From the NCBI GenBank assembly GCA_964270895.1, contig OZ185440.1: 64,000 nucleotides of DNA. One strand, 5' to 3'. Below, piece by piece: positions 1-64,000 of the stretch. A program made the position numbers and the translations under genes. The DNA comes from Podarcis filfolensis. Lineage: Eukaryota. A model generated the notes under the pieces. That model was not told the DNA's origin. It searched no databases and saw nothing but the letters and a program-made list of their open reading frames with translations. How positions within the stretch are numbered: the first letter of the stretch is position 1; every line of letters begins with the position of its first letter.

Positions 1-740
1 TGGTAAATGGATAGCACAGAGGGGAGAATCCTGAATGAGCTCAATAACCTTTTCTTGAACATTTACCATCAAATGAAGCTTTTAAAAACGAACATAAAAG
101 TAGCATGATTCGAAATTGAAGGATGCGTTAATAAAAACTCTTGACTCTAGAGTTAGTAGAAATAAATGAAAGAAAAGCCTCAACTTCTACATTTCAAGGA
201 GCTCATCTGAAATGTTGGCTGTGCAACAGCACCTAAACCCCGCCTCCTCTATTTCTTATTTTAGAAAATAATTATCAGTGTGTCCGTCCGTTAAGGTTAA
301 CAAACAAAGCTATGTTAGTTCCAAAACTAGCACAGGAAAAGAAAGCGGGAGAAGATGAGTACAGAAGACACAGCTGGGAAAACTGCAGATAAACTCTTAC
401 AGGCGAGGATCTAGATCGGGGAAAAGAACAGAAAACCTTAAATTAACGTTGCAAGGAATTTAGTGATATTAACAATAAAGCTCAAATCTGCATTCCAGGT
501 TTGATCCAAGATTATTAAAATGGGCAATGAATGTTGGAGCTGTCTCCTTTCAAGAATAAGCTCTCTTGAGATACCCTTTCTAGAAAGATGCTTTCTTGAA
601 GGACACAAACTCTGGGATTCAGGGCCTTTGAAATACGCTTGGCTTTGGGGGATCTTTCCCCCTGCAGAATAAATCCTAAATCAATACCAATTTGTAAGGT
701 GCCTCCTCTATTTGTGCTTCTACATCCTAGGACCACTTCT

Positions 741-1091
741 AAAGGTAAAAGGTAAAGGACCCCTGGACGGTTATGGGGTTGCAGCGTTCATCTCACTTTC
801 AGGCCAAGGAAGCCGGCGTTTGTCCGCAGACAGCTTTCCAGGTCATGTGGCCAGCATGACTAAACTGCTTCTGGCGTGATGAAATCCAGAGCGCACGGAA
901 ATGCTGTTTACCTTCCCACCGCAGCAGTACCCATTTATCTACTTGCACTGGTGTGTTTTTGAACTGCTAGGTTGGTAGGAGCTGAGACAGAGCAACGGGA
1001 GCTCACCCTGTTGTGTGGATTTGAACTGCTGACCTGATCAGCAAGCTCAAGAGGCTTGGTGGTTTAGACCACAGCGCCACCTGTGTCCGTA
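741..1091 (-). mobile_element. Sauria-type SINE (tRNA-related head, ACCTTT tail)
   Basis: The plus strand starts aaaggtaaaaggtaaagg (tail). Similar throughout to the copy at 19790. 12-bp TSD aggaccacttct at 729-740 and 1092-1103. Confidence 0.9.
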
Positions 1092-2367
1092 AGGACCACT
1101 TCTACTCCCAACAGCTGGCAACTCATGAATGGTTGGTTATGCTGGTGGCTCAGTCTTACTGCTTCAGGGCGCAAGTGTATGGCAGGCACCAGACATCTGA
1201 ATGGTACTGCATACCAGTGGTGAAATATTTTATAGGGGAACAGTTAGGACCTGAGGTGCCAGCTTGTGAGGGTGATGGGGGGGACGTCATGTGTGTGAGG
1301 TTGTGACTTCCCAACATTGCACACGTGAGCATCGTACCTCTTTCTCTAAAGCTGGGCAGAAGCTTCCTAGACTTTGGGAAGAATGTGCAGGCTTTTAATA
1401 CTCTAATTTACTGGGAACATTTAGGGGGCTAGCCTAGTCCCCCTAGTCCACTGACTACACACCACTGCTGCATGCAGATGTATTTCTGGTGTCTGGGACA
1501 TGGTCACCAGAATCCCTTAACTGTTTAGGTCCAGATGTTTGCCGCGGAACTTCCGTGTCAAGTCTGCTTGGGATCGCAACTTACTGTAGCAAATGGAACC
1601 TGACATTCCCACGGCTGTGTGTAGTGACACAGTCTGCCATAACCCACATGCGATGGAAGCAGGTGCTAATTAAAATTGCAAGCTAGAGGGAGCATGAATT
1701 AAGGAGACAAAGAGCATAGAAGCCAGAACAGAATAATCTGTGAGCAAGTCGGCCTTGATTTTCTAATTCACAATCGCCCCAGAAATTGTTAGATGAAATG
1801 TACTTAAATACAGCATCTATCACTCCATAGAACAATCACCAGGACAGCATGTAATTAGAGCCCTCTTTAACTATAAGCAGCATGGGGCATTTTCTCATCT
1901 CCAGGCACTTGTCCCTGAAGTGATGGCAAAATCCCAGGCAATAGTGCGGTCTGAAAGATATGCTTCCTTCTTTACTCCTCCTTACAGACACACACACACA
2001 CCTGACACACTGACACAGAGACACCATTTCATAATTTTGAATTTTAATGAGACTCCGTCATTATGGCACAGTTCTTCAGCCACACTGGGTGCATGAATCA
2101 TGTATTGAAAAAAGACGAGGCAAACGCTCAGCATTCCGTCTATTGTGAGATTCTACCAAAAAGCACATTTTCACAATGTTCGACTTCCAAAACATTTCAC
2201 TCTTCGTTTACCCCCCTCCCAAAGCAAGTTTCTAGCCCTCTTGGCGATTGCATAAATATTCTTGAAACAGTGTGGTTAATGCGTGGTGAAATATTGCTGC
2301 TAAAAAGAAAATATTCCCTAGTTAGGGGATGGGACTTTGTATAGCATATTTGCATTTCTAGTAACTA

Positions 2368-2531
2368 CAGTGGAACCTCGGAAGCCAAACGCCTTTGAAC
2401 TCGAACGTTTTAATCTCCTGAACGATCGAAAACTGGAAGTGACTGGAAGCCGTGCCTTGGTTTTCGAACTGTTCCGGGAGTCGAATGGACTCCCGAAATG
2501 GATTAAACTGTCAAAAACCAAGGTATGACTT
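2368..2531. mobile_element. Tc1/mariner (Tigger-like) MITE, degenerate
   Basis: TA|cagtggaacctcgg ... ccaaggtatgactt|TA imperfect TIRs. Confidence 0.6.
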
Positions 2532-5500
2532 TAATAGAAGCAGAATGAATTATGTATAGAAGAAAGTATGCAACACAAGATATGAGAAATATGAGGCATG
2601 CTAGATCACACCAGCAGGGTTTTGTTCCCACAATGGCTAGCAGTTGCTTATGGGAAGCTGACAAGGACAGAACACCTTAGCACTCGCCTGCATATTCTCC
2701 CTAGTAACTCGTATTCAGAATAATAGTACCCACCAACAAAGGTACTGGAGGCTATATCCATCATGACTATAAGACCACCTTATCCTCCATTAATTTTGGG
2801 CTAAAAAGGCCCAAATATTATAACTCTTCCCCCCCCCCCCCCAGACACTTGTTTGGTTTGGCGGCTCCTTTCTGCATCTTTTCCAGTTCCACAGTATCTC
2901 TTCTGAGATGCAGCCACCAGAACTTCACGCGGTTTGTGTAAACGCGCTTATGAATTAATTGTTGTTGTATTTGGGGGGGTACCCCGGTGCCACCTGTACG
3001 TTAATTGCAGGCGTGAATAGCATAGGCAGAAGGCAGCCTCTTTGAGAACCATTTTTAAATGCTTGTGCAAGCACACACAGGCAAACACAGCTAAGGTTGG
3101 TTCTGTTTCATTGCTTCCAACTCCTGTCAGTGATGCATAGAATCGCAGCCTATTTTATGGTGCTCGGAGTCAGTAGCCTTGAGGAACAAAGTTTGTGTGA
3201 GGGGGGAATAGGTGTTCTTTTGTCTCAGAACATCGAAAAAGCCTTACTAAGGAAAATGGGGCACTGCACATTGCTAAGGAAAATGGGGATGAGAGGGGTA
3301 ATTAGAAACCCCTCACCAATGGTAGAATTAATGTCATACATCGAAAGCACCATGATACCACTTGAAACCAGCAGAGATTGGATTGCCACTTTTCAAGGAT
3401 GCTGTAGTAGTGGCATTTCTGCATCAGCAGAGGTTTGGTCTAGAGTCATCTGACATTCCTTCCAATGCTGTGGGCCCTTAAGCACTGTACATTTAAAGCA
3501 GCAGCATACCACTTTAAATAGGAATGGCTTCCCCCAAATAATCAAAATTGTTAAGGGTGCTATGAGTTGCTAAAAGACCCCCGTTCCCCTCTCAGAACTC
3601 GCAGTTCCCAAAGTGGTTCAACCATCAATGCCCCTTCGCAGAGAACTCTGGTAATTGTGGTGGGAATAGGAGTTTTCTAAGGCTTCCCAGCATCCTTAAC
3701 AAACTACAGCTCCCCAAATCGTTTGGAGAAATCATGGCTGTTTCTTTAGATATATGGTGCGAATGTGGATAATCTCGGTCTGCACTCAGCCAGACCCCCC
3801 CATGCCTGTCTTTTTGCTTACAGCCAGCCCAAGGGGTGCCCCTTCCACCTCCCCAGTCTGAGTTTTGTCCTTGTAGAGGGAGGCAGATGGGGTTAAATTA
3901 GTTGGTTCCCCCGTTATGGGCTTCTGGCTCTGCTGATCATTGGCTCTGGGCTTTGCCTGTTGGCCTCCCTGCCTTCCACCCTACCAGTCCCAGTGGGGAC
4001 AAACCACCACCACTGCTTGTGTGGTTTGGGGTGCCCATGCTGCTGCCTGCCATTCTCACAGCATTTACTAGAATGGGTCAGAAATATGCTTCTGCCTCCT
4101 TGGCAACTGCTTTCTCCAGTTTGCATCAGGGTGTAAAAGTGCAATAATCTTCCGCCAAGTCGAGGTTATAAACAGATGTTACCTCCACTGTGCAGGTGGG
4201 GAATGAAGTGTTCGACTCCATTAAGAAAGCTTACAGCTAGGACTGTCTATAGAATTCCTGCAAGACGTGCCTTGTAAAGTTTCATTCAAAAATCGCTAAT
4301 GACCGATTGCCACACAAGGTGCAGGCTTTTAACACTATGAAAATAGAAATGGATGAAGAATGCTATTCCAAATAAATGGCAAGCAATCTTGCATAGCACA
4401 CTGAAAGCAATCTGTGTGTCACTAATGTAGCCACTAAAGCCGCATTAAAAGGCAATTTTTTAAGCAAACAAAGACATCTTTCTCAGGGTTTCCATGAGGT
4501 CAAGGTCAGATCTTTCTGTTTCTCCAAAGCAGGTAGAATTATGCCTGTAGTAAAACGAATACTTTTGCACAGCGGGCTTTTGAACAGGCTTTTTCGCTCA
4601 ATGGTAGATAGAAAAATACCTGGTTCAATAGCTGGAGTTCCCAGTTTAAGGACCAGGTAGTGAGTGAGAGAGGCAAACCATACCTGCAACCCTCGTAAAG
4701 CCTTTCCCAAGCTGGTGCCCTCCTGATATATCTGATAATGTCCATCATTCCTGACCACTGACCATGCAGGGGTGGATGTGGGTTGGGAATCCAGGAAATC
4801 TGGAGGACACAAAGTTGGAGAAGGCCGCCGTCGATAGCTGCTGCCAGTCAAGGGTAGATAATAACAAGTTAGATGAAGAAATATTCTGTCCTGGTCTATG
4901 GCAGCTTCTCTGTTCTTGCCTGTTTATTAAAATATTAATGTGCCATCTTTTAGGAGTAAACTTCCTTACGGTGTCTTCCAATTAAAGACCTGAATATAAT
5001 CAAAGGTAAAATAACAAAACCAGCAGCTAATGAGATGAGCAGCCAATCCAGAGTTACTGCAGTTTAACAGAAACCAATAGCAGCAGAAACCCAATCAACA
5101 AAAACCTCCTTCAGGCAATTAAGCAAAGGAGAAAAAGTAGATGTTCAGATCTTTCAATATTAGCCCATTGTTCCATAGGGATAGTGGCCTGTCCATAATG
5201 GTTGTTAGGGTCAGTGTTTGAAAAGAAGCAGAGACGTAATAGAGTCAAAAGGGATGTTGGCATACTTTGGCATGAATAAAATACCTTTAAAAATAAAACA
5301 TTTGAAAGTTCTATGACACACTATAGCATAAAAGTACCTTACAATTCATAGCTCATTTAATGTTACACAGACTTGAGGTAGGGAAAGGTGAAGTGCCATG
5401 CAATATTTTGTCTTTGTAATGCAAAGCCTTCTATATCCATGGCCAGCCTGCACTGAAGAGAAAGGGCCCATTACTGGCTTGGCAAAGCCTGGGCGGTGGA

Positions 5501-7441
5501 AATTACTGGGGGAGCACTGAGTTGTGTTTGTCGGCCGCCTTGTATGGTTGCAAGCAAGAGGCGGAAACAAAGCCTGCAAAATACTGTTCCCCAACCAAGC
5601 AATGGCAGGGTGAGGCAGGCAAGGAGCTCAGAGGACACAAGCTGTAGTCACGTGGTAGTCCATTTTCACAATGCTTCCCTAACTGTTAATTTTCATGTTG
5701 TATTTGAGCCTTCACACACAGTGAAAGGCATTTTGGGAACTGTTGTGGAATATATCGCAAGCGTAGCACTCATTTTCATACTATTTGCAAACACTCCCCC
5801 CCCCCCCGAAGCAAATAACACGGAAGTGAGCACATCATCTGAAAGCTCAAATATAAGGGAAAAGTTATGAAAAGGAAATAAACTGCCATGTTTATTTCTA
5901 CAGTGTGGTTCATTTCCACCCTTCCGATTCTTGAGATGACAACCAGCTATAGTCTTCATGCTTCCATGCTGCATTTATTGTTTGTTTTTATGCAATGTTG
6001 CTACATAACTTACTCTTCCTTGTCTTCCCCCTAAGTTAAATGATCCTGGTTAAGATTCCCCCAATTTGAGATATGCTGTGGCTATTAAGACTTTTGCCTT
6101 CAGAATAAGGTTCCAATCCATGGATGCTTTTTTCTTTTCTTTAAAAGGTGACAAATACGTTTCATAGATTACAAACAAGGCCTCGAACTAATGTCAAAGT
6201 CATTAGCAAGGAGTAGCCGGATGTCCTCGTCCTTTAACTACAATGATTCCTTGTGGATGCATACTCCCTCTTTGTTGCAGCGCTCTTGTAAGCGTTGAAT
6301 GCTAGGTTTTTAAAAACCACACACCCACACACACCAAGCAAAGCAATATATCATTTCCTTACCATTTTCTGAATTTTAGTTGAGCGTTTTGTTTAGTTCC
6401 GAATTTCCTTGTAACGCCGGAGTACTCATCCCAGCCCCATGGCAATAAATAAATTCAGCAAAAACTATAGCAGAGCTATTTTCTCGCACTATTTATCCAT
6501 GGTGGTTTGTGTAATTAAAAAACAACAACAATAAGAATGTAGAGGCCCCGAGTATTTTAAGCACATCAGATTAACTGCAGATTTCTTTATAACAAAGGTG
6601 GCAAAAAGAGAGAAACTATTCAGTTAGTTAGCATCCTAAACAATCAATGAATAATAGAGCATTAAATAAGTGATCACCAAACGAACGCAACTCTTATGAA
6701 TTAAATATGCCTGTAAATTCTGTTTGGTCTTATCTGTTTCCATCTGTCTTTTCCACTCTTCCTTTTCTGTTCTTTTTTGTTCGTCTAGCTTCTAGCACGG
6801 ATGTTTAACTTAATCTTGTTTAGCATCGTATATATTGATAATTTCTCTACATAATTAATAGCAATTGTCGTAATAAGAAACAGCTAACAAAAGAAATGTA
6901 TAATTCTCAAGCCTTTATCTGCTCACTTCCTTTACATAGTTCTTTCGTTGTCAGTTGGTATTTACTGGTACAGCAGCGGTGAAGATTCGAATGAACGGTC
7001 TTTTTTCTCTCTTTTGTAGGCTCATGGAAACCAGTTGTATATGATGTAAGTACACTTTATTTATTAGCTGGACTTTGTTGTTATCCCCAAAGAGCTCAGG
7101 GCACCTTGCAACACATGGCTTATGGGAATTCATTCTGGGCAGTTCACAGGACCAGAGCTGCTAACTGCATCATGTGCCTCTAACATTCTGCGCCAATGCT
7201 CAAACAATGCGCTACCAATTGCATTCCCCACATACCACAATATGGCGAAACTTAATAACCATAGGTTGCATCTACAGAAAGACTTTATCATAATGAAGAA
7301 AGACTTGGACAACTGGTTGTCCTCCCAACAAAGATGTTCATATAAGATGCTTTGGATATTAGTGATTCCCAGGCCCTTAAGCACAGATGACAGCTGTGTC
7401 GTAATTCTAGCTTATGACCCATATTAATTTATGGATTACCC

Positions 7442-7689
7442 CAGGGGTCAGCAAACTTTTCAGCAGGGGGCCGGTCCACTGTCCCTCAGACCTTGTGGGG
7501 GGCCGGACTATATTTTGAAGGGGAGGGAATGAACTAATTCCTATGCCCCACAAATAACTCAGAGATGCATTTTAAATAAAAGGACACTTTCTACTCATGT
7601 AAAAACACGCTGATTCCTGGACCGTCCATGGGCTGGATTTAGGTGATTGGGCCGGATCTGGCCCCCGGGCATTAGTTTGCCTACCCATT
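7442..7689. mobile_element. hAT-type MITE
   Basis: caggggtcagcaaac ... gtttgcctacccatt ends; near 8-bp TSD gattaccc/gtttaccc. Confidence 0.65.
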
Positions 7690-8550
7690 GTTTACCCCAT
7701 ATAGCCACCAAGTACTTTGGCTATGCAGTGCACACAGACGTAAGGATCAAGGAGGGTGCTACTGCTTTCTTTGCAAAAAAATTAAGGCCAGGTGAGCTTA
7801 GGAAGTCATTCTGATCTGAAGCAATCATGTGGGAACCCTTAACTTATGATAAAACTCAGTGTGCATTTGCTGGTCCTTCCTTAGGCATGCATAGCAGCTA
7901 TAAATCACAAAAGCTTTCTTTTGATGAAATCCCATTAATCAATATGTAAAGGCCATTGGGAAGTTGAGGAACGCAAGCCAATGGCGCTTCTGCAGAACTT
8001 CCTGGTGGATTGTACCAAATAGCTGTAATTAAGGAAAATGCTGGCAAAATGAATATATAAAAGTACCTGTGTGAATTTGATTTTTCTAACAGTCGGGGTT
8101 GCAACAACAAAAGTGGTGAGCAGGGAGGGAAGAATGCAACAATTTAGCAAAAAATCAGTATAATACTTAAATCCAATCTTTTGCAAATGAAAACCCGGAA
8201 TCTCGAGTAATCTACGGGCAATTTAGTAAAAAGGAATGAACAGACAGTTCCAAAGTAGTGCGTCTAAAATTAAATCCCGCTTCATGCTATAAAGCTTTGG
8301 GCAAAGTATCAGCTTCCTGCCTCGATTCCCCATCTGCTAATAGTAGTAATAACAGAAACGATAATTTGCATATCACAAAAGACTGCTGTGATTTACCATA
8401 TTTTGCAAGGCCCTGAATATTCACGGCACTCCTATAAATGCTGCAATATTAGTATTTTTTCTCTCCCTGCAACAAGAGCTTATCTTTATCACTAATTATA
8501 GCCATATAATTACAGTTGCCTGAAATATGACTGCAGAGTTTGCATCCTTT

Positions 8551-8556
8551 TTTATT
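8551..8556 (-). terminator. Putative polyadenylation signal AATAAA (with an adjacent ATTAAA)
   Basis: The minus strand reads ...ttATTAAAAATAAAaaagg, about 1.7 kb after the stop. Confidence 0.5.
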
Positions 8557-9513
8557 TTTAATAAATCATATTCCTATTTGAATTTTTAAAAAATCTGTTA
8601 TGTAAATGGAGGAGGCTGCCAAACGCTTTTGTAACAGAGCTCATGTTTCTGATCTTGATCATATGTGACTATGACTAGAATATCAAGTAGCAGCAATGAC
8701 CTCTATTCAATAGAGATATATAGGCAGCTCCTACACCAGACCTCTCCATATAAATTGAGAACTGTAAGGGAGTGATGCTAAGCTGAATTTAGCCAGCTCA
8801 CACGGTGAATAATCGAGCTTATGACTCATATGTAAGAAAGAGCGTTTTACCTATTTGGAAAAAAAATTCACATTTATTTACTGTCAAACAGGTGTTAAAC
8901 TTTACATTGGATATTAGTGATGGGCTCATTATTAACAGGTTTACACAAAGGGATTGAAAAAAAAGCAAAAAAACCCTGAAACAATGTACATTTAATTAGA
9001 TCTTTTATCATAAAATAAATTAATTACTAAATATAGGCAGGAGGAATATGGAAGAGTATTTATGTTTTCTCTTAGCTTAAAAAGGTCAGGCACCTTTAAT
9101 TCATTAGTTTGTTTGAGATTCACTAGTATGTCTGTCCCTTTGGCCACTTCCCTTCCTTTCAGCCTTCCTCAAAGTTAAAAGAATGAAAAGGGAAGTGATT
9201 TATAACCTGATATAGATTTTTCTTTTTTTTAAAAAACACAACAACCCAAATTTCATAGTGTGCAAGGCATGAAATTAATTGGCGTCTAAAAGAATTCTGC
9301 CCAGAAAAATATATATGTTCTTTTGGCAATAAGAAATTTAAAACGTAAGAAGAAATACTAACGTCAAAGCAGAGCACTGTTTACAGTGAAAAAGAAGTGA
9401 AAATGGATAGAACTTTTTAAACATATTACGCTACTATGAACCAAGTGTAAAAGGGGGACGGGGGGGACGGACAGCTTGTAGCATATGTGCAACCAAGAGC
9501 GTTTTCACAATAT

Positions 9514-9646
9514 NNNNNNNNNNNNNNNNNNNNNNNNNNNNNNNNNNNNNNNNNNNNNNNNNNNNNNNNNNNNNNNNNNNNNNNNNNNNNNNNNNNNNNN
9601 NNNNNNNNNNNNNNNNNNNNNNNNNNNNNNNNNNNNNNNNNNNNNN
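9514..9646. other. Assembly gap (133 N) inside the 3' UTR
   Basis: Run of N. Confidence 1.
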
Positions 9647-9942
9647 CAGTTCATTGTACAGTTGAGGAAATATATGAAATAAGGCCTGTGGCTTGATTGC
9701 TAGTGGTTAGACAGGTTTTCAATCTTTACCTTTATGGAAAAGATTTGCAGTGAACCGCAAACTGATGCAGAATCTCTCTCCTGCTTTTTGCAAGTCTTGT
9801 CAGGAATAGTAAGGTACAGTAAATTTGTCCCACAGGATTTTAGCGCCTACGTCTTGTATATAATACAATGCAGGCCTACAAAAAATGATGCAGCCATATT
9901 TACAAATTTAGTTCACAAACTGCTGCAGTAAAATGGCTGGAA

Positions 9943-9946
<4 letters not shown>

Positions 9947-9976
<30 letters not shown>
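9947..9976. repeat. (TG)15 microsatellite in the ADGRL2 3' UTR
   Basis: Direct reading. Confidence 0.95.
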
Positions 9977-9979
<3 letters not shown>

Positions 9980-10266
9980 TTCACAATCTCTTTTACGTCA
10001 GCAGCAAGATATCTTAAAATACCTTGATGGTATCTCTTTTTTTTCTGTTTGTAACAAATAATTCTTTTAGTATACTCTGTGTATATACAAAGCTTTGTTT
10101 TATAAAAATTCACAGAACTGCAAGGTCCAGTCATCTCCTTTACACGGGAGAAACCACAGGGACAACAGAAATTGTCGCTTCGAGCAGATATGAGGGAGCC
10201 TGCATGGGGCCAATTAAGTCTGTTTAATACTTGCAATGTGGCCTTCAGTATTCCTTTGCTACACTA

Positions 10267-11021
10267 TTAAAGGCTTGTCACTAGTTGCATTTGTCCTTCC
10301 CTAACGTCCCCTTCCGGAATACATCCTTCCTTGTTAATGGGAATTATATAGCCGTCACTATTGCCCCTGCTGATTTGATAGTACATCTGAAGCTGATGGC
10401 CAGCTCCAAGGTTTGGCATGCTCTTGTAGTAAATGTCCTCATTCTCGCTCCTCCTGGAGGGAGAGAGGTCTTCCTCGATGTCGGGACTGCTCTCCGGGTA
10501 AGGAGAGTCTCTGAGGTTGGGCATGCTTGTGTACAGAGAGTCTCTGTTGGGGGACTGGAGGTGGTCTTCAACTTCGGCCGTCAGCTGGGACACATAGCTG
10601 TCTGTTCCTTCCGTCTTCACTTTCTTCTGTGGCTGGTACAGAAGGGAGTGAGTCCGTTGGGGAATCAGAGGTGCCTCGAGTTCCTTTTGGTGCAGCTCCA
10701 GGCCGGCGTTATCACTGTGCATCAGAGACGAAGCATCTGCTACAATGGCGTCGTCTTCGCTACTGCTCCCGCCGATCACAGCTTTGATTGGCAATGTGCG
10801 CTCTAGGTTGTGGTTCTTGCTGCTGCCCCGCAGGTTGTTGTGTACTAATTCCGAAATGATCATTTTCTCAAAGGCGGTGTCATTCAGGCTTAGCCCACAG
10901 TCTACAACTTGCACGCTGTCGTTGTAGTCTCCGTTGCGTAAAGAGTAGCTGTTGTTGAAATTACCATTTAGCGGTAGAGTATCCATGGCACTTGTATCCC
11001 TGGCATTGTTCAGTGAATGTC
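10267..11021 (-). CDS. ADGRL2: ADGRL2 terminal coding exon (GHSLNNARD...GQMQLVTSL*, class I PDZ-binding motif), 755 nt including TAA
   Basis: ttctgtttcag|GACAT; ORF 10267..11061 in the track. Confidence 0.98.
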
Positions 11022-14000
11022 CTGAAACAGAAAAGGGACATCTTCGTGTTATTGCCAACACCAGAGCCCAACGTTCTTATTCTATAAAGGTCTTTAATGT
11101 AGTTCAGGACAAAGTTGTACTTGAAAGTAAGACTCGAGGAACGTGAGGAGGGGGATGGGACTTCCCCAAAAGTGTAAGGAGTTACGCACCTTATAGAAGA
11201 GAGAGAGAATTTTACAGAGTAATACTGCTTTTCCGTGGAGCGTCAATGATACTTTGAATTTAGGAATTTGAAAACAAATGGAAAAGGTTCAAATGCAACA
11301 ATTTAGCACCCAGTTGTATAGCTCTTCCCTCAAGGAAAAGAATGGTCACTCCATGCACTTGCATATGTAATGCAAAGCAATCAACATTTATATTTTTAGT
11401 GCAACACCATGATTCGGGGGGGGGGGGGAATGAACGCAACATAATTTGTCCTAAACAACACTAAATTAAAAAAAGAAAAAAAGGAATCAGGTCACATACG
11501 AAACATAAGGCAAATGTGTAACAATAAACCCACGTAACTGGCAAGCAACTATTTTAATATATAGCATTTCTAACATTTCCTCTCGTGTGTGTGGTTTTTA
11601 TTTATTTATCTGAAGATGGAGTAAAGAAAAGAATGGAAAAAAATGGACAAGTACATAGATTTCATGTTAAGCACAGACAGCCACCTCTCACACTAACAGG
11701 GATTGAGGCCCACAAGCACCATNNNNNNNNNNNNNNNNNNNNNNNNNNNNNNNNNNNNNNNNNNNNNNNNNNNNNNNNNNNNNNNNNNNNNNNNNNNNNN
11801 NNNNNNNNNNNNNNNNNNNNNNNNNNNNNNNNNNNNNNNNNNNNNNNNNNNNNNNNNNNNNNNNNNNNNNCTCAGCAACTTAGAGCAAGGGTTCAGCAAA
11901 TTAGATTACTAGCAATAACAGCTCTCTTTTTTTCCCCAATATGATTTTTGTTTTGTTCATTTTTAATTTTTGGTTGCGTTTTAATATTCTCTCCGCCAGC
12001 AACGGTGGCAGGCTTCAGGAGGTCAAAGTTCGCCTGCAGCTTGCATCAGTCACAGTGACAGCACTGAATGAACCAGCATAGTCTGTTAAAGAGTTAGGCC
12101 CACAGACATTATGGGCGTATGGAAGTCAAAAGCAGAGATGTCAAGGGTTTCTCTAAGCATGGGTCACAGAAATTAACCAAAGAAGAGATATTAGCTGTGG
12201 AATGGGAGGAGATTATCAGCCAGGGCCGATATCTTTCAACTGCTGGAGAAATGGAGAAATTGGATACATCTGCGGGAAAGATGAAAAGAAGTTTTGGAAA
12301 GAAGCGGGGGGGGGGGGCGCGACTGGAATTTTATGGTGACATGCTCTTTTTCTATACAAAGAAATTCCATTTTTTCTGGAGACACAAAAGACATGTAAAC
12401 TAAGACATCACAGTGCTTCCCAGGCAAAGAAGAAAAAGAAAGCTATGAAAGAAACTGAATGGCATGTATCATGGATAAAGTTAGATGGTTTGTTAGTGAA
12501 CTTTTAGAAGAATCGCTTTTAGAATTCTAGAGCAATGTTTGGAGGGGGGGGGCGAAATTAAGAAAGAATGAAATACTGTTGTTGGAATGGAACTGACCAC
12601 TGTGAGGCTGCTGCATCACATGCAAGGCTTGGAGTTGTTACAGAGAAATAAAAGATTGTGTGTGCCTCTAAGAACGTTTCCTGTTTTACTTTCAGACTGC
12701 ACTTAAAGCTGCAGCTTAAGCAAGAAAATTCAAGTTGCTTCTATAAAGATAGAAAGATTGGGTTGATGCCCAAAAGTAACTGTTCTTTGGTCAAAGAATA
12801 CTTTTTTTTTTTTAAGTGGAATAACTGCCGCTAATCTTGTATTGTGTTGTTCTAGCCATCCATGCGTACTGAATTAGTTAAAAGGATAGCAATTCTTTGA
12901 AAGCCTCTCTAGGCTTTGATTAAACAACTTTTGTAGCTGGGTATTTTCATATATGTTCCCTGATCTTTCTTGCAAAAGCTTTATCCATATGAAACATATG
13001 GCATTTATAAGAGAGAGGCAACACTTGGACCACATGCCGGCATTAATTTCCCCTCTGAAGGCATTCTCTCTCTCTTTCTCTCTTTTTAATAATCTAATAC
13101 TTTATCCTCTATTAAAGAGATATTGAAGCATATTTAATAATCCAAAATGAATTTTCTATGATGTACTGCAGAGTTAAGCACACTTGAATGTACTTCAACC
13201 AGTTTTAAAGAGGCAAGTTTAGTTGCCCGTGATCAGGTAATTCACTTGAAGTCTTTCATAGCCTGTAGCAAGATTACTGTGGGAATGTGGAAATGTTAAG
13301 TCAATTATTAAGCATTTCTGCTCAACTGTGCTCTGGTTTTAAGCAGCAAATTATTTCAGCATTGGATATCATAAGTTACCAATAGGGCTTGCTACAGACC
13401 TCTTGTGATTTGATTTTTGATTATTATTTTTTTAGATTGTTCTCCGAAAAGCAGTACACATGTACTGTTTGAGCGTGGAAATATTTCATTTGCAAATTGT
13501 GAACCACTTGCCCGCTGAGTCTACTTCATGACCGCTAGTTATATTTTAATTGTGCCCATTAAAAATCATGCTGAAAAAATTTACATTTGATAGGCAAAGT
13601 TAAGTTTTACTCCCATACTTGTCTCTCTGTAGGTTGCTAGAGGAAAGCATAAGGAAAGTAAGAAAACACGAGAATGAACATAGAAACTGCAGTTCAGTTT
13701 TAAAGAATAAGGAACTTTGACATGTAACAACAGCTTTTTATATATAGCTATATAGATATATAACAAAGTATAAAATTCTTAACACAGAATTTCAATTACA
13801 TTCGAGGCTAGTATATTTGATGGCTTATTCCACTAATAATTAATAAAGATGCATTAATTTTTGAACTGGCTCAGAAGTTAAGAAAAGCAGTTGGATAGTA
13901 CAGTATAACAAAGGTGGGGTTAGTAATAAAGCCTTGACATCCTGATGCTACCATCGCTGCCCGTAGCGCTGAATTAATGTACTGGCAACTAAATAATGCA

Positions 14001-17000
14001 TCAGAGCAGTGTCAAGTTAGGAGACAGTTGCTCGTAGCAGAGCAGGAGGTACGTCCCATCCTAAGCATCTAGTTGCTGGTACAGCAAATAAGTCTTAGGA
14101 TCAGACTTGTGCATCCCACATAAACGATGTTCTTCTAATTCTAGCCAAAGGGGGAATGGAGAGTTCCTATAAAGCTGCACTATACTATAGTTTGCCTCTA
14201 AATATGACTCCGGATTCAGTTTCCCACACCAGGACGATCCGGGTGTCAATATGCCTCTTTGTGCGTTTAATTGTCTGATCAACTCCGTAAGCAGATTGTT
14301 TCTCAGCAAGCTTCAGATTAATTTTATATTGCATAGACATGATACCTCTAAGTGATATATATCTTGAAGATGGGCTCTCGGACCATGGAGTGTCAGTCCT
14401 GTAATAGTATATTAAGATTTATGCCACCTGTGTTAAAAACATGGGAGGATTATTGGCAAATACTATTATGGCAAAGGCATTATCACTATAATATAGTGCA
14501 GTTTTACAAGCCTGGCGTTATCAGCAGTACTTCTCGACGGAGAGAAAGAAATATATGGACGGCAATTCTAGGTGTCCGGCCAAATTAACCGACGGAGGCT
14601 CTGAGCAAAATACCATCAAGAAACAAAAGCAAAAGCAACATATCCCAAAGTGTGGGCACACCTGGTGAGTTAAACACAGGAGCTGAAGGGGCATTACATA
14701 CAACGGTTTCAGCGAGCAATGTGTTATAAGGATTGTTAGTGCCGTGTGGTCGAAGAAGAGGGTTTGTTAGTAGGTAATTGCCAGTCATTCCTAAAGCAAA
14801 GAAACAGAAAGAGAGACATCAGCTCCTTAATTTGATTCTGACAGTTCCAATAAAGTATATATATTTTTTTACAAAAATGTCATCATGAGTCGTGTATATC
14901 TTGTCAAATTTGATTCAGCCGAACATTTCTGAATGTATTTGAACTACTAATTTAACGGACGAGAGGGAAAATGTAGTTAGAGTTCAGTAATTCACAGGTG
15001 CTGGCCAAATCCCCAAAGTAAACACCTGCTAAGAATGACATTTGCTAATTTATACAAAATCACTGTTAAAACAAGAATAGCAATTAAACGCAAAGACCAA
15101 TGTTCTATTTCAAGATGTTACAGCTTAATGTCTCTAACCTTAAGCATGGGTAATAGGCGCCGTAATAGAGAAATCAAAATTGTGTTAATTTAGAGCCACG
15201 CCGGTCAATCTCGGAAACCTACAGGGTTTATTACTAACTTAGCCGGGGGGGGGGGGGGAGAGCAAGTGAAAAACAACCTCTTCAGCCAAAGGTAAGTGAT
15301 GGCAAGCTGCATGAAGCCTTTCTTGTTATATGCTGCAAAGGAGCGCATGCTTAAGGGGAGGCATGGAGGGGGTGGGGGGTTGGAGTTGAGGGCAAATCAT
15401 TCATAAATTCTTATGGGAGAAACGAATTCATGCTGCAACGCTATCTGTTAGAATTTTTAAGTGAGTTATGTTTAAGTTATGTCTGTCCTCCCTGCAACAA
15501 TAATCTTAAATGAACACACTGAAAGCTAGAGCAAACAGCTTATTTCTGCAATTTCAATCCCAATGCATCAACACTTTTTGCATATGCCCTCTAAAGAAGC
15601 AGAGAAAGTTTCTAAGCAATTTGTTAAAAACTAGGCATTTGAAAACCCATATTGATCTTGGGTATCTTAAATTAATACAGTTGTCAGGGGAGATGGAATT
15701 ATGGTGCAGTCTTTGTGGGCCCAAATGCATCATATATACACAAGCAAGGCGAAAGTGCCGTTCTGTTGAGCAGTGTGACAGTGGGTAGGAGAGGTGGATG
15801 TTGTCTGAATATATTACATGTCCAGAATGAGATAGAGAGCAGCCAAAAAATTTACATACAAAATTTAAATTGATTAGGTTCTCATTGTGGCAATAGCAGC
15901 AGATATTACATTTTAAATATTAATGCCTTTATCACTACTCAAAATATTATTACTGTAGGTAGCAAAAATCCTGCAGTTCAGGGAATTGCTTTACTGACAG
16001 ATTATGTTAATCTTATTTGGTGTTTGGTTTCATTTATTTGATTTTCACAGTTTTTTTAAAGATGCAATCTAAATACAAGAAAGTGCAATTCAAAGAATCT
16101 TCCCCTATGCTGTACATTGCAAACTTTACACCACATGGCAATTTCAGCTAATTACCATAATTCCCCACCTCTGTCTTAATTTCTGCGCTGTGGAGGAAAG
16201 ACTAACGATTCTCTAACTCTAGTGTGTTGGCTCTGAGAACTCAAAGGTCATGGTCTTTTTTATTATTATTATTAACTGAAAAATGCAGCACTGGCTACTA
16301 GAAGTTCAGAGCACATTTCACAGGGAAAGTCCCAGTGCACAAAAACTCACGGAAATTAGTGGAAGCTTTCAAATGGGACTTGCTGTTTTCTCTTAAAGAT
16401 TGTGCCCAACTAGCTAGCTCAATACAGCAGACCCTAGAATTGCAAGGAAACTGGAGGAGATGCTGGCAGTACAACCAGTCAGACAATGGACGATTTTCTA
16501 CTTCTTCCAACAAAAAGAAGTGCTATATGTTCTATTCACACGCCATTTAAAAAATAAAATAAAATCTGGCTTGGGGCCTATTCAGATGTTGCTTGCCAGG
16601 GATAAATGTCAGCCAGCAGCTATTCTACATGCATTTCCTATTTCTTTACGGAGAAAGAAGCATCTCAGATTGGTTGTACCATGATTTTGAACAAAAGACA
16701 TTCTGGCTCCACTACCCCAACACCAATCCCTGAAGGAATGGAAACTTTCTATTGTGGCATCAGGGGGATACAACATTCAGAAAAACGTGGTAACAGCCTA
16801 GATAAGAGGTTACTTCCTCTGGGAAGGGAGAGAGGGAGGCTGTAATTGGGTTATTTTTTTTCCTTGTTAAAATCACAGTGGTCCCCTACCCTAGTAGCAT
16901 TTTCAATTTGCCAGAAAAGCTGGCTGTGGCCGAAGGGCTGATTGTTGGTTCAAAACATCTGGACAGCGCTAGGCTGGGGGTAGCAGATCTAGATTTATTC

Positions 17001-20000
17001 CAAAGGTGGATTTCCATATGTATCTGGGGGTACATAGTTGTACATTAGTATTTTTTGAGAAAGTGTCTATTAATATATTAAGATTTGGATGAGAAGCTTT
17101 GGTTAGTTTACTGCTGGAGATGGCATGGGTAGCCTTCATAATCATTTAGTATACTTCTGTGAAGTCTTGAATGCCTGAGAACATTCAATCTGAGTTATAG
17201 TGATAAAACTGTGACCAGACATCTTAAGTCTGTTCTGTGGCTTTCCCCTCCCTTACTTCTTTTCAGGTTGTCATGTGGCAGACAAATGCTGTACGTTATA
17301 GATATGATCAAAACTATACTGTGGGGGAAACCCTATTTGCAGATGTCTTTTGTATAGAGCTGATGTCAATTTGATTTCACAGGCAAAATGTCCGCATATG
17401 GAAATCTTATGCATTTACAATGTCACTGTGCTGGTATAGTTCTGTTTCAGTTTTAGACTACAAAGGTTAGCAAAAGTTTAAAATTATGTTCTTGCTTTTA
17501 TGTTTAAATTATTGATGAGACTTATTTAAATAAGATTTCCATGAATAAGAATGTCAGATTCAATCCTGAGCAAAGAGCATGAGGGAACTAAGGTTTAAAT
17601 GTGTTCAAGACCGAGTTGAGCTATAATTTTATACAATGTGTGTGTGTGTGCTTCCATTCCAATGCTGAGATATTTAACCTACCTACCCCAGAGCACATCT
17701 GCTTATTTGATTTATTTACTGCAACCCAATTCTCCTAAATTCTTATTTGAAAAAAATACCGCCGAAAGAACAAAACTAGAGTGTGATGTGTCCAGCAACT
17801 GACCTTGATTAAGTGTTGAAGTGCTATTGATATCACCTGAGATAAAGGATGATTCAGATTGTTTTCTCACAGTGTCATTCCACATCCTCCTTATTCGGCT
17901 CTGTTAACGGAAGAAATAGGGCATAGTTGTCACATCTTACATGGCAACCTGGCACATTTAGCTACAATCCTACGGAAGCGTACCTTGGAGTAAGACCCAG
18001 TGAACACGGTGGGGCTTACTTGCAAGTCAGCATGCACAGAATTGCACTGTTAACCTACTTCTCTGTCATGCCTGCCGCGATGCATGTTCTTACGACCAAA
18101 GTATTGGAGAGGAGTATGGAACTGGCTGTGGTACGCTTGGCTTCAAACTAGTTTCTGGTTCTTTGGTGGCCACTTAGGACATCAGTTGGTTCATGCTGCT
18201 GGGTATCTTTCTCTTCAGCCTGAGCACTTAGTGCTGGACAGTCTTGTGCCCAAGCTGAGTTGCAACTAACTTCAGTCCCAAAGTGTAGAGGGAAGTGATG
18301 CACTTAATTATTAAGACTGGAAAGTCATCTAATGCACGTTCTTTTAGCTGAGCTCTGGCATTAAAGTTTAGGAAGGTCTTTTGGAGCTGCAGCATTTGAT
18401 AAGGGAACTGGCCTAGGCTACATAAAGAAAAATGAGGTTGAATGCATTTGATGGTTGCTTCTTTAGTTGCATTAAAAAATAAATAAATTTAACAGAAAGC
18501 AAATGTTTGGACTTCTTTTTCAAAGGAAGGGTAACAATGTATTTATCTTTAGTGTCACTGATCAAACAGGCAGTCCAATCAGGCTACTATCTTTCTCTAC
18601 TTGTAGTATTATTATGCATACGGGAAAACTTCCTGAAAATGGTTATATTTACCTTTGTAAAATGGAAAGTCATTTGTGAAACATGTAGTCTCCCGAACTG
18701 ATTTATATTAAGCATGTCTCAGACTTACTGCTGACTATACACGCTATTAAAAATCACATCTCTTGGCCACTTTCTGGCCATAAGTAAGCTCTAACTCTGC
18801 TTATGGACCAATAAGAGAGTTTGTTGTTAGTGTCTTCTTTTTTAAAAACTAAAAAATAAATAACTACTATGAAGCTTAACCTTGAAGGAATGTTTAGAAT
18901 CAGGCCCAGAATATATTAAAAAAGCATGCAATTGTCATCAAGGCTATTATAATGAGAACACAATTAGTGCATCTGAATGGAACACATCTCAGTGGGCTTT
19001 TTATAAGCAAGGTTAATTAAAAGATGCTGTCATTAAAAGGTTCTGTCAAAATGTTTGTTACCTGAGTGCCAGAGGAATAGCGAGCACTAGTTCTTGTAGT
19101 CGATGCCTTTACTGAACTGTGTGGGCTCTCTGTTGGCAATCCTCCACAGCAATACGAATGTCTGAAGCACTTGCCGTACTCCTTACGTACCTGTATGTTA
19201 ATAACGATGCTCATAAATATTCATGCTTTCATTTTTAAATAATCTATTTCTGTATGTATCTATCTGTATATTTCTAGCCTACTTGCTCCTGAGATCTGAG
19301 GCAGACAGCAAAGGTAAACAAGGCCTTCTGAAACAGGGCCAATTTTATATTTCCAAGAAAATTAAGAAAAATGTATTAAATTTTTACAAAATTAAAAGCA
19401 TGTCAGTGAAGCACAAAATCCTTGCCTCTCTTACGCCTTGCAATTATCCTTTCTCTAGTTATCTTCCTAGCTGGGGAACTGCAGGTAGAAGGAAATCATA
19501 GACAAAATGTCCCCCATGATTCACATTCCAGTGTGGCTTTGAACCATGACCAGGTGGAGGTTGTGTCTCGACTGGTTTTCCCAGTACACTGCAAACAATT
19601 CCAGACGTACTCTGGTGTGACCACTTATGGCTTGAAGAGAGCCAGTCTGTGCCAAGCAGCTCTGTTGGCTAACAAAGTGGAACGAGAGCAATGAAGACAG
19701 CTGGGCACCATAGTTGTAGTGGCTTGGGAAATGGAACAACAACTTCACCAGTGCATCCAAGGTTTATGGGGAGCCCAGCGGTGAGGTTAAAAAGGTAAAG
19801 GGACCCCTGACTATTAGGTCCAGTCGTGACCGACTCTGGGGTTGTGGCGCTCATCTCACTTTATTGGCTGAGGGAGCCGGCGTACAGCTTCCGGGTCACG
19901 TGGCCAGCATGACTAAGCCGCTTCTGGCAAACCAGAGCAGCGCACAGAAATGCCGTTTTCCTTCCCACCAGAGCGGTACCTATTTATCTACTTGCACTTT

Positions 20001-23000
20001 GACGTGCTTTCGAACTGCTAGGTTGGCAGGAGCAGGGACCGAGCAACGGGAGCTCACCCCATCGCGGGGATTCGAACCGCCAGCCTTCTGATCGGCAAGT
20101 CCTAGGCTCTGTGGTTTAACCCACAGCGCCACCCACGTCCATTACCTATGGTGAGGTTACCATGATGCAAATGCATCGGTGGAGACGATCTGGTGCTCCC
20201 ACTGGTGCATTTGCATCATGCCAACCTCACTCGCTCCTCCACAGTAAACCTAGGTGATGGGAGATTAGGTAAGTGCTGCCATCCCCACTGACCACTACTG
20301 GGAGCTACACTGCTAATTTCAAGGATACATATTTGGGATTGAATTTATTTGGACGGCACAAAATAAAGTTGCATTTCAATGTCTAGTGTGATTAAGTTCA
20401 CAAAAATATATAGCTAAGTGAATGATGCTAATACCCCCAGGGAAATAAGATTAATACTATGCATGTCAAGTCAGAAACAAGTCCAAATCAGTTTAAATGG
20501 AGCTTACTCTCAGGTTTATATAGGTTTACAGCCTAAAAGATTTTAATGGCCTTAGAAATTTAGGCCAGGGGTGAGAATGGGCATAGTATGGGTTTCCTAT
20601 ATAAGCTGCAAAATTTTGTGTGTGTGTGTGACCAGCGACTGTCACCGTCTTTTTAATTCCCCCTGCCTCCCAAATACCACCCCCTGGGGCTGATTTTTGC
20701 CTAATGTCTATACTGCTGTGAATGTACATTATCTGTCAGTGCAGCACATTCCACTGTCATTATTTCTAAATTACAGCTTGTTCAAAACTGAAGGAAGTAA
20801 CAGCACTATCATCTTGTCAGGACTAGAAACATAATAGTTTTCACTTTCACAATTCTATTTCTCTGTTCAATTTAGTGGCCAACTAGTAATAACAGAATAA
20901 AAAGAACACATTAGCTATGTATACAGAAGTAGAATGATATCCAGGGAAAGACACTGAAACTTTTTAAAGCTTAAACGGCAACCTGAATGTTTCTTGCAGG
21001 TATGAAACATCTTGTGCGAAGGTTAAGCTTTATCCATGCTCAACTGGCACTTAATATTGCTTCTGACTACTGCAACATAGTATAAAAACAATACATAATT
21101 CAAATAAGGAATAAAGGCAATGTGCCTTTTGATGTTATTGGGGCTTTTTAAAACAACAACAATTGTTTTATAATAGCCTAGTCTAGGAAGCATTTGTATC
21201 TTGACTATTTTCATTTTAAAATGTTTCAAATATTCATTCCATTCCTCTAATTCAGAGGAAATACCTACTGTCCAATTGGCAATTCCCTATTTCATGACGC
21301 AAATCACTTTGCCTGTATCATAGCAGCCACACTCGAACTGGAGAGTATACCAGTTGTAAAAATAATAATGAAATGCCAACTTCATTTCAAATACAAAAGG
21401 CTACTTCTGATTCAACTCTTATCAAACTACCAGCCAATAATCAGCATGCATTTTATCCAATGATCTCAAATTAATGAAATGTCCTATGAATCAGGGATCC
21501 CAATGTGTGAACAGTAATTTGATTTTCACAGTTCTCTTTAAAATGCTGATTATAAATAGTATTTTACCTATATCTAAGTACAATCCTGCTCTTGGAGGGT
21601 GGAAAGAAAAGAGCCCTGCTGGGGATCAACTTTTGCTAAAAGCTTCACCTCATAATGAACAAATCTACCATCAGCCAGAAAAATCACAGATGAAAAGAAA
21701 GAAGTGCTACAGGGGTTGATCAATGGCTAACAGTGCCTCCCCATCCACCAATACGTTTCAGGGGAGAGGAACTGCTGCTACCCTGTTTTAATAGTTAAAC
21801 ACAATATACTTATTTGTTCCATGCTGCATAACAGAGGCCATAAATGTTTGTTGAACAACAAAACCCATCCATTTTTAGAATGTTTTCTGATTCCATTTAT
21901 TTATTTATTTGCTTTCTAAGCATGGGCATAGCCAGACTTCATGTTAGTGGGGAAAAACCTCTTGTTAGTTAAGTATTTTTATTGATTTATTTGATTTGGG
22001 AGGGCAGCTGCCACCCCCCTCCCCTGCTGCTATGGCCATGTTCTTAAGTGGCTTTGCAGCTTTTTTTAAAGATAGGCACGTTTACATGTCTAGTTTATGG
22101 CCCAACTTGCCTTGCAAGTCATTGGCACTAGGATTAGTAAGAAGTTGCCTGGAAAATAGCCCCATTGATCTCATTTGAGATCTTTGGAATAGACACATAT
22201 AGAATTCTGCTCTGATTCCCCTACATTAAACATGGTAACGTGGAATTTACTACATCCAGACAATCCCAATTATTGGCGTGTGTTCACTTTCGTCTGTGAC
22301 ACTGCCACCTAGGGGGAGTATCGCAAGAATGCAGAAGAATGGGTAAAAGTAACCTAACAATCAGGACTTCTAACAGCAGTTTTGTTGGCAGCTGGATCAC
22401 AAGTTAAACAACAGAGCACTACCTTCCACCTGTCTATGCACTACTGATATATAATGCCTTGTTTAAAAAGAGATACTGGAAATATTTTGGAGATACAGAG
22501 GAAGTGTATATGTGCAATGACTCACTTTCTTTTGGAGTGCACAATGAAAGATGAAAATAAACATTCCTTGGAAAGAATTAAATACTGTGAAGAGGTATGC
22601 CATCACAATGGTCTCATCGTTGACATAAAGCAGTCCAAAAGACCATGTTAGGCCCAGAAGACACAGGAGAGCAAATGCACCTAGGGCCCAAGACCTGAAA
22701 AAGAAAAGCAATTTAAGTAACACTGTCGTTTTGTTTTGTTTTGGTTTTTTTAAAAAAAGCACATTGCAAAATTGTATATTAAAAGTTTACTTGCTGCAAT
22801 TTATTTTTACTAGGTTTTTAGTCATATATAATTATAAATTATTGGCTTTAACCTTTTATCTATTATAGAAAGAGCAATTCCGTTTTAGTTTCCAATGAAA
22901 ACAGCAGCGGTAGTTATTTTAAAATGCAATGCTCTAGTACCAGGTCCAGAAACCCCTTTGCTTTATCTGTATGTATGCGTGTATATTTGGAGATTTGAAG

Positions 23001-26000
23001 GTCTCTTTTAACCACTAATGGGTGCCCATATTTTAACAATTGTGCTTGCATCTGACACACACATACACAAATAACACAAATACACAAAAGTTAAATGGCA
23101 GATCAAAAGCTGATAACCTAAAGTTTGAAGACTCTGCTAAACTAGATAGTCTAACTTTCATATGAAAGTGCCTTACTGAAATGTGACAAATATATGGATT
23201 TAATCACAAAAGAAAGTCTTTGAAGGATATTTTGTCATGAATAGTTTCGGGGGGGGGGAGAAATTGCAGAGGACAGCACAGAATGAAGGGGAAAGGGGTT
23301 TATTCAGTGCATTCCACATCTAACTAATGATCTTACTTGATAAATGGCTTATTATCTTCATAGCTAGAAAGCATTATAAGCAGAAAAGAGAAACAAAATC
23401 ATTAGACAGAATTTAAATTGAAATTAATAAGAAAGCATTTTTAGTAATTTTATACAAAAATTAGTTAAAATTAGAAAATTCAAAGTGCAGACGCAAGCAG
23501 TTTAAAATAATAAAAAGCATATAATAGTTGGAAATAGTTTAGCAAATTAGATTATCTCCAAAGTTGTTAATTAAAATTATGGACAATCCAGAAAATTGTC
23601 CAAATTTGTAAAGTTGTTGTTGTTTTTTTAAAAAATAAAAATTAAAAAGTCATGCTTTAAATTTGTTAATGTAGGGTTCTATCTTACCCAGGTAAGTCCG
23701 TATTATAGTAGCCATCACAAACACGGTAATTACTGGTGTGGATGAGAAGACAGAAAGAGGAAGAAAAGGAAGAAAAGAGAGGTGCTAAAGATTAGCTCTC
23801 TCTCTTAACATGCAACATGCAATGAAGCTGATATTGTGACCTATCTAAGCATCTTCTAGTTTGTAATGCTAGCTTTGTTGCAAATCTGCCCCTGCCATAT
23901 TCTGCATTCAAAGACAATTCAAGAGCCCACTACTAAGCACATTTCACTTGGGAGTGCCAATGACGTCAGTGGATCTGACCTCCAAGTAAGAGTGCTTATG
24001 ATTAGGGGGGAAAGTCCTGTCCCTCTTAAGTCTAGCAAAACAATTCCAGTCTAAATATAGAATGATCTAAAGCAGGGGTAGGCAATGTAAGTCCAAAGTG
24101 TTTATCTCACCCAACCAACCCAAAGACCTCCCTCCCAGAAATCTGTTCCTTCCCTTTACCCACATAAGGGATGCTTGGACTGGAACTGGACAGTGGAATC
24201 TTATCTTGCCTACCTCTGACCTAAAGCATGATCTACCACTGTAAGATTCTCATTAAGAATAATAACCCATTGCTCTACTTTCAAGAAAGGGAATATTGTG
24301 ATTCTTGTGTAGTCACAGGATAAAAGTAAATATTTGTTAAATTTGCATGAAAAGCAACAGATAATCTTCAAGATAACAAAAGAAGTAGAAGCAAATTCTC
24401 TTAGGGGAGTGGGATTATGAATGGGGAAACCGCTGAGAATCACTAGCATCTGAAAATAATTTAACGAAACATACTCAGCAGAACAACACCAGCCATGCAA
24501 AGAGGAACATCGTTTGGGAGCTGCATTTTAAATGCAAATGAACTTGCTACATTGCTGAGGAATCTCCATGAATGCACCAAAACAAATTCTTGGCCATTGT
24601 TCCAAGCAGAAGTTACTTAATTTCAAGTGTTGACTGTTTCATTATAGCAACAAATATGACGAGAGCAGGATTGGTGCTGTTTACTTGTAATTGACATCTG
24701 TGGGTGCTGGGAAACAAAGCCTTGTGTTGCTAATGGAAGGGGGGAGCTTTCAATCAGTTGGAACAATCAGAAAAAATAATCACAGTTCTTGATTCAAACA
24801 CAAAGCACTTACTTAATGTTTTCCAACCTGCTAGAGTCTGGTTTCAAAGTGTTTGAGTGCTTCACCATTTTGTACAGTGTGATCACCAGGAAGATAATAT
24901 TCAGCTGTCAAAACAGATAGCAATGAAATTAAACTACTTCAAGTAACAAGTTAGGTAATGATGATGCTCTAGACTAAACAAAAAAAGTTAAAAAAAGTGG
25001 TTATTTTCCAAATTATTCTGGGGCCGGTGAGAGAACAGTCTGCACAAAGCGGCTGCAAAGAAAGATTAGATCAAGAATGGCCAAAGCCCAGCCACTCTCA
25101 CTCAGTGCACATCTTGTAATATTGTTCATTTTGGTTTGATGTTTTGGTTTGAGTTTATTTGTGCTTCATACTGCCTAATGTTAAACATTCCTATGCAAAA
25201 TAACATTAGGAAACATATTTCAATGTTTTTTTAAATGTACACCTAAGATGCTTCATGTGTCCATCTAAAAAATTAAAGTGTGAATACCGGCTACTGCTCC
25301 ATGTTGAGTGTGCACTTGGTGGTGACTTGAGGTAAGCCATTGCCTAGTTTATGAAATGGCCCTTCAAGTTGGGAGTCCTGAACCCAAGTCTCCTACTAAA
25401 TTACCAAGAAAGGAAAGTCAGAACGGCAGTGTTCCCCTGTTACAGCTGCCACAGTTTACTGCTTTGTGGATGAGCCAGAATGAGCACTGTGTTGGACTTG
25501 TGCAACTGTGCACGCCTGCAATGCTGCCAGCAGAACAATGTTGAAAGGGTCTAGTTTCAGTTTTGAAGAATCCCGGTGTGCCTTTATGTTTCAGCCAGGG
25601 ATCCTGTTTTAAAACAAACTCTGGTTAGTTTAACAAGCCAACTTCTGTCACGGCACTGTCAGGCAAGGAATGTCAAAACTACACCTACAAGTTAGGAAAA
25701 TGTGTGTATCAGTCCTGCATTTCTCAGCTACCTCTAGGAGTGCACCCAATGAGGCAGTTGCAGCAACAGAGAGGCCCCACTCATAGGGTTGCCATATTTC
25801 AAAAAGTAGGAAGTTAGGAAGACACACACACCCCACACACCCACACCCCACAAATCCAGACGTATGGCAGCCCTACCCACTCATCAGTGTTCAGCCTGGC
25901 CTTGACAGCTTAACAGTTCATGGTCTGAAATTGGCTACTTTGGAAACTTAGCAGAGCTTGTTTTAAACCAGATCCCCTGGTTTGAACTTAACAACCAACC

Positions 26001-29000
26001 AGGCTTCCTCCTTGCCATGTGAGAGAAGGAGGAGGAGGGGAGAACGCGGTCGGATGTTTTGCTTGGGTTCATTCCGACTCAATCATATAGTACTGAACTA
26101 AGCATTACATATAAATGAGCCCTGTATGTGGATTCTTTACATGCCTGTGATATAAATAATGTGTAATAAAACAAGGAAATTCTGAACTAGCCAGGTTTTG
26201 AATAAGCCATTATAGATCAAGAGAATAGAAACTCAAGGTGAAATTAATCTGGTTCACATAACAAACTCATCTCAAATGCTGGTGCTGTTATTATCATGGA
26301 GAAAGAACAATTGATTATAGTAAGCATGGGACACCCAAAGCAGAATAATAATTTCACAATGTTAATGACCTAGTTTACATAAGAACTACTTGACAATAAA
26401 CTACAACCAATACTGGGAGTTAAACTGAAGCCAGTTTGATCCCCTGTTGCAACTGCAGGAATTAGCAATGACTGCCCTTTCCACTTCCCTGTAAAGCCAT
26501 AGTGTAAATAATACATTTATTTTGTACTCTATAGCAACCAGGCAGCTCACAATGCTTTCTTTTTTGTCCTTGCTGTTTTGCTGTGTATTCTACCTAGCAG
26601 AATTGGCTATCTTTTCTCCCTTGCAAAATGGCTGCACCCTTACGCAGACAGTAACGCACATCTTTTATATGCATTGTTATGAATATTAACTAAGAATTCT
26701 ATCAAAGGAAGGGACGGTGAGGCCATCATCCTGTAGTTTCTATACCCAAGCCTTCTACACTCTGGTTTATACAAACTGGCTGCCTGCTTTAACTGGAGTG
26801 GCACTGTTTGGTTCTGGCAAAAAGTGTTACAATTTCAGGCTGCTTCTGATTCTGTATTTTGGCTGCCTTGAAATCCAAAATCCTGCTGATGCCACTGTGG
26901 CTGCAGGGATCAGCTGCTGTCCTCCTAACCAGTGAGTCATGGATGCTTCTGAGACACAAATATCTCTTCCTGCAAGCATGCTCATGACTGGGGGGTGGGG
27001 GGTGGAACGGTTTCTGTGATAGCATCACAGCACCCCTGAAGTCACTATAAATTGCCTGGCTGCGACCAGTGTTGGTACAAGATTTCCATGGATACTGTGG
27101 ATGTGGTTGTCCATGCTGCTATGATAATATCTCTTGTTTCTGTTGGCATAGCTTTGCTTTCTACTTTGCTACTAGAGTGTCCAGGATCATGACTTCATTA
27201 CTTCATTTAATGCTGGAATGGTGGCCCTAATTGGGCCTTTAAGCCGTATGCTACTTCCAACTGCATTCCTCAGTGGCAGGAGTTGAGGGTTGCCATAGAT
27301 GCTATAACATCAGCCAGATCCCTGTGGGTATCAGCTGTGGAAACCAATTATGGTTTATGAAGCAAGCCCTCCTACCTCCCTACAGCAAACATCTCTTCCT
27401 CCACCCCCAAAGACAGCAAACACTATCCATAACTGGGGTCAATGATATCATCACACTACTCATGCCAGTAGACAGCTAATCAGATTTGAAAGTGGTTGAA
27501 AGTGCCAAAAGAATCAGCCCAAAGTAGTAGAATCCTTTGGGGGGTGGGGGTCATAAATAAAAACCAGAAAGATAAGGGCAACATTTCTGAATAGTGCCAA
27601 TCCCTAGGGGTGCTGAGTAGAAGAAATGTTCCTAAATTTTGGACATTGTGGATTTTTCCTGGTCTGGAGCATACAGTGTCTTTTGTAGTTGTGTGATTTG
27701 TGCTCATATTGGATTGTGATGGCCATTTGCTATAAACAATAAAATTTATTGATTGATATAAAAAAATGAGTGTCTGCTTAAGCATAGAAAGTGAAAGAAA
27801 GAGAAAGGGTGGCAGAACAAGAAAAACTGCACTTTGATTCAGCTGATAACGGTCCTGTAATATGATGGTAAGTGAAAATGAAAGTCTCTTTAAGAATACA
27901 ACATACTGTAGTTCTAAAGGAAAGTAACTAAGACATATGACAACAAAGCATGAGATACTTGTTCGCCACATCTCTGTGAAATATGATATAATTTAAAGCA
28001 TCAAGCAAACCAAAGAACACTAGTTCGCTCTGTGAAAGCAATATTCAGAAGTCCTGGTTTGCCTATGCTCCAAGTACCCATTAGAAAAGTATTCTCTTTT
28101 TTGCTATTAAACACACACACCTGGTAAGAACATCACCATGTAGGTGAGAGCTCTGGGAAAATGCATCTCCTCTAGATAAATCACCTCTAATCAAAGGGTA
28201 AACAAACTCGGACAGATTGCCATAATATCATGTAACATGGAAAGCAGAAAGGGGCAGAGCAGAGGAACTTGTTGAAGAGCATACACTTACAAGAAATGAC
28301 TTGTACTCGCATTTTATATGAAGAAAATGCTTTGCTTATTCCTCACTCTCGTGATTCTTCTCATTGCTATCTAAGAAATCACACATATTTGTAAAGTGTG
28401 ATTGGGTGATATATATATGACAGTTTAAATGCTTAATTTCTTAAAGAACATTAATATTGTGTGTGCCTTGAAAGCCACTGAATCGATTCCTTCAAGGAAT
28501 TGATTCAAACTGACTCACGGAAAGATTTCTACTGTCATAACACTATAAAATGATCTTGTAATTTTCTTGTGATTAATGATTCCTTTCAAAGGGTGTGAGA
28601 ACAGTGGACCTATTGAATGAGGGTGAAGTGCATGGAGAAGGAGACTTCTGCATGCCTAGTCCCAGCTCACAATATGAGCCGTGCATGAAATCCCAGGCAC
28701 AATACATTGTGAGCACAATACATATATTGTCTATATTTTATTTATTTGTAAACCACAATTTTCCAAAACAATACACTGTTATGAACTCTGTAAACTAAAG
28801 TCAACAAAACCATTTCTACTACTGCACTATTATTATACAAAAGCCATCTGAAATGCTAAAAGGCCCATCCGGTAGCACCAGTGAAACTGGGTGTGGTGTA
28901 GGATAGTGATATTTTGGATATAAGCTTTGTTATATTAGATTGTGAACAAGCTTTGTGCCTGCATATGCAACCCCTTTCCTCGATGCAATTAAAGCAAGAC

Positions 29001-32000
29001 ATCATTTACTTAGCCATAGTTTCTCATTGTGTCTGAACTGGGAAACCATGGTTATCAGGTACAGAAAAAGTTAGGATCTTAAACCAACTTTTTCCTTCCA
29101 GTAGCACCTTAAAGACCAACTAAGTTAGTTCTTGGTATGAGCTTTCGTGTGCATGCACACTTCTTCAGATACACACGAAAGCTCATACCAAGAACTAACT
29201 TAGTTGGTCTTTAAGGTGCTACTGGAAGGAAAAAAATTTTTTTGTTTTGACTATGGCAGACCAACACGGCTACCTATCTGTAACTGGAACTATGGAAGGC
29301 ACCACATTGAGCCGCATGAAATGGAAGTCCATCAACCTCACCAAGAAACTTGCACAGGTACAGACTGATATCTTCTTTCTTACTAAATGCAAGAACCTGG
29401 ACATTATACCCAAGGGTCTTAGAATTAAGAACCCTCTACAATCCACGTATCCCACTGAATATGCAAGAAAACTATGCAACACTTTCTCTAAGAAGCTGCT
29501 CAAACATCTGATCGGGTGTATCTGAAGAAGTGTGCATGCACACGAAAGCTCATACCAAGAACTAACTTAGTTGGTCTTTAAGGTGCTACTGGAAGGAAAT
29601 TTTTTTTTTGTTTCAACTTCAAGCTGTGTTTTGAGAACTTGGTAACCATAGTTTCCCAGTTCAGATATAATGGGAAAGGACAGTTGATTGAAGTGTTCCT
29701 GGTGTAATTGAGAAAGGGGCAGAGAAGAGGCAATGTGTATGGAGAAAAGGATTTCAAAACCAAGATGTAATAAGCCCAACCTGGCACAATGTCACCTTTA
29801 TGCTGATCACCTCTTAAGTGGCAGTAGTGGGGAACTGGTTTCAGTTCAGGGTTAGTTTCAGTTCTCCTGCTTCCACCAAAAGTGGTTGTTTTAATTTGCT
29901 ATATGTCACTCTGAATAATCAAATAGTGGCATACAAATGAAGATAAACCAAACTAATAAACAAGTGAATGGTGTATTGCAGACATGGCATCTGCAGTTAT
30001 GGAAACATGTACTTGAATCACGAAAGTTTATCACATTATGGTGAATTCATTTTTCTAGGCTGTGGTAAGCATAAAGTATCAGACATCCCCTCTCCATACC
30101 GCCAGCACAAGAACTATGCCTAAATTTCTAAAACTTCCATTATTCACACTGAGGATTTGCCAATACTTTGACCAATGGATGAAATCCCAATGCCTATTAT
30201 GCTATCGCTGCAAAGTTGCTTTGTCTTGGATGGACAGTATCACTAAAGAGAAGTAATGTCATCTCTTTAGAGATCATATGTTTCCCTATTCATGAAACAG
30301 AACCACATCCAGAACGCTTTGGGTCAGTCATCTTCCTGCAGGCGATTCCTAAGGCTCATGAGAATCTCTCTCAGGAGCTCAACACAAATGACAAGTCTAA
30401 CCAACCTCGAACCTCCTTGAATTATATTAAAGCAAAAAGAGGCAAAACACAAAAAGTCAAAAGTGTGGGCTTTTCTGACCAGAATTTGCCAGAGTGCACT
30501 GTTTGTTTTATTAAAGCCATCAAGCTGCTCAATTGAATTACATTGAGCTTAGCAGCTTAAAATTCATTCCACACAGCCTGAAGTGCTGACATGGATATGA
30601 TAAGACAGAAGAACAGAAACACCACTCCGAGGTAACCTAGCTGAACTGCACATGTTCTGACCCTGTTTGTCCTCCCTGGAGCTTTTGTTACCTGGCAGAG
30701 GCAAGCTCTAAAATTGCTCTTCTATCTCGCAGATCCTTGCTCTTAGCCAAGCAGAAGCCTATTCCTCTCTGGGACTGGCAGCCCGAGAAGTGTTGTCTGA
30801 AGGAGCCCTTCGAAAGGAGTGCGCAAAGCTGAACTCTCCCTGAACTTAATTAATTATTAAGGATGCAGATGGAGCTGTCCAAATGATAAGAACAGCTCCT
30901 GACGTGTCATGATCCAAGCTTTCATTAAATCATTTCAGGCATACTAATGGCGTTCCACTGCTCATTACTCTCACACATGCTTTCTTCCATAGATACAATA
31001 ACCCCGGTGCCCCGTAGTCGGAAAGGAAAGTCAACCGCTCTCCTTCAAGGATCCGAACGCCGCATATTTCCTAAAGCGCCAAGAACGGGCAAGGTTATTT
31101 GGGAAGGCGGTCCTACCTAACCTTAAGAGGGAAAGCATCGGGTGGGTGGGCGTATGGCAAGGAAAGGGAGGGTAGTGATATTTACTTTAAATGCAAAAAA
31201 CAGCAAGGCGTGCAATAAATAAAAAGGCTGTGATCAAGAAAGACAGAAATACATAGTCAACAACGCAGTGCAGAGCTGCATGTGCTTGATCCCATTCAAA
31301 ACAATGAGATCCTAATTCTGACCAATATGCCCAATTCTTATTTTTAAGGAAGGCAGAAAAGCTTATATAAAAATCGGTGTGTGTATCAAAAATTCCGATA
31401 AAAGGACGAAGTCAATGGAACGTCCGGTTGCAGATTTCCCCTTGAACACTTACTGTTCCCAAAGAACACAATTTTCTTCCAGTTCCTTTAAAACAAATAG
31501 ATAACATTATACTGCCCATCTCCTTCCCTCAAATTAGCAGCCAATTTCAACAAGATCATGAGTGCCTAAATTTATATTAGATTATCATGGCCACAGAATC
31601 TTATCTGAGAATGTACTAAATAAATCTTTTGCTTGAATTACAATGGACTAAAGCCTCCAGATCATATAAATGCTGATAGCGGTCCATTAAATCACCGACA
31701 CTCAGGCTTTTATTTTCTGCAGCTTATCAATTAAGATCAGTATAGGCTATAATTTATCTAACTGTTCCTTAATGGGTGTATTAGTCTTTCCCCCCAAAGG
31801 AGTCTAAAATTTTGTGTATGTGGGCTGGAGGTGGGAAAAGAATAAGATCTCAAATTCTAAAGCCAGTAAATTAAAACTGTGTGATTGTTCTTAATTCAGT
31901 GTACACATCTGTGTTCTGTGTACACATGATAACAGTTATGCACAAGGTAACATATTGAGAGGGACTGGAAACACTCCGACGAATATGTGATGGAGGCAAG

Positions 32001-35000
32001 GGGGCAGAGGCGAACCCAGGAGAGGAGGGGCAGAGATTTTGGGGGTTGGGTGCCACCCAGGAGCCAGGAAAGGAGAAGAGGAAGGGTCCGAGCAGTCAAG
32101 AGTTGGAGGTGGGCATGCAGGACAGATTGGAAGTGGAGGAAGAGACTGCTCACTGTATCCAAGAAGGCTCAGGTTGTGTGTGTGCACTCACGTCAGACAA
32201 CGGTACCTAAGCCCAGACACAAACTTGGAAAACAGCTATGTAGACAACTACATAGTGTGGGTATCTGGTGTGCCTAAGGAGCTGCTTTTGTAAATATAGA
32301 ATTAACTATCTGCTGTTTGCCTTTCCTGGCTGGGTGTGCCCACATATTTGTAAGGAAGAAATGAGGGGTTGTTTTTCTGTGCTTCATACTCAATAGTGAC
32401 CCAGAAAGCTTGGCACAGCCTATAATGTAGAGTTTGAAAGTCCATTAGAAGTAGCTCACACATTATGAGCTTTTCTATTAAGGACTAGAAACACAAACTC
32501 CATTTTCAGTGCGCGGTATCTAACAGAGTCATACACAGTAGGTGTACTTTCTCTATAATTTAGTTGAAGGCAGCCCAGTATTGGGCCGACTCTAGCATAC
32601 TCTGCATTGAGAGTTGCATTCCAGCAAACAAATATTCCATGATTATTGCAGCACATTGTTGGGGCTAAATAAATCGTTAAATAGTAGCAACAGCAGCAGC
32701 TGTTGTTGTTATACAACCATCACCATATGTTTGTAAGGATAGTAATAGTAAATTCTTGAATGGCGCATATACATTAATGTACACCCATACCTCTTCTGCA
32801 GTTACACTGTTCACATTACACTGTTCTCAAATCATTACACTCCCTTTTCTTTTGGTCGGTACGATTAGAGGGCAAAGCAATTGCCAGAGAAGAATTACTC
32901 CCAGGAACTGTGCAGTGATTGCTACCTGCTGTTTCATATTTTTTGAAGTTGGGAATACTGCTCCCAAAGGCCTTTCACTTCTCAGTCTAAATGATTTGCA
33001 GGAGGATAATAATGTCATGGCCGGTAAATAATAGTAGACTCTGACTGTACATGGTCAATATGATTAAATGTCCCTCACCCCGATTTTCACTCTGACCTGG
33101 TTATGAGGAAACACCAATATCTGCCTCAATGCCCAAGGCCCACACAAAGTGTAATGTTATTTAAAGACAGAGAAAGAGAGGGAGGGGGGAGAGAAAAAAC
33201 CCCAAAGAAAGTACTGCTCACAGTAAATGATGCTGTTATTTTTGTAAAAAAAAAAAAAAAAAAAGGAAAGGAGACATACCAAGACCCTGGCTCACTGAAC
33301 TTTAGCTCTCACATTACTTTCAGCTACTTTATTCCCACGCCTGTGACCAGTCCACTTGCAACAGAATTACGTGCGAATGAGGTGGCAGAATGGGCTAGTA
33401 CTTCAGGCTGCAGGTAGGAGATGCAATTTTTAAATACATAAAACACTCACAGTCCTCAGCATTCTAAGTGCGCAATATGGGCTAGAAACTTTCTCCCTGG
33501 CGTACTGAAGTTCTACTTGCTGGGATTATTATTATTTTTAATAATTTAGGAAGCGGTAGCAGACAGCATGGTGGCCTGGCACCACTCACCTGAGCTCTGG
33601 TTTGTTTCACCATTGTTGCTTTCTGGGAGGTAGAGAGGAGGGATGAGGCAGCGGTGAGGCTGGCACACTACAGAGGCGCTGGCGGGAGAACTGGATTGGT
33701 TCCTCCGGTGTGTTGGGCACTGTACCAGCTCACTACTGGCTAACTCCTCTGCCTCCTGGTAAGCAGCAGCGACACAGCCCAACTGGAGAGCAGGAGTGGT
33801 GGTGCCACACTGCAATGCCCTCTGCTACTGATGTGGCAGAACTCCTGTTGCCACACTCAGGGCTTCAAACAGGAAGGGGAAGCATAACATGCAAGATTAT
33901 CTCACTTACTATGAAACAATCACATTTTGGAAGAAGCGGCTTGTCTCTTTGGAGAGAAAGGAAGTGGCTTTGGCTTATTTTGGTGAGGTTCTAGCTTCCG
34001 TGTTGTGTTCCACGAACAACAGAAATTGTACCATGAGGAAAGGAAGTGCTCAGTTGGATGATTCAGCCTGTAATGTTTCTTTCAAAAAATACCAAGGAAT
34101 CCTGCATGCTGCTATACAGAATTAAAAGCTGCCATTTTTAATTACGATCTAAAAAGTCAGGAGTGGGAGCATCACTTCCAATATTATCTATAATGGCATA
34201 TCTCAAATAAGTTGCTGTGTCATGTTTCCTCTGCACACGCTTCTATCAGCCATGTTACTTGAGATGATGAAAGGAGAAATTTAAAAAAAACAACACTATC
34301 CTTATAGTTGTGTGAATATGAATAATGTACCTGTTCTATGATGCACACTTCTTATATGCCAGTGAGAACTTCAAGAATGAAGAAAGAAATCCTGTTAAAC
34401 CACAGGAGTATTTTACCTCCTGTCAAATCCTCAGCCATACTGTGAAATAGCTAGAATCAGATTTTGCCACCGGACTGCTATGTTGTGCAATCTGTGTATA
34501 CCATATGCCAATAATCAAGCCAAATAGTTTTGTTTTTTTTACTGTTCAATCATGATAAATATTGCACATACAGATTAATCTTCCTGACTGGCATGAGTTG
34601 TGTTGTAGGGGATGCAATGGCAAGGGAGAATTGGTATAAGTCACAAGTGATACTGATTCCCTCTGCACCACATCCCACACTATGCAAGAGCGGTCCATCC
34701 CCTGACTCTCTGGAGTGTTCTGCAATGTGGAGGATGGGCAGGCCAAGCCACTGATTTAAATTTTGTGCATTATGTACAGTGTTTTTTAAAACATTTTAAT
34801 AATCTGATTTACAGTATGATTAACACAATGAACATGATGGGGAAAATCAATAATATTTGTCTGCGTATAACGTACAGCTTTGCTGAGAAAAAACCTGCCT
34901 TCTCTGGACTCAACTGGCAATCAAGGATAAAGACTGGCAACTCAGTCCTACAGAATGACATTAGGTGCCATGGGTATGACTCAATACATATAGTGGCTTA

Positions 35001-38000
35001 AAGGCTCAGACTGTAAGACTACTCCAAGAAGATAAATCTCTTCTTGAACAAGGCTGAATTTTGCACCAACACATCAGCTATGTTGCAGCGATGTTTGGTA
35101 AAATGAAAAATGATACCTTCCCTCCCAAAAGGATCATTAGCATTTGCATTATAGAATGTGTGAGGAAGAATAGTTTGAAGGCACATGATAACTGCTAAAA
35201 TTAAAAGGGTCTTTTCCTAAACAAGTACATGGGTGGGACACCACCTGAAAACCATCTATACAAAGCTCTGAACTTCTTGGATAAAGAGCAGAGTATAATA
35301 AAAGGAAGAAAGTAAATAAATAAAAGCCTATTAACAGTCCTGCTTTTAAAACAGCACGGTTTTAGTTCAGCAGGTACAGAGATAATATTCAATAAATGGT
35401 GATATGTCAGGGATACTTTAGCTGTGGTTCCTGCATTGCAGGGGGTTGGACTAGACAACCCTTGGGGTCCCTTCCGACTCTATGATTCTACAAAGATATC
35501 TGAAGGGCTTTGAAACCAGAAGGAAATATAGAAATCCCAAAAGTATCATCTCAAGGGGGGATAGCACTGTGCACAAATCAAAACTAAGACTTGTGATTCA
35601 CATGCCATCACAATTGTACAAAGTCTCTAGCCGAAATTCACCGATTTGTGTACAAACAACAGAGAGAGGTTTCCGTATTTCACAGTACTGGAACCCAAGG
35701 TCATCCAGTTAAGTTGAATATTGGAGTGTTGAATACTGGGACAGACAAAATGAACACAGTGCATAGTAGAATTTGCTGTCACATGACGTGGTGCTCCCCC
35801 CCCCCACTTGGATAGCTTTAAAAGGCAATTAGACAAATAAGACTTTCAGTGGCTAGAAGTTGTGATGGATGTCTTCTACCTCCAGTATCGGTATCAGAGA
35901 CAAACCATGAGAAGTGCGCTTTCCATGAGTATCTGGTTGGTTATAGTGAGAAGATGATGCTGGAGAACATGGGCCTATGGTCTTATCCAAAAGGGCTCTT
36001 GCTATGAGTTTCATAGCAAATATAACCTGACTTTCAAAGTATTTTAGTCATTCCCACTGTAATAAATAAAGTGGATTGGGAGAGAGGCAGGCAGATGGGT
36101 GGAAAGGAAAGTGAAAGTATTCTTACCAGAATAATGAAGGTAACAGGCCCAATGAAACTCCAGATAAAATAGTTGTCAACTTTGAGCCAGCAGCTGTTAC
36201 AGAAAAAAAGAGAAAAAGTGGTGTGAGAATAGCACATACACTCTATGTTACCAATGGAAAGTAGACATCTCTTAGGACTTATTCACATGGACTGGCTATG
36301 ATGTGACTTTTAGCAGTGACCTCATGTGGACATCCATATGAAACCTATTCTTGAAAATGGATGCCATACACACCTGGCTGACTTGCTTCCTTGTATGTAT
36401 GTTATTCCTGAGCATGATTTGGAGTGCCAAGTGGGAGGAGATTAACATCGTTCAATGGCATGGTCAGCAAGGGAAACTGCATTAGCACACCATAAGTGTT
36501 CTACGTTGAGAAAATCAGCCATGCAACTCTCTCTTTCAGTTAAATGCATGGTGATGTAATTCTGAACACTAGCATATGCTTGAGAATGTGTCTGTTTATT
36601 GAGCTTTAAGGCTGTTCAACAAGACTTTCTTATGAGATCACCTGCTTTCATCTTTATGTTCATTAATTGTTGCCTATCAGTCCATTTTCTTCACACTACT
36701 GCAAACCACCTGCACGTGACCCCCCCCCACCCATTGATGGTGGTGCTATAGTACCTTTTACACTTTTCAAATCTGGAACCTATCAAACCTCAGAATGAAA
36801 CTCAAAGCCACGTCCATTTTCCTTTCTCAGTGCTTCTCATTCAAGCTTATTTATTTTCCCCTCCCCCCCACTTCTTTTCAATGAAATGTAACCAAAAAAA
36901 AAATAGTGATGTTGCCACTGGTACAGCTCACCTTAGAATGGGGTCAACCAACAAGTTGAAAAGCATCAAGCATTAAGAAGATGCCCTGTATGGTACAGCT
37001 AATCAACCCAAAGGGGTACCTGGAAGTACAGGGCAACCACAAAAAGCCTGGTATTTGATTAAGCAACTCTGCTTCCTTTTGGGTTAGTATTTGATATAGG
37101 CCGTGAACCCAGGCAAAAGTATAGATGTGGGCCCCCCTCTCCCCACACAGCTTTTCTTCGTGCATTTAAAACATGCTTTCAGCTGTCCATCACTTGACTA
37201 TCCCCAAGGAACGCCAACTCAGAAAATGATTAAATGTCATATTTTTTCTTCTTCTGCAGAGCAGCATAATGCAAACAAAATGCCTCAGCCCCGCTGCTGC
37301 AAATTTAATAGTTAAAACAAAAAAACCCAAACAGGATTAAACTAAATTAGGCATCAGTTTATCGGGACTCACTTCACTTACTGATTCACTTTTCATATAG
37401 CACAGTTCCCTACGGAATCGCTTTCGTTTGTCTTTCATCAACAGCAGAATCAAGCAGCTTGCTTGTATTCCAACAGTATCTGCCCATACTGTAACTAATT
37501 TCATCAAAGGACATAGTAAGCTCTATTGGAAGGCACATTTATGGCTCTAGCAACATAACCCTCAGAAATATTATTATTTTGGGGGGTCTACCTTCTGTCA
37601 CTTTGTATAAATATCCCTACTTTTTATAAATAGAAAACAGTGGGCTAATTTTAATCCGATTCTTTCCCGATAAATATTATCAAAGTGAACCACTGGGCCG
37701 GAAACACTGCACTATCATTCTCCAGAAAGAGAACTGGCTAGAAAGCATGCTGAACAAAGAAATCTAATGAAGTGTTAGCTTAAAACTAGGGCAGGGGGGT
37801 TAAAGCAAACCAGATACTTTTAAGTAAAGTAGAATTTTATTTTGTTTTATTTTACTTAATATTCATTGGAGGCCCTAAAAGTTATTTACTTTTTCTCCCA
37901 ATTTGTTTCGGGTCAGTCTTTTGTGTTAAAAAGAAAGGTGGTAATTTAGAATCTTGCCTCTCCAGGGTACAAATTCTCTGAACCTAGAAAATTACAAAAG

Positions 38001-40348
38001 ACCTGATTGGAATTTGCACACAGCCTTGCCATTCTCGTACCAATAAAGCTTTCTGGTGCTATTTTAGTCTGTCGGGGGCTCTGACAGCTAACACGCTTAA
38101 AAAAAATCAAAAAATTGCCTGAAACACTCAGGTCACTAGCAATTACTTACGCATTTTGCGCTCCATAGCTGGAGTAGTCGATAGCTGCCGAGACACCAAC
38201 AACAGTGGCAGGAAAGAGGTAGCCAGCAACATAGTAGTACTTCTTCCTAGAATATTCACTTTCAAATACTTCTACTAACATGAGATAGAGCTGCACCCCT
38301 TCTAGGCACATCCAGGCAAAGGCTGCCAGGAAGAAAAAGTGTAAGAGGCCTGCAAATATTGGGCATGCAATCTGCAAAGAAAAAGAAACAATCAAATGCA
38401 AGGTGCAACACTTTTCAACCTTCCCACTTCATCTGATGTATTCAGAAAACGAAATAATGTGGATGTTAACAGCTTGGTTTGTAATGGCAGCATACTGTAT
38501 ATGCAGTAATTGAACCCCCCCCCCAATACACACACACACACACTGCCCCCCAAACATAAAACTTCATATTCATAACTACTGAAAACTGTATTGTGTTCCC
38601 AGTAGCTGCAGCTTCTACTCTCTTGCACTCTGTGAGTTAAGATATGGAAAGTATGTGCCTATTAGCATTCTTTGACGCAATGGAATATCAAGTGTGGCAA
38701 GCAGTCCATTAATTTTTGGTAGCGCAATGTTAACACTCTGCTGTAAGGCTTATATTGCAGATGATTTGGTACAGGAAGATAAAGAGCCCCAGCTACTAGA
38801 TGTATTATTTATACCTTCTGTTGAAAATTCTTATGCCTCTGTCAGAATATTCCATTTCCCTTTAAATATCAAATATCGTTGCTTTTTCTATTTTTAGGAA
38901 GATCTGCTATCATATCACTAGCCACACTCTGTAGATGAGTGCAGAACAAAATCCTACCGACTGACTCAATTCTAAGGGCAGCTTATTTTAGAAAAACCAT
39001 GGGTTCAGCCTCATGCCTTGAGATTTAGGAAAAGGCTAATCTGAAATGAGAAATGAAGACACACAAAGGAAAAGAATTCCATAGCTTTCTATCTCTTAAG
39101 GATAGGAATGTATTATTTCTGTGTAACATTCTCCTGTATCTGGGGGCGCTAGGTACACCTACTGGACAAGAGGCAGGTTTATCTAAGAACCCACTGCAGC
39201 CAATGGGGAGTTAAGCATTTAACTGTTTCCTTAGTTCCATTTGTCCCAATGGAGCTGCAGAATCTGTTTCACTGGATTACAATAAATGATCTTGAACAAT
39301 GATCATAAATAACAGAAACTACCATACATCAATCTGAATTGTCATCGCTTGTACACTTATGATCTCCCTCCCTCCCTAATACACACACAATATTGAAGGA
39401 AAATCTTGTTGGTCAATAGGTGGCTTAAATGCTAAACAATACCTGACAAGAAACTCTCTGACAGGCTTATTAAGCTTCTACTGGTTCCCAACTTAACGAC
39501 ATTGAACAGGCATGTTTTCTTGCTTTCTCTACATCAGAGGTTGCCAATGCAACACCTGTGGGTGCCAGCGGACCCTCCTGCACCTTCTATGGCATCAATA
39601 TTTTTTGTTGTTTAATCTAAACTGGTGTAAGTCTTTGTGGCGTAGTAAATTCTAAGCCATATATAGTGGTAAACTCAATCTTCTATGCAAAATGAGGGCT
39701 TCTGCATCACATTTTTAAAAATCTTAACGCTCCAGAGCTGAATGAGATAGTTCCATCTTTGCATCTAAATAAGAAGTTTCAGGCATTAGCTGTTCAAGCT
39801 TTTCTCTGCCTGCCATTATTTCCTGAGTAACCTGCCCGTCCATGGGGAAAGTGGCTAAAGGTTGCATCAAAAAAGCAGACAACTGAGAAACTTCTTTTGG
39901 CCATCAAATACTTTACTGCTACCATTACTTTCAGTGAGGTATCTTCAGATGTGTGTTAAATATAGAGGGCTTACCTTGTACTCTGTCTTATCGATGCCTA
40001 TTAGGAAAATAAATTCTGCAATGAGGAGGTTGATGCAAAGGTTCTTGTGAATTGTGTTTCGGTCACTTTGAAGGCCGCGGAAGAAACAGAAAGTGAAGAT
40101 GCAAATTGCCAGGCAGACAAGGGAAATGACAATCCCTACCCAGGTGATGACAGTGAGGAGTAAGCCATGCATTCCATTGTACTGGAAATGATGAAGAGTA
40201 AAGAAAATTAGTGTGGTCACTGATCAATACAAAACTAAAATACCATGTTTGTTGCTGACACTTAGAAATTCCAACTTTGTTCAAAGGACAGCACAACAGC
40301 CATTGGGAGTTACAGAGATAAACACTGGAGATGAACTAATTTTGAAAA

Positions 40349-40388
<40 letters not shown>

Positions 40389-43300
40389 AATAATAATTAT
40401 AATTTCCAATAACATGCCACATTTGAAGTCTAAGGGATGTTTCGGAAGGAGGGCAGGGGAGGGAAAACATAATTTCTATATTGAATGCACAAATAAAGCA
40501 TTGTTCAGGTCATTAAAGGAAATTTAAGGAAACTAGAGATCTTCAGTAAAAGCCATATGTTCCATAAATGGAATGGATGAATAACTCTCACTGTGTGATT
40601 CAGTTAGAGTAGGAGATGCTGTCAGGCTCCTTGGCCAATGATGCAACTCATGGCCAGGTAAGAGAAAATTAACATGCATCCTTTAGTATCATTTCCATGG
40701 CTCTGTAGCTCAGTAGCATAAAGAAGAACTTGTATTTTATAGTTCTTGGTAGTTTTTGATTTTCCCTCAGAACTGATGCCATCCAGATACCTATTACCTG
40801 GGTCTAGAGAATGCAGAGAAGAATACACCCTTCCCTTTTAAGTATGCTTTTGAAAGGTATAAATATCCATCCCTTTGTCAACAGTTAACCAGTCCCAATG
40901 TGAATTTGCAGGGTTTTCAAGTAATCAGTCTTAACTGCAATCCTATCAGAAATCTACAAAATGCTTTGAGAAAGCAAGAGTCTGGTGATCTAGGGTCGGA
41001 GAACTTAAAACTGCCAGAAAGCAGAAAATATTGGTATATAATGATAGGGGATGACTGTATATTTGAGCTCCTTTAATGAAATGGCATTCAACAGTAAATA
41101 TAAGGAGCTGAACAGACACATTCTTTTTCTTCATTTTACATCTGAACCTATGGAACACAAAGGTCATATTTGGAATACTGTGAAATGAGATGTCCAGAAG
41201 GATCCTGAAATTATACTAACATCCGACTGTATAGATAGTTCAAACATAGAAAAGTTAAAGTGGGTTTTCTAAATGTCATTTGGTTGCCGATTAAAGGCAT
41301 TGTTCCTTACCGCAATTCCCCTATGTGCCATGAGGATTGCAAAATTGGTTAGGTGGCTACATGCACACGTGGTATGCGTTTTATTTGTGTCAATCAGCTT
41401 GCATCCTTGAGTTGACCAGTAGCCCATCATAGTCCGTTCAGAGTAGTTCCAGAAGGAACAATTTGCATTGAAATAATTCTTGGTCTGCAAAACAGCAGGA
41501 TGAAAGAAAATTAGAACTGTAAACCCAGAAATGACAAGTATAGCGCAATGGGCATAGAATACAATTTGGATTACATTCTCCACATTTTTGAGGTTTGCTG
41601 TTTTGGAGCACAATTGAATAAGGGGCATAGGTTCATACACCATTAAACAGCGATTAAGGTGACCTAGGATAGACTGTGGTGGATTGTACCCAGCATTAGC
41701 AAACCCGACAAGAACATGTTGAACAAGCCTACCACCTAGTTATAAAGTGGGTCTAATAGTTTAAAATATGCCAAAGTGCAATCCACATTACTATAGATCT
41801 AATTTTAATCAATCAGTTTCCTACTTGCTGTTCAATGTTCATACTGTGCACTTGTGGCCATTTCTGCCGATCCTCCAGCAGTAGATACATGAAGTTTCTC
41901 TAAAGGGCTTCTTGAATAATTGAGGATTTACTAACGAATTCACTTTCCTTTTCTCAATTTCCATCAAGTCTAAAGGATCACTAGACATAATAATTCAGAT
42001 TAAACTGAACCGAAAAACTGGTCTGGGGAAAAACACCTAGATAGGGGATTTTTCCTTTCTTTTTTTAAGAGTCTTCTCTTTTGGTAAATGGAAAAATCTC
42101 AGCTGGGAAAATAAAATCGTAGCATTGGAAGGGATCCTGAGGATCATCTAATCCAAACCCCTGCAATACAGGAATCTCAACTAGATCATACATGACAGAT
42201 GGACATCTAACCTCTGCTAAAAATAACAACTCCAAAGAGTCTGTTCCACTGTTGAGCAGTTCTTGTTGTCAAAAAGTTCTTCCTGATGTTTAGTCGGAAT
42301 ACTAACACCTGACTAGTTCAAGCACAGAGAAGTTAAACCTAGTGTCAAGCGGAATGCAGAAAACAGCACCAGATTCCCTCGTTGACTAAAACCTATCTGA
42401 ACGATTAGTGAATGGGCTCCAGCAGACAGAATGGAATTAAAGCAAAATGCTCAAAGTTCCATTAAAATTTTGCTGCATTAAGGAAGCAAAATCATAAGAG
42501 CTGGTGTTTTTCTGTCCTGCTGCTAAGGTAAGAGTTAATTTTCACTTAGGAACAAATTAGAGCCATTTACATTTTCATGTTGATTACCGAATTAGCTTTC
42601 ATTAAGAATACACTTAAGTTCTAATAATCACTGAACCAGGCTCATTTAATTTTATGTTCGTAGACTTAAACAAACCTGTGCCTCTGACCTAGTCCGACAT
42701 TTAAAATTCAAATTGAAAGATCCACCCCCGTCCCTTCTTTGCTCTTTGCTCTTGCTGATTTTATGACCTTCCCATTAATTCATTACCATAACTCACATCA
42801 ATGTGTGCCAGGGTGAAAAGAACAGGGTCTGTCAAGTACACGCGACTGGACTCCTTGTTGATGGAGGCCGCAATGACGTCAGAGTTCACAGCGATGGTAC
42901 TGTTCCTGCCAGCAAACTCTCCTCCCAGTTTGATGGTTGCATTTTCTGTACTGAGGAACTGGCCCAAGCTTTTGTAAATTATGAAAACCAGCTTTGCTAA
43001 CCCTGTGAAAAAAAAAGCTATTATAGTCACTTTAAATAACATGGCATGTTTTTCATAGCCTAGAAAGATTGATTTGAGTAAAAAAGAAAGAAAGAAAGAA
43101 AAATGGCAGCCTAATGTTATTTACAAATGAGAGCTATCGACTGGCTATTTTTAATGTTGCTGAGGGTGTATTATTATAACACAGCAAACCCTTCCGAAAT
43201 TAAGTTGCTACAGCTGAAAAATAAATGGTTTGCAAAAGACATACCGCTTCTGCTGTTCTGCTTCACAGTGTTCGAAGAGAGCTGGATAGAATTGCCTCCC

Positions 43301-46300
43301 GCGTTGCCCTGGGGGAATTTCAAGTCCTGCACCTGTCCTTCTGTACTCAGCACTGCAACTTCCAAGACTAGGTAGACAAAAAGCAAGAAGAAGGTTTTTG
43401 TTTTCTGTGGTCAGATTTGGCTGATGTTTTCCTTTTTTCCTTTCGGGATGCTTATTTTCTTGCTTGTACATGACAGATGCATACCGGTAGCATTGGAGTC
43501 GTTTTCCTTTAAATTTTAATCAAACCCGAGTGCAGATGCACAAAAGTAACAGCACGCCAGTTCAAAGAACATGACAGCCAACCTGGTTTTAATGTGAGCC
43601 TAAGAGAGATCACTTCAAAAGTCCCAAGAGTTCTTAGTTGGAAGAAATGCTTAACTTTTGGAGACCAAAACAGCCATGATGCATGAATTTTTAGTGATTG
43701 TGTCCTACTTGCTATTGCTATGCCTAATCTCTCAGCAACAGGAAGCCAGAGGAGTAGATCATTAAAACTGTCAGAATGGGACTGGGGGCATCCAGGCTTA
43801 AATCTCTGTAGGGTGACCATGGCTCAGTCATTGTATTTTAGCCTAACCTACTTAAATTAAAGGGGTGCTGGAGGTAATAACAATGGGCACGACTCTAGGG
43901 AAAGGTAGGATATGGTCAGTGTTTTTTTTCAGGGGTTACTCAAGAGTATGAAGTAACGGCACTCTTTTGTTCTTGTTAAAAACTGTAGCAGGGTGAGTAC
44001 CAGCAGCTATTTTTCTAGAAAAAAAATGGGTATATATTTATAAATGTAAATAGATAAACTAAATATGAAAGAAATATGATTACTAGATAGCAACTAGTTG
44101 GGCCGGGTCAGGGTGTGACGGAATGGTGGAACCCACCGCTGCATCCACAACTCTCACACCGACCAGGGGAGATGGCTGGAGGAGGGGGAAAGCAGGTTGC
44201 TGCAGCAGCCTGGAGGTAATGCAGTGATCCAGCCAAGCTCAGGACCAATGCCAGCAAGTGAAGAGGTCCAGCTCAGCACCTCCTCTTTCCTGGAACATGG
44301 CTTCCACTGGTGGTACTTCTGCCCATTGTGGGGGAGACTCTACATGCTGACCTCACTCTGCAGGCTGATAGTGGCTGTCAGTGCGATGGCTGCGTGGCGG
44401 GGCACCTCCAGCCAATCCATCTCCCCAGCCCACCAGGCCTGGTACAAAGGGGATTTGCTTTGCAGCAAAAGGCCCACTTAACCTAGATGAATTTACTTTG
44501 GAGTAGACATCCTTAGCATTCCACAGCTGATCATCTGCAAACTCTGCTTCCACCTTTAGCAACAAAAACATGCACCACCTCATTCACAAATCCATGTACC
44601 TGACATTCTCCCATTCATAAATTAGTTCTTCCATTTTAAGGTCTAGCCTCGAAATGTCTGTGACATATGTGTGCTCTACCTCCTAATATGTAGACTGGTA
44701 TAAGCCTCAAGGGCGCAAGGAGAATGGCATTTTACATCTATACACAACAACCTTCTTAACCACAACAAGATATACCTGTATGTCCCTAATACATAATAGT
44801 TTCATTTCCCTGCCAGCATTTAAATGATAAATTATGCTCAAAGTGTCGGTAGCTATTTTGCAATCTGCGAAGCATGGCTATTTTGTATTGTGGGAGACGT
44901 GGCTCACTGAACACACTTTCACCTGAAGGCAGTTGTGTTTAATGCAAACATTTAGTCTATGTGCTATGTGCCCAAAGTTGGCAATGCGCTCTCCCTGAAA
45001 GTAATCTACATTCATTAGGAACCGATTATGTATAAAGGAGAAAGAGTTTCTACCACGAGGACTGAAAAATATGTATGTATTTTCTATCATTTATGTAGCA
45101 CATTTTCAAAGTGTTCAAAGCGCTACATACACATTTTATCCAGAAATATTTACAATATTCCTTCAGAAGTAGCCCAACATTATTAGCTCCATAATTCGGA
45201 TGAGAATAAGATAATGGTTATTTGCCTAAGTCCTTTGACTTAATTTTGTTAGCCAAAAATAATCGAACTAGGAATTTTCGGGGTTACAATCTTAGTCGCT
45301 ATCTGTTCTATAACTAGAACATATAATATAATATAATGGTTTTCCATTTTTAAAATGCAGGGGTTTCTGTATTATTTTCACGTAATATATTTCTAATTGG
45401 GCAAATTATACTGTTCCATCTAATGTGGAATATATGGACATCCCAAACCACTAGGTTTGGTGGACTCTTCCCACGGTGTGATGCCAAGCGTTTCAAGACG
45501 TATTCACTTACCGATGTGATCTGTAGGCATTGCGACCCTTGTTGGTTCTAAGAGGTTGTCAGCCAAGACAAAGGCCCCTTCTTCCAGGGTATCAAGTAAC
45601 ATGGTTGCAGCATGTGCTCGTTCAGAGGAATTCATATCTCTCCAGGAGTCTAGCGCTTGGGTCCTAAGCAGGTTGTCCACCGTGTCAACAATAGCCTGCA
45701 TTCAGTAGAAAAATATTAGGCCTTACTGCCTTAAGGCAACAGGAGAGAGTCCCTAACATGATCTGATGATAATTACAATATTTAACTGTCAACATGATTT
45801 GCGGTGATTTAAAGACCAAAAGGCTACCGCTTTCCCCGTATAACAAAGCGCATTGATATAAGAAGCCTTGGAGCAGCAGCGAAAAAGAATATTATTAGCA
45901 TACTGAAGCATATAAAAAGGGAACGCTCATGGCTTTAATTTTAAAGTTCCTCCAGCCAGGCTAGAGCTATACTGGGCTCCGATGTGCACGTTAAGCAGAG
46001 GATTTCCCCATTTATTCAGAACTGAAGAATGATCAGTAGCGGCCTGATCTCACATACTTACACTCACATTAAGATGCTCACAAAATAATATGCAATTAAG
46101 GAGGGTTTTTTAAAGGATCTTTAGTGAAAACACGATATTCGTCAATTGAAGGGAGACTCTTACGTTAATGTGTAATGTGGGTGATTGCTGAATCACCATG
46201 TCCCATTTACCTAGTTACAATGTGTCATTAGGCGCATATATCTATATCTGCATATGATTTGGCTGATTTCGAAAACAAATGGAAATGCAAACAGGGCGCG

Positions 46301-49300
46301 TCACACAAATAAAAAAATGTCGCGCCCAGAACACTGCTCTACGCCTGAATGGATAGAAAAAAGTTGGGTCAGGACTATCTATTGTCAGGAGCAAAATTAA
46401 TTAGCCTAATCCATCTTAATATCCTCTTTCTGTCTGAATTGTGAGTCTCTACAATGGCAGGTGGGAGATACTTTGGAGTGGAATGAAAGGATTTTCTTCC
46501 CCTCTTCTCTAATGGGAAATAGAAGAGTCAAACTGCTCACACTGATACTGCTTCAGCCATTAAATAGAGTGGAACAGAAATTGGTCTGCAGAGGCCATAT
46601 TCATTAGTCACCAAGAAATACGGATCGGAGCCTCTGATCTGAGTTACAAATGAATCCTCTGTCGCGAAGTGAGGACTTGCTTCATTTGCATAGCATCAGC
46701 CGGCTTTCGATTTGTAATTTTAAGAGGTTTTTATTAGTCTTAGCCAAACTGGGAAGCTCATTTGAGACCTACTAAAAATGATCTCAGCGAGAAATTAAGG
46801 CTGTGCTGCAGTTCATGTTGTGTGTATATACGCGTCCTGATGGCTGCATGCATCCATTAGCCCAATTCACTCCTTATATTTTTAATGTTGTCTGACTGGC
46901 TGCTTTTCTTCAGTCACATTAAAATAGTCAGCTCTTTAATGACACTATTTCTTGTCAAAGGTGGCTGGGGAGGGAGGTGGAGAGTTAGAATAAATTCCCA
47001 GGCCATAATGCCACAGTCCAAAGGTAGCAAGGTCTTTTTGGTAGTGGTGTCCCATACACAGAACATTCTAATCAGAGAGGCTTGCCTGGTGCCCCCCTGC
47101 ATTGTGTCAAGTGTAGACATTTATATTCTTCCAGGACATGCACATCTTTTAATATGCTCAATGCCTTGCCTCCTCTCCCACACAATCCGGGAGATGTCAA
47201 CCCTGACGTGTTTTAAATGCCCATCAAAAGCTTAGATATTTGCTTGGGCTGTTAATCTGCCCCCCATGCACTCCTCAGTATTTTGTTTTAGTATTCCGAT
47301 TATGGATTTTTAGTGACAACATGTATTTTCATCGTATTTGTATTCTAGCCTTACAGTTTTATGGATTGGTTTAAAAAAACAAACAAAAAAAAACTTCGTA
47401 AATTGCTTAGAGAGGGGTTTTTTTTTTTTTTACATTAAGCTGCCTATAAATTGCTAACATAAATGTTTTCCCCTTGCCAGTTTAAAACTGATTTTGTGCT
47501 GCTGTGTTTGTGCTGGCTTTGGGATGGTTTTACGTGCTAAGCTGTATTTGTATAATTGGATTTTGTGTGTGTGTTTAAACTATGAGTTGTATTAAATTAA
47601 GTTTTACTCAGAGTAGGCACGTGGAAAGTAATGAACATGGCTAAGTTAATTGCAACAGGAGTACTCTGAGTACAACATAGTTGAATACCAACCACTAGAG
47701 AACTGAATTCATGGATGGTATATAAATGTAGCAACAATAATCACAAGGGTGGAGGGGGTCGTGTAGCAGATGTACACGTGCCCAGCCATTAGCATAGACT
47801 TCTGATGTGGGGTAGCCTACAAATGTAGGCTTCTCTGGGTACTGGAAGCCTATGTGTCCGGACATCTATGTGCAAAGGCTTCCCCCACCTCAGACATCCA
47901 CACTTATACATGGATGGCAGGAGTGGTGCCTGAAGGAGCCCCTTTCTACTCATATTGCCCCTTTACAAGAGTAAAATTTGAAGGAGGCTTGAGACCCCAT
48001 TGATTTCAGTGAAGAATATTTATGCCTGTGCTCAACCTCCTCATTCAAATAAATCATTGGGAATTAACGCCTCACTTAAGACCAGCTCGTAACCCTAGAT
48101 TCTTGCCATCACAGTGACAAAACATTTTCAGTAGCAAGCACACGCACGGTTATTACATTTTACCCAATGACATTTATCTTCAAAGGTGAACTGCAAATGC
48201 AACTGTAAAAAAGAAATCAACCCAATTCAGCAGACTTTGCTTTGCGTCCCCACTCACTGGCTTTAAAAGAGAACAGTTATCATGGTATAATTTAAGATAC
48301 ATGTGGTTTTCCCCCGCCCCCTACTCTCCTTTTCTTGCAAAACCGCTTGATGCAACTGAACACACTTCAGTCTCCCCAAAGTTTTATCAGCAGCTGAATG
48401 TAAAACAGAGGGCAAAATGTCATCTGGGCTGAGAGCAGATGTAACATGTTCCATGGTTAAGCAATCAACAGCCAGCCAAGGGATTGTGCGGGACCTTTTT
48501 CCGGCCTTTGGTAAGATGCATACCCCATAGTTAAATATTATGTCTGCAGCTAGGACTAACTGGGATCCCTGTTAACCCCGGATGTGAAACCATGGTTTAA
48601 TTCTGCATTAAGTTCTGGTAAGCTCCAACCATAATTGGCATTTCTGCAGATGTAATAGCTTTCATCACGGCTAGTTCCTTCGCGGAGTGGGACGATTTGT
48701 AACTCCAGAGAAAGGGGTTAAGGAAAAGGAGTGAACAATAAACTGGTCCGCTCTCAGTTGCACAGTTGTTCTTAAGCAGTTGGACAACGTTATATCTCTT
48801 AGAAGCTTTATTATTATTGATTTTATTCTGTGCTGCGCTGCTTCAGTGTTTTTTTTTAAATTGCTATTTTTAATACCAATTGGTAACATTGCAAAAGAAA
48901 AAACTACGAAGACATATGGAATGCATGTTTCAAAACAAATCAGCAGCAGGCTTTCGTTTTTCATCCAACATCCCATCACAGTTGAAAAACTGACATTAAC
49001 CAGAACAAAATACACATAATAAGACCCGCAAGACATTCCAAGTTCCTTAGTATCTTTATGCCTCTCCTGGTATATGGGAAACAGGATATGCTTCCAGGAG
49101 AATATGAGGAAAGTTTGCACTGTATCTGTAACTCAAATGATCAAAGCTGGCCTTTGTTAACTCCACACACACACGCACACACGCACGCTTCCCTGATGTC
49201 ACACACACAAAATAGAACTCGCTTAATTCAAGAGTGCACAAAAATAAAATAAAATGTAGGGTAGTTTAACATGTGTATGTGTCGGGGGTTTTGTTTTTTC

Positions 49301-52300
49301 GTCATGCACAAGCATGGGATGTAATCCATAAGACACTCTTGCCACACAAACTCCACTGAACCAATGGAAGTCACGAGGCAGCAGTGATTAGTGGATTCCA
49401 CTAGATATGGCTACACAGTCTTTGATACACAAATCTGCAAACACAAAACCAAGGTTCAAGGGGCAGGGCCGTAGCTCTGTGATAGAGCATCTGCACTGCA
49501 TGCAGAAAAGTCCTGACTTTAATCCCCAGCATTTCCAGGCCGGTCTGGCAATGTCCCCAGTCTGAAACCCTGGAGAGCGGCTACCAGCCAGTGTAGGCAG
49601 TACTGAGCTATGTGGATCTATACTCAGTATAAGGCAACTTCCTGTGTTCCCATGTCAAACAATTTGTGCCCATTGCCAGTTTTGTTTTCCTTCCACAGGC
49701 ACAATACCACGAGGAAGCAAAGCTGTTCTTATTTCCAATTCAGTTAAAAGCTGCATGGCTGCTCTTTGTGCTTTTTTTTTTTGATAAAAGGAGGAGGAAA
49801 GGAAGTATCGATTATTGATTTATTATTTACGACTGGCTTTTTCTGAAGGTATTATACCCGTGCAAAGCCAACACTTTTTTTTGTACAATTGCTGTGGGGA
49901 AGGCACAGTGCACAATTATCAAAGACTGAAATACATAGGGACATGCAGCAGGAGGGTAAAAGCGCGGCAGCAGGTGACTGAAGCAGGGACGAAGCAAGGT
50001 GACAGCACAGGAGAGATACCTTAAGGTAAGACCTGCATGTCTTCTCTCGCTTTTGGAGCTTGGTAATAAGACAAAAAACACACATCAGAGGTTAGACATT
50101 TTTTTAAAAAAAGGGTAATAGGATTAGTACTACTTGATCATTGTTCAAACGCTTATATGCTAACCAGGGAAATAAGATCTGCTGATAAAATTAACAATGT
50201 TAAAGTGTGTTAAAGTACCACTTCCAGATGAATCTGCGGGTTTTTAAGGGAGTGAATGAAGCACAAGGCCATTCCAATGCACTAAGGTTAGTTCATGGCT
50301 TGGTATGTCAAATACTTCTAATACGTTAGTATTATACGTCAAATACGTTAGTAAGAAGGTCACGGGGGGGGGGAGAGTATTCATTTTCCCCTGCCGCAGT
50401 TTGTTCCCCCCCCCCCCCAGGTTGAGAGCTATAAAGGATCAAAGGACACAACAGGTCTGATTCTTATTGAGGCCTTAATCATTGTTCTGTTTCAGGCTGC
50501 TGCTAAAGTATAATTCACATTATCCGTTCAATTCCTTCTGCCCACATGGGAACGGTCACATTCTGTTCTCGTGTACCACCAGCCTTTGGGGACTCTGACA
50601 CAGCATCAGAATCCACATCTCCATGAATTTGTTGGTCCCCCCCCCCCCAAAAAAAAACCCCTAAATGTGCCCTACTTCAAAGGACTAGTGCAAAATACAG
50701 GCAGATGTTTTGCAAGAGAAAAGAAAGAAAGCCACAAGGCCAGGTTGCTCTAATGCACACCAGAGAAGGCTATTCAGGTTGGTATCTACCTTGTTATAAC
50801 TCCGTCCAGCAGAGTCCTTCTCGTTAGGCTTCAGATCTTGCAGCTGAGCATCAAGAATATCCACCAACTGTTCCATCAGTCTGACTGAAGAACTCACATC
50901 ACCAGCATAGATTTGTCCTTTGGTATGTTTAGCCAGTTCATTGGCAAGGCTAGCAGCATTTTCTCCACTTCTGATCTGAAATGACAATTTAAATTATTTT
51001 AGTGATGCCCCCACTGCCACTTAATTCTTAGAACGCTTTATTTCTAAATAGAAAGGTGGGTTATTTTTTTGTTACATCTTTTTTTATATAACTTTCAAAG
51101 TTGTTTTGTCCTTAAAAAACAACAAGAACTGCCCTACTCCCACAAAAAATGAGAGATCATATGCAACACTGCTTAGATTTAGTAAAGTGCTATATGCATT
51201 GATGGTGATCTATCATCTATCTACCGTATTTTTCGCTCTATAACACGCACCAGACCATAACATGCACGTAGTTTTTACAGGAGGAAAACAAGAAAAAAAA
51301 TATTCTAAACGAAATAGTGGATATATGATTTTTGTGGTGCATGTTGTGGCCACAGACATGTGATCTGACAGTGAGTTTGGAGCAGCCCAATGCAAAAATC
51401 CTGAGGATCCATGTGGATCCATGCTTTGTAACCACGGAGGAGGGAAGGAAGGGGAACCATGGATCCTCTGCTCACGACTACAGCAGATCCCCCCCGCCAC
51501 CCGCGTGCATTCGCTCCATAACACGCACAGACATTTCCCCTTACTTTCTAGGAGGAAAAAAGTGAGTGTTATGGTGCAAAAAATACGGTATCTATCTATC
51601 TATCATCTGTCATGTCAATTCCAAGCATTCCATTCTACTCTCTCAATGCTCCAACCCCTTTTCCGTGTGACCAACAAATTCTATGCAGAATGGGGCTACG
51701 GAAATGGTAGGAGACTTGATTCTTAATCGCCAGGATCTGCAGGGCTAAGGAATGAGCCCCCTTTTCCCAAGTGCCTTCGCTTTCTTCTCCAGGAGTGAAT
51801 GGCCACCATTCATCCCGTGGTGGGATGATAAAGTGCTGCATGGAGAGCTCTGCATTTGCAGGGAGCAAAACCCACCAATCTCCGCAGGCATTTGAGATTT
51901 TTTCCCCCTTTGTGCTTCTTTGGAGGAAGCGGTGGGAAATGAGGCAGTTTGTTTGTGATGTTTCCTCCCACCCGCAATCTCCAAGAGCTGGGTTTCAGCA
52001 CAGGGCAGTCCATCTGAAACACAGATTCTTTTGTGGGGTGGGGAGTGTAACATAGGATATCTTTATTTGCTTTTCACCCCAGCAGTTGCGGAGGCTGTCA
52101 GTGTGGCAGGCAGAACGAAGAGCGGTGTCAGTACAGTACAGCTCACATATTTAGGAAACAAGAATGGGATACAAGAGCTGATAGCTAAGGACAGAAACAG
52201 TCCATCCTGTCCCTCTCTTATGCATATTAACTTTCATAGGGATTTCCTGCTAGTAACACAGTGTTTTAAAAATTACCCTCATTTTACTTATAGAGCACCC

Positions 52301-53785
52301 TTTATTAAACCAAATTAAAGTACAGAGCAGGTGCTCAACGAATGGCTGTTCCGTTAATGTCTCCATGCTTGTGTCCCTTTGCTGAAAAATCCCTTAGCTC
52401 CAGCTAGGCAAAGATCAAAGCAGAGGAGACAGCCTTTTCCTTGGTGCAAATATGATGTTCAGCACCATTTCCTGTGAAGGATGTGGGAACTGTAGCTCTT
52501 GGAAGAAGATGCTCTGTTGAAAGCTAGGAGAGCCCTATAACTGCCACATCCTCTGCTTTAACTTTCACCTGGCTGAAACCAACATTGTTTGCCTTGAGGC
52601 AGAGTAAGCCGGAAGCAGCAGCACAAGTGTGTTTGCCCCAACCCTTGAAGTGGGCAATATCATGCCCCAACCCTTGAAGTGGGCAATATCATGACATCCC
52701 TATTAAAGCCCTGGGATGGCAGGGCACTTGATTTAGTCTCGTGCAACGTTCCCAGTGTTTGTCATAAGCATCTGTGCTGGTAATCATGGGCATGGTATCA
52801 TATCAAAAATATTTTCCAACCCACCTTCTGAGCCAGCTGGTTTACCCAGTGTGAAGTACAGTTGCTAAGATCAGGACCATTCGGGTTCCATTTTCCAGTG
52901 GAAACCATGCAGAGGTATGAAGCTGTTCCTATATAAAAGATGAGAAAAATGACATGGAGGTAAGAGTGTTCAAGCTGTACGTGCATGTGTACATATTTTC
53001 AATTTTTCGTAGGCACCTGGGAAGTACTGGATTAGGGTTTCAGTACTTAAGTCGCTTTAAAAGAGACTAAGGAAGCCTGTAGGAAAATGAGGTAACAAAA
53101 GGCAATGATGCCAATTAAAAGCAATGCTAACAAAGCCAGGACAAAATATCAGACTTTATACTGAATAAACAGAGAGAAAAAGAAAAAGCTCTAGCATTTT
53201 CTGGAAACCATCCAAAGTGGAGTTCATAATGAGAAATACAGCAGAAAGCAAGTGTGGCTGAAGTCCTGTCTGTTGCAAAGACCTATGATCTGGAATCCTT
53301 GAGAAGGGGCTGGAATGTAATTCTGTACCTAGGCTCCAATGCCCTCTACAGCTTAAAACCTGAAGGTGCCATTTCCTTGCAAGCAGCCAAGATCATAAGA
53401 AAGATAGTCCGAGACTAAGGAAAAGAGGGTTCAAGATATAGACACCGGAATGTTTATTTAAGCTGAAAATCCAGTTTTAAGGTCTTACCACGAGTTCCTT
53501 TGGGACAGGGGCGTTCCACCATGTTTCCTCTTGGAGTCTGAGGCCAAGTTATATCCCTTTTCACCTCAAGTTCACAGAACCTCTCTGGCAAAGGGAAAAA
53601 GCTTGTAACAGGAGGAATTTTGGTCGTTGATACTGCTGGCGGTGGCTTGGGGCCTTTGCTTTCATCCCCCTTCCCCCCAGGTAATGTTGTGCTAATTGGA
53701 ATTTTCTGTGGCGTGGTGCTTGTAGTTGACACAGTTGTCTTGTACAGCTCTGTGGAAGGAGTTATGGTCTCGGCTGTGGTAGGCA
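10267..53785 (-). CDS. ADGRL2: ADGRL2 / latrophilin-2 adhesion GPCR, 5'-partial multi-exon CDS (HormR, GAIN/GPS, 7TM, intracellular tail with PDZ-binding motif)
   Basis: The spliced translation matches ADGRL2 as I recall it (e.g. [18 protein letters not shown]; [43 protein letters not shown]; C-terminal [10 protein letters not shown]). Exon phases chain consistently: 297, 104, 186, 184, 123, 206, 174, 207, 221, 67, 92, 169, 129, 97, 129, 755 nt. Confidence 0.98.
11723..11870. other. Assembly gap (148 N) in the last ADGRL2 intron
   Basis: Run of N. Confidence 1.
13585..13636 (-). CDS. ADGRL2: ADGRL2 alternative exon with two donors: 18 nt (13619-13636, ATYRET) or 52 nt ([17 protein letters not shown])
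   Basis: ttatgctttcctctag|CAACC; donors ACAA|gtatgg and AAAT|gtaaat; the peptide resembles the ADGRL3 [15 protein letters not shown] segment (from memory). Confidence 0.85.
14346..14398 (-). CDS. ADGRL2: ADGRL2 alternative 53-nt frameshifting exon ([18 protein letters not shown])
   Basis: ctattacag|GACTG ... GAG|gtatc; resembles the mammalian LPHN2 variant peptide GLTSHGLRAHLQDLYHLE (from memory). Confidence 0.85.
14662..14790 (-). CDS. ADGRL2: ADGRL2 exon ([43 protein letters not shown]), 129 nt, alternatively spliced in mammals
   Basis: tttgctttag|GA ... CCAG|gtgtgc. Confidence 0.93.
17804..17900 (-). CDS. ADGRL2: ADGRL2 exon ([32 protein letters not shown]), 97 nt; not in the ORF track
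   Basis: ttaacag|AGC ... CAAG|gtcagt. Confidence 0.96.
17960..18050. repeat. Short quasi-palindromic squamate interspersed repeat (similar copies near 54520-54600 and 59320-59405)
   Basis: gctacaatcct...gagtaagacccagtgaac..ggggcttact...aattgcac pattern recurs in the window. Confidence 0.4.
19062..19190 (-). CDS. ADGRL2: ADGRL2 exon, helix 8 and proximal tail (VRKEYGKCF...YSSGTQ), 129 nt
   Basis: atacag|GTA ... CAG|gtaac. Confidence 0.97.
19790..20149 (-). mobile_element. Sauria-type SINE, near full length
   Basis: Minus-strand head ggacgtgggtggcgctgtgggttaaacc, B box GGTTCGAATCC, ACCTTT tail; 10-bp TSD ggtgaggtta at 19780-19789 and 20150-20159. Confidence 0.92.
22526..22694 (-). CDS. ADGRL2: ADGRL2 exon, TM6-TM7 ([10 protein letters not shown]...HCALQKK), 169 nt
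   Basis: tttcag|GTCT ... AAA|gtgag. Confidence 0.97.
23337..23363 (-). CDS. ADGRL2: ADGRL2 alternative 27-nt ICL3 microexon (YEDNKPFIK)
   Basis: aatgctttctag|CTAT ... AA|gtaaga; phase 2-2, in frame. Confidence 0.88.
23688..23732 (-). CDS. ADGRL2: ADGRL2 alternative 45-nt ICL3 exon ([15 protein letters not shown])
   Basis: Long pyrimidine tract ...catccacaccag|TAAT ... GG|gtaaga; phase 2-2, in frame; matches the mammalian LPHN2 ICL3 insert as I recall it. Confidence 0.9.
24813..24904 (-). CDS. ADGRL2: ADGRL2 exon, TM5-ICL3 ([30 protein letters not shown]), 92 nt; not in the ORF track
   Basis: Manually reverse-complemented: ttttgacag|CTG ... AA|gtaagt. Confidence 0.95.
29135..29172 (-). ncRNA. 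Minimal type I hammerhead ribozyme motif, identical copy on the ADGRL2 sense strand
   Basis: Exact reverse complement of 29518-29555; predicted cut between 29139 and 29138. Confidence 0.78.
29518..29555 (+). ncRNA. Minimal type I hammerhead ribozyme motif (PLE-associated)
   Basis: GUAU-CUGAAGA-A-GUGUGCAUGCACAC-GAAA-GC-UC^AUAC: both core boxes, a palindromic stem II, a palindromic AGCU stem III and a 4-bp stem I. Confidence 0.8.
35421..35490 (+). mobile_element. CR1 LINE 3' end fragment
   Basis: gggttggactaga...ggtcccttccgactctatgattcta, the characteristic CR1 terminus. Confidence 0.7.
36127..36193 (-). CDS. ADGRL2: ADGRL2 exon, ECL2-TM5 ([22 protein letters not shown]), 67 nt
   Basis: ctgtaacag|CTGC ... 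CTG|gtaaga. Confidence 0.95.
38151..38371 (-). CDS. ADGRL2: ADGRL2 exon, TM3-TM4, 221 nt
   Basis: tctttgcag|ATT ... GC|gtaagt; [20 protein letters not shown]. Confidence 0.97.
39975..40181 (-). CDS. ADGRL2: ADGRL2 exon, TM1-TM2, 207 nt
   Basis: tttccag|TAC ... AAG|gtaag; [20 protein letters not shown]...NTIHKNL. Confidence 0.96.
40349..40396. repeat. (TTA)n followed by (TAA)n microsatellite
   Basis: Direct reading. Confidence 0.9.
41311..41484 (-). CDS. ADGRL2: ADGRL2 exon with the GPS autoproteolysis site HL|T (cut between codons at 41350/41349) and Stachel peptide TNFAILM, 174 nt
   Basis: ttttgcag|ACC ... GCG|gtaagg; CSFW...WSTQGC...[15 protein letters not shown] consensus is intact. Confidence 0.97.
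42116..42300 (-). mobile_element. CR1 LINE 3' fragment
   Basis: ttggaagggatcctgaggatcatctaatccaaacccctgc is the reverse complement of a CR1 terminus. Confidence 0.65.
42797..43002 (-). CDS. ADGRL2: ADGRL2 exon, GAIN B ([14 protein letters not shown]...LAHID), 206 nt
   Basis: tttcacag|GG ... GAT|gtgagt. Confidence 0.96.
43245..43367 (-). CDS. ADGRL2: ADGRL2 exon, GAIN ([12 protein letters not shown]...KQNSRSG), 123 nt
   Basis: ctacctag|TC ... AGCG|gtatg. Confidence 0.95.
45512..45695 (-). CDS. ADGRL2: ADGRL2 exon, GAIN ([10 protein letters not shown]...MPTDHI), 184 nt
   Basis: tgcag|GCT ... ATCG|gtaagt. Confidence 0.96.
49460..49650 (+). mobile_element. tRNA-derived SINE (Squam3-like), degenerate
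   Basis: tRNA-like head gggccgtagctctgtgatagagcatctgc with an eroded B box; tail ...cagtataaggcaacttcctgtgttcc. The family name is from memory. Confidence 0.7.
50020..50058 (-). CDS. ADGRL2: ADGRL2 alternative 39-nt cassette exon ([13 protein letters not shown]) in the GAIN domain
   Basis: ttaccaag|CTC ... AAG|gtatct, in frame; matches the latrophilin LQKRE..CRAY insert as I recall it. Confidence 0.9.
50790..50975 (-). CDS. ADGRL2: ADGRL2 exon, GAIN A (IRSGENAAS...GRSYNK), 186 nt
   Basis: ttcag|ATC ... AAG|gtaga; ORF 50685..50987. Confidence 0.96.
51224..51588. mobile_element. Tc1/mariner-type MITE inserted in a (TATC)n tract
   Basis: TA|ccgtattttt ... aaaaatacgg|TA TIRs, with (TATC)n on both sides. 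Confidence 0.75.
52634..52691. repeat. Perfect 29-bp tandem duplication
   Basis: tgccccaacccttgaagtgggcaatatca x2. Confidence 0.9.
52825..52928 (-). CDS. ADGRL2: ADGRL2 exon, HormR (GTASYLC...NQLAQK), 104 nt
   Basis: atatag|GAACA ... GAAG|gtggg; ORF 52798..52986. Confidence 0.95.
53489..53785 (-). CDS. ADGRL2: ADGRL2 exon, Ser/Thr-rich linker and start of the HormR domain (VPTTAETIT...[10 protein letters not shown]), 297 nt, phase 1-1
   Basis: Acceptor ctccccag|TGCCT, donor CGTG|gtaaga; ORF 53454..53786. Confidence 0.93.
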
Positions 53786-54239
53786 CTGGGGAGAGAAAAG
53801 CAGTGTTACACAGAGAAGTGCCCAGAGAAGTGGTTGTGAAAACATTTACACCTGTAAGTATTTCCCTTATAAAATTAAAGTCTCAGAGATTCAATATATG
53901 AGAGAAAGGGAATGAATCACCAGGTTTTCTGGGGAAATGACTGGATGATAAAAATTATATGTGAGCAGCAGCAACGATGGTAGTAGCAGTAGTAACATCA
54001 TCATCATCATCTTCATACCACCAAGATATACCACCTAGCTACCAAAAGAGCCATTTCTGGCAAGATAGTGGAATACACAATTTAGAATAATTTGACAGAT
54101 ACAGTGTGACTTTTTCACCAATCCCACCTTACGCCTGCAGCCCCCATTGCTCCCTGCTAAATGCTTCTCAGGGGGACTCTCTGGAACAACGTGGGGAATG
54201 AGTGGGAAGGAATCACGATGGCTATGTTCTACTTCCATT

Positions 54240-54410
54240 GCTAGGGGTGGTAAACCTCGGAATCATAGTTACTGAGAATCGCAAGTGGGGAGAACACTAT
54301 TACACTCAAGTTCTGCTTGTGGGTTTCCCATAGGTATCTGACTGGTCACTATCAGAACAGGATGTTGGATAGCATGATCTAGCAGGGCTCTACTTGTGTT
54401 CCTGTGTTCT
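54240..54410 (+). mobile_element. CR1/L2-type LINE 3' tail fragment (related pieces at ~2580-2790 on minus and ~35800-36005 on plus)
   Basis: Shared motifs cccataggtatctg..ggtcac..gagaacaggatg..gga..ctagcagggctct..ttgtgttc; family assignment from memory. Confidence 0.45.
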
Positions 54411-54622
54411 TAATCAGTGACAATGATCTACCTGCCTTCTTCATTCAGCAGGAACCATTTCCTGGATACCCATTCCCTCTGCAAACGGAAGGAGCTTTTC
54501 CATGGCTGGAACACCAAGGATCCTAAGTATTTATACTAAGAAGTCTCATTGAGTTCAATATAGAGTAAGTGTGAACAGGAATGCAATCTCAGTATACTGC
54601 TGGCAGCACATATTCTCATCTC

Positions 54623-54625
<3 letters not shown>

Positions 54626-54678
<53 letters not shown>

Positions 54679-54693
54679 AACACACACACACAC
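54626..54693. repeat. (CT)n followed by (AC)n compound microsatellite
   Basis: Direct reading. Confidence 0.9.
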
Positions 54694-54737
54694 ATCTACC
54701 AAATAGTTATATTTCTAAAGACTTTGACTCCCTAGAG

Positions 54738-54873
54738 CAGGCTTCCTCAAACTCGGCCCTCCAGATGTTTTTGGCCTACAACTCCCATGATCCCTAGCTA
54801 GCAGGACCAGTGGTCAGGGATGATGGGAATTGTAGTCTCAAAACATCTGGAGGGCCGAGTTTGAGGAAGCCTG
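54738..54873. mobile_element. 136-bp palindromic hAT MITE, young
   Basis: 34-bp perfect terminal arms; perfect 8-bp TSD ccctagag at 54730-54737 and 54874-54881. Confidence 0.9.
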
Positions 54874-57289
54874 CCCTAGAGGCATTAATACTGATTTATT
54901 GTATGATAAAATGTGTATGAATACTTTTAAACAAAGAAAACATGGCAGAATCTACACTATAAAACTAAGTTCTATATTTGAAAAGCAAAACAAACAAGGA
55001 AGCAACAAATGAACAGATTCCAAAACGAAAAAGTAGGTTGTAAATAACCAGGCCGTTTACACACACAAAACCACCCTAACTTCATGTCATCCACTCTGCA
55101 ACTTACAGCAAGATAATTACTGTAACATCTTCCCACCCGGCAGTCATTTTTGCTTGAGAGATTTCCAGCATGCCTGATTAGACCCAAACAGAAAAAAGCC
55201 TCGCATGCATGTGTTGTTTTAGTGTTTCAACATCTCAGCCTTTAAACATTCCCCTTTCCCTATTTTGATAGAGCAGGTGTGAAGAAAGAACTAATTCAAG
55301 CCAATGGCAAGTACACAGACAGCTTAATCATTGATGTCAAGAAAACTGGATTTGAACAAGAAACTTCTGGTTTGGGTTCTGTAATTGGTAGTTCTATCAA
55401 GCTGGCAACATTCAAATTAAAATACATAGGGGTTTTTTCCCACATACAAAACATTCCCATTGTACATAAGATTCCCAAGAGTAAATAACCTAGTATATGC
55501 CGAAGATTACACTGTTCCACTCAGGACTAATAATTATCACAACTAGACTTTCTATATACAATAATTAATAAGGCATAGAATCATCAACTGCACTTTAAAT
55601 GGACTGAATGGGGGGGGGGGGAGAGCCTCTGTGTTTGGCAAGTGGCCTTATGTATGAGCTCACTCAGTCATATTACTCATTTTAACATGGCAGGAGTGAC
55701 CGTGTTTTGCTGTTCCAGGGGAATCGGGTATATTAACCTGTTGCATCATATTTATTTTCTAAATGTATGTACCACCCTTTAGTATATAATCTACATGGTG
55801 GTTTATGGAATAAAACCAGCAAAATAATAACAACAGGGCAATAAATGCTAGAAAACGCCAACCATCAATAAAACAGCAGAAGAAAAGTCATTCTTTTTAA
55901 ATCCCTCAAATGCTGAAAATCCCAAAGGATATCAGACTAGGCTGCAAGTGTAACATAGGAAGCTGCCTTATAGATTCAGATCATTGTTCAATGTAGTTAT
56001 GCCTGCATTCTTTGGCAGCCTGTTGGGTTTCAGACAGCAGTCTTTTCCAGTCCTGAGACCCAAGACCTTTTGCATATAAAAGCATGTGCTCTTCCACTGA
56101 ACCAAGGCTCCATAAATACACAAACACACACACTCCCAGAGAAGGTTCCCCTCATTCTCACCAGCCACTTTACTTTGGATGGGCAAAATATCTGGAAATC
56201 AGCTATTGAATATTATCATACTACATAAGCTGGTTGACATAAAATAATCATTCTATCCGTTATCCCAGTCCCAAACTGCAGAGGTTTTGTAAGTGCTTAC
56301 GCTTTCTGTTGGAGTTGGAAATGATCTGGTAGCAGTGGAACTCTCTAAATAATGGCACAATGTGTTCCCAATGACAGGTACAAATGAGCATCCTTGACTT
56401 TGTATTTTAGTCTATGTTTTCTTGCAGCCCCAAATACAATTGTTGAAATAGTCACGCGTAGAGAGAAGCAGGACTTTCTGACTGTGGTGGCTAAGCTATC
56501 TTTGTCCAAGAAGGGATTTCACAATGGGTGTACCAGCCTTTGTTGATACTGCCTGGGTCTCAGCTGACAGGGTTGTATGTATGAGCATACATACCATGAA
56601 CTATAAACCTGGCCCTTTTGGAAGAGCACAGTTTGGTTCAGAACAAGTTGAACACCACTTTCCTGAAAAGTACACCTTATCAGAATTGAGCTCTTCCCTA
56701 GTCCACTACTGATCTCAAGCCCTAACGTAGCAGCAGTTCCTGGTGTAAAAGTAAGATAGAGGTAGACATAAACAGCTTCTGATTGCACTCAGCTCCAAAT
56801 GACTTCATTCAACAATTTCAAGAACGTGTTTTTAAAAAGGGAGAAAATAGAACCCAGCAGCATTCTGTAGTATTAATGCCAAAGCTGTGAAGAATGGTTT
56901 CTCTCTGTACCACCCTCTGGAACTGGCCCGTCCGGGGAAGGAGCCACCAAAACACTGTAGTCCAGGCAGTCTAGAAGATTACCATGGTCAATAGTACACA
57001 AAGCTATTGAGAGATCCAGAAGGATGGATTACCAGCATCTATAAGTGCATGCTACCCATCAGTGTGACCAGGGCAGCTTTTGTGCCAAAACTGGGCATGG
57101 AAATAGATCCAGACAATCAGTTTTATCCAAGATAGCCTGGGCATCTACTCACTTGAACAGCTTGCTCAAGAAGAGGATATTCACTGCTGCCTGAGAGTTG
57201 TTAGAATCCAGTTAAACTCCACTCTTGAGGCAGCTGAGACTGCTCCCTTAGTTCGTGAAGCCACTTCTGTCAGATGCTATAATCTAGGG

Positions 57290-57421
57290 CAGGGTTCCCC
57301 AAACTTTGGTCTCCAGCTGCTTTTGGACTACAGTTCCCATCATCTCTCACCACTGGTCCTGTTAGCTAGGGGTGATGGGAGTTGTAGTTTATCAACGGAG
57401 ATGCAAGTTTGGGAAACACTG
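57290..57421. mobile_element. Palindromic hAT MITE, related to the 54738 element, opposite orientation, more diverged
   Basis: cagggttccccaaact ... agtttgggaaacactg; 8-bp TSD atctaggg at 57282-57289 and 57422-57429. Confidence 0.85.
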
Positions 57422-60400
57422 ATCTAGGGGAAGAATCGTGCAGATATGTACAGAGTGCGCTTCTCCAAACACTGGGGATGAACAGCAAGGATGAATGTGA
57501 AGGCTATATCCTTGTTAAACTGCCTCCTAAAGTTGCATTTTTGCCAGACTGTCTAAAGGCAGCCAGAACATGATACCAGGACCACCAAGTACTTAAAGCA
57601 CAATCCCTCAGTACAGTTCTTGAAGTTCTAGGTAGACATGGGAATTTAGGCCATTATTTGGGAGTGTGCATGCTGCTCTCAACATGGTGGCTATACAGGT
57701 CCACTTTATGTGTGTAAACATATGAAACAGCTGGAAAAGCAGGCACTTCGAGGGCTCTCTCCCTTGAATAATATATATATAAATTTAAGTTTGCAGAATT
57801 TGGAGACAGAAACCTGGGTTTCCCCATGTGAAATTAAGCTCTGCTTATCATAATTTGCAGCGACAGGTCTCTGATTTGATCCATCTCTGCTCTTGAAAAG
57901 CTTGTCGTAATTGTAAATAACGGTTTCCAGGAAAACTGGAGAGGAAAAACAAAAGGAAAAGGAAAAGAAAACAAAACAAAAAAGGCCAACCATCAAAGGG
58001 TACATTCAAAATTCAAAAGTGGCAGGGTAATCTCCTTCCAAAAAAAGGTAGCGTTGGCAAGCCCGCCTGTTCATTGGGGTATTAGAGTGCCGCTGGCTAC
58101 AGCGAAATTCAAAGCAACATTGGCTAGTGGAGCAACACAATTCATCACTTAGGGTTTTTTATTCCATCATCTCCACAGGTGTGCCTGCCACTTTTACAAA
58201 CAAAGAAGAGACAGGTCCCTGCCTGGAGGAATTTACAAACTGTGACAGGTATTCACTCCTTTCCATGTCAGGCCTTCTGGAAACAACTGGATCTGACACT
58301 TTTCAGGTTTAAAATTTTCCCTTTGACACTTATTTCCTAAAGGCTTATGCTTTCTTTCTTTCTTTTTTTTAAAAAAGCGATTTAAACCTCTTCTGTCTTT
58401 AGGCTAGAACTTATCAAAAACATATATTCTTGAATGTAAATTGAATTTAACCACAAAATGCAAACAAGGAGAGAGGCACCAGGCTGTCTTTTCAAAGAAC
58501 TTGAAAAGAATGTTTCTTTCTTTTAAAAGAGATGGAGTTTCCAGTTCTTTCAGAGTAGGGACAAGGGCTCTGACAAAATAAAAGCCTAACATAAATCTTC
58601 CTTCACTCCTACAGTGGTCAAAAGCTCTAATCATCCCATCATCTCCATATACTTTTTGAGGGAAACATATTTCACAGAAAACTGAAGCACAAATCTTTCA
58701 GTGTGGATTTATTTATTTTTTATTTTTAGGACAATGGATGCCAACATAAGAGCCTAAAATGTCCGTAAGAATTTATGATCGCATGTGTTGTATGTGGAAC
58801 TCATTAGTTTCGTATATTTTGTGTATATTCTAGAATGGTTCACAAACTTTTTTTTTCCTGGGTCACTTAAAAATTGCTTGGGGTCTTGGCAGACTACTTA
58901 ATAACCTTTTTTCCGCCACTGCTGCTGCTTTCCTATAAATCAAAGTACATACATAACTAGCATTTTAATAACCGTTGTCTTTCCTTTCTAATATAATGGA
59001 TATTCCTGTTTTTGTGAGCAACGTGGATGGATGTGGAGTCTGTTATTTGTCCGCTTACGTGCAGCGGTGCAACCAGTGGGGGGTCAGGCTTGCATAAATA
59101 TGAATACAATTTTGTTTTTCATTCCTTAATAGCTACAAATTTCTATTTACATCAAATACTGCATGGAAGCCAGCATCAATTCCCCTTCCAAACAGGTGTC
59201 AAACTATAACCAATAGAAAACAACACACAATCAACCAAATTCATCCAATGAAAACCACACAGGCACTGCTGACAAAATGTGACCAGTTGGAACTATGGGA
59301 TGGATCCACACCAACACTGCAGTCCTGGCCATGTCCACTCAGAATTAAGTCCTAGTGAATGCAATGGTGCTTACTCCTGGGTAAGTGGAGTTGGGATTGT
59401 AGCTGTACTTCAACCCCACTGAAAATAACTTAAGACTAACTTAGCACACTTTCAATAGGACCTAGGCCAAGCTACCTTAGTCTAAGTCCAGCTCAATGTA
59501 TGTAAAGCAGTAGGGTGACACTAATTCAGAAAACTTGCATATTTAACTTCTGGATGAAATCGAAGGAGGCACATATTTTTATTTGGCATGATAATCAAAA
59601 ACAGTGTGATATTACGAAAATCAAGGGCCTGGAACCAGGTCCTCGTTAGATTGTTCATTAAATCCAGCAGTGCCTGGTCAAAACAACTTTGACTTCCATC
59701 ATCAGGGGGGGGGAACCCTAAATCAAATGCAGAGCCAAGTACTCTTCTCTGTTCCACAATCTTTCTGTGGAGCACTTGAGCAGAGCTTGTGGAATGCAGT
59801 CTTAAGAACCTCTGCTCTAGATAGTAATAATTAATACAAACCTGGGTATTTTACCATAATTGTTCATAGCTGTTCCCTCTTTCTAGCTGAGTGCAAATCA
59901 TAGTTTTCTGGTTATTTTCTATCTCAAACCAAAAACATCTTGAGCCTCACAGGGTTTTTTCTTGCCCCTAGTCTGAGTGAGTGCTGCCTGTGCACAATTC
60001 TGCTGAGCTGTTTTTTCAGCCTAGCTTCTGGAAAAACCTTTCCAGACCTGTCTATCTTCTCTCCTGACATCGTGTGAAACCTCGGTAATTTTATTCTGAT
60101 TATAATGCAGCCAGGCTTTTGATGCTTTCTCAATTAACGTTTGTCAAAAGTGTCACAAGCACTTGCAAAAAAAAAAAGTGTCAAGAAGCCACTACTGATT
60201 CAGATCTTGGGGTGTTGTGAGAAGAATCTAGGAAGCTTTTCCTTATTACTAAGATCTTAGACATTCAGTGACACCATGTGCTTAATTAAGACATTCCTGA
60301 CGACAGAAATCTGTACCAACAATAGTGCAATTAATACTCTCACAGATCCTCTTACTTTTGACAGCTTCTATCTCATTTTAAGCTACACTTGTGCCCTACA

Positions 60401-63400
60401 GCTTAACATCACTAAAAGGGATCACGATGGCTCCTTTCTGAGGTCCAGTTATGAGGTTAGAATCACAAGAGCATATAATTTCATCCACTACTCTAGATGC
60501 AGCTGTTCCAGTGCCACCCATGTGGCTATTAAAATCAATACTGAGACACATCTGCTTTGTCTGAAAAACGATCTGCATCTTTCTTTTCAAGTAATTTGGG
60601 GGGGGGTGCCCTTTTTGTAAAATCGTTTCCTAAAAGCTCTGCATATTTGCTTGGAATGAGAAACGGCACCAGTTCAGCATTTATTCACCATTCAAAGGCT
60701 GAGTGGAGTGGAGTGGCGAAGTCCACACTTCTTTCCCTAAAGGTGACACCACAGTCATCCAAGCAGACTTGGAATTGTAGAAAAGGAGAAAGGCTTGCAG
60801 GCGGGAAACATTCTTGGAAAGTGAGGAGAATCCAGGACTTCTTTATTTTAACATATCTAACAATTCAATAAATTGAAAATGGGCCCACACTCGCTGTAGA
60901 GATGCTCCCAGAAAGCATCATTTCCCCTGCAAGTGGCCGGGAGCTGTAGTTTTGCAATGGTGTCTAGCACACCAAATGTCATAGCTGCATCCAGCCTGCG
61001 CTGTAGATTAGAAGACAGACAGAATAACTCTTTTTTGGATTATAAAGTTCCCATCTGCATTCTGGTATGAAGAGTGTTGGCAAGGAGCACTTTCACGCAA
61101 CAGCATTCCTATTTAAGGAGGGCCAGAAATGTTTCTCACATGGAAACAGTAAGCATAGCTAGAACAGCCCTTACAGATATGTCTCAAGAATATTGCAGCT
61201 GATCAGCCAACCCATTCAGCTTCCCACCACCATTCTGGCTGCACTTTCTAGCTATGTACCCCCCTGGAAGTGCCAGATCACAGCTAAATAAATAATTATG
61301 GAACACACAGGGTGGAAATCCTTTCATCACTTTTGAATTTGCCTTACCCCATATGTGCCCACTGGCACTTTTACAGGTGCTACTTAATACCCATACCATA
61401 TTGATAAGAACTTGATCGTTTATTGATATCAGGCAGGAACCAAGAAGAATTCAATGAAAGCAGCTGCCTGATATCAATAGGCAATTCTACCCAGATGTTT
61501 AAAAAGTTTGTGTGAGTTTTGATTTGTTTTAGTCTATTCTATTGTGGTTTTAACTTTATGCATGTTTTAAATTATGGTTATCATTTTTTAGTGATAATTT
61601 TATTGTTTTATCTTTTTGTAAACTGCTTTACTGGTTGTTGTTTTTTTTCTACAATAAAGTGGTACATAAATTTTATGAAATAAATAAATGATAATTCAGT
61701 GGATTTAGCAGGATATCAGTTGCAAATCAGTAGAACAAAACAGACAAAAAATTAGGTGATGATAGGATAAGGACTTTGGAAGCAAACTTTAATACATGTT
61801 TCAAGGGAAGAAGCTCTAATTGAACTGAGTGGAACTTATCTCTGAGAAGCTGTGGATAGGAATACGCTACAAGTATACTTTTCGCAAATCTGAAAATGTT
61901 GGCAAGTAGGTCAGCAGCTATCAGTAAATTCAGAAGAAAACTTTCAGTCATATTTGAGAAATGTACAGGATGAGATCCAAAGAACTATTTAGCTAGTTCT
62001 TCAGATGCAAGGGAGATTGAACTTTCGTTCCTGTAAAATCATCGCCTCTCCATCTGCCCCAAAACTTGATTCATCTAAACTAGGCAAGTTCAGAGGGAGG
62101 GAGCAAACCTTACTCAGTGTGGGTCCAGAGTTCACTGCAAACTATCCTGGTGATAGTTTATTCACCAGCTATATAGATATAGGTTGATTTAAGGGGAAGG
62201 GGGAAGCTGGGAAAGAACGCTAATGAAGTTTGCAACTGGATCGTCTCATGTATCTAACACATTGGCACGTGTTGAAAAGGTGTGCTGAAAACCCAGCAAA
62301 TAAAACCGCGTCTGGTGTGTGGGCGCAGTAAATACACACAGAGGACCTTGCTAGACTGTGGCCACATTGTCTCCTTGTCATCACAAAGCAAGCTGAAGCA
62401 AAATGCAAGAGAGAACAAACCAGTCCCACAGTCAGCTGCTGTAAAATCAGACAATAAGATCCTCAAAATGATGCAATGCAGAAGCATGCCATTGTGCCAT
62501 ACCTAACAGAAATACCTTAGCCCCTAAAAGGACTGGTTTGGAAACAGCATTTTATATTCCATGAAGGTATGCATGAAGACTGATGGATATTGCATGCTGG
62601 GAGGGGATTGCAAAATCGTGTTATAGTACAGTTTCAGCACTGCAGAAATGGAAAAATCAAGGAGCCTCTTCAGACATGCATGACATTTAAGAGTTCAATA
62701 AACACGGGAGGGAGATCAGTGGGGACAAAGTGTTAGCCTCATCTGCTGTTGTCATTCCTGCTACCTTTCAGCTCGTGGAAAGTGGAACTTGGGCAGCAGG
62801 GAAACTTTGGTATCTATGAAGGTTTGTCTCATCTTTTAGAACCCATAAGAGGGCTAAGGTGAGGGGAAGTTCTGGCAACGCCACAGCCCCTGAAATATGG
62901 CGAACACAAGGAATACCTCTTGTTCTATCTCAGGAAAACGCACATGTTTGGGGTCAAGAATGCCATTCGGCCTTGGGAGTGAAAATAACATCTAAGCTCA
63001 GGAGGGCAAGTCAGATGGATGTGACAAAGGACTTGTTTCACTCAAAAGGCGAGACAGTCTACAGTGTTTGAACCCTTTTTGGGGTAGGAAGCTATGATGC
63101 AGTCAGGCGCTGACAAGGCAGAGAGATGAAAGACAGAGGGCTCATTGAGTAGGTCAACATATCATTACTGCTCCCATCACAAGTGAAGTGGCAAAGATTG
63201 CTGAGTTTTCCGTAATGGCCCCAAATTAGGCATTCCAACAGAAGAGGCCATGACTTCTGCTGCAGAGGCACTGACCCCATGACATCATTAAGCACTTCAT
63301 GTTAGGGCAACTTCCTTTCCCCAAAGCAGAAAGGCCCAGAAATACTACCTTCATGCCCTCATTTTCAAATATCCCATCGCTCTAAGCAGCCTGTATAAAC

Positions 63401-63652
63401 TCTGACCGCATAAATGATGATCGCAGAAGTGTTTTAGTTGATTTTCTTTTCCTTAATGACTGACAGTTCAGTTTTGCTCATGGAAGATGGAGGGCAAAAT
63501 TTGAGATGAAATCTAAAGCTCACATCCTCACAATCCGTACCTTTTAAATCCAATTAATTCATCTAAAATGAATTAGAAAAATTCTCGCCGTAATCTCAAA
63601 ATCACATATTAAAGTATTAAAATCCTTTAACTTTACAAAGGCACTGGATATA

Positions 63653-63894
63653 CGGTGGTACCTCGGGTTAAGTACTTAATTCGCTCCGGAGGTCTGTTCT
63701 TAACCTGAAACTGTTCCTAACCTGAAGCACCACTTTAGCTAATGGGGCCTCCTGCTGCTGCTGTGCCGCCGGAGCACGATTTCTGTTCTCATCCTGAAGC
63801 AAAGTTCTTAACCTGAAGCACTATTTCTGGGTTAGTGGAGTCTGTAACCTGAAGCATATGTAACCTGAAGTGTATATAACCTGAGGTACCACTG
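63653..63894. mobile_element. Tc1/mariner (Tigger-like) MITE
   Basis: TA|cggtggtacctcgggtta ... taacctgaggtaccactg|TA; internal repeats of taacctgaa(g). Confidence 0.85.
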
Positions 63895-64000
63895 TACACA
63901 TCAACAAGCTAACTATTAAAATATGACAAAAATGGAGCCATTCCCCCCACTGTTAAAAAAAATATGCATGAATGTTCTCATAGGCTTAAACTTTTTTTTT

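Follow-up and report, generated by a model that had tools for sequence, protein, structure and literature searches.

We found that the ADGRL2 (latrophilin-2) gene of a lizard very probably carries its own copy of the latrophilin C-terminal frameshift switch, as described for exons 30a/30b and 31 of mouse Lphn3. A small exon with two alternative donors precedes the large terminal exon, and its longer form would lead into that exon in a shifted frame, replacing the long cytoplasmic tail with a short one. Since the frameshift-switch mechanism has already been published for mouse Lphn3 and is indicated for Lphn2, the present finding is a rediscovery. What is added here is comparative evidence suggesting that both the shifted tail and the exon extension leading into it have been under selection since before the teleost-tetrapod split.

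In mouse Lphn3, exon 30 is spliced either from an internal donor, giving form 30a, or past that donor, giving form 30b (Wang et al., Nature 2024, PMC10830413; preprint 10.1101/2023.10.02.560463). Form 30b changes the frame in which exon 31 is read, and the gene has three C-termini, encoded by exon 31, by exon 30b plus exon 31 and by exon 32. Found in 20-25% of mRNAs and preferred soon after birth, form 30b moves coupling away from Gs towards G12/13. Scaffold recruitment and synapse formation need the PDZ-binding motif, which only the exon 31 frame contains (all PMC10830413). For human and mouse, a 2019 review (PMC6629964, citing Sugita et al. 1998) describes tandem splicing of the C-tail in Lphn2 and Lphn3 but not Lphn1, with two mutually exclusive forms that have a common start, and a 2026 paper (PMC13108381) describes an Adgrl2 exon 28 of 43 aa together with variable exons 29-31.

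The window, i.e., the whole 64,000-nt stretch of DNA that was analyzed, contains the 3' half of lizard ADGRL2 on its minus strand, and all exons and motifs located below lie on that strand. The coding part of the terminal exon (10267-11021) encodes in its main frame the long latrophilin tail, as seen from the open reading frame listing and from homology. In a database search, the 250-residue translation of 11019-10270 matched, at 99% identity, a protein of Gekko kuhli that bears the name ADGRL2 and, at ~90%, rodent (Lemmus) ADGRL2, whereas ADGRL3- and ADGRL1-type proteins reached only 36-52% identity. The Pfam family PF02354 (latrophilin cytoplasmic region) matched 10270-10941 with E = 2.3e-82, spanning profile positions 138-372 of 372. 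The last residues of the long frame, VTSL (10270-10281), are a class I PDZ-binding motif. Judged by these sequence matches, the gene is the ADGRL2 ortholog of the latrophilin (ADGRL) family.

Upstream of the terminal exon, three tail exons were delineated, each analyzed singly, by reference, with the split codon read as X. Exon A (17804-17900), a constitutive exon of 97 nt with AG/GT flanks, encodes the proximal cytoplasmic tail and runs from phase 0 to phase 1; it is 86% identical to its teleost ADGRL2 counterpart and is also present in the spliced database proteins P0001 and P0005. Exon B (14662-14790) is an in-frame cassette of 129 nt, or 43 aa, entered and left in phase 1. It is included in the Gekko ADGRL2 protein P0002, skipped in P0001 and P0005 and conserved in teleost ADGRL2 and skink ADGRL3. 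The third, exon C, has one acceptor (13636, with AG at 13638-13637) and two donors, located after 13619 and after 13585. The internal donor (GT at 13618-13617) defines a short form of 18 nt (13619-13636) that is in frame and adds six residues, and the distal donor (GT at 13584-13583) defines a long form of 52 nt (13585-13636) that runs from phase 1 to phase 2, so that the terminal exon is read in a shifted frame. With T at -1 and no G at +5, the distal donor is a weak one. Database proteins from shark and of ADGRL1 type (P0046, P0102 and P0103) contain a 6-residue insert matching the short form. In this lizard, exon C is probably used. When the exon A region of the Gekko protein (P0002:57-131) served as the query of a word search, the matches were genomic read-through ORFs only, and no transcript-derived ORF containing exon C came up. 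Unspliced read-through at the distal donor (13581-13587, minus strand) meets an immediate in-frame TAA, which is supplied by the donor's own GTAA; intron retention would therefore also yield a short tail, ending one residue past exon C. This in-frame TAA was common to all ADGRL2/ADGRL3 loci examined.

This arrangement resembles that of mouse Lphn3 exons 30a/30b and 31 in several respects: a small exon has an internal and a distal donor, its long form shifts the frame of a large terminal exon bearing the PDZ motif and so leads to a short C-terminus, and the in-frame cassette exons upstream match. It differs in gene and species, being found in the ADGRL2 paralog of a lizard, and it is for mouse LPHN3 only that the inclusion level, the developmental regulation and the Gs-to-G12/13 shift are known. 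The Lphn2/Lphn3 tandem splice (PMC6629964) matches exon C and the 43-aa exon 28 of mouse Adgrl2 (PMC13108381) corresponds to exon B, although, unlike in our reading of exon C, a frameshift is not spelled out for Lphn2 in the text of the review consulted.

The terminal exon begins at 11021, its acceptor AG being read directly from the sequence at 11023-11022. Entered in phase 1, it completes a split Gly codon and continues for 250 codons to VTSL, with a TAA at 10269-10267. Phase 2 entry gives 19 codons followed by a TAA at 10963-10961, and phase 0 entry gives only DIH before a TGA at 11010-11012. Direct reading of the sequence thus confirmed the initial annotation in the acceptor at 11021, the VTSL tail, the 52-nt exon at 13636-13585, the stop at 10963-10961 and the DIH reading.

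From these elements, the following sequence of events can be proposed. Skipping of exon C would leave the long tail with its VTSL PDZ-binding motif, while use of the internal donor would keep that tail and add six residues. Use of the weaker distal donor would add ~17 residues, and, 52 being a multiple of three plus one, the terminal exon would then be read in the other frame over its first 60 nt, up to the TAA at 10963-10961. A receptor made by this route would be without the 250-residue tail and its SHANK/PSD95-type scaffold-binding motif, and would have ~20 residues in their place. By analogy with mouse LPHN3, we infer that such a lizard short form would lose scaffold recruitment and show an altered G-protein preference. 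Under the standard last-exon rule, the isoforms are predicted to escape NMD. The idea of a splicing-driven switch in which the 52-nt exon leads to a PDZ-less short tail had been put forward in the initial annotation, and it is supported by the conservation described below and by the literature on the mouse paralog.

An open alternative frame of 19 codons is expected by chance with a probability of ~0.4, from (61/64)^19, and is not significant alone; the three-codon DIH reading is trivial by chance. What makes the phase 2 reading meaningful is its conservation, not its openness alone. We therefore turned to homologs, for which the genomic DNA around the tail exons was fetched and the loci were classed by local blastp. 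The set comprised skink ADGRL3 (L001), ADGRL2 of a second reptile (L002-L004), ADGRL2 of two teleosts (L005-L007 and L014), teleost ADGRL3 (L008-L010), bird ADGRL3 (L013) and a sauropsid ADGRL1-type gene (L011-L012); database hits whose origin was unknown and might be mammalian were left out. When 19300-11038 was compared with the teleost ADGRL2 locus by local blast, four conserved blocks only were recovered, namely the three tail exons A, B and C and, farther upstream, the exon at 19192-19059.

Exon C was 92% identical to teleost ADGRL2 over 89 nt, intron flanks included, and 80-84% identical to skink ADGRL3, again with its flanks, the exon core being nearly invariant; bird and teleost ADGRL3 gave the same result. 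The exon is thus nearly invariant across ADGRL2 and ADGRL3 of lizard, bird and teleost, and both of its donors were invariant in 6 loci. Exon C is homologous to the skink, bird and teleost ADGRL3 exon, and it is through these genes that we take it to be homologous to mouse exon 30. The 34-nt extension between the two donors, although it belongs to the intron whenever the short form is spliced, was 100% identical between the lizard and both teleost ADGRL2 genes. When ADGRL2 and ADGRL3 were compared, the extension had five variable sites, four at synonymous third positions and one giving an F/I change. Because its variation is almost confined to synonymous third positions, the extension looks translated.

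These data bear on the objection that the lizard does not use the distal donor and that the frame is open merely as a consequence of conservation of the main-frame peptide. The probability of ~0.4 for an open frame of this length speaks for such an explanation, but full (100%) identity of the extension between lizard and teleost ADGRL2 is not what unused intron would show. Moreover, the same main-frame peptide is written in ADGRL1 with codons that differ synonymously at many positions, and the alternative frame is unconserved there. We consider that chance has next to no prospect of being the correct explanation. The deep conservation of both the exon extension and the overlap in ADGRL2 and ADGRL3 instead argues that the short-tail form, though low in abundance, is an old, selected and translated product and not splicing noise.

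To the extent that the long form of exon C is used, the first part of the terminal exon (10961-11021) would be dual coding, its phase 2 reading consisting of the 19 codons and the TAA at 10963-10961. This frame was open in all seven ADGRL2/ADGRL3 sequences (7/7), each of them ending in W-stop. The stop occupied exon nt 59-61, except in the teleost ADGRL2 genes, where a 3-nt insertion in the overlap places it at nt 62-64. The insertion (L005:10085-10145; L014 near 9850-9910) adds one residue to each frame, and both frames stay open. In the ADGRL1-type gene, the main-frame peptide is equally conserved but is written in different codons, and the shifted frame encodes an unrelated peptide.

To more quantitatively assess this constraint, we counted identical codons among those encoding the same amino acid, and compared the 17-codon overlap with the rest of the exon by a one-sided Fisher test. 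All ADGRL2/ADGRL3 pairs had 67-100% identical codons in the overlap, against 37-60% in the rest for the deep comparisons, with p varying by pair; the eight sequences form pairs that share branches, and independence holds only for the paralog split and the two comparisons of lizard with teleost. For lizard and teleost ADGRL2, 13/16 codons were identical in the overlap vs. 85/179 in the rest (p = 0.009), while for skink and teleost ADGRL3, the corresponding counts were 15/16 and 79/173 (p = 0.0001). In contrast, there was no excess in any comparison with ADGRL1, where 25-42% of codons were identical in the overlap and 33-50% in the rest. Between lizard and teleost ADGRL2, codon identity dropped from 13/16 to 5/15 in the 18 codons just past the alternative stop. 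The initial annotation had asked whether synonymous substitution is suppressed across 10961-11021, and it is, in ADGRL2 and ADGRL3 though not in the ADGRL1 control. Stops breaking the +2 frame in ADGRL2 of other species, which had been named there as evidence that would count against the idea, were absent from all seven ADGRL2/ADGRL3 sequences. Conceptual translation of skink and bird ADGRL3 DNA agrees with the short ADGRL3 tail cited in the initial annotation, and retention of a dual-coding segment in both paralogs is likewise supported by the conservation.

A more serious alternative is that the 52-nt form is real and functions through truncation only, with an unselected short-tail sequence. 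The nucleotide conservation would then reflect splicing-regulatory RNA signals such as enhancers, silencers and protein-binding sites. Splicing enhancers are often found at exon starts, and the introns flanking exon C are conserved as well. Among the conserved intronic elements in ADGRL2 is a GCATG motif at 13567-13571, 14-18 nt downstream of the distal donor, which was present in the lizard and the two teleost ADGRL2 loci and absent from the ADGRL3 loci; from its sequence, it may be an ADGRL2-specific Rbfox-type splicing enhancer. Within the exon C extension, however, variation at synonymous third positions is the signature of protein coding and not of an RNA motif. The overlap itself points in both directions. 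Most substitutions inside it are silent in the main frame and alter the residue of the alternative frame, so the constraint on the alternative frame is partial, as this alternative would have it; yet A/V and M/T, two amino-acid changes of the main frame, leave the alternative-frame residues as they are. Signals in the RNA would also leave several other observations to be accounted for, since the alternative stop lies at the same place in 7/7 sequences, codon identity in ADGRL2 falls just past that stop, and ADGRL1, which has the same acceptor, shows no constraint. On balance, we regard truncation without selection on the peptide as unlikely, although it deserves to be taken seriously.

If the short tail is itself selected, a further reading, which we put forward tentatively and with somewhat less than even confidence, is that it forms a module of its own. 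This module would consist of ~37 residues, made up of the exon C extension and the shifted start of the terminal exon, and would have been under purifying selection in ADGRL2 and ADGRL3 since before the teleost-tetrapod split. Two cysteines are invariant in it, and it also contains a G-Y-S/T-T stretch and ends in tryptophan; the single ADGRL1 sequence examined has not retained it. Were this reading true, the short tail would have a specific function, e.g., lipid anchoring or the binding of a partner that sets G-protein preference. The module was not dissected in the mouse work.

The headline of the initial annotation, that the terminal exon is readable in all three frames, went further than the frameshift switch favored here. 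Its phase 1 and phase 2 routes stand, but the phase 0 route depends on a 53-nt exon that we could not support, so the headline was overstated. It is nonetheless true that the phase 0 reading stops after three codons, and a splice-site scan of 17803-11022 did yield six AG..GT intervals of 53 nt with an open phase 1 reading, any of which could in principle deliver a regulated third product ending in DIH. By local blast, however, none of the six was conserved in teleost ADGRL2 (0/6), whose only aligning blocks are the four named above. The best of them, 11408-11460 (minus strand), which may be the 53-nt exon meant in the initial annotation, was not supported as an exon: in the second reptile it measures 45 nt, because a poly-C run varies in length, and at 45 nt the interval would not shift the frame there. 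A strong pyrimidine tract marks this interval, and the second reptile shares its splice-site-like flanks by conservation; the interval may be a cryptic exon particular to one lineage, or may have no significance. The phase 0 TGA (11010-11012), for its part, sits within a conserved main-frame codon pair, Leu-Asn or, in one teleost, Met-Asn, and was found in every paralog, ADGRL1 included. It is accordingly a by-product of the main frame and needs no selection of its own. The literature on latrophilin tail splicing, to the extent of the sources cited here, mentions no such exon. Regulated use of the acceptor at 11021 in all three phases is therefore very improbable in our view, and the real third product of this acceptor is the in-frame 18-nt form of exon C, in which the long tail is kept.

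The surroundings of the terminal exon were also inspected. Comparison of the sequence downstream of the 3' UTR with the reptile and skink loci, by blastn and tblastx, revealed no counterpart of the alternative terminal exon 32 of mouse Lphn3 and detected only conservation of the 3' UTR itself, to ~8436. The 3' UTR (8436-10266, minus strand) was 74-88% identical to that of the second reptile over ~1.8 kb, compared to roughly 70% in introns, and it contains a CA/TG microsatellite near 9933-10020. Two runs of N occur in the window, at 9514-9646 (133 nt) and 11723-11870 (148 nt). At two of the comparison loci, bird ADGRL3 (L013:1-4153) and a cod-like ADGRL2 (L014:1-9127), the annotated long gene model ends upstream of the terminal exon, with a small gene of its own annotated for the tail exon; these models look like annotation splits at the alternatively spliced region.

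Dual-coding exons that are read in two frames via alternative splicing are known from CDKN2A (INK4a/ARF) and GNAS (XL-alpha-s/ALEX). As in those genes, one stretch of DNA in ADGRL2 would be translated in two frames, with synonymous change suppressed in the overlap. Unlike in those genes, the overlap is only ~57 nt long, and the second frame serves mainly as a short, early-terminating tail and not as a separate protein.

Splicing of the latrophilin C-terminus decides postsynaptic scaffold recruitment and G-protein preference, and it controls synapse formation in the case of mouse LPHN3. Our contribution to this picture is modest: the nucleotide sequences of the frameshifting exon and of the shifted short tail are conserved in ADGRL2 and ADGRL3 across teleosts, squamates and a bird. 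While this involves no new kind of mechanism, the conserved short-tail motif offers a concrete target for testing.

Follow-up and report, generated by a model that had tools for sequence, protein, structure and literature searches.

An intron of ADGRL2 (latrophilin-2) very probably houses a young, lineage-specific and non-autonomous insertion, ~520 nt long, of a Penelope-like element (PLE), a composite of three cDNA-derived pieces whose hammerhead ribozyme motifs are most likely silent. It was found within a 64-kb window, that is, the whole stretch of DNA that was analyzed and to which all positions refer. Two of the pieces would correspond to full arms of the pseudo-LTR of the element, one inverted and one direct (Table 1), and the one between them would run from the middle of a ribozyme, through the leader, to codon 74 of the open reading frame (ORF), at about 29172-29513. 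The clean boundaries of this species-specific insertion and the empty site of the relatives indicate that a PLE family has been very recently active in the lizard lineage, and the three-piece anatomy and its junctions fit a recently proposed PLE mechanism that uses internal reverse transcriptase (RT) start sites and both target strands. All the components of the finding are already in the literature, where the class has been described since 2014, and the locus is a new copy of a very abundant repeat that, on its own, is of little consequence.

Anatomy of the insertion

The hexamer CAACTT is found on both sides of the element and, because contigs with an empty site are also available (see below), the insertion could be delimited as 29091-29613, flanked by a 6-bp target-site duplication. 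Its components are listed in Table 1.

Table 1. Components of the insertion and hammerhead motifs, in window coordinates
Feature	Position	Strand	Remarks
Target-site duplication CAACTT, left copy	29085..29090	.	Empty-site contigs; same hexamer at 29614-29619
Inverted full arm (ribozyme and 3' tail)	29091..29174	-	Outer end in A-run adjoining the duplication
Minimal type I hammerhead motif	29135-29172	-	Host pre-mRNA strand; predicted cut between 29139 and 29138
Half copy	29172..29247	+	Stem II 3' strand, GAAA, AGCU, cut site 29184|29185, tail, A/T run
Leader with conserved AC-rich motif (29261-29279)	29248..29291	+	
PLE ORF, first 74 codons (N-terminal domain)	29292..29513	+	79 homologues
Two G between codon 74 and full arm	29514..29515	+	Match neither the ORF family contigs nor the arm
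Full direct arm (ribozyme, tail, T-run)	29516..29613	+	Ends GTTT adjoining the duplication
Minimal type I hammerhead motif	29518-29555	+	Predicted cut 29551|29552
Target-site duplication CAACTT, right copy	29614..29619	.	

The half copy has no 5' strand of helix I, no CUGAAGA box and no 5' half of stem II, and its junction with the inverted arm is an ambiguous overlap of 3 to 5 nt (CAC/ACAC). At the other end of the middle piece, the two G that precede the direct arm are probably non-templated, since other copies of the arm start at 29516-29518 and the ORF contigs diverge after 29513. The frame stays open over 29292-29525, and its stop codon (TGA, 29523-29525) falls inside the CUGA box of the plus-strand ribozyme, an accident of the junction with the ribozyme arm. 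An earlier first-pass annotation, made from the sequence without database searches, had described the element as a relic, a term that does not suit it: this is a young copy, dead on arrival, with an ORF broken by its joining after codon 74 to a ribozyme arm and not by decay.

The 3' end of the insertion itself is equivalent to 29247, and many genomic copies end 38 nt further, at ~29285, a spread that matches the optional 30- to 40-bp "tail" of PLEs (PMC8557442). This tail is one of the hallmarks of the group, together with a partial tandem that forms the pseudo-LTR and an inverted, 5'-truncated upstream copy (PMC8557442). The initial suggestion that the inverted 5' segment is typical of PLEs agrees with these hallmarks.

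Hammerhead motifs and repeats

Both full copies of the motif have the layout GTAT-CTGAAGA-A-GTGTGCATGCACAC-GAAA-GC-TC-ATAC. The first-pass annotation had reported two identical 38-nt motifs on opposite strands and a half copy 367 nt upstream of the plus-strand one, and both observations were reproduced. The pattern search recovered the two motifs with 0 mismatches, and the 34-nt core pattern is present exactly twice in the window (29522-29555 on the plus strand and 29168-29135 on the minus strand, also with 0 mismatches) for a chance expectation of 0. The half copy is part of a direct repeat (29169-29242 and 29536-29609) with a spacing of 367 nt. The 38-nt tail located 3' of the motif appears three times, at 29098-29135 on the minus strand and at 29188-29225 and 29555-29592 on the plus strand. 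Inverted arms connect 29091-29178 with 29512-29599 (88 nt, 99%) and 29089-29154 with 29169-29234 (66 nt, 98%), and the full arms match each other without differences over 84 nt (the reverse complement of 29091-29174 is 29516-29599).

We constructed our own descriptor from the published features of minimal hammerhead ribozymes (min-HHRs): CUGANGA, an optional extra nucleotide, a stem II with G10.1-C11.1, GAAA, a palindromic 15.2-16.2, UH and a 4-bp helix I. Applied to the window, as the first-pass annotation had suggested, it recovered both full copies and nothing else, and it gave 0 matches in 200 simulated 64-kb sequences. Both copies have the conserved core (C3-A9, G12-A14, A15.1-U16.1 and H17) in the form of CUGAAGA, GAAA and U-C; the extra nucleotide separating position 9 from 10.1 is the A at 29529, followed by the pair G29530-C29543 and the palindrome AGCU at 29547-29550.

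This is the published architecture of PLE min-HHRs (PMC4209133), to which the motif had been ascribed at first sight. The likeness includes the CUGANGA, GAAA and UH boxes, the single unpaired nucleotide between A9 and G10.1, the G10.1-C11.1 pair, the palindromic 15.2-16.2 (AGCU) without a helix III hairpin, the 4-bp helix I, the position in the pseudo-LTR, the many solitary copies and the pairs on opposite strands (PMC4209133). The main difference is stem II, a 5-bp hairpin within a 14-nt perfect palindrome here and 7 to 8 bp long in the schistosome families (PMC4209133). The arrangement of the motifs at the locus had been considered possibly undescribed; however, min-HHR pairs located 100 to 700 bp apart on opposite strands were already in the literature, which also records the class in turtle and snakes (PMC4209133).

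The Rfam search that had been proposed as a check gave no hammerhead (types I, II and III, HH9 and HH10) at the gathering score or at E values up to 10, as expected from models that include a helix III hairpin, absent from these motifs. The ribozyme call, for a motif that Rfam does not recognize, is based on the logic of the published descriptor and on covariation in just three elements (see below). Matches to miRNA precursors were all that Rfam gave, and they were discarded as spurious because a long inverted repeat triggers them. A sensitive blastn search of the unit against the 64-kb window retrieved no additional diverged copies, and the exact ribozyme sequence had no match in the searchable literature. 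An AUG in the loop of stem II (window 29536-29565) opens a frame of only nine codons (MHTKAHTKN-stop).

Affiliation of the ORF

The 77-codon ORF (29292-29522) retrieved 79 proteins at E values up to 1e-3 in an exhaustive HMMER search, the matches being nearly always N-terminal. One of the homologues (P0051, 881 amino acids) has an RVT_1 domain at 370-559 and a GIY-YIG domain with 22.9 bits (cutoff, 22.6), and this combination of RT and GIY-YIG is the defining architecture of PLEs. The ORF fragment had been called PLE-like from its translation, and its homology to the N termini of RT plus GIY-YIG proteins supports that view. The copy in the window carries neither RT nor EN itself, just the first 74 codons; the protein alignment ends at residue 74, after which the homologues go on with LRNHLIxxLYS... 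and the window with HLI-GCI-stop. With Pfam, the 92-amino-acid ORF had just a subthreshold match to Nucleolin_bd, but the copy of Pfam used seems to be without PF28514 (DUF8422), a family that is annotated on homologues of the ORF.

The nucleotide sequences around the homologues were also informative. In the locus that codes for P0051 (L001), positions 136-172 form a min-HHR whose distance to the downstream ATG is 88 nt, compared to 107 nt from cut site to ATG in the window, and another is borne by a locus coding for a different homologue (L005). The window, L001 and L005 do not differ in the catalytic boxes (except N7 and H17), in the extra A that follows A9, or in G10.1, C11.1 and the G at 15.2, and in this small sample helix I is fully compensatory (GUAU/AUAC, ACAC/GUGU and GUCC/GGAC), as is stem II. 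The AC-rich motif of the leader recurs upstream of the ORF in L001 and in two other loci, L002 and L004. No ribozyme was found within 230 nt upstream of the ORF start in L002 (from a turtle), L003 and L004, the first of which is an inverted or truncated copy. In L002 (positions 1270-1500, turtle assembly GCA_000344595.1), the AC-rich motif is part of a head-to-head palindrome upstream of the first exon of the P0002 gene model. This palindrome is another inverted PLE junction, and the predicted 183-amino-acid P0002 "protein" is probably a misannotated PLE fragment spliced over 30 kb.

Among the known elements, Poseidon_Ac (PAc) from Anolis carolinensis also has its ribozyme at the junction between the pseudo-LTR and the ORF (PMC11167929). 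However, in PAc the ORF begins within stem II, 26 nt ahead of the cut site, whereas in the window the ATG is found 107 nt after it; lizard PLE families thus differ in where the ORF lies with respect to the ribozyme.

Age and abundance

To date and quantify the insertion, contigs from four public runs were aligned to the region 28600-30100. These contigs show neither RNA ends nor strand, and the RNA labels of some of the runs are guesses. In organisms B and C, two related species, one contig each runs from 29084 straight into 29614, i.e., they have the empty site, with flanks up to ~4% different from the window. Contigs from organism A span both insertion junctions with 0 differences and represent the filled site. 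The ORF part has 0 differences to multicopy contigs with a depth of ~870 to 1130, compared to ~30 for the single-copy flanks. The empty site in the relatives, the identical arms and the identity of the ORF to multicopy contigs indicate that the family was active after the split of the species. The insertion is lineage specific and young, and the empty site in two related species bears out the recent age that the first-pass annotation had attributed to it.

Contig depth also indicates that the ribozyme arm is massively repeated: its summed depth in organism A is ~1e6 versus ~30 for the flanks, a value that reflects massive repetition and is not equivalent to the true number of copies. The ORF part is ~100-fold less deep than the arm. 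Many contigs enter from unrelated sequence just before 29516-29518 (29172 in the case of the inverted arm), a large number exit right after 29285 or past ~29606-29613, and head-to-head joints between 29172 and 29518 (29172|29518) are common. The multicopy contigs over the ORF part (29417-29513 or 29263-29513) all stop matching at 29513 in all four runs, a break that coincides exactly with the end of the protein homology.

Variants of the family were observed at 29146, 29176 and 29177 (10 to 17% of the summed depth) as C-to-T or G-to-A changes at the CpG of C11.1-G12. These variants in the ribozyme core are consistent with a neutral, methylation-driven decay of copies that are dead and not with selection acting on the ribozyme.

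Origin of the insertion

The target-site duplication and the empty site fit an insertion by target-primed reverse transcription, the mechanism that we infer here. The common start of both full arms, GTGTATCTGAAG, would represent the defined 5' end of the template RNA, although the abrupt 5' limit at 29516-29518 could also be due to something else. The pieces might have been joined during target-primed reverse transcription through priming from the two cut target strands, through template switching or through both, with the middle piece presumably brought in by a template switch; the order of events in this three-piece assembly is our reconstruction.

The best available comparison is the Poseidon element of Anolis, which has two internal RT start sites and whose protein, in vitro, cuts the two target strands and also extends them (PMC11167929). 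As in the family described here, the 3' ends of PAc are found at two sites ~38 nt apart, 60 to 100 nt past the cut site and near an AC-rich motif, and the in vitro use of both target strands would explain the inverted arms (PMC11167929). A more specific scenario, possible but still tentative, is that the locus is a snapshot of PLE integration in which two full-length cDNAs of a short capped pseudo-LTR RNA, one per cut strand, met head to head. This RNA would start at GTGTATCTGAAG, just before helix I, and a template switch into an ORF-bearing RNA would have left two extra G at the switch point. If the common start position and the head-to-head joints were general throughout the genome, as the contig data hint, they would lend in vivo backing to the priming from two strands that the Anolis element shows in vitro, and they would account for the tens of thousands of solitary ribozyme arms as by-products of a family that is still active.

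The insertion also resembles the animal non-LTR retrozymes (PMC7229834; bioRxiv 10.64898/2026.07.22.740005), short non-autonomous units with a type I hammerhead and an origin in PLE pseudo-LTRs, present in reptiles. The 367-nt unit (arm, leader and 74 codons) could accordingly be seen as the monomer of a non-autonomous, retrozyme-like family spreading in the form of tandem or circular RNA. The insertion comprises 1.2 units in tandem, each with a ribozyme motif (the second one being a half), the unit length falls within the 51 to 972 bp reported for those retrozymes, and the stretch that is sufficient as RT template in the Anolis element (PMC11167929) is included in the unit. However, retrozymes are tandem arrays of complete ribozyme-bearing units, and here one full and one half motif are direct and an inverted arm is added to them. 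Furthermore, the multicopy ORF contigs leave the putative unit at 29513 in every run, the depth of the ORF part is two orders of magnitude below that of the arm, and none of the best-supported joints listed connects 29513 to 29516, those listed being head to head (29172|29518). We consider a retrozyme-like monomer unlikely on these grounds, and the composite of three cDNA-derived pieces is the interpretation that we retain.

The possibility that the 29513/29516 junction is a splice (of an intron from codon 74 to the ribozyme), suggested by the sequence in front of the arm in some contigs of organism B, was rejected because the homologues continue across codon 74 with no break resembling a donor. 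In 17 contigs of organism B, this sequence is rather uniform; it ends in a pyrimidine-rich stretch plus CA and, together with G29516, looks like either a 3' splice site or an initiator-like TCAGT. In Drosophila virilis, the 5' edge of helix I is where an intron of the Penelope element ends (PMC4209133).

Predicted behavior of the ribozymes at the locus

Min-HHRs do not have a helix III of their own and are thought to act as dimers; they cleave poorly in vitro, and for a schistosome min-HHR a weak cleavage as dimer was recorded in vitro (PMC4209133). Cleavage of the Anolis element was obtained only with the protein of the element, and no RNA ends were seen at the cut site (PMC11167929). In the insertion, the plus strand contains one full copy and a substrate-only half copy, both duplexed with the inverted arm. 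Folding of the whole insert gave -227 and -249 kcal/mol for the two strands, with z values of about -18.5, and every ribozyme sequence sits in duplexes of 84 to 88 bp on either strand. The 106-nt plus-strand arm folded alone has a z value of -0.53, i.e., no special stability as a monomer.

On a plus-strand RNA, a functional pairing, as proposed in the first-pass annotation, could be imagined between the half copy (AGCU, C17 and AUAC, 29180-29188) and the core of the full copy located 367 nt downstream, making one active unit that would cut at 29184|29185. The hybrid has a valid trans-hammerhead geometry, with 4 bp in both helix III (AGCU/AGCU) and helix I (GUAU/AUAC) and all the core nucleotides present, and also in its favor are the published hypothesis of a dimeric action of min-HHRs and the weak schistosome cleavage. 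However, the predicted energy of this hybrid is just -8.3 kcal/mol, mostly due to the stem II hairpin, and any RNA that includes 29091-29174 locks the half and full copies into duplexes of 66 to 88 bp with -112.9 kcal/mol (the value for the hairpin 29089-29234) or stronger. Between two molecules, the palindromic stem II favors a non-catalytic 14-bp dimer (-30.6 kcal/mol) over the double-hammerhead dimer (-11.1 kcal/mol). In addition, the plus strand is antisense to ADGRL2, and the published min-HHRs either cleave poorly or need the protein of the element. An active half/full unit is, for all these reasons, very improbable. The folding models suggest instead that, at this locus, the motifs are most probably carried along as silent passengers, and ribozyme searches should take into account that a hammerhead core may look intact in a host intron and still be a caged passenger.

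Host gene and flanking DNA

ADGRL2 is encoded on the minus strand and has exons on both sides of the insertion, which is therefore intronic. Its transmembrane exons are found at 22463-22762 and 39945-40220, and the ORF of the last exon (10267-11061) ends in LVTSL. The pre-mRNA strand of the gene carries one sense motif, that of the inverted arm, and two antisense copies.

This sense hammerhead motif, combined with an inverted repeat of 66 to 88 bp on the pre-mRNA strand, might bring to mind a takeover by the host, in which the ribozyme or the long hairpin would regulate the processing or editing of the ADGRL2 pre-mRNA or the production of small RNAs. However, the absence of the insertion from two related species makes a conserved function impossible, the motif is one among very many copies, and the sense copy is caged in a duplex without a sense partner in cis. 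We regard such a role as extremely unlikely, and the reading as a recent insertion with silent motifs is maintained.

The host DNA around the insertion contains a 49-nt inverted repeat (29020-29068 and 29629-29677, 82% complementary). The contig depth of this flanking palindrome is slightly elevated, at ~6 to 13 times that of the flanks, and it is also present in the empty-site contigs of the relatives; the element landed in the ~30-nt center of an older palindromic low-copy repeat. A run of 281 N letters is located at ~11650-11930, near the terminal exon region of ADGRL2.
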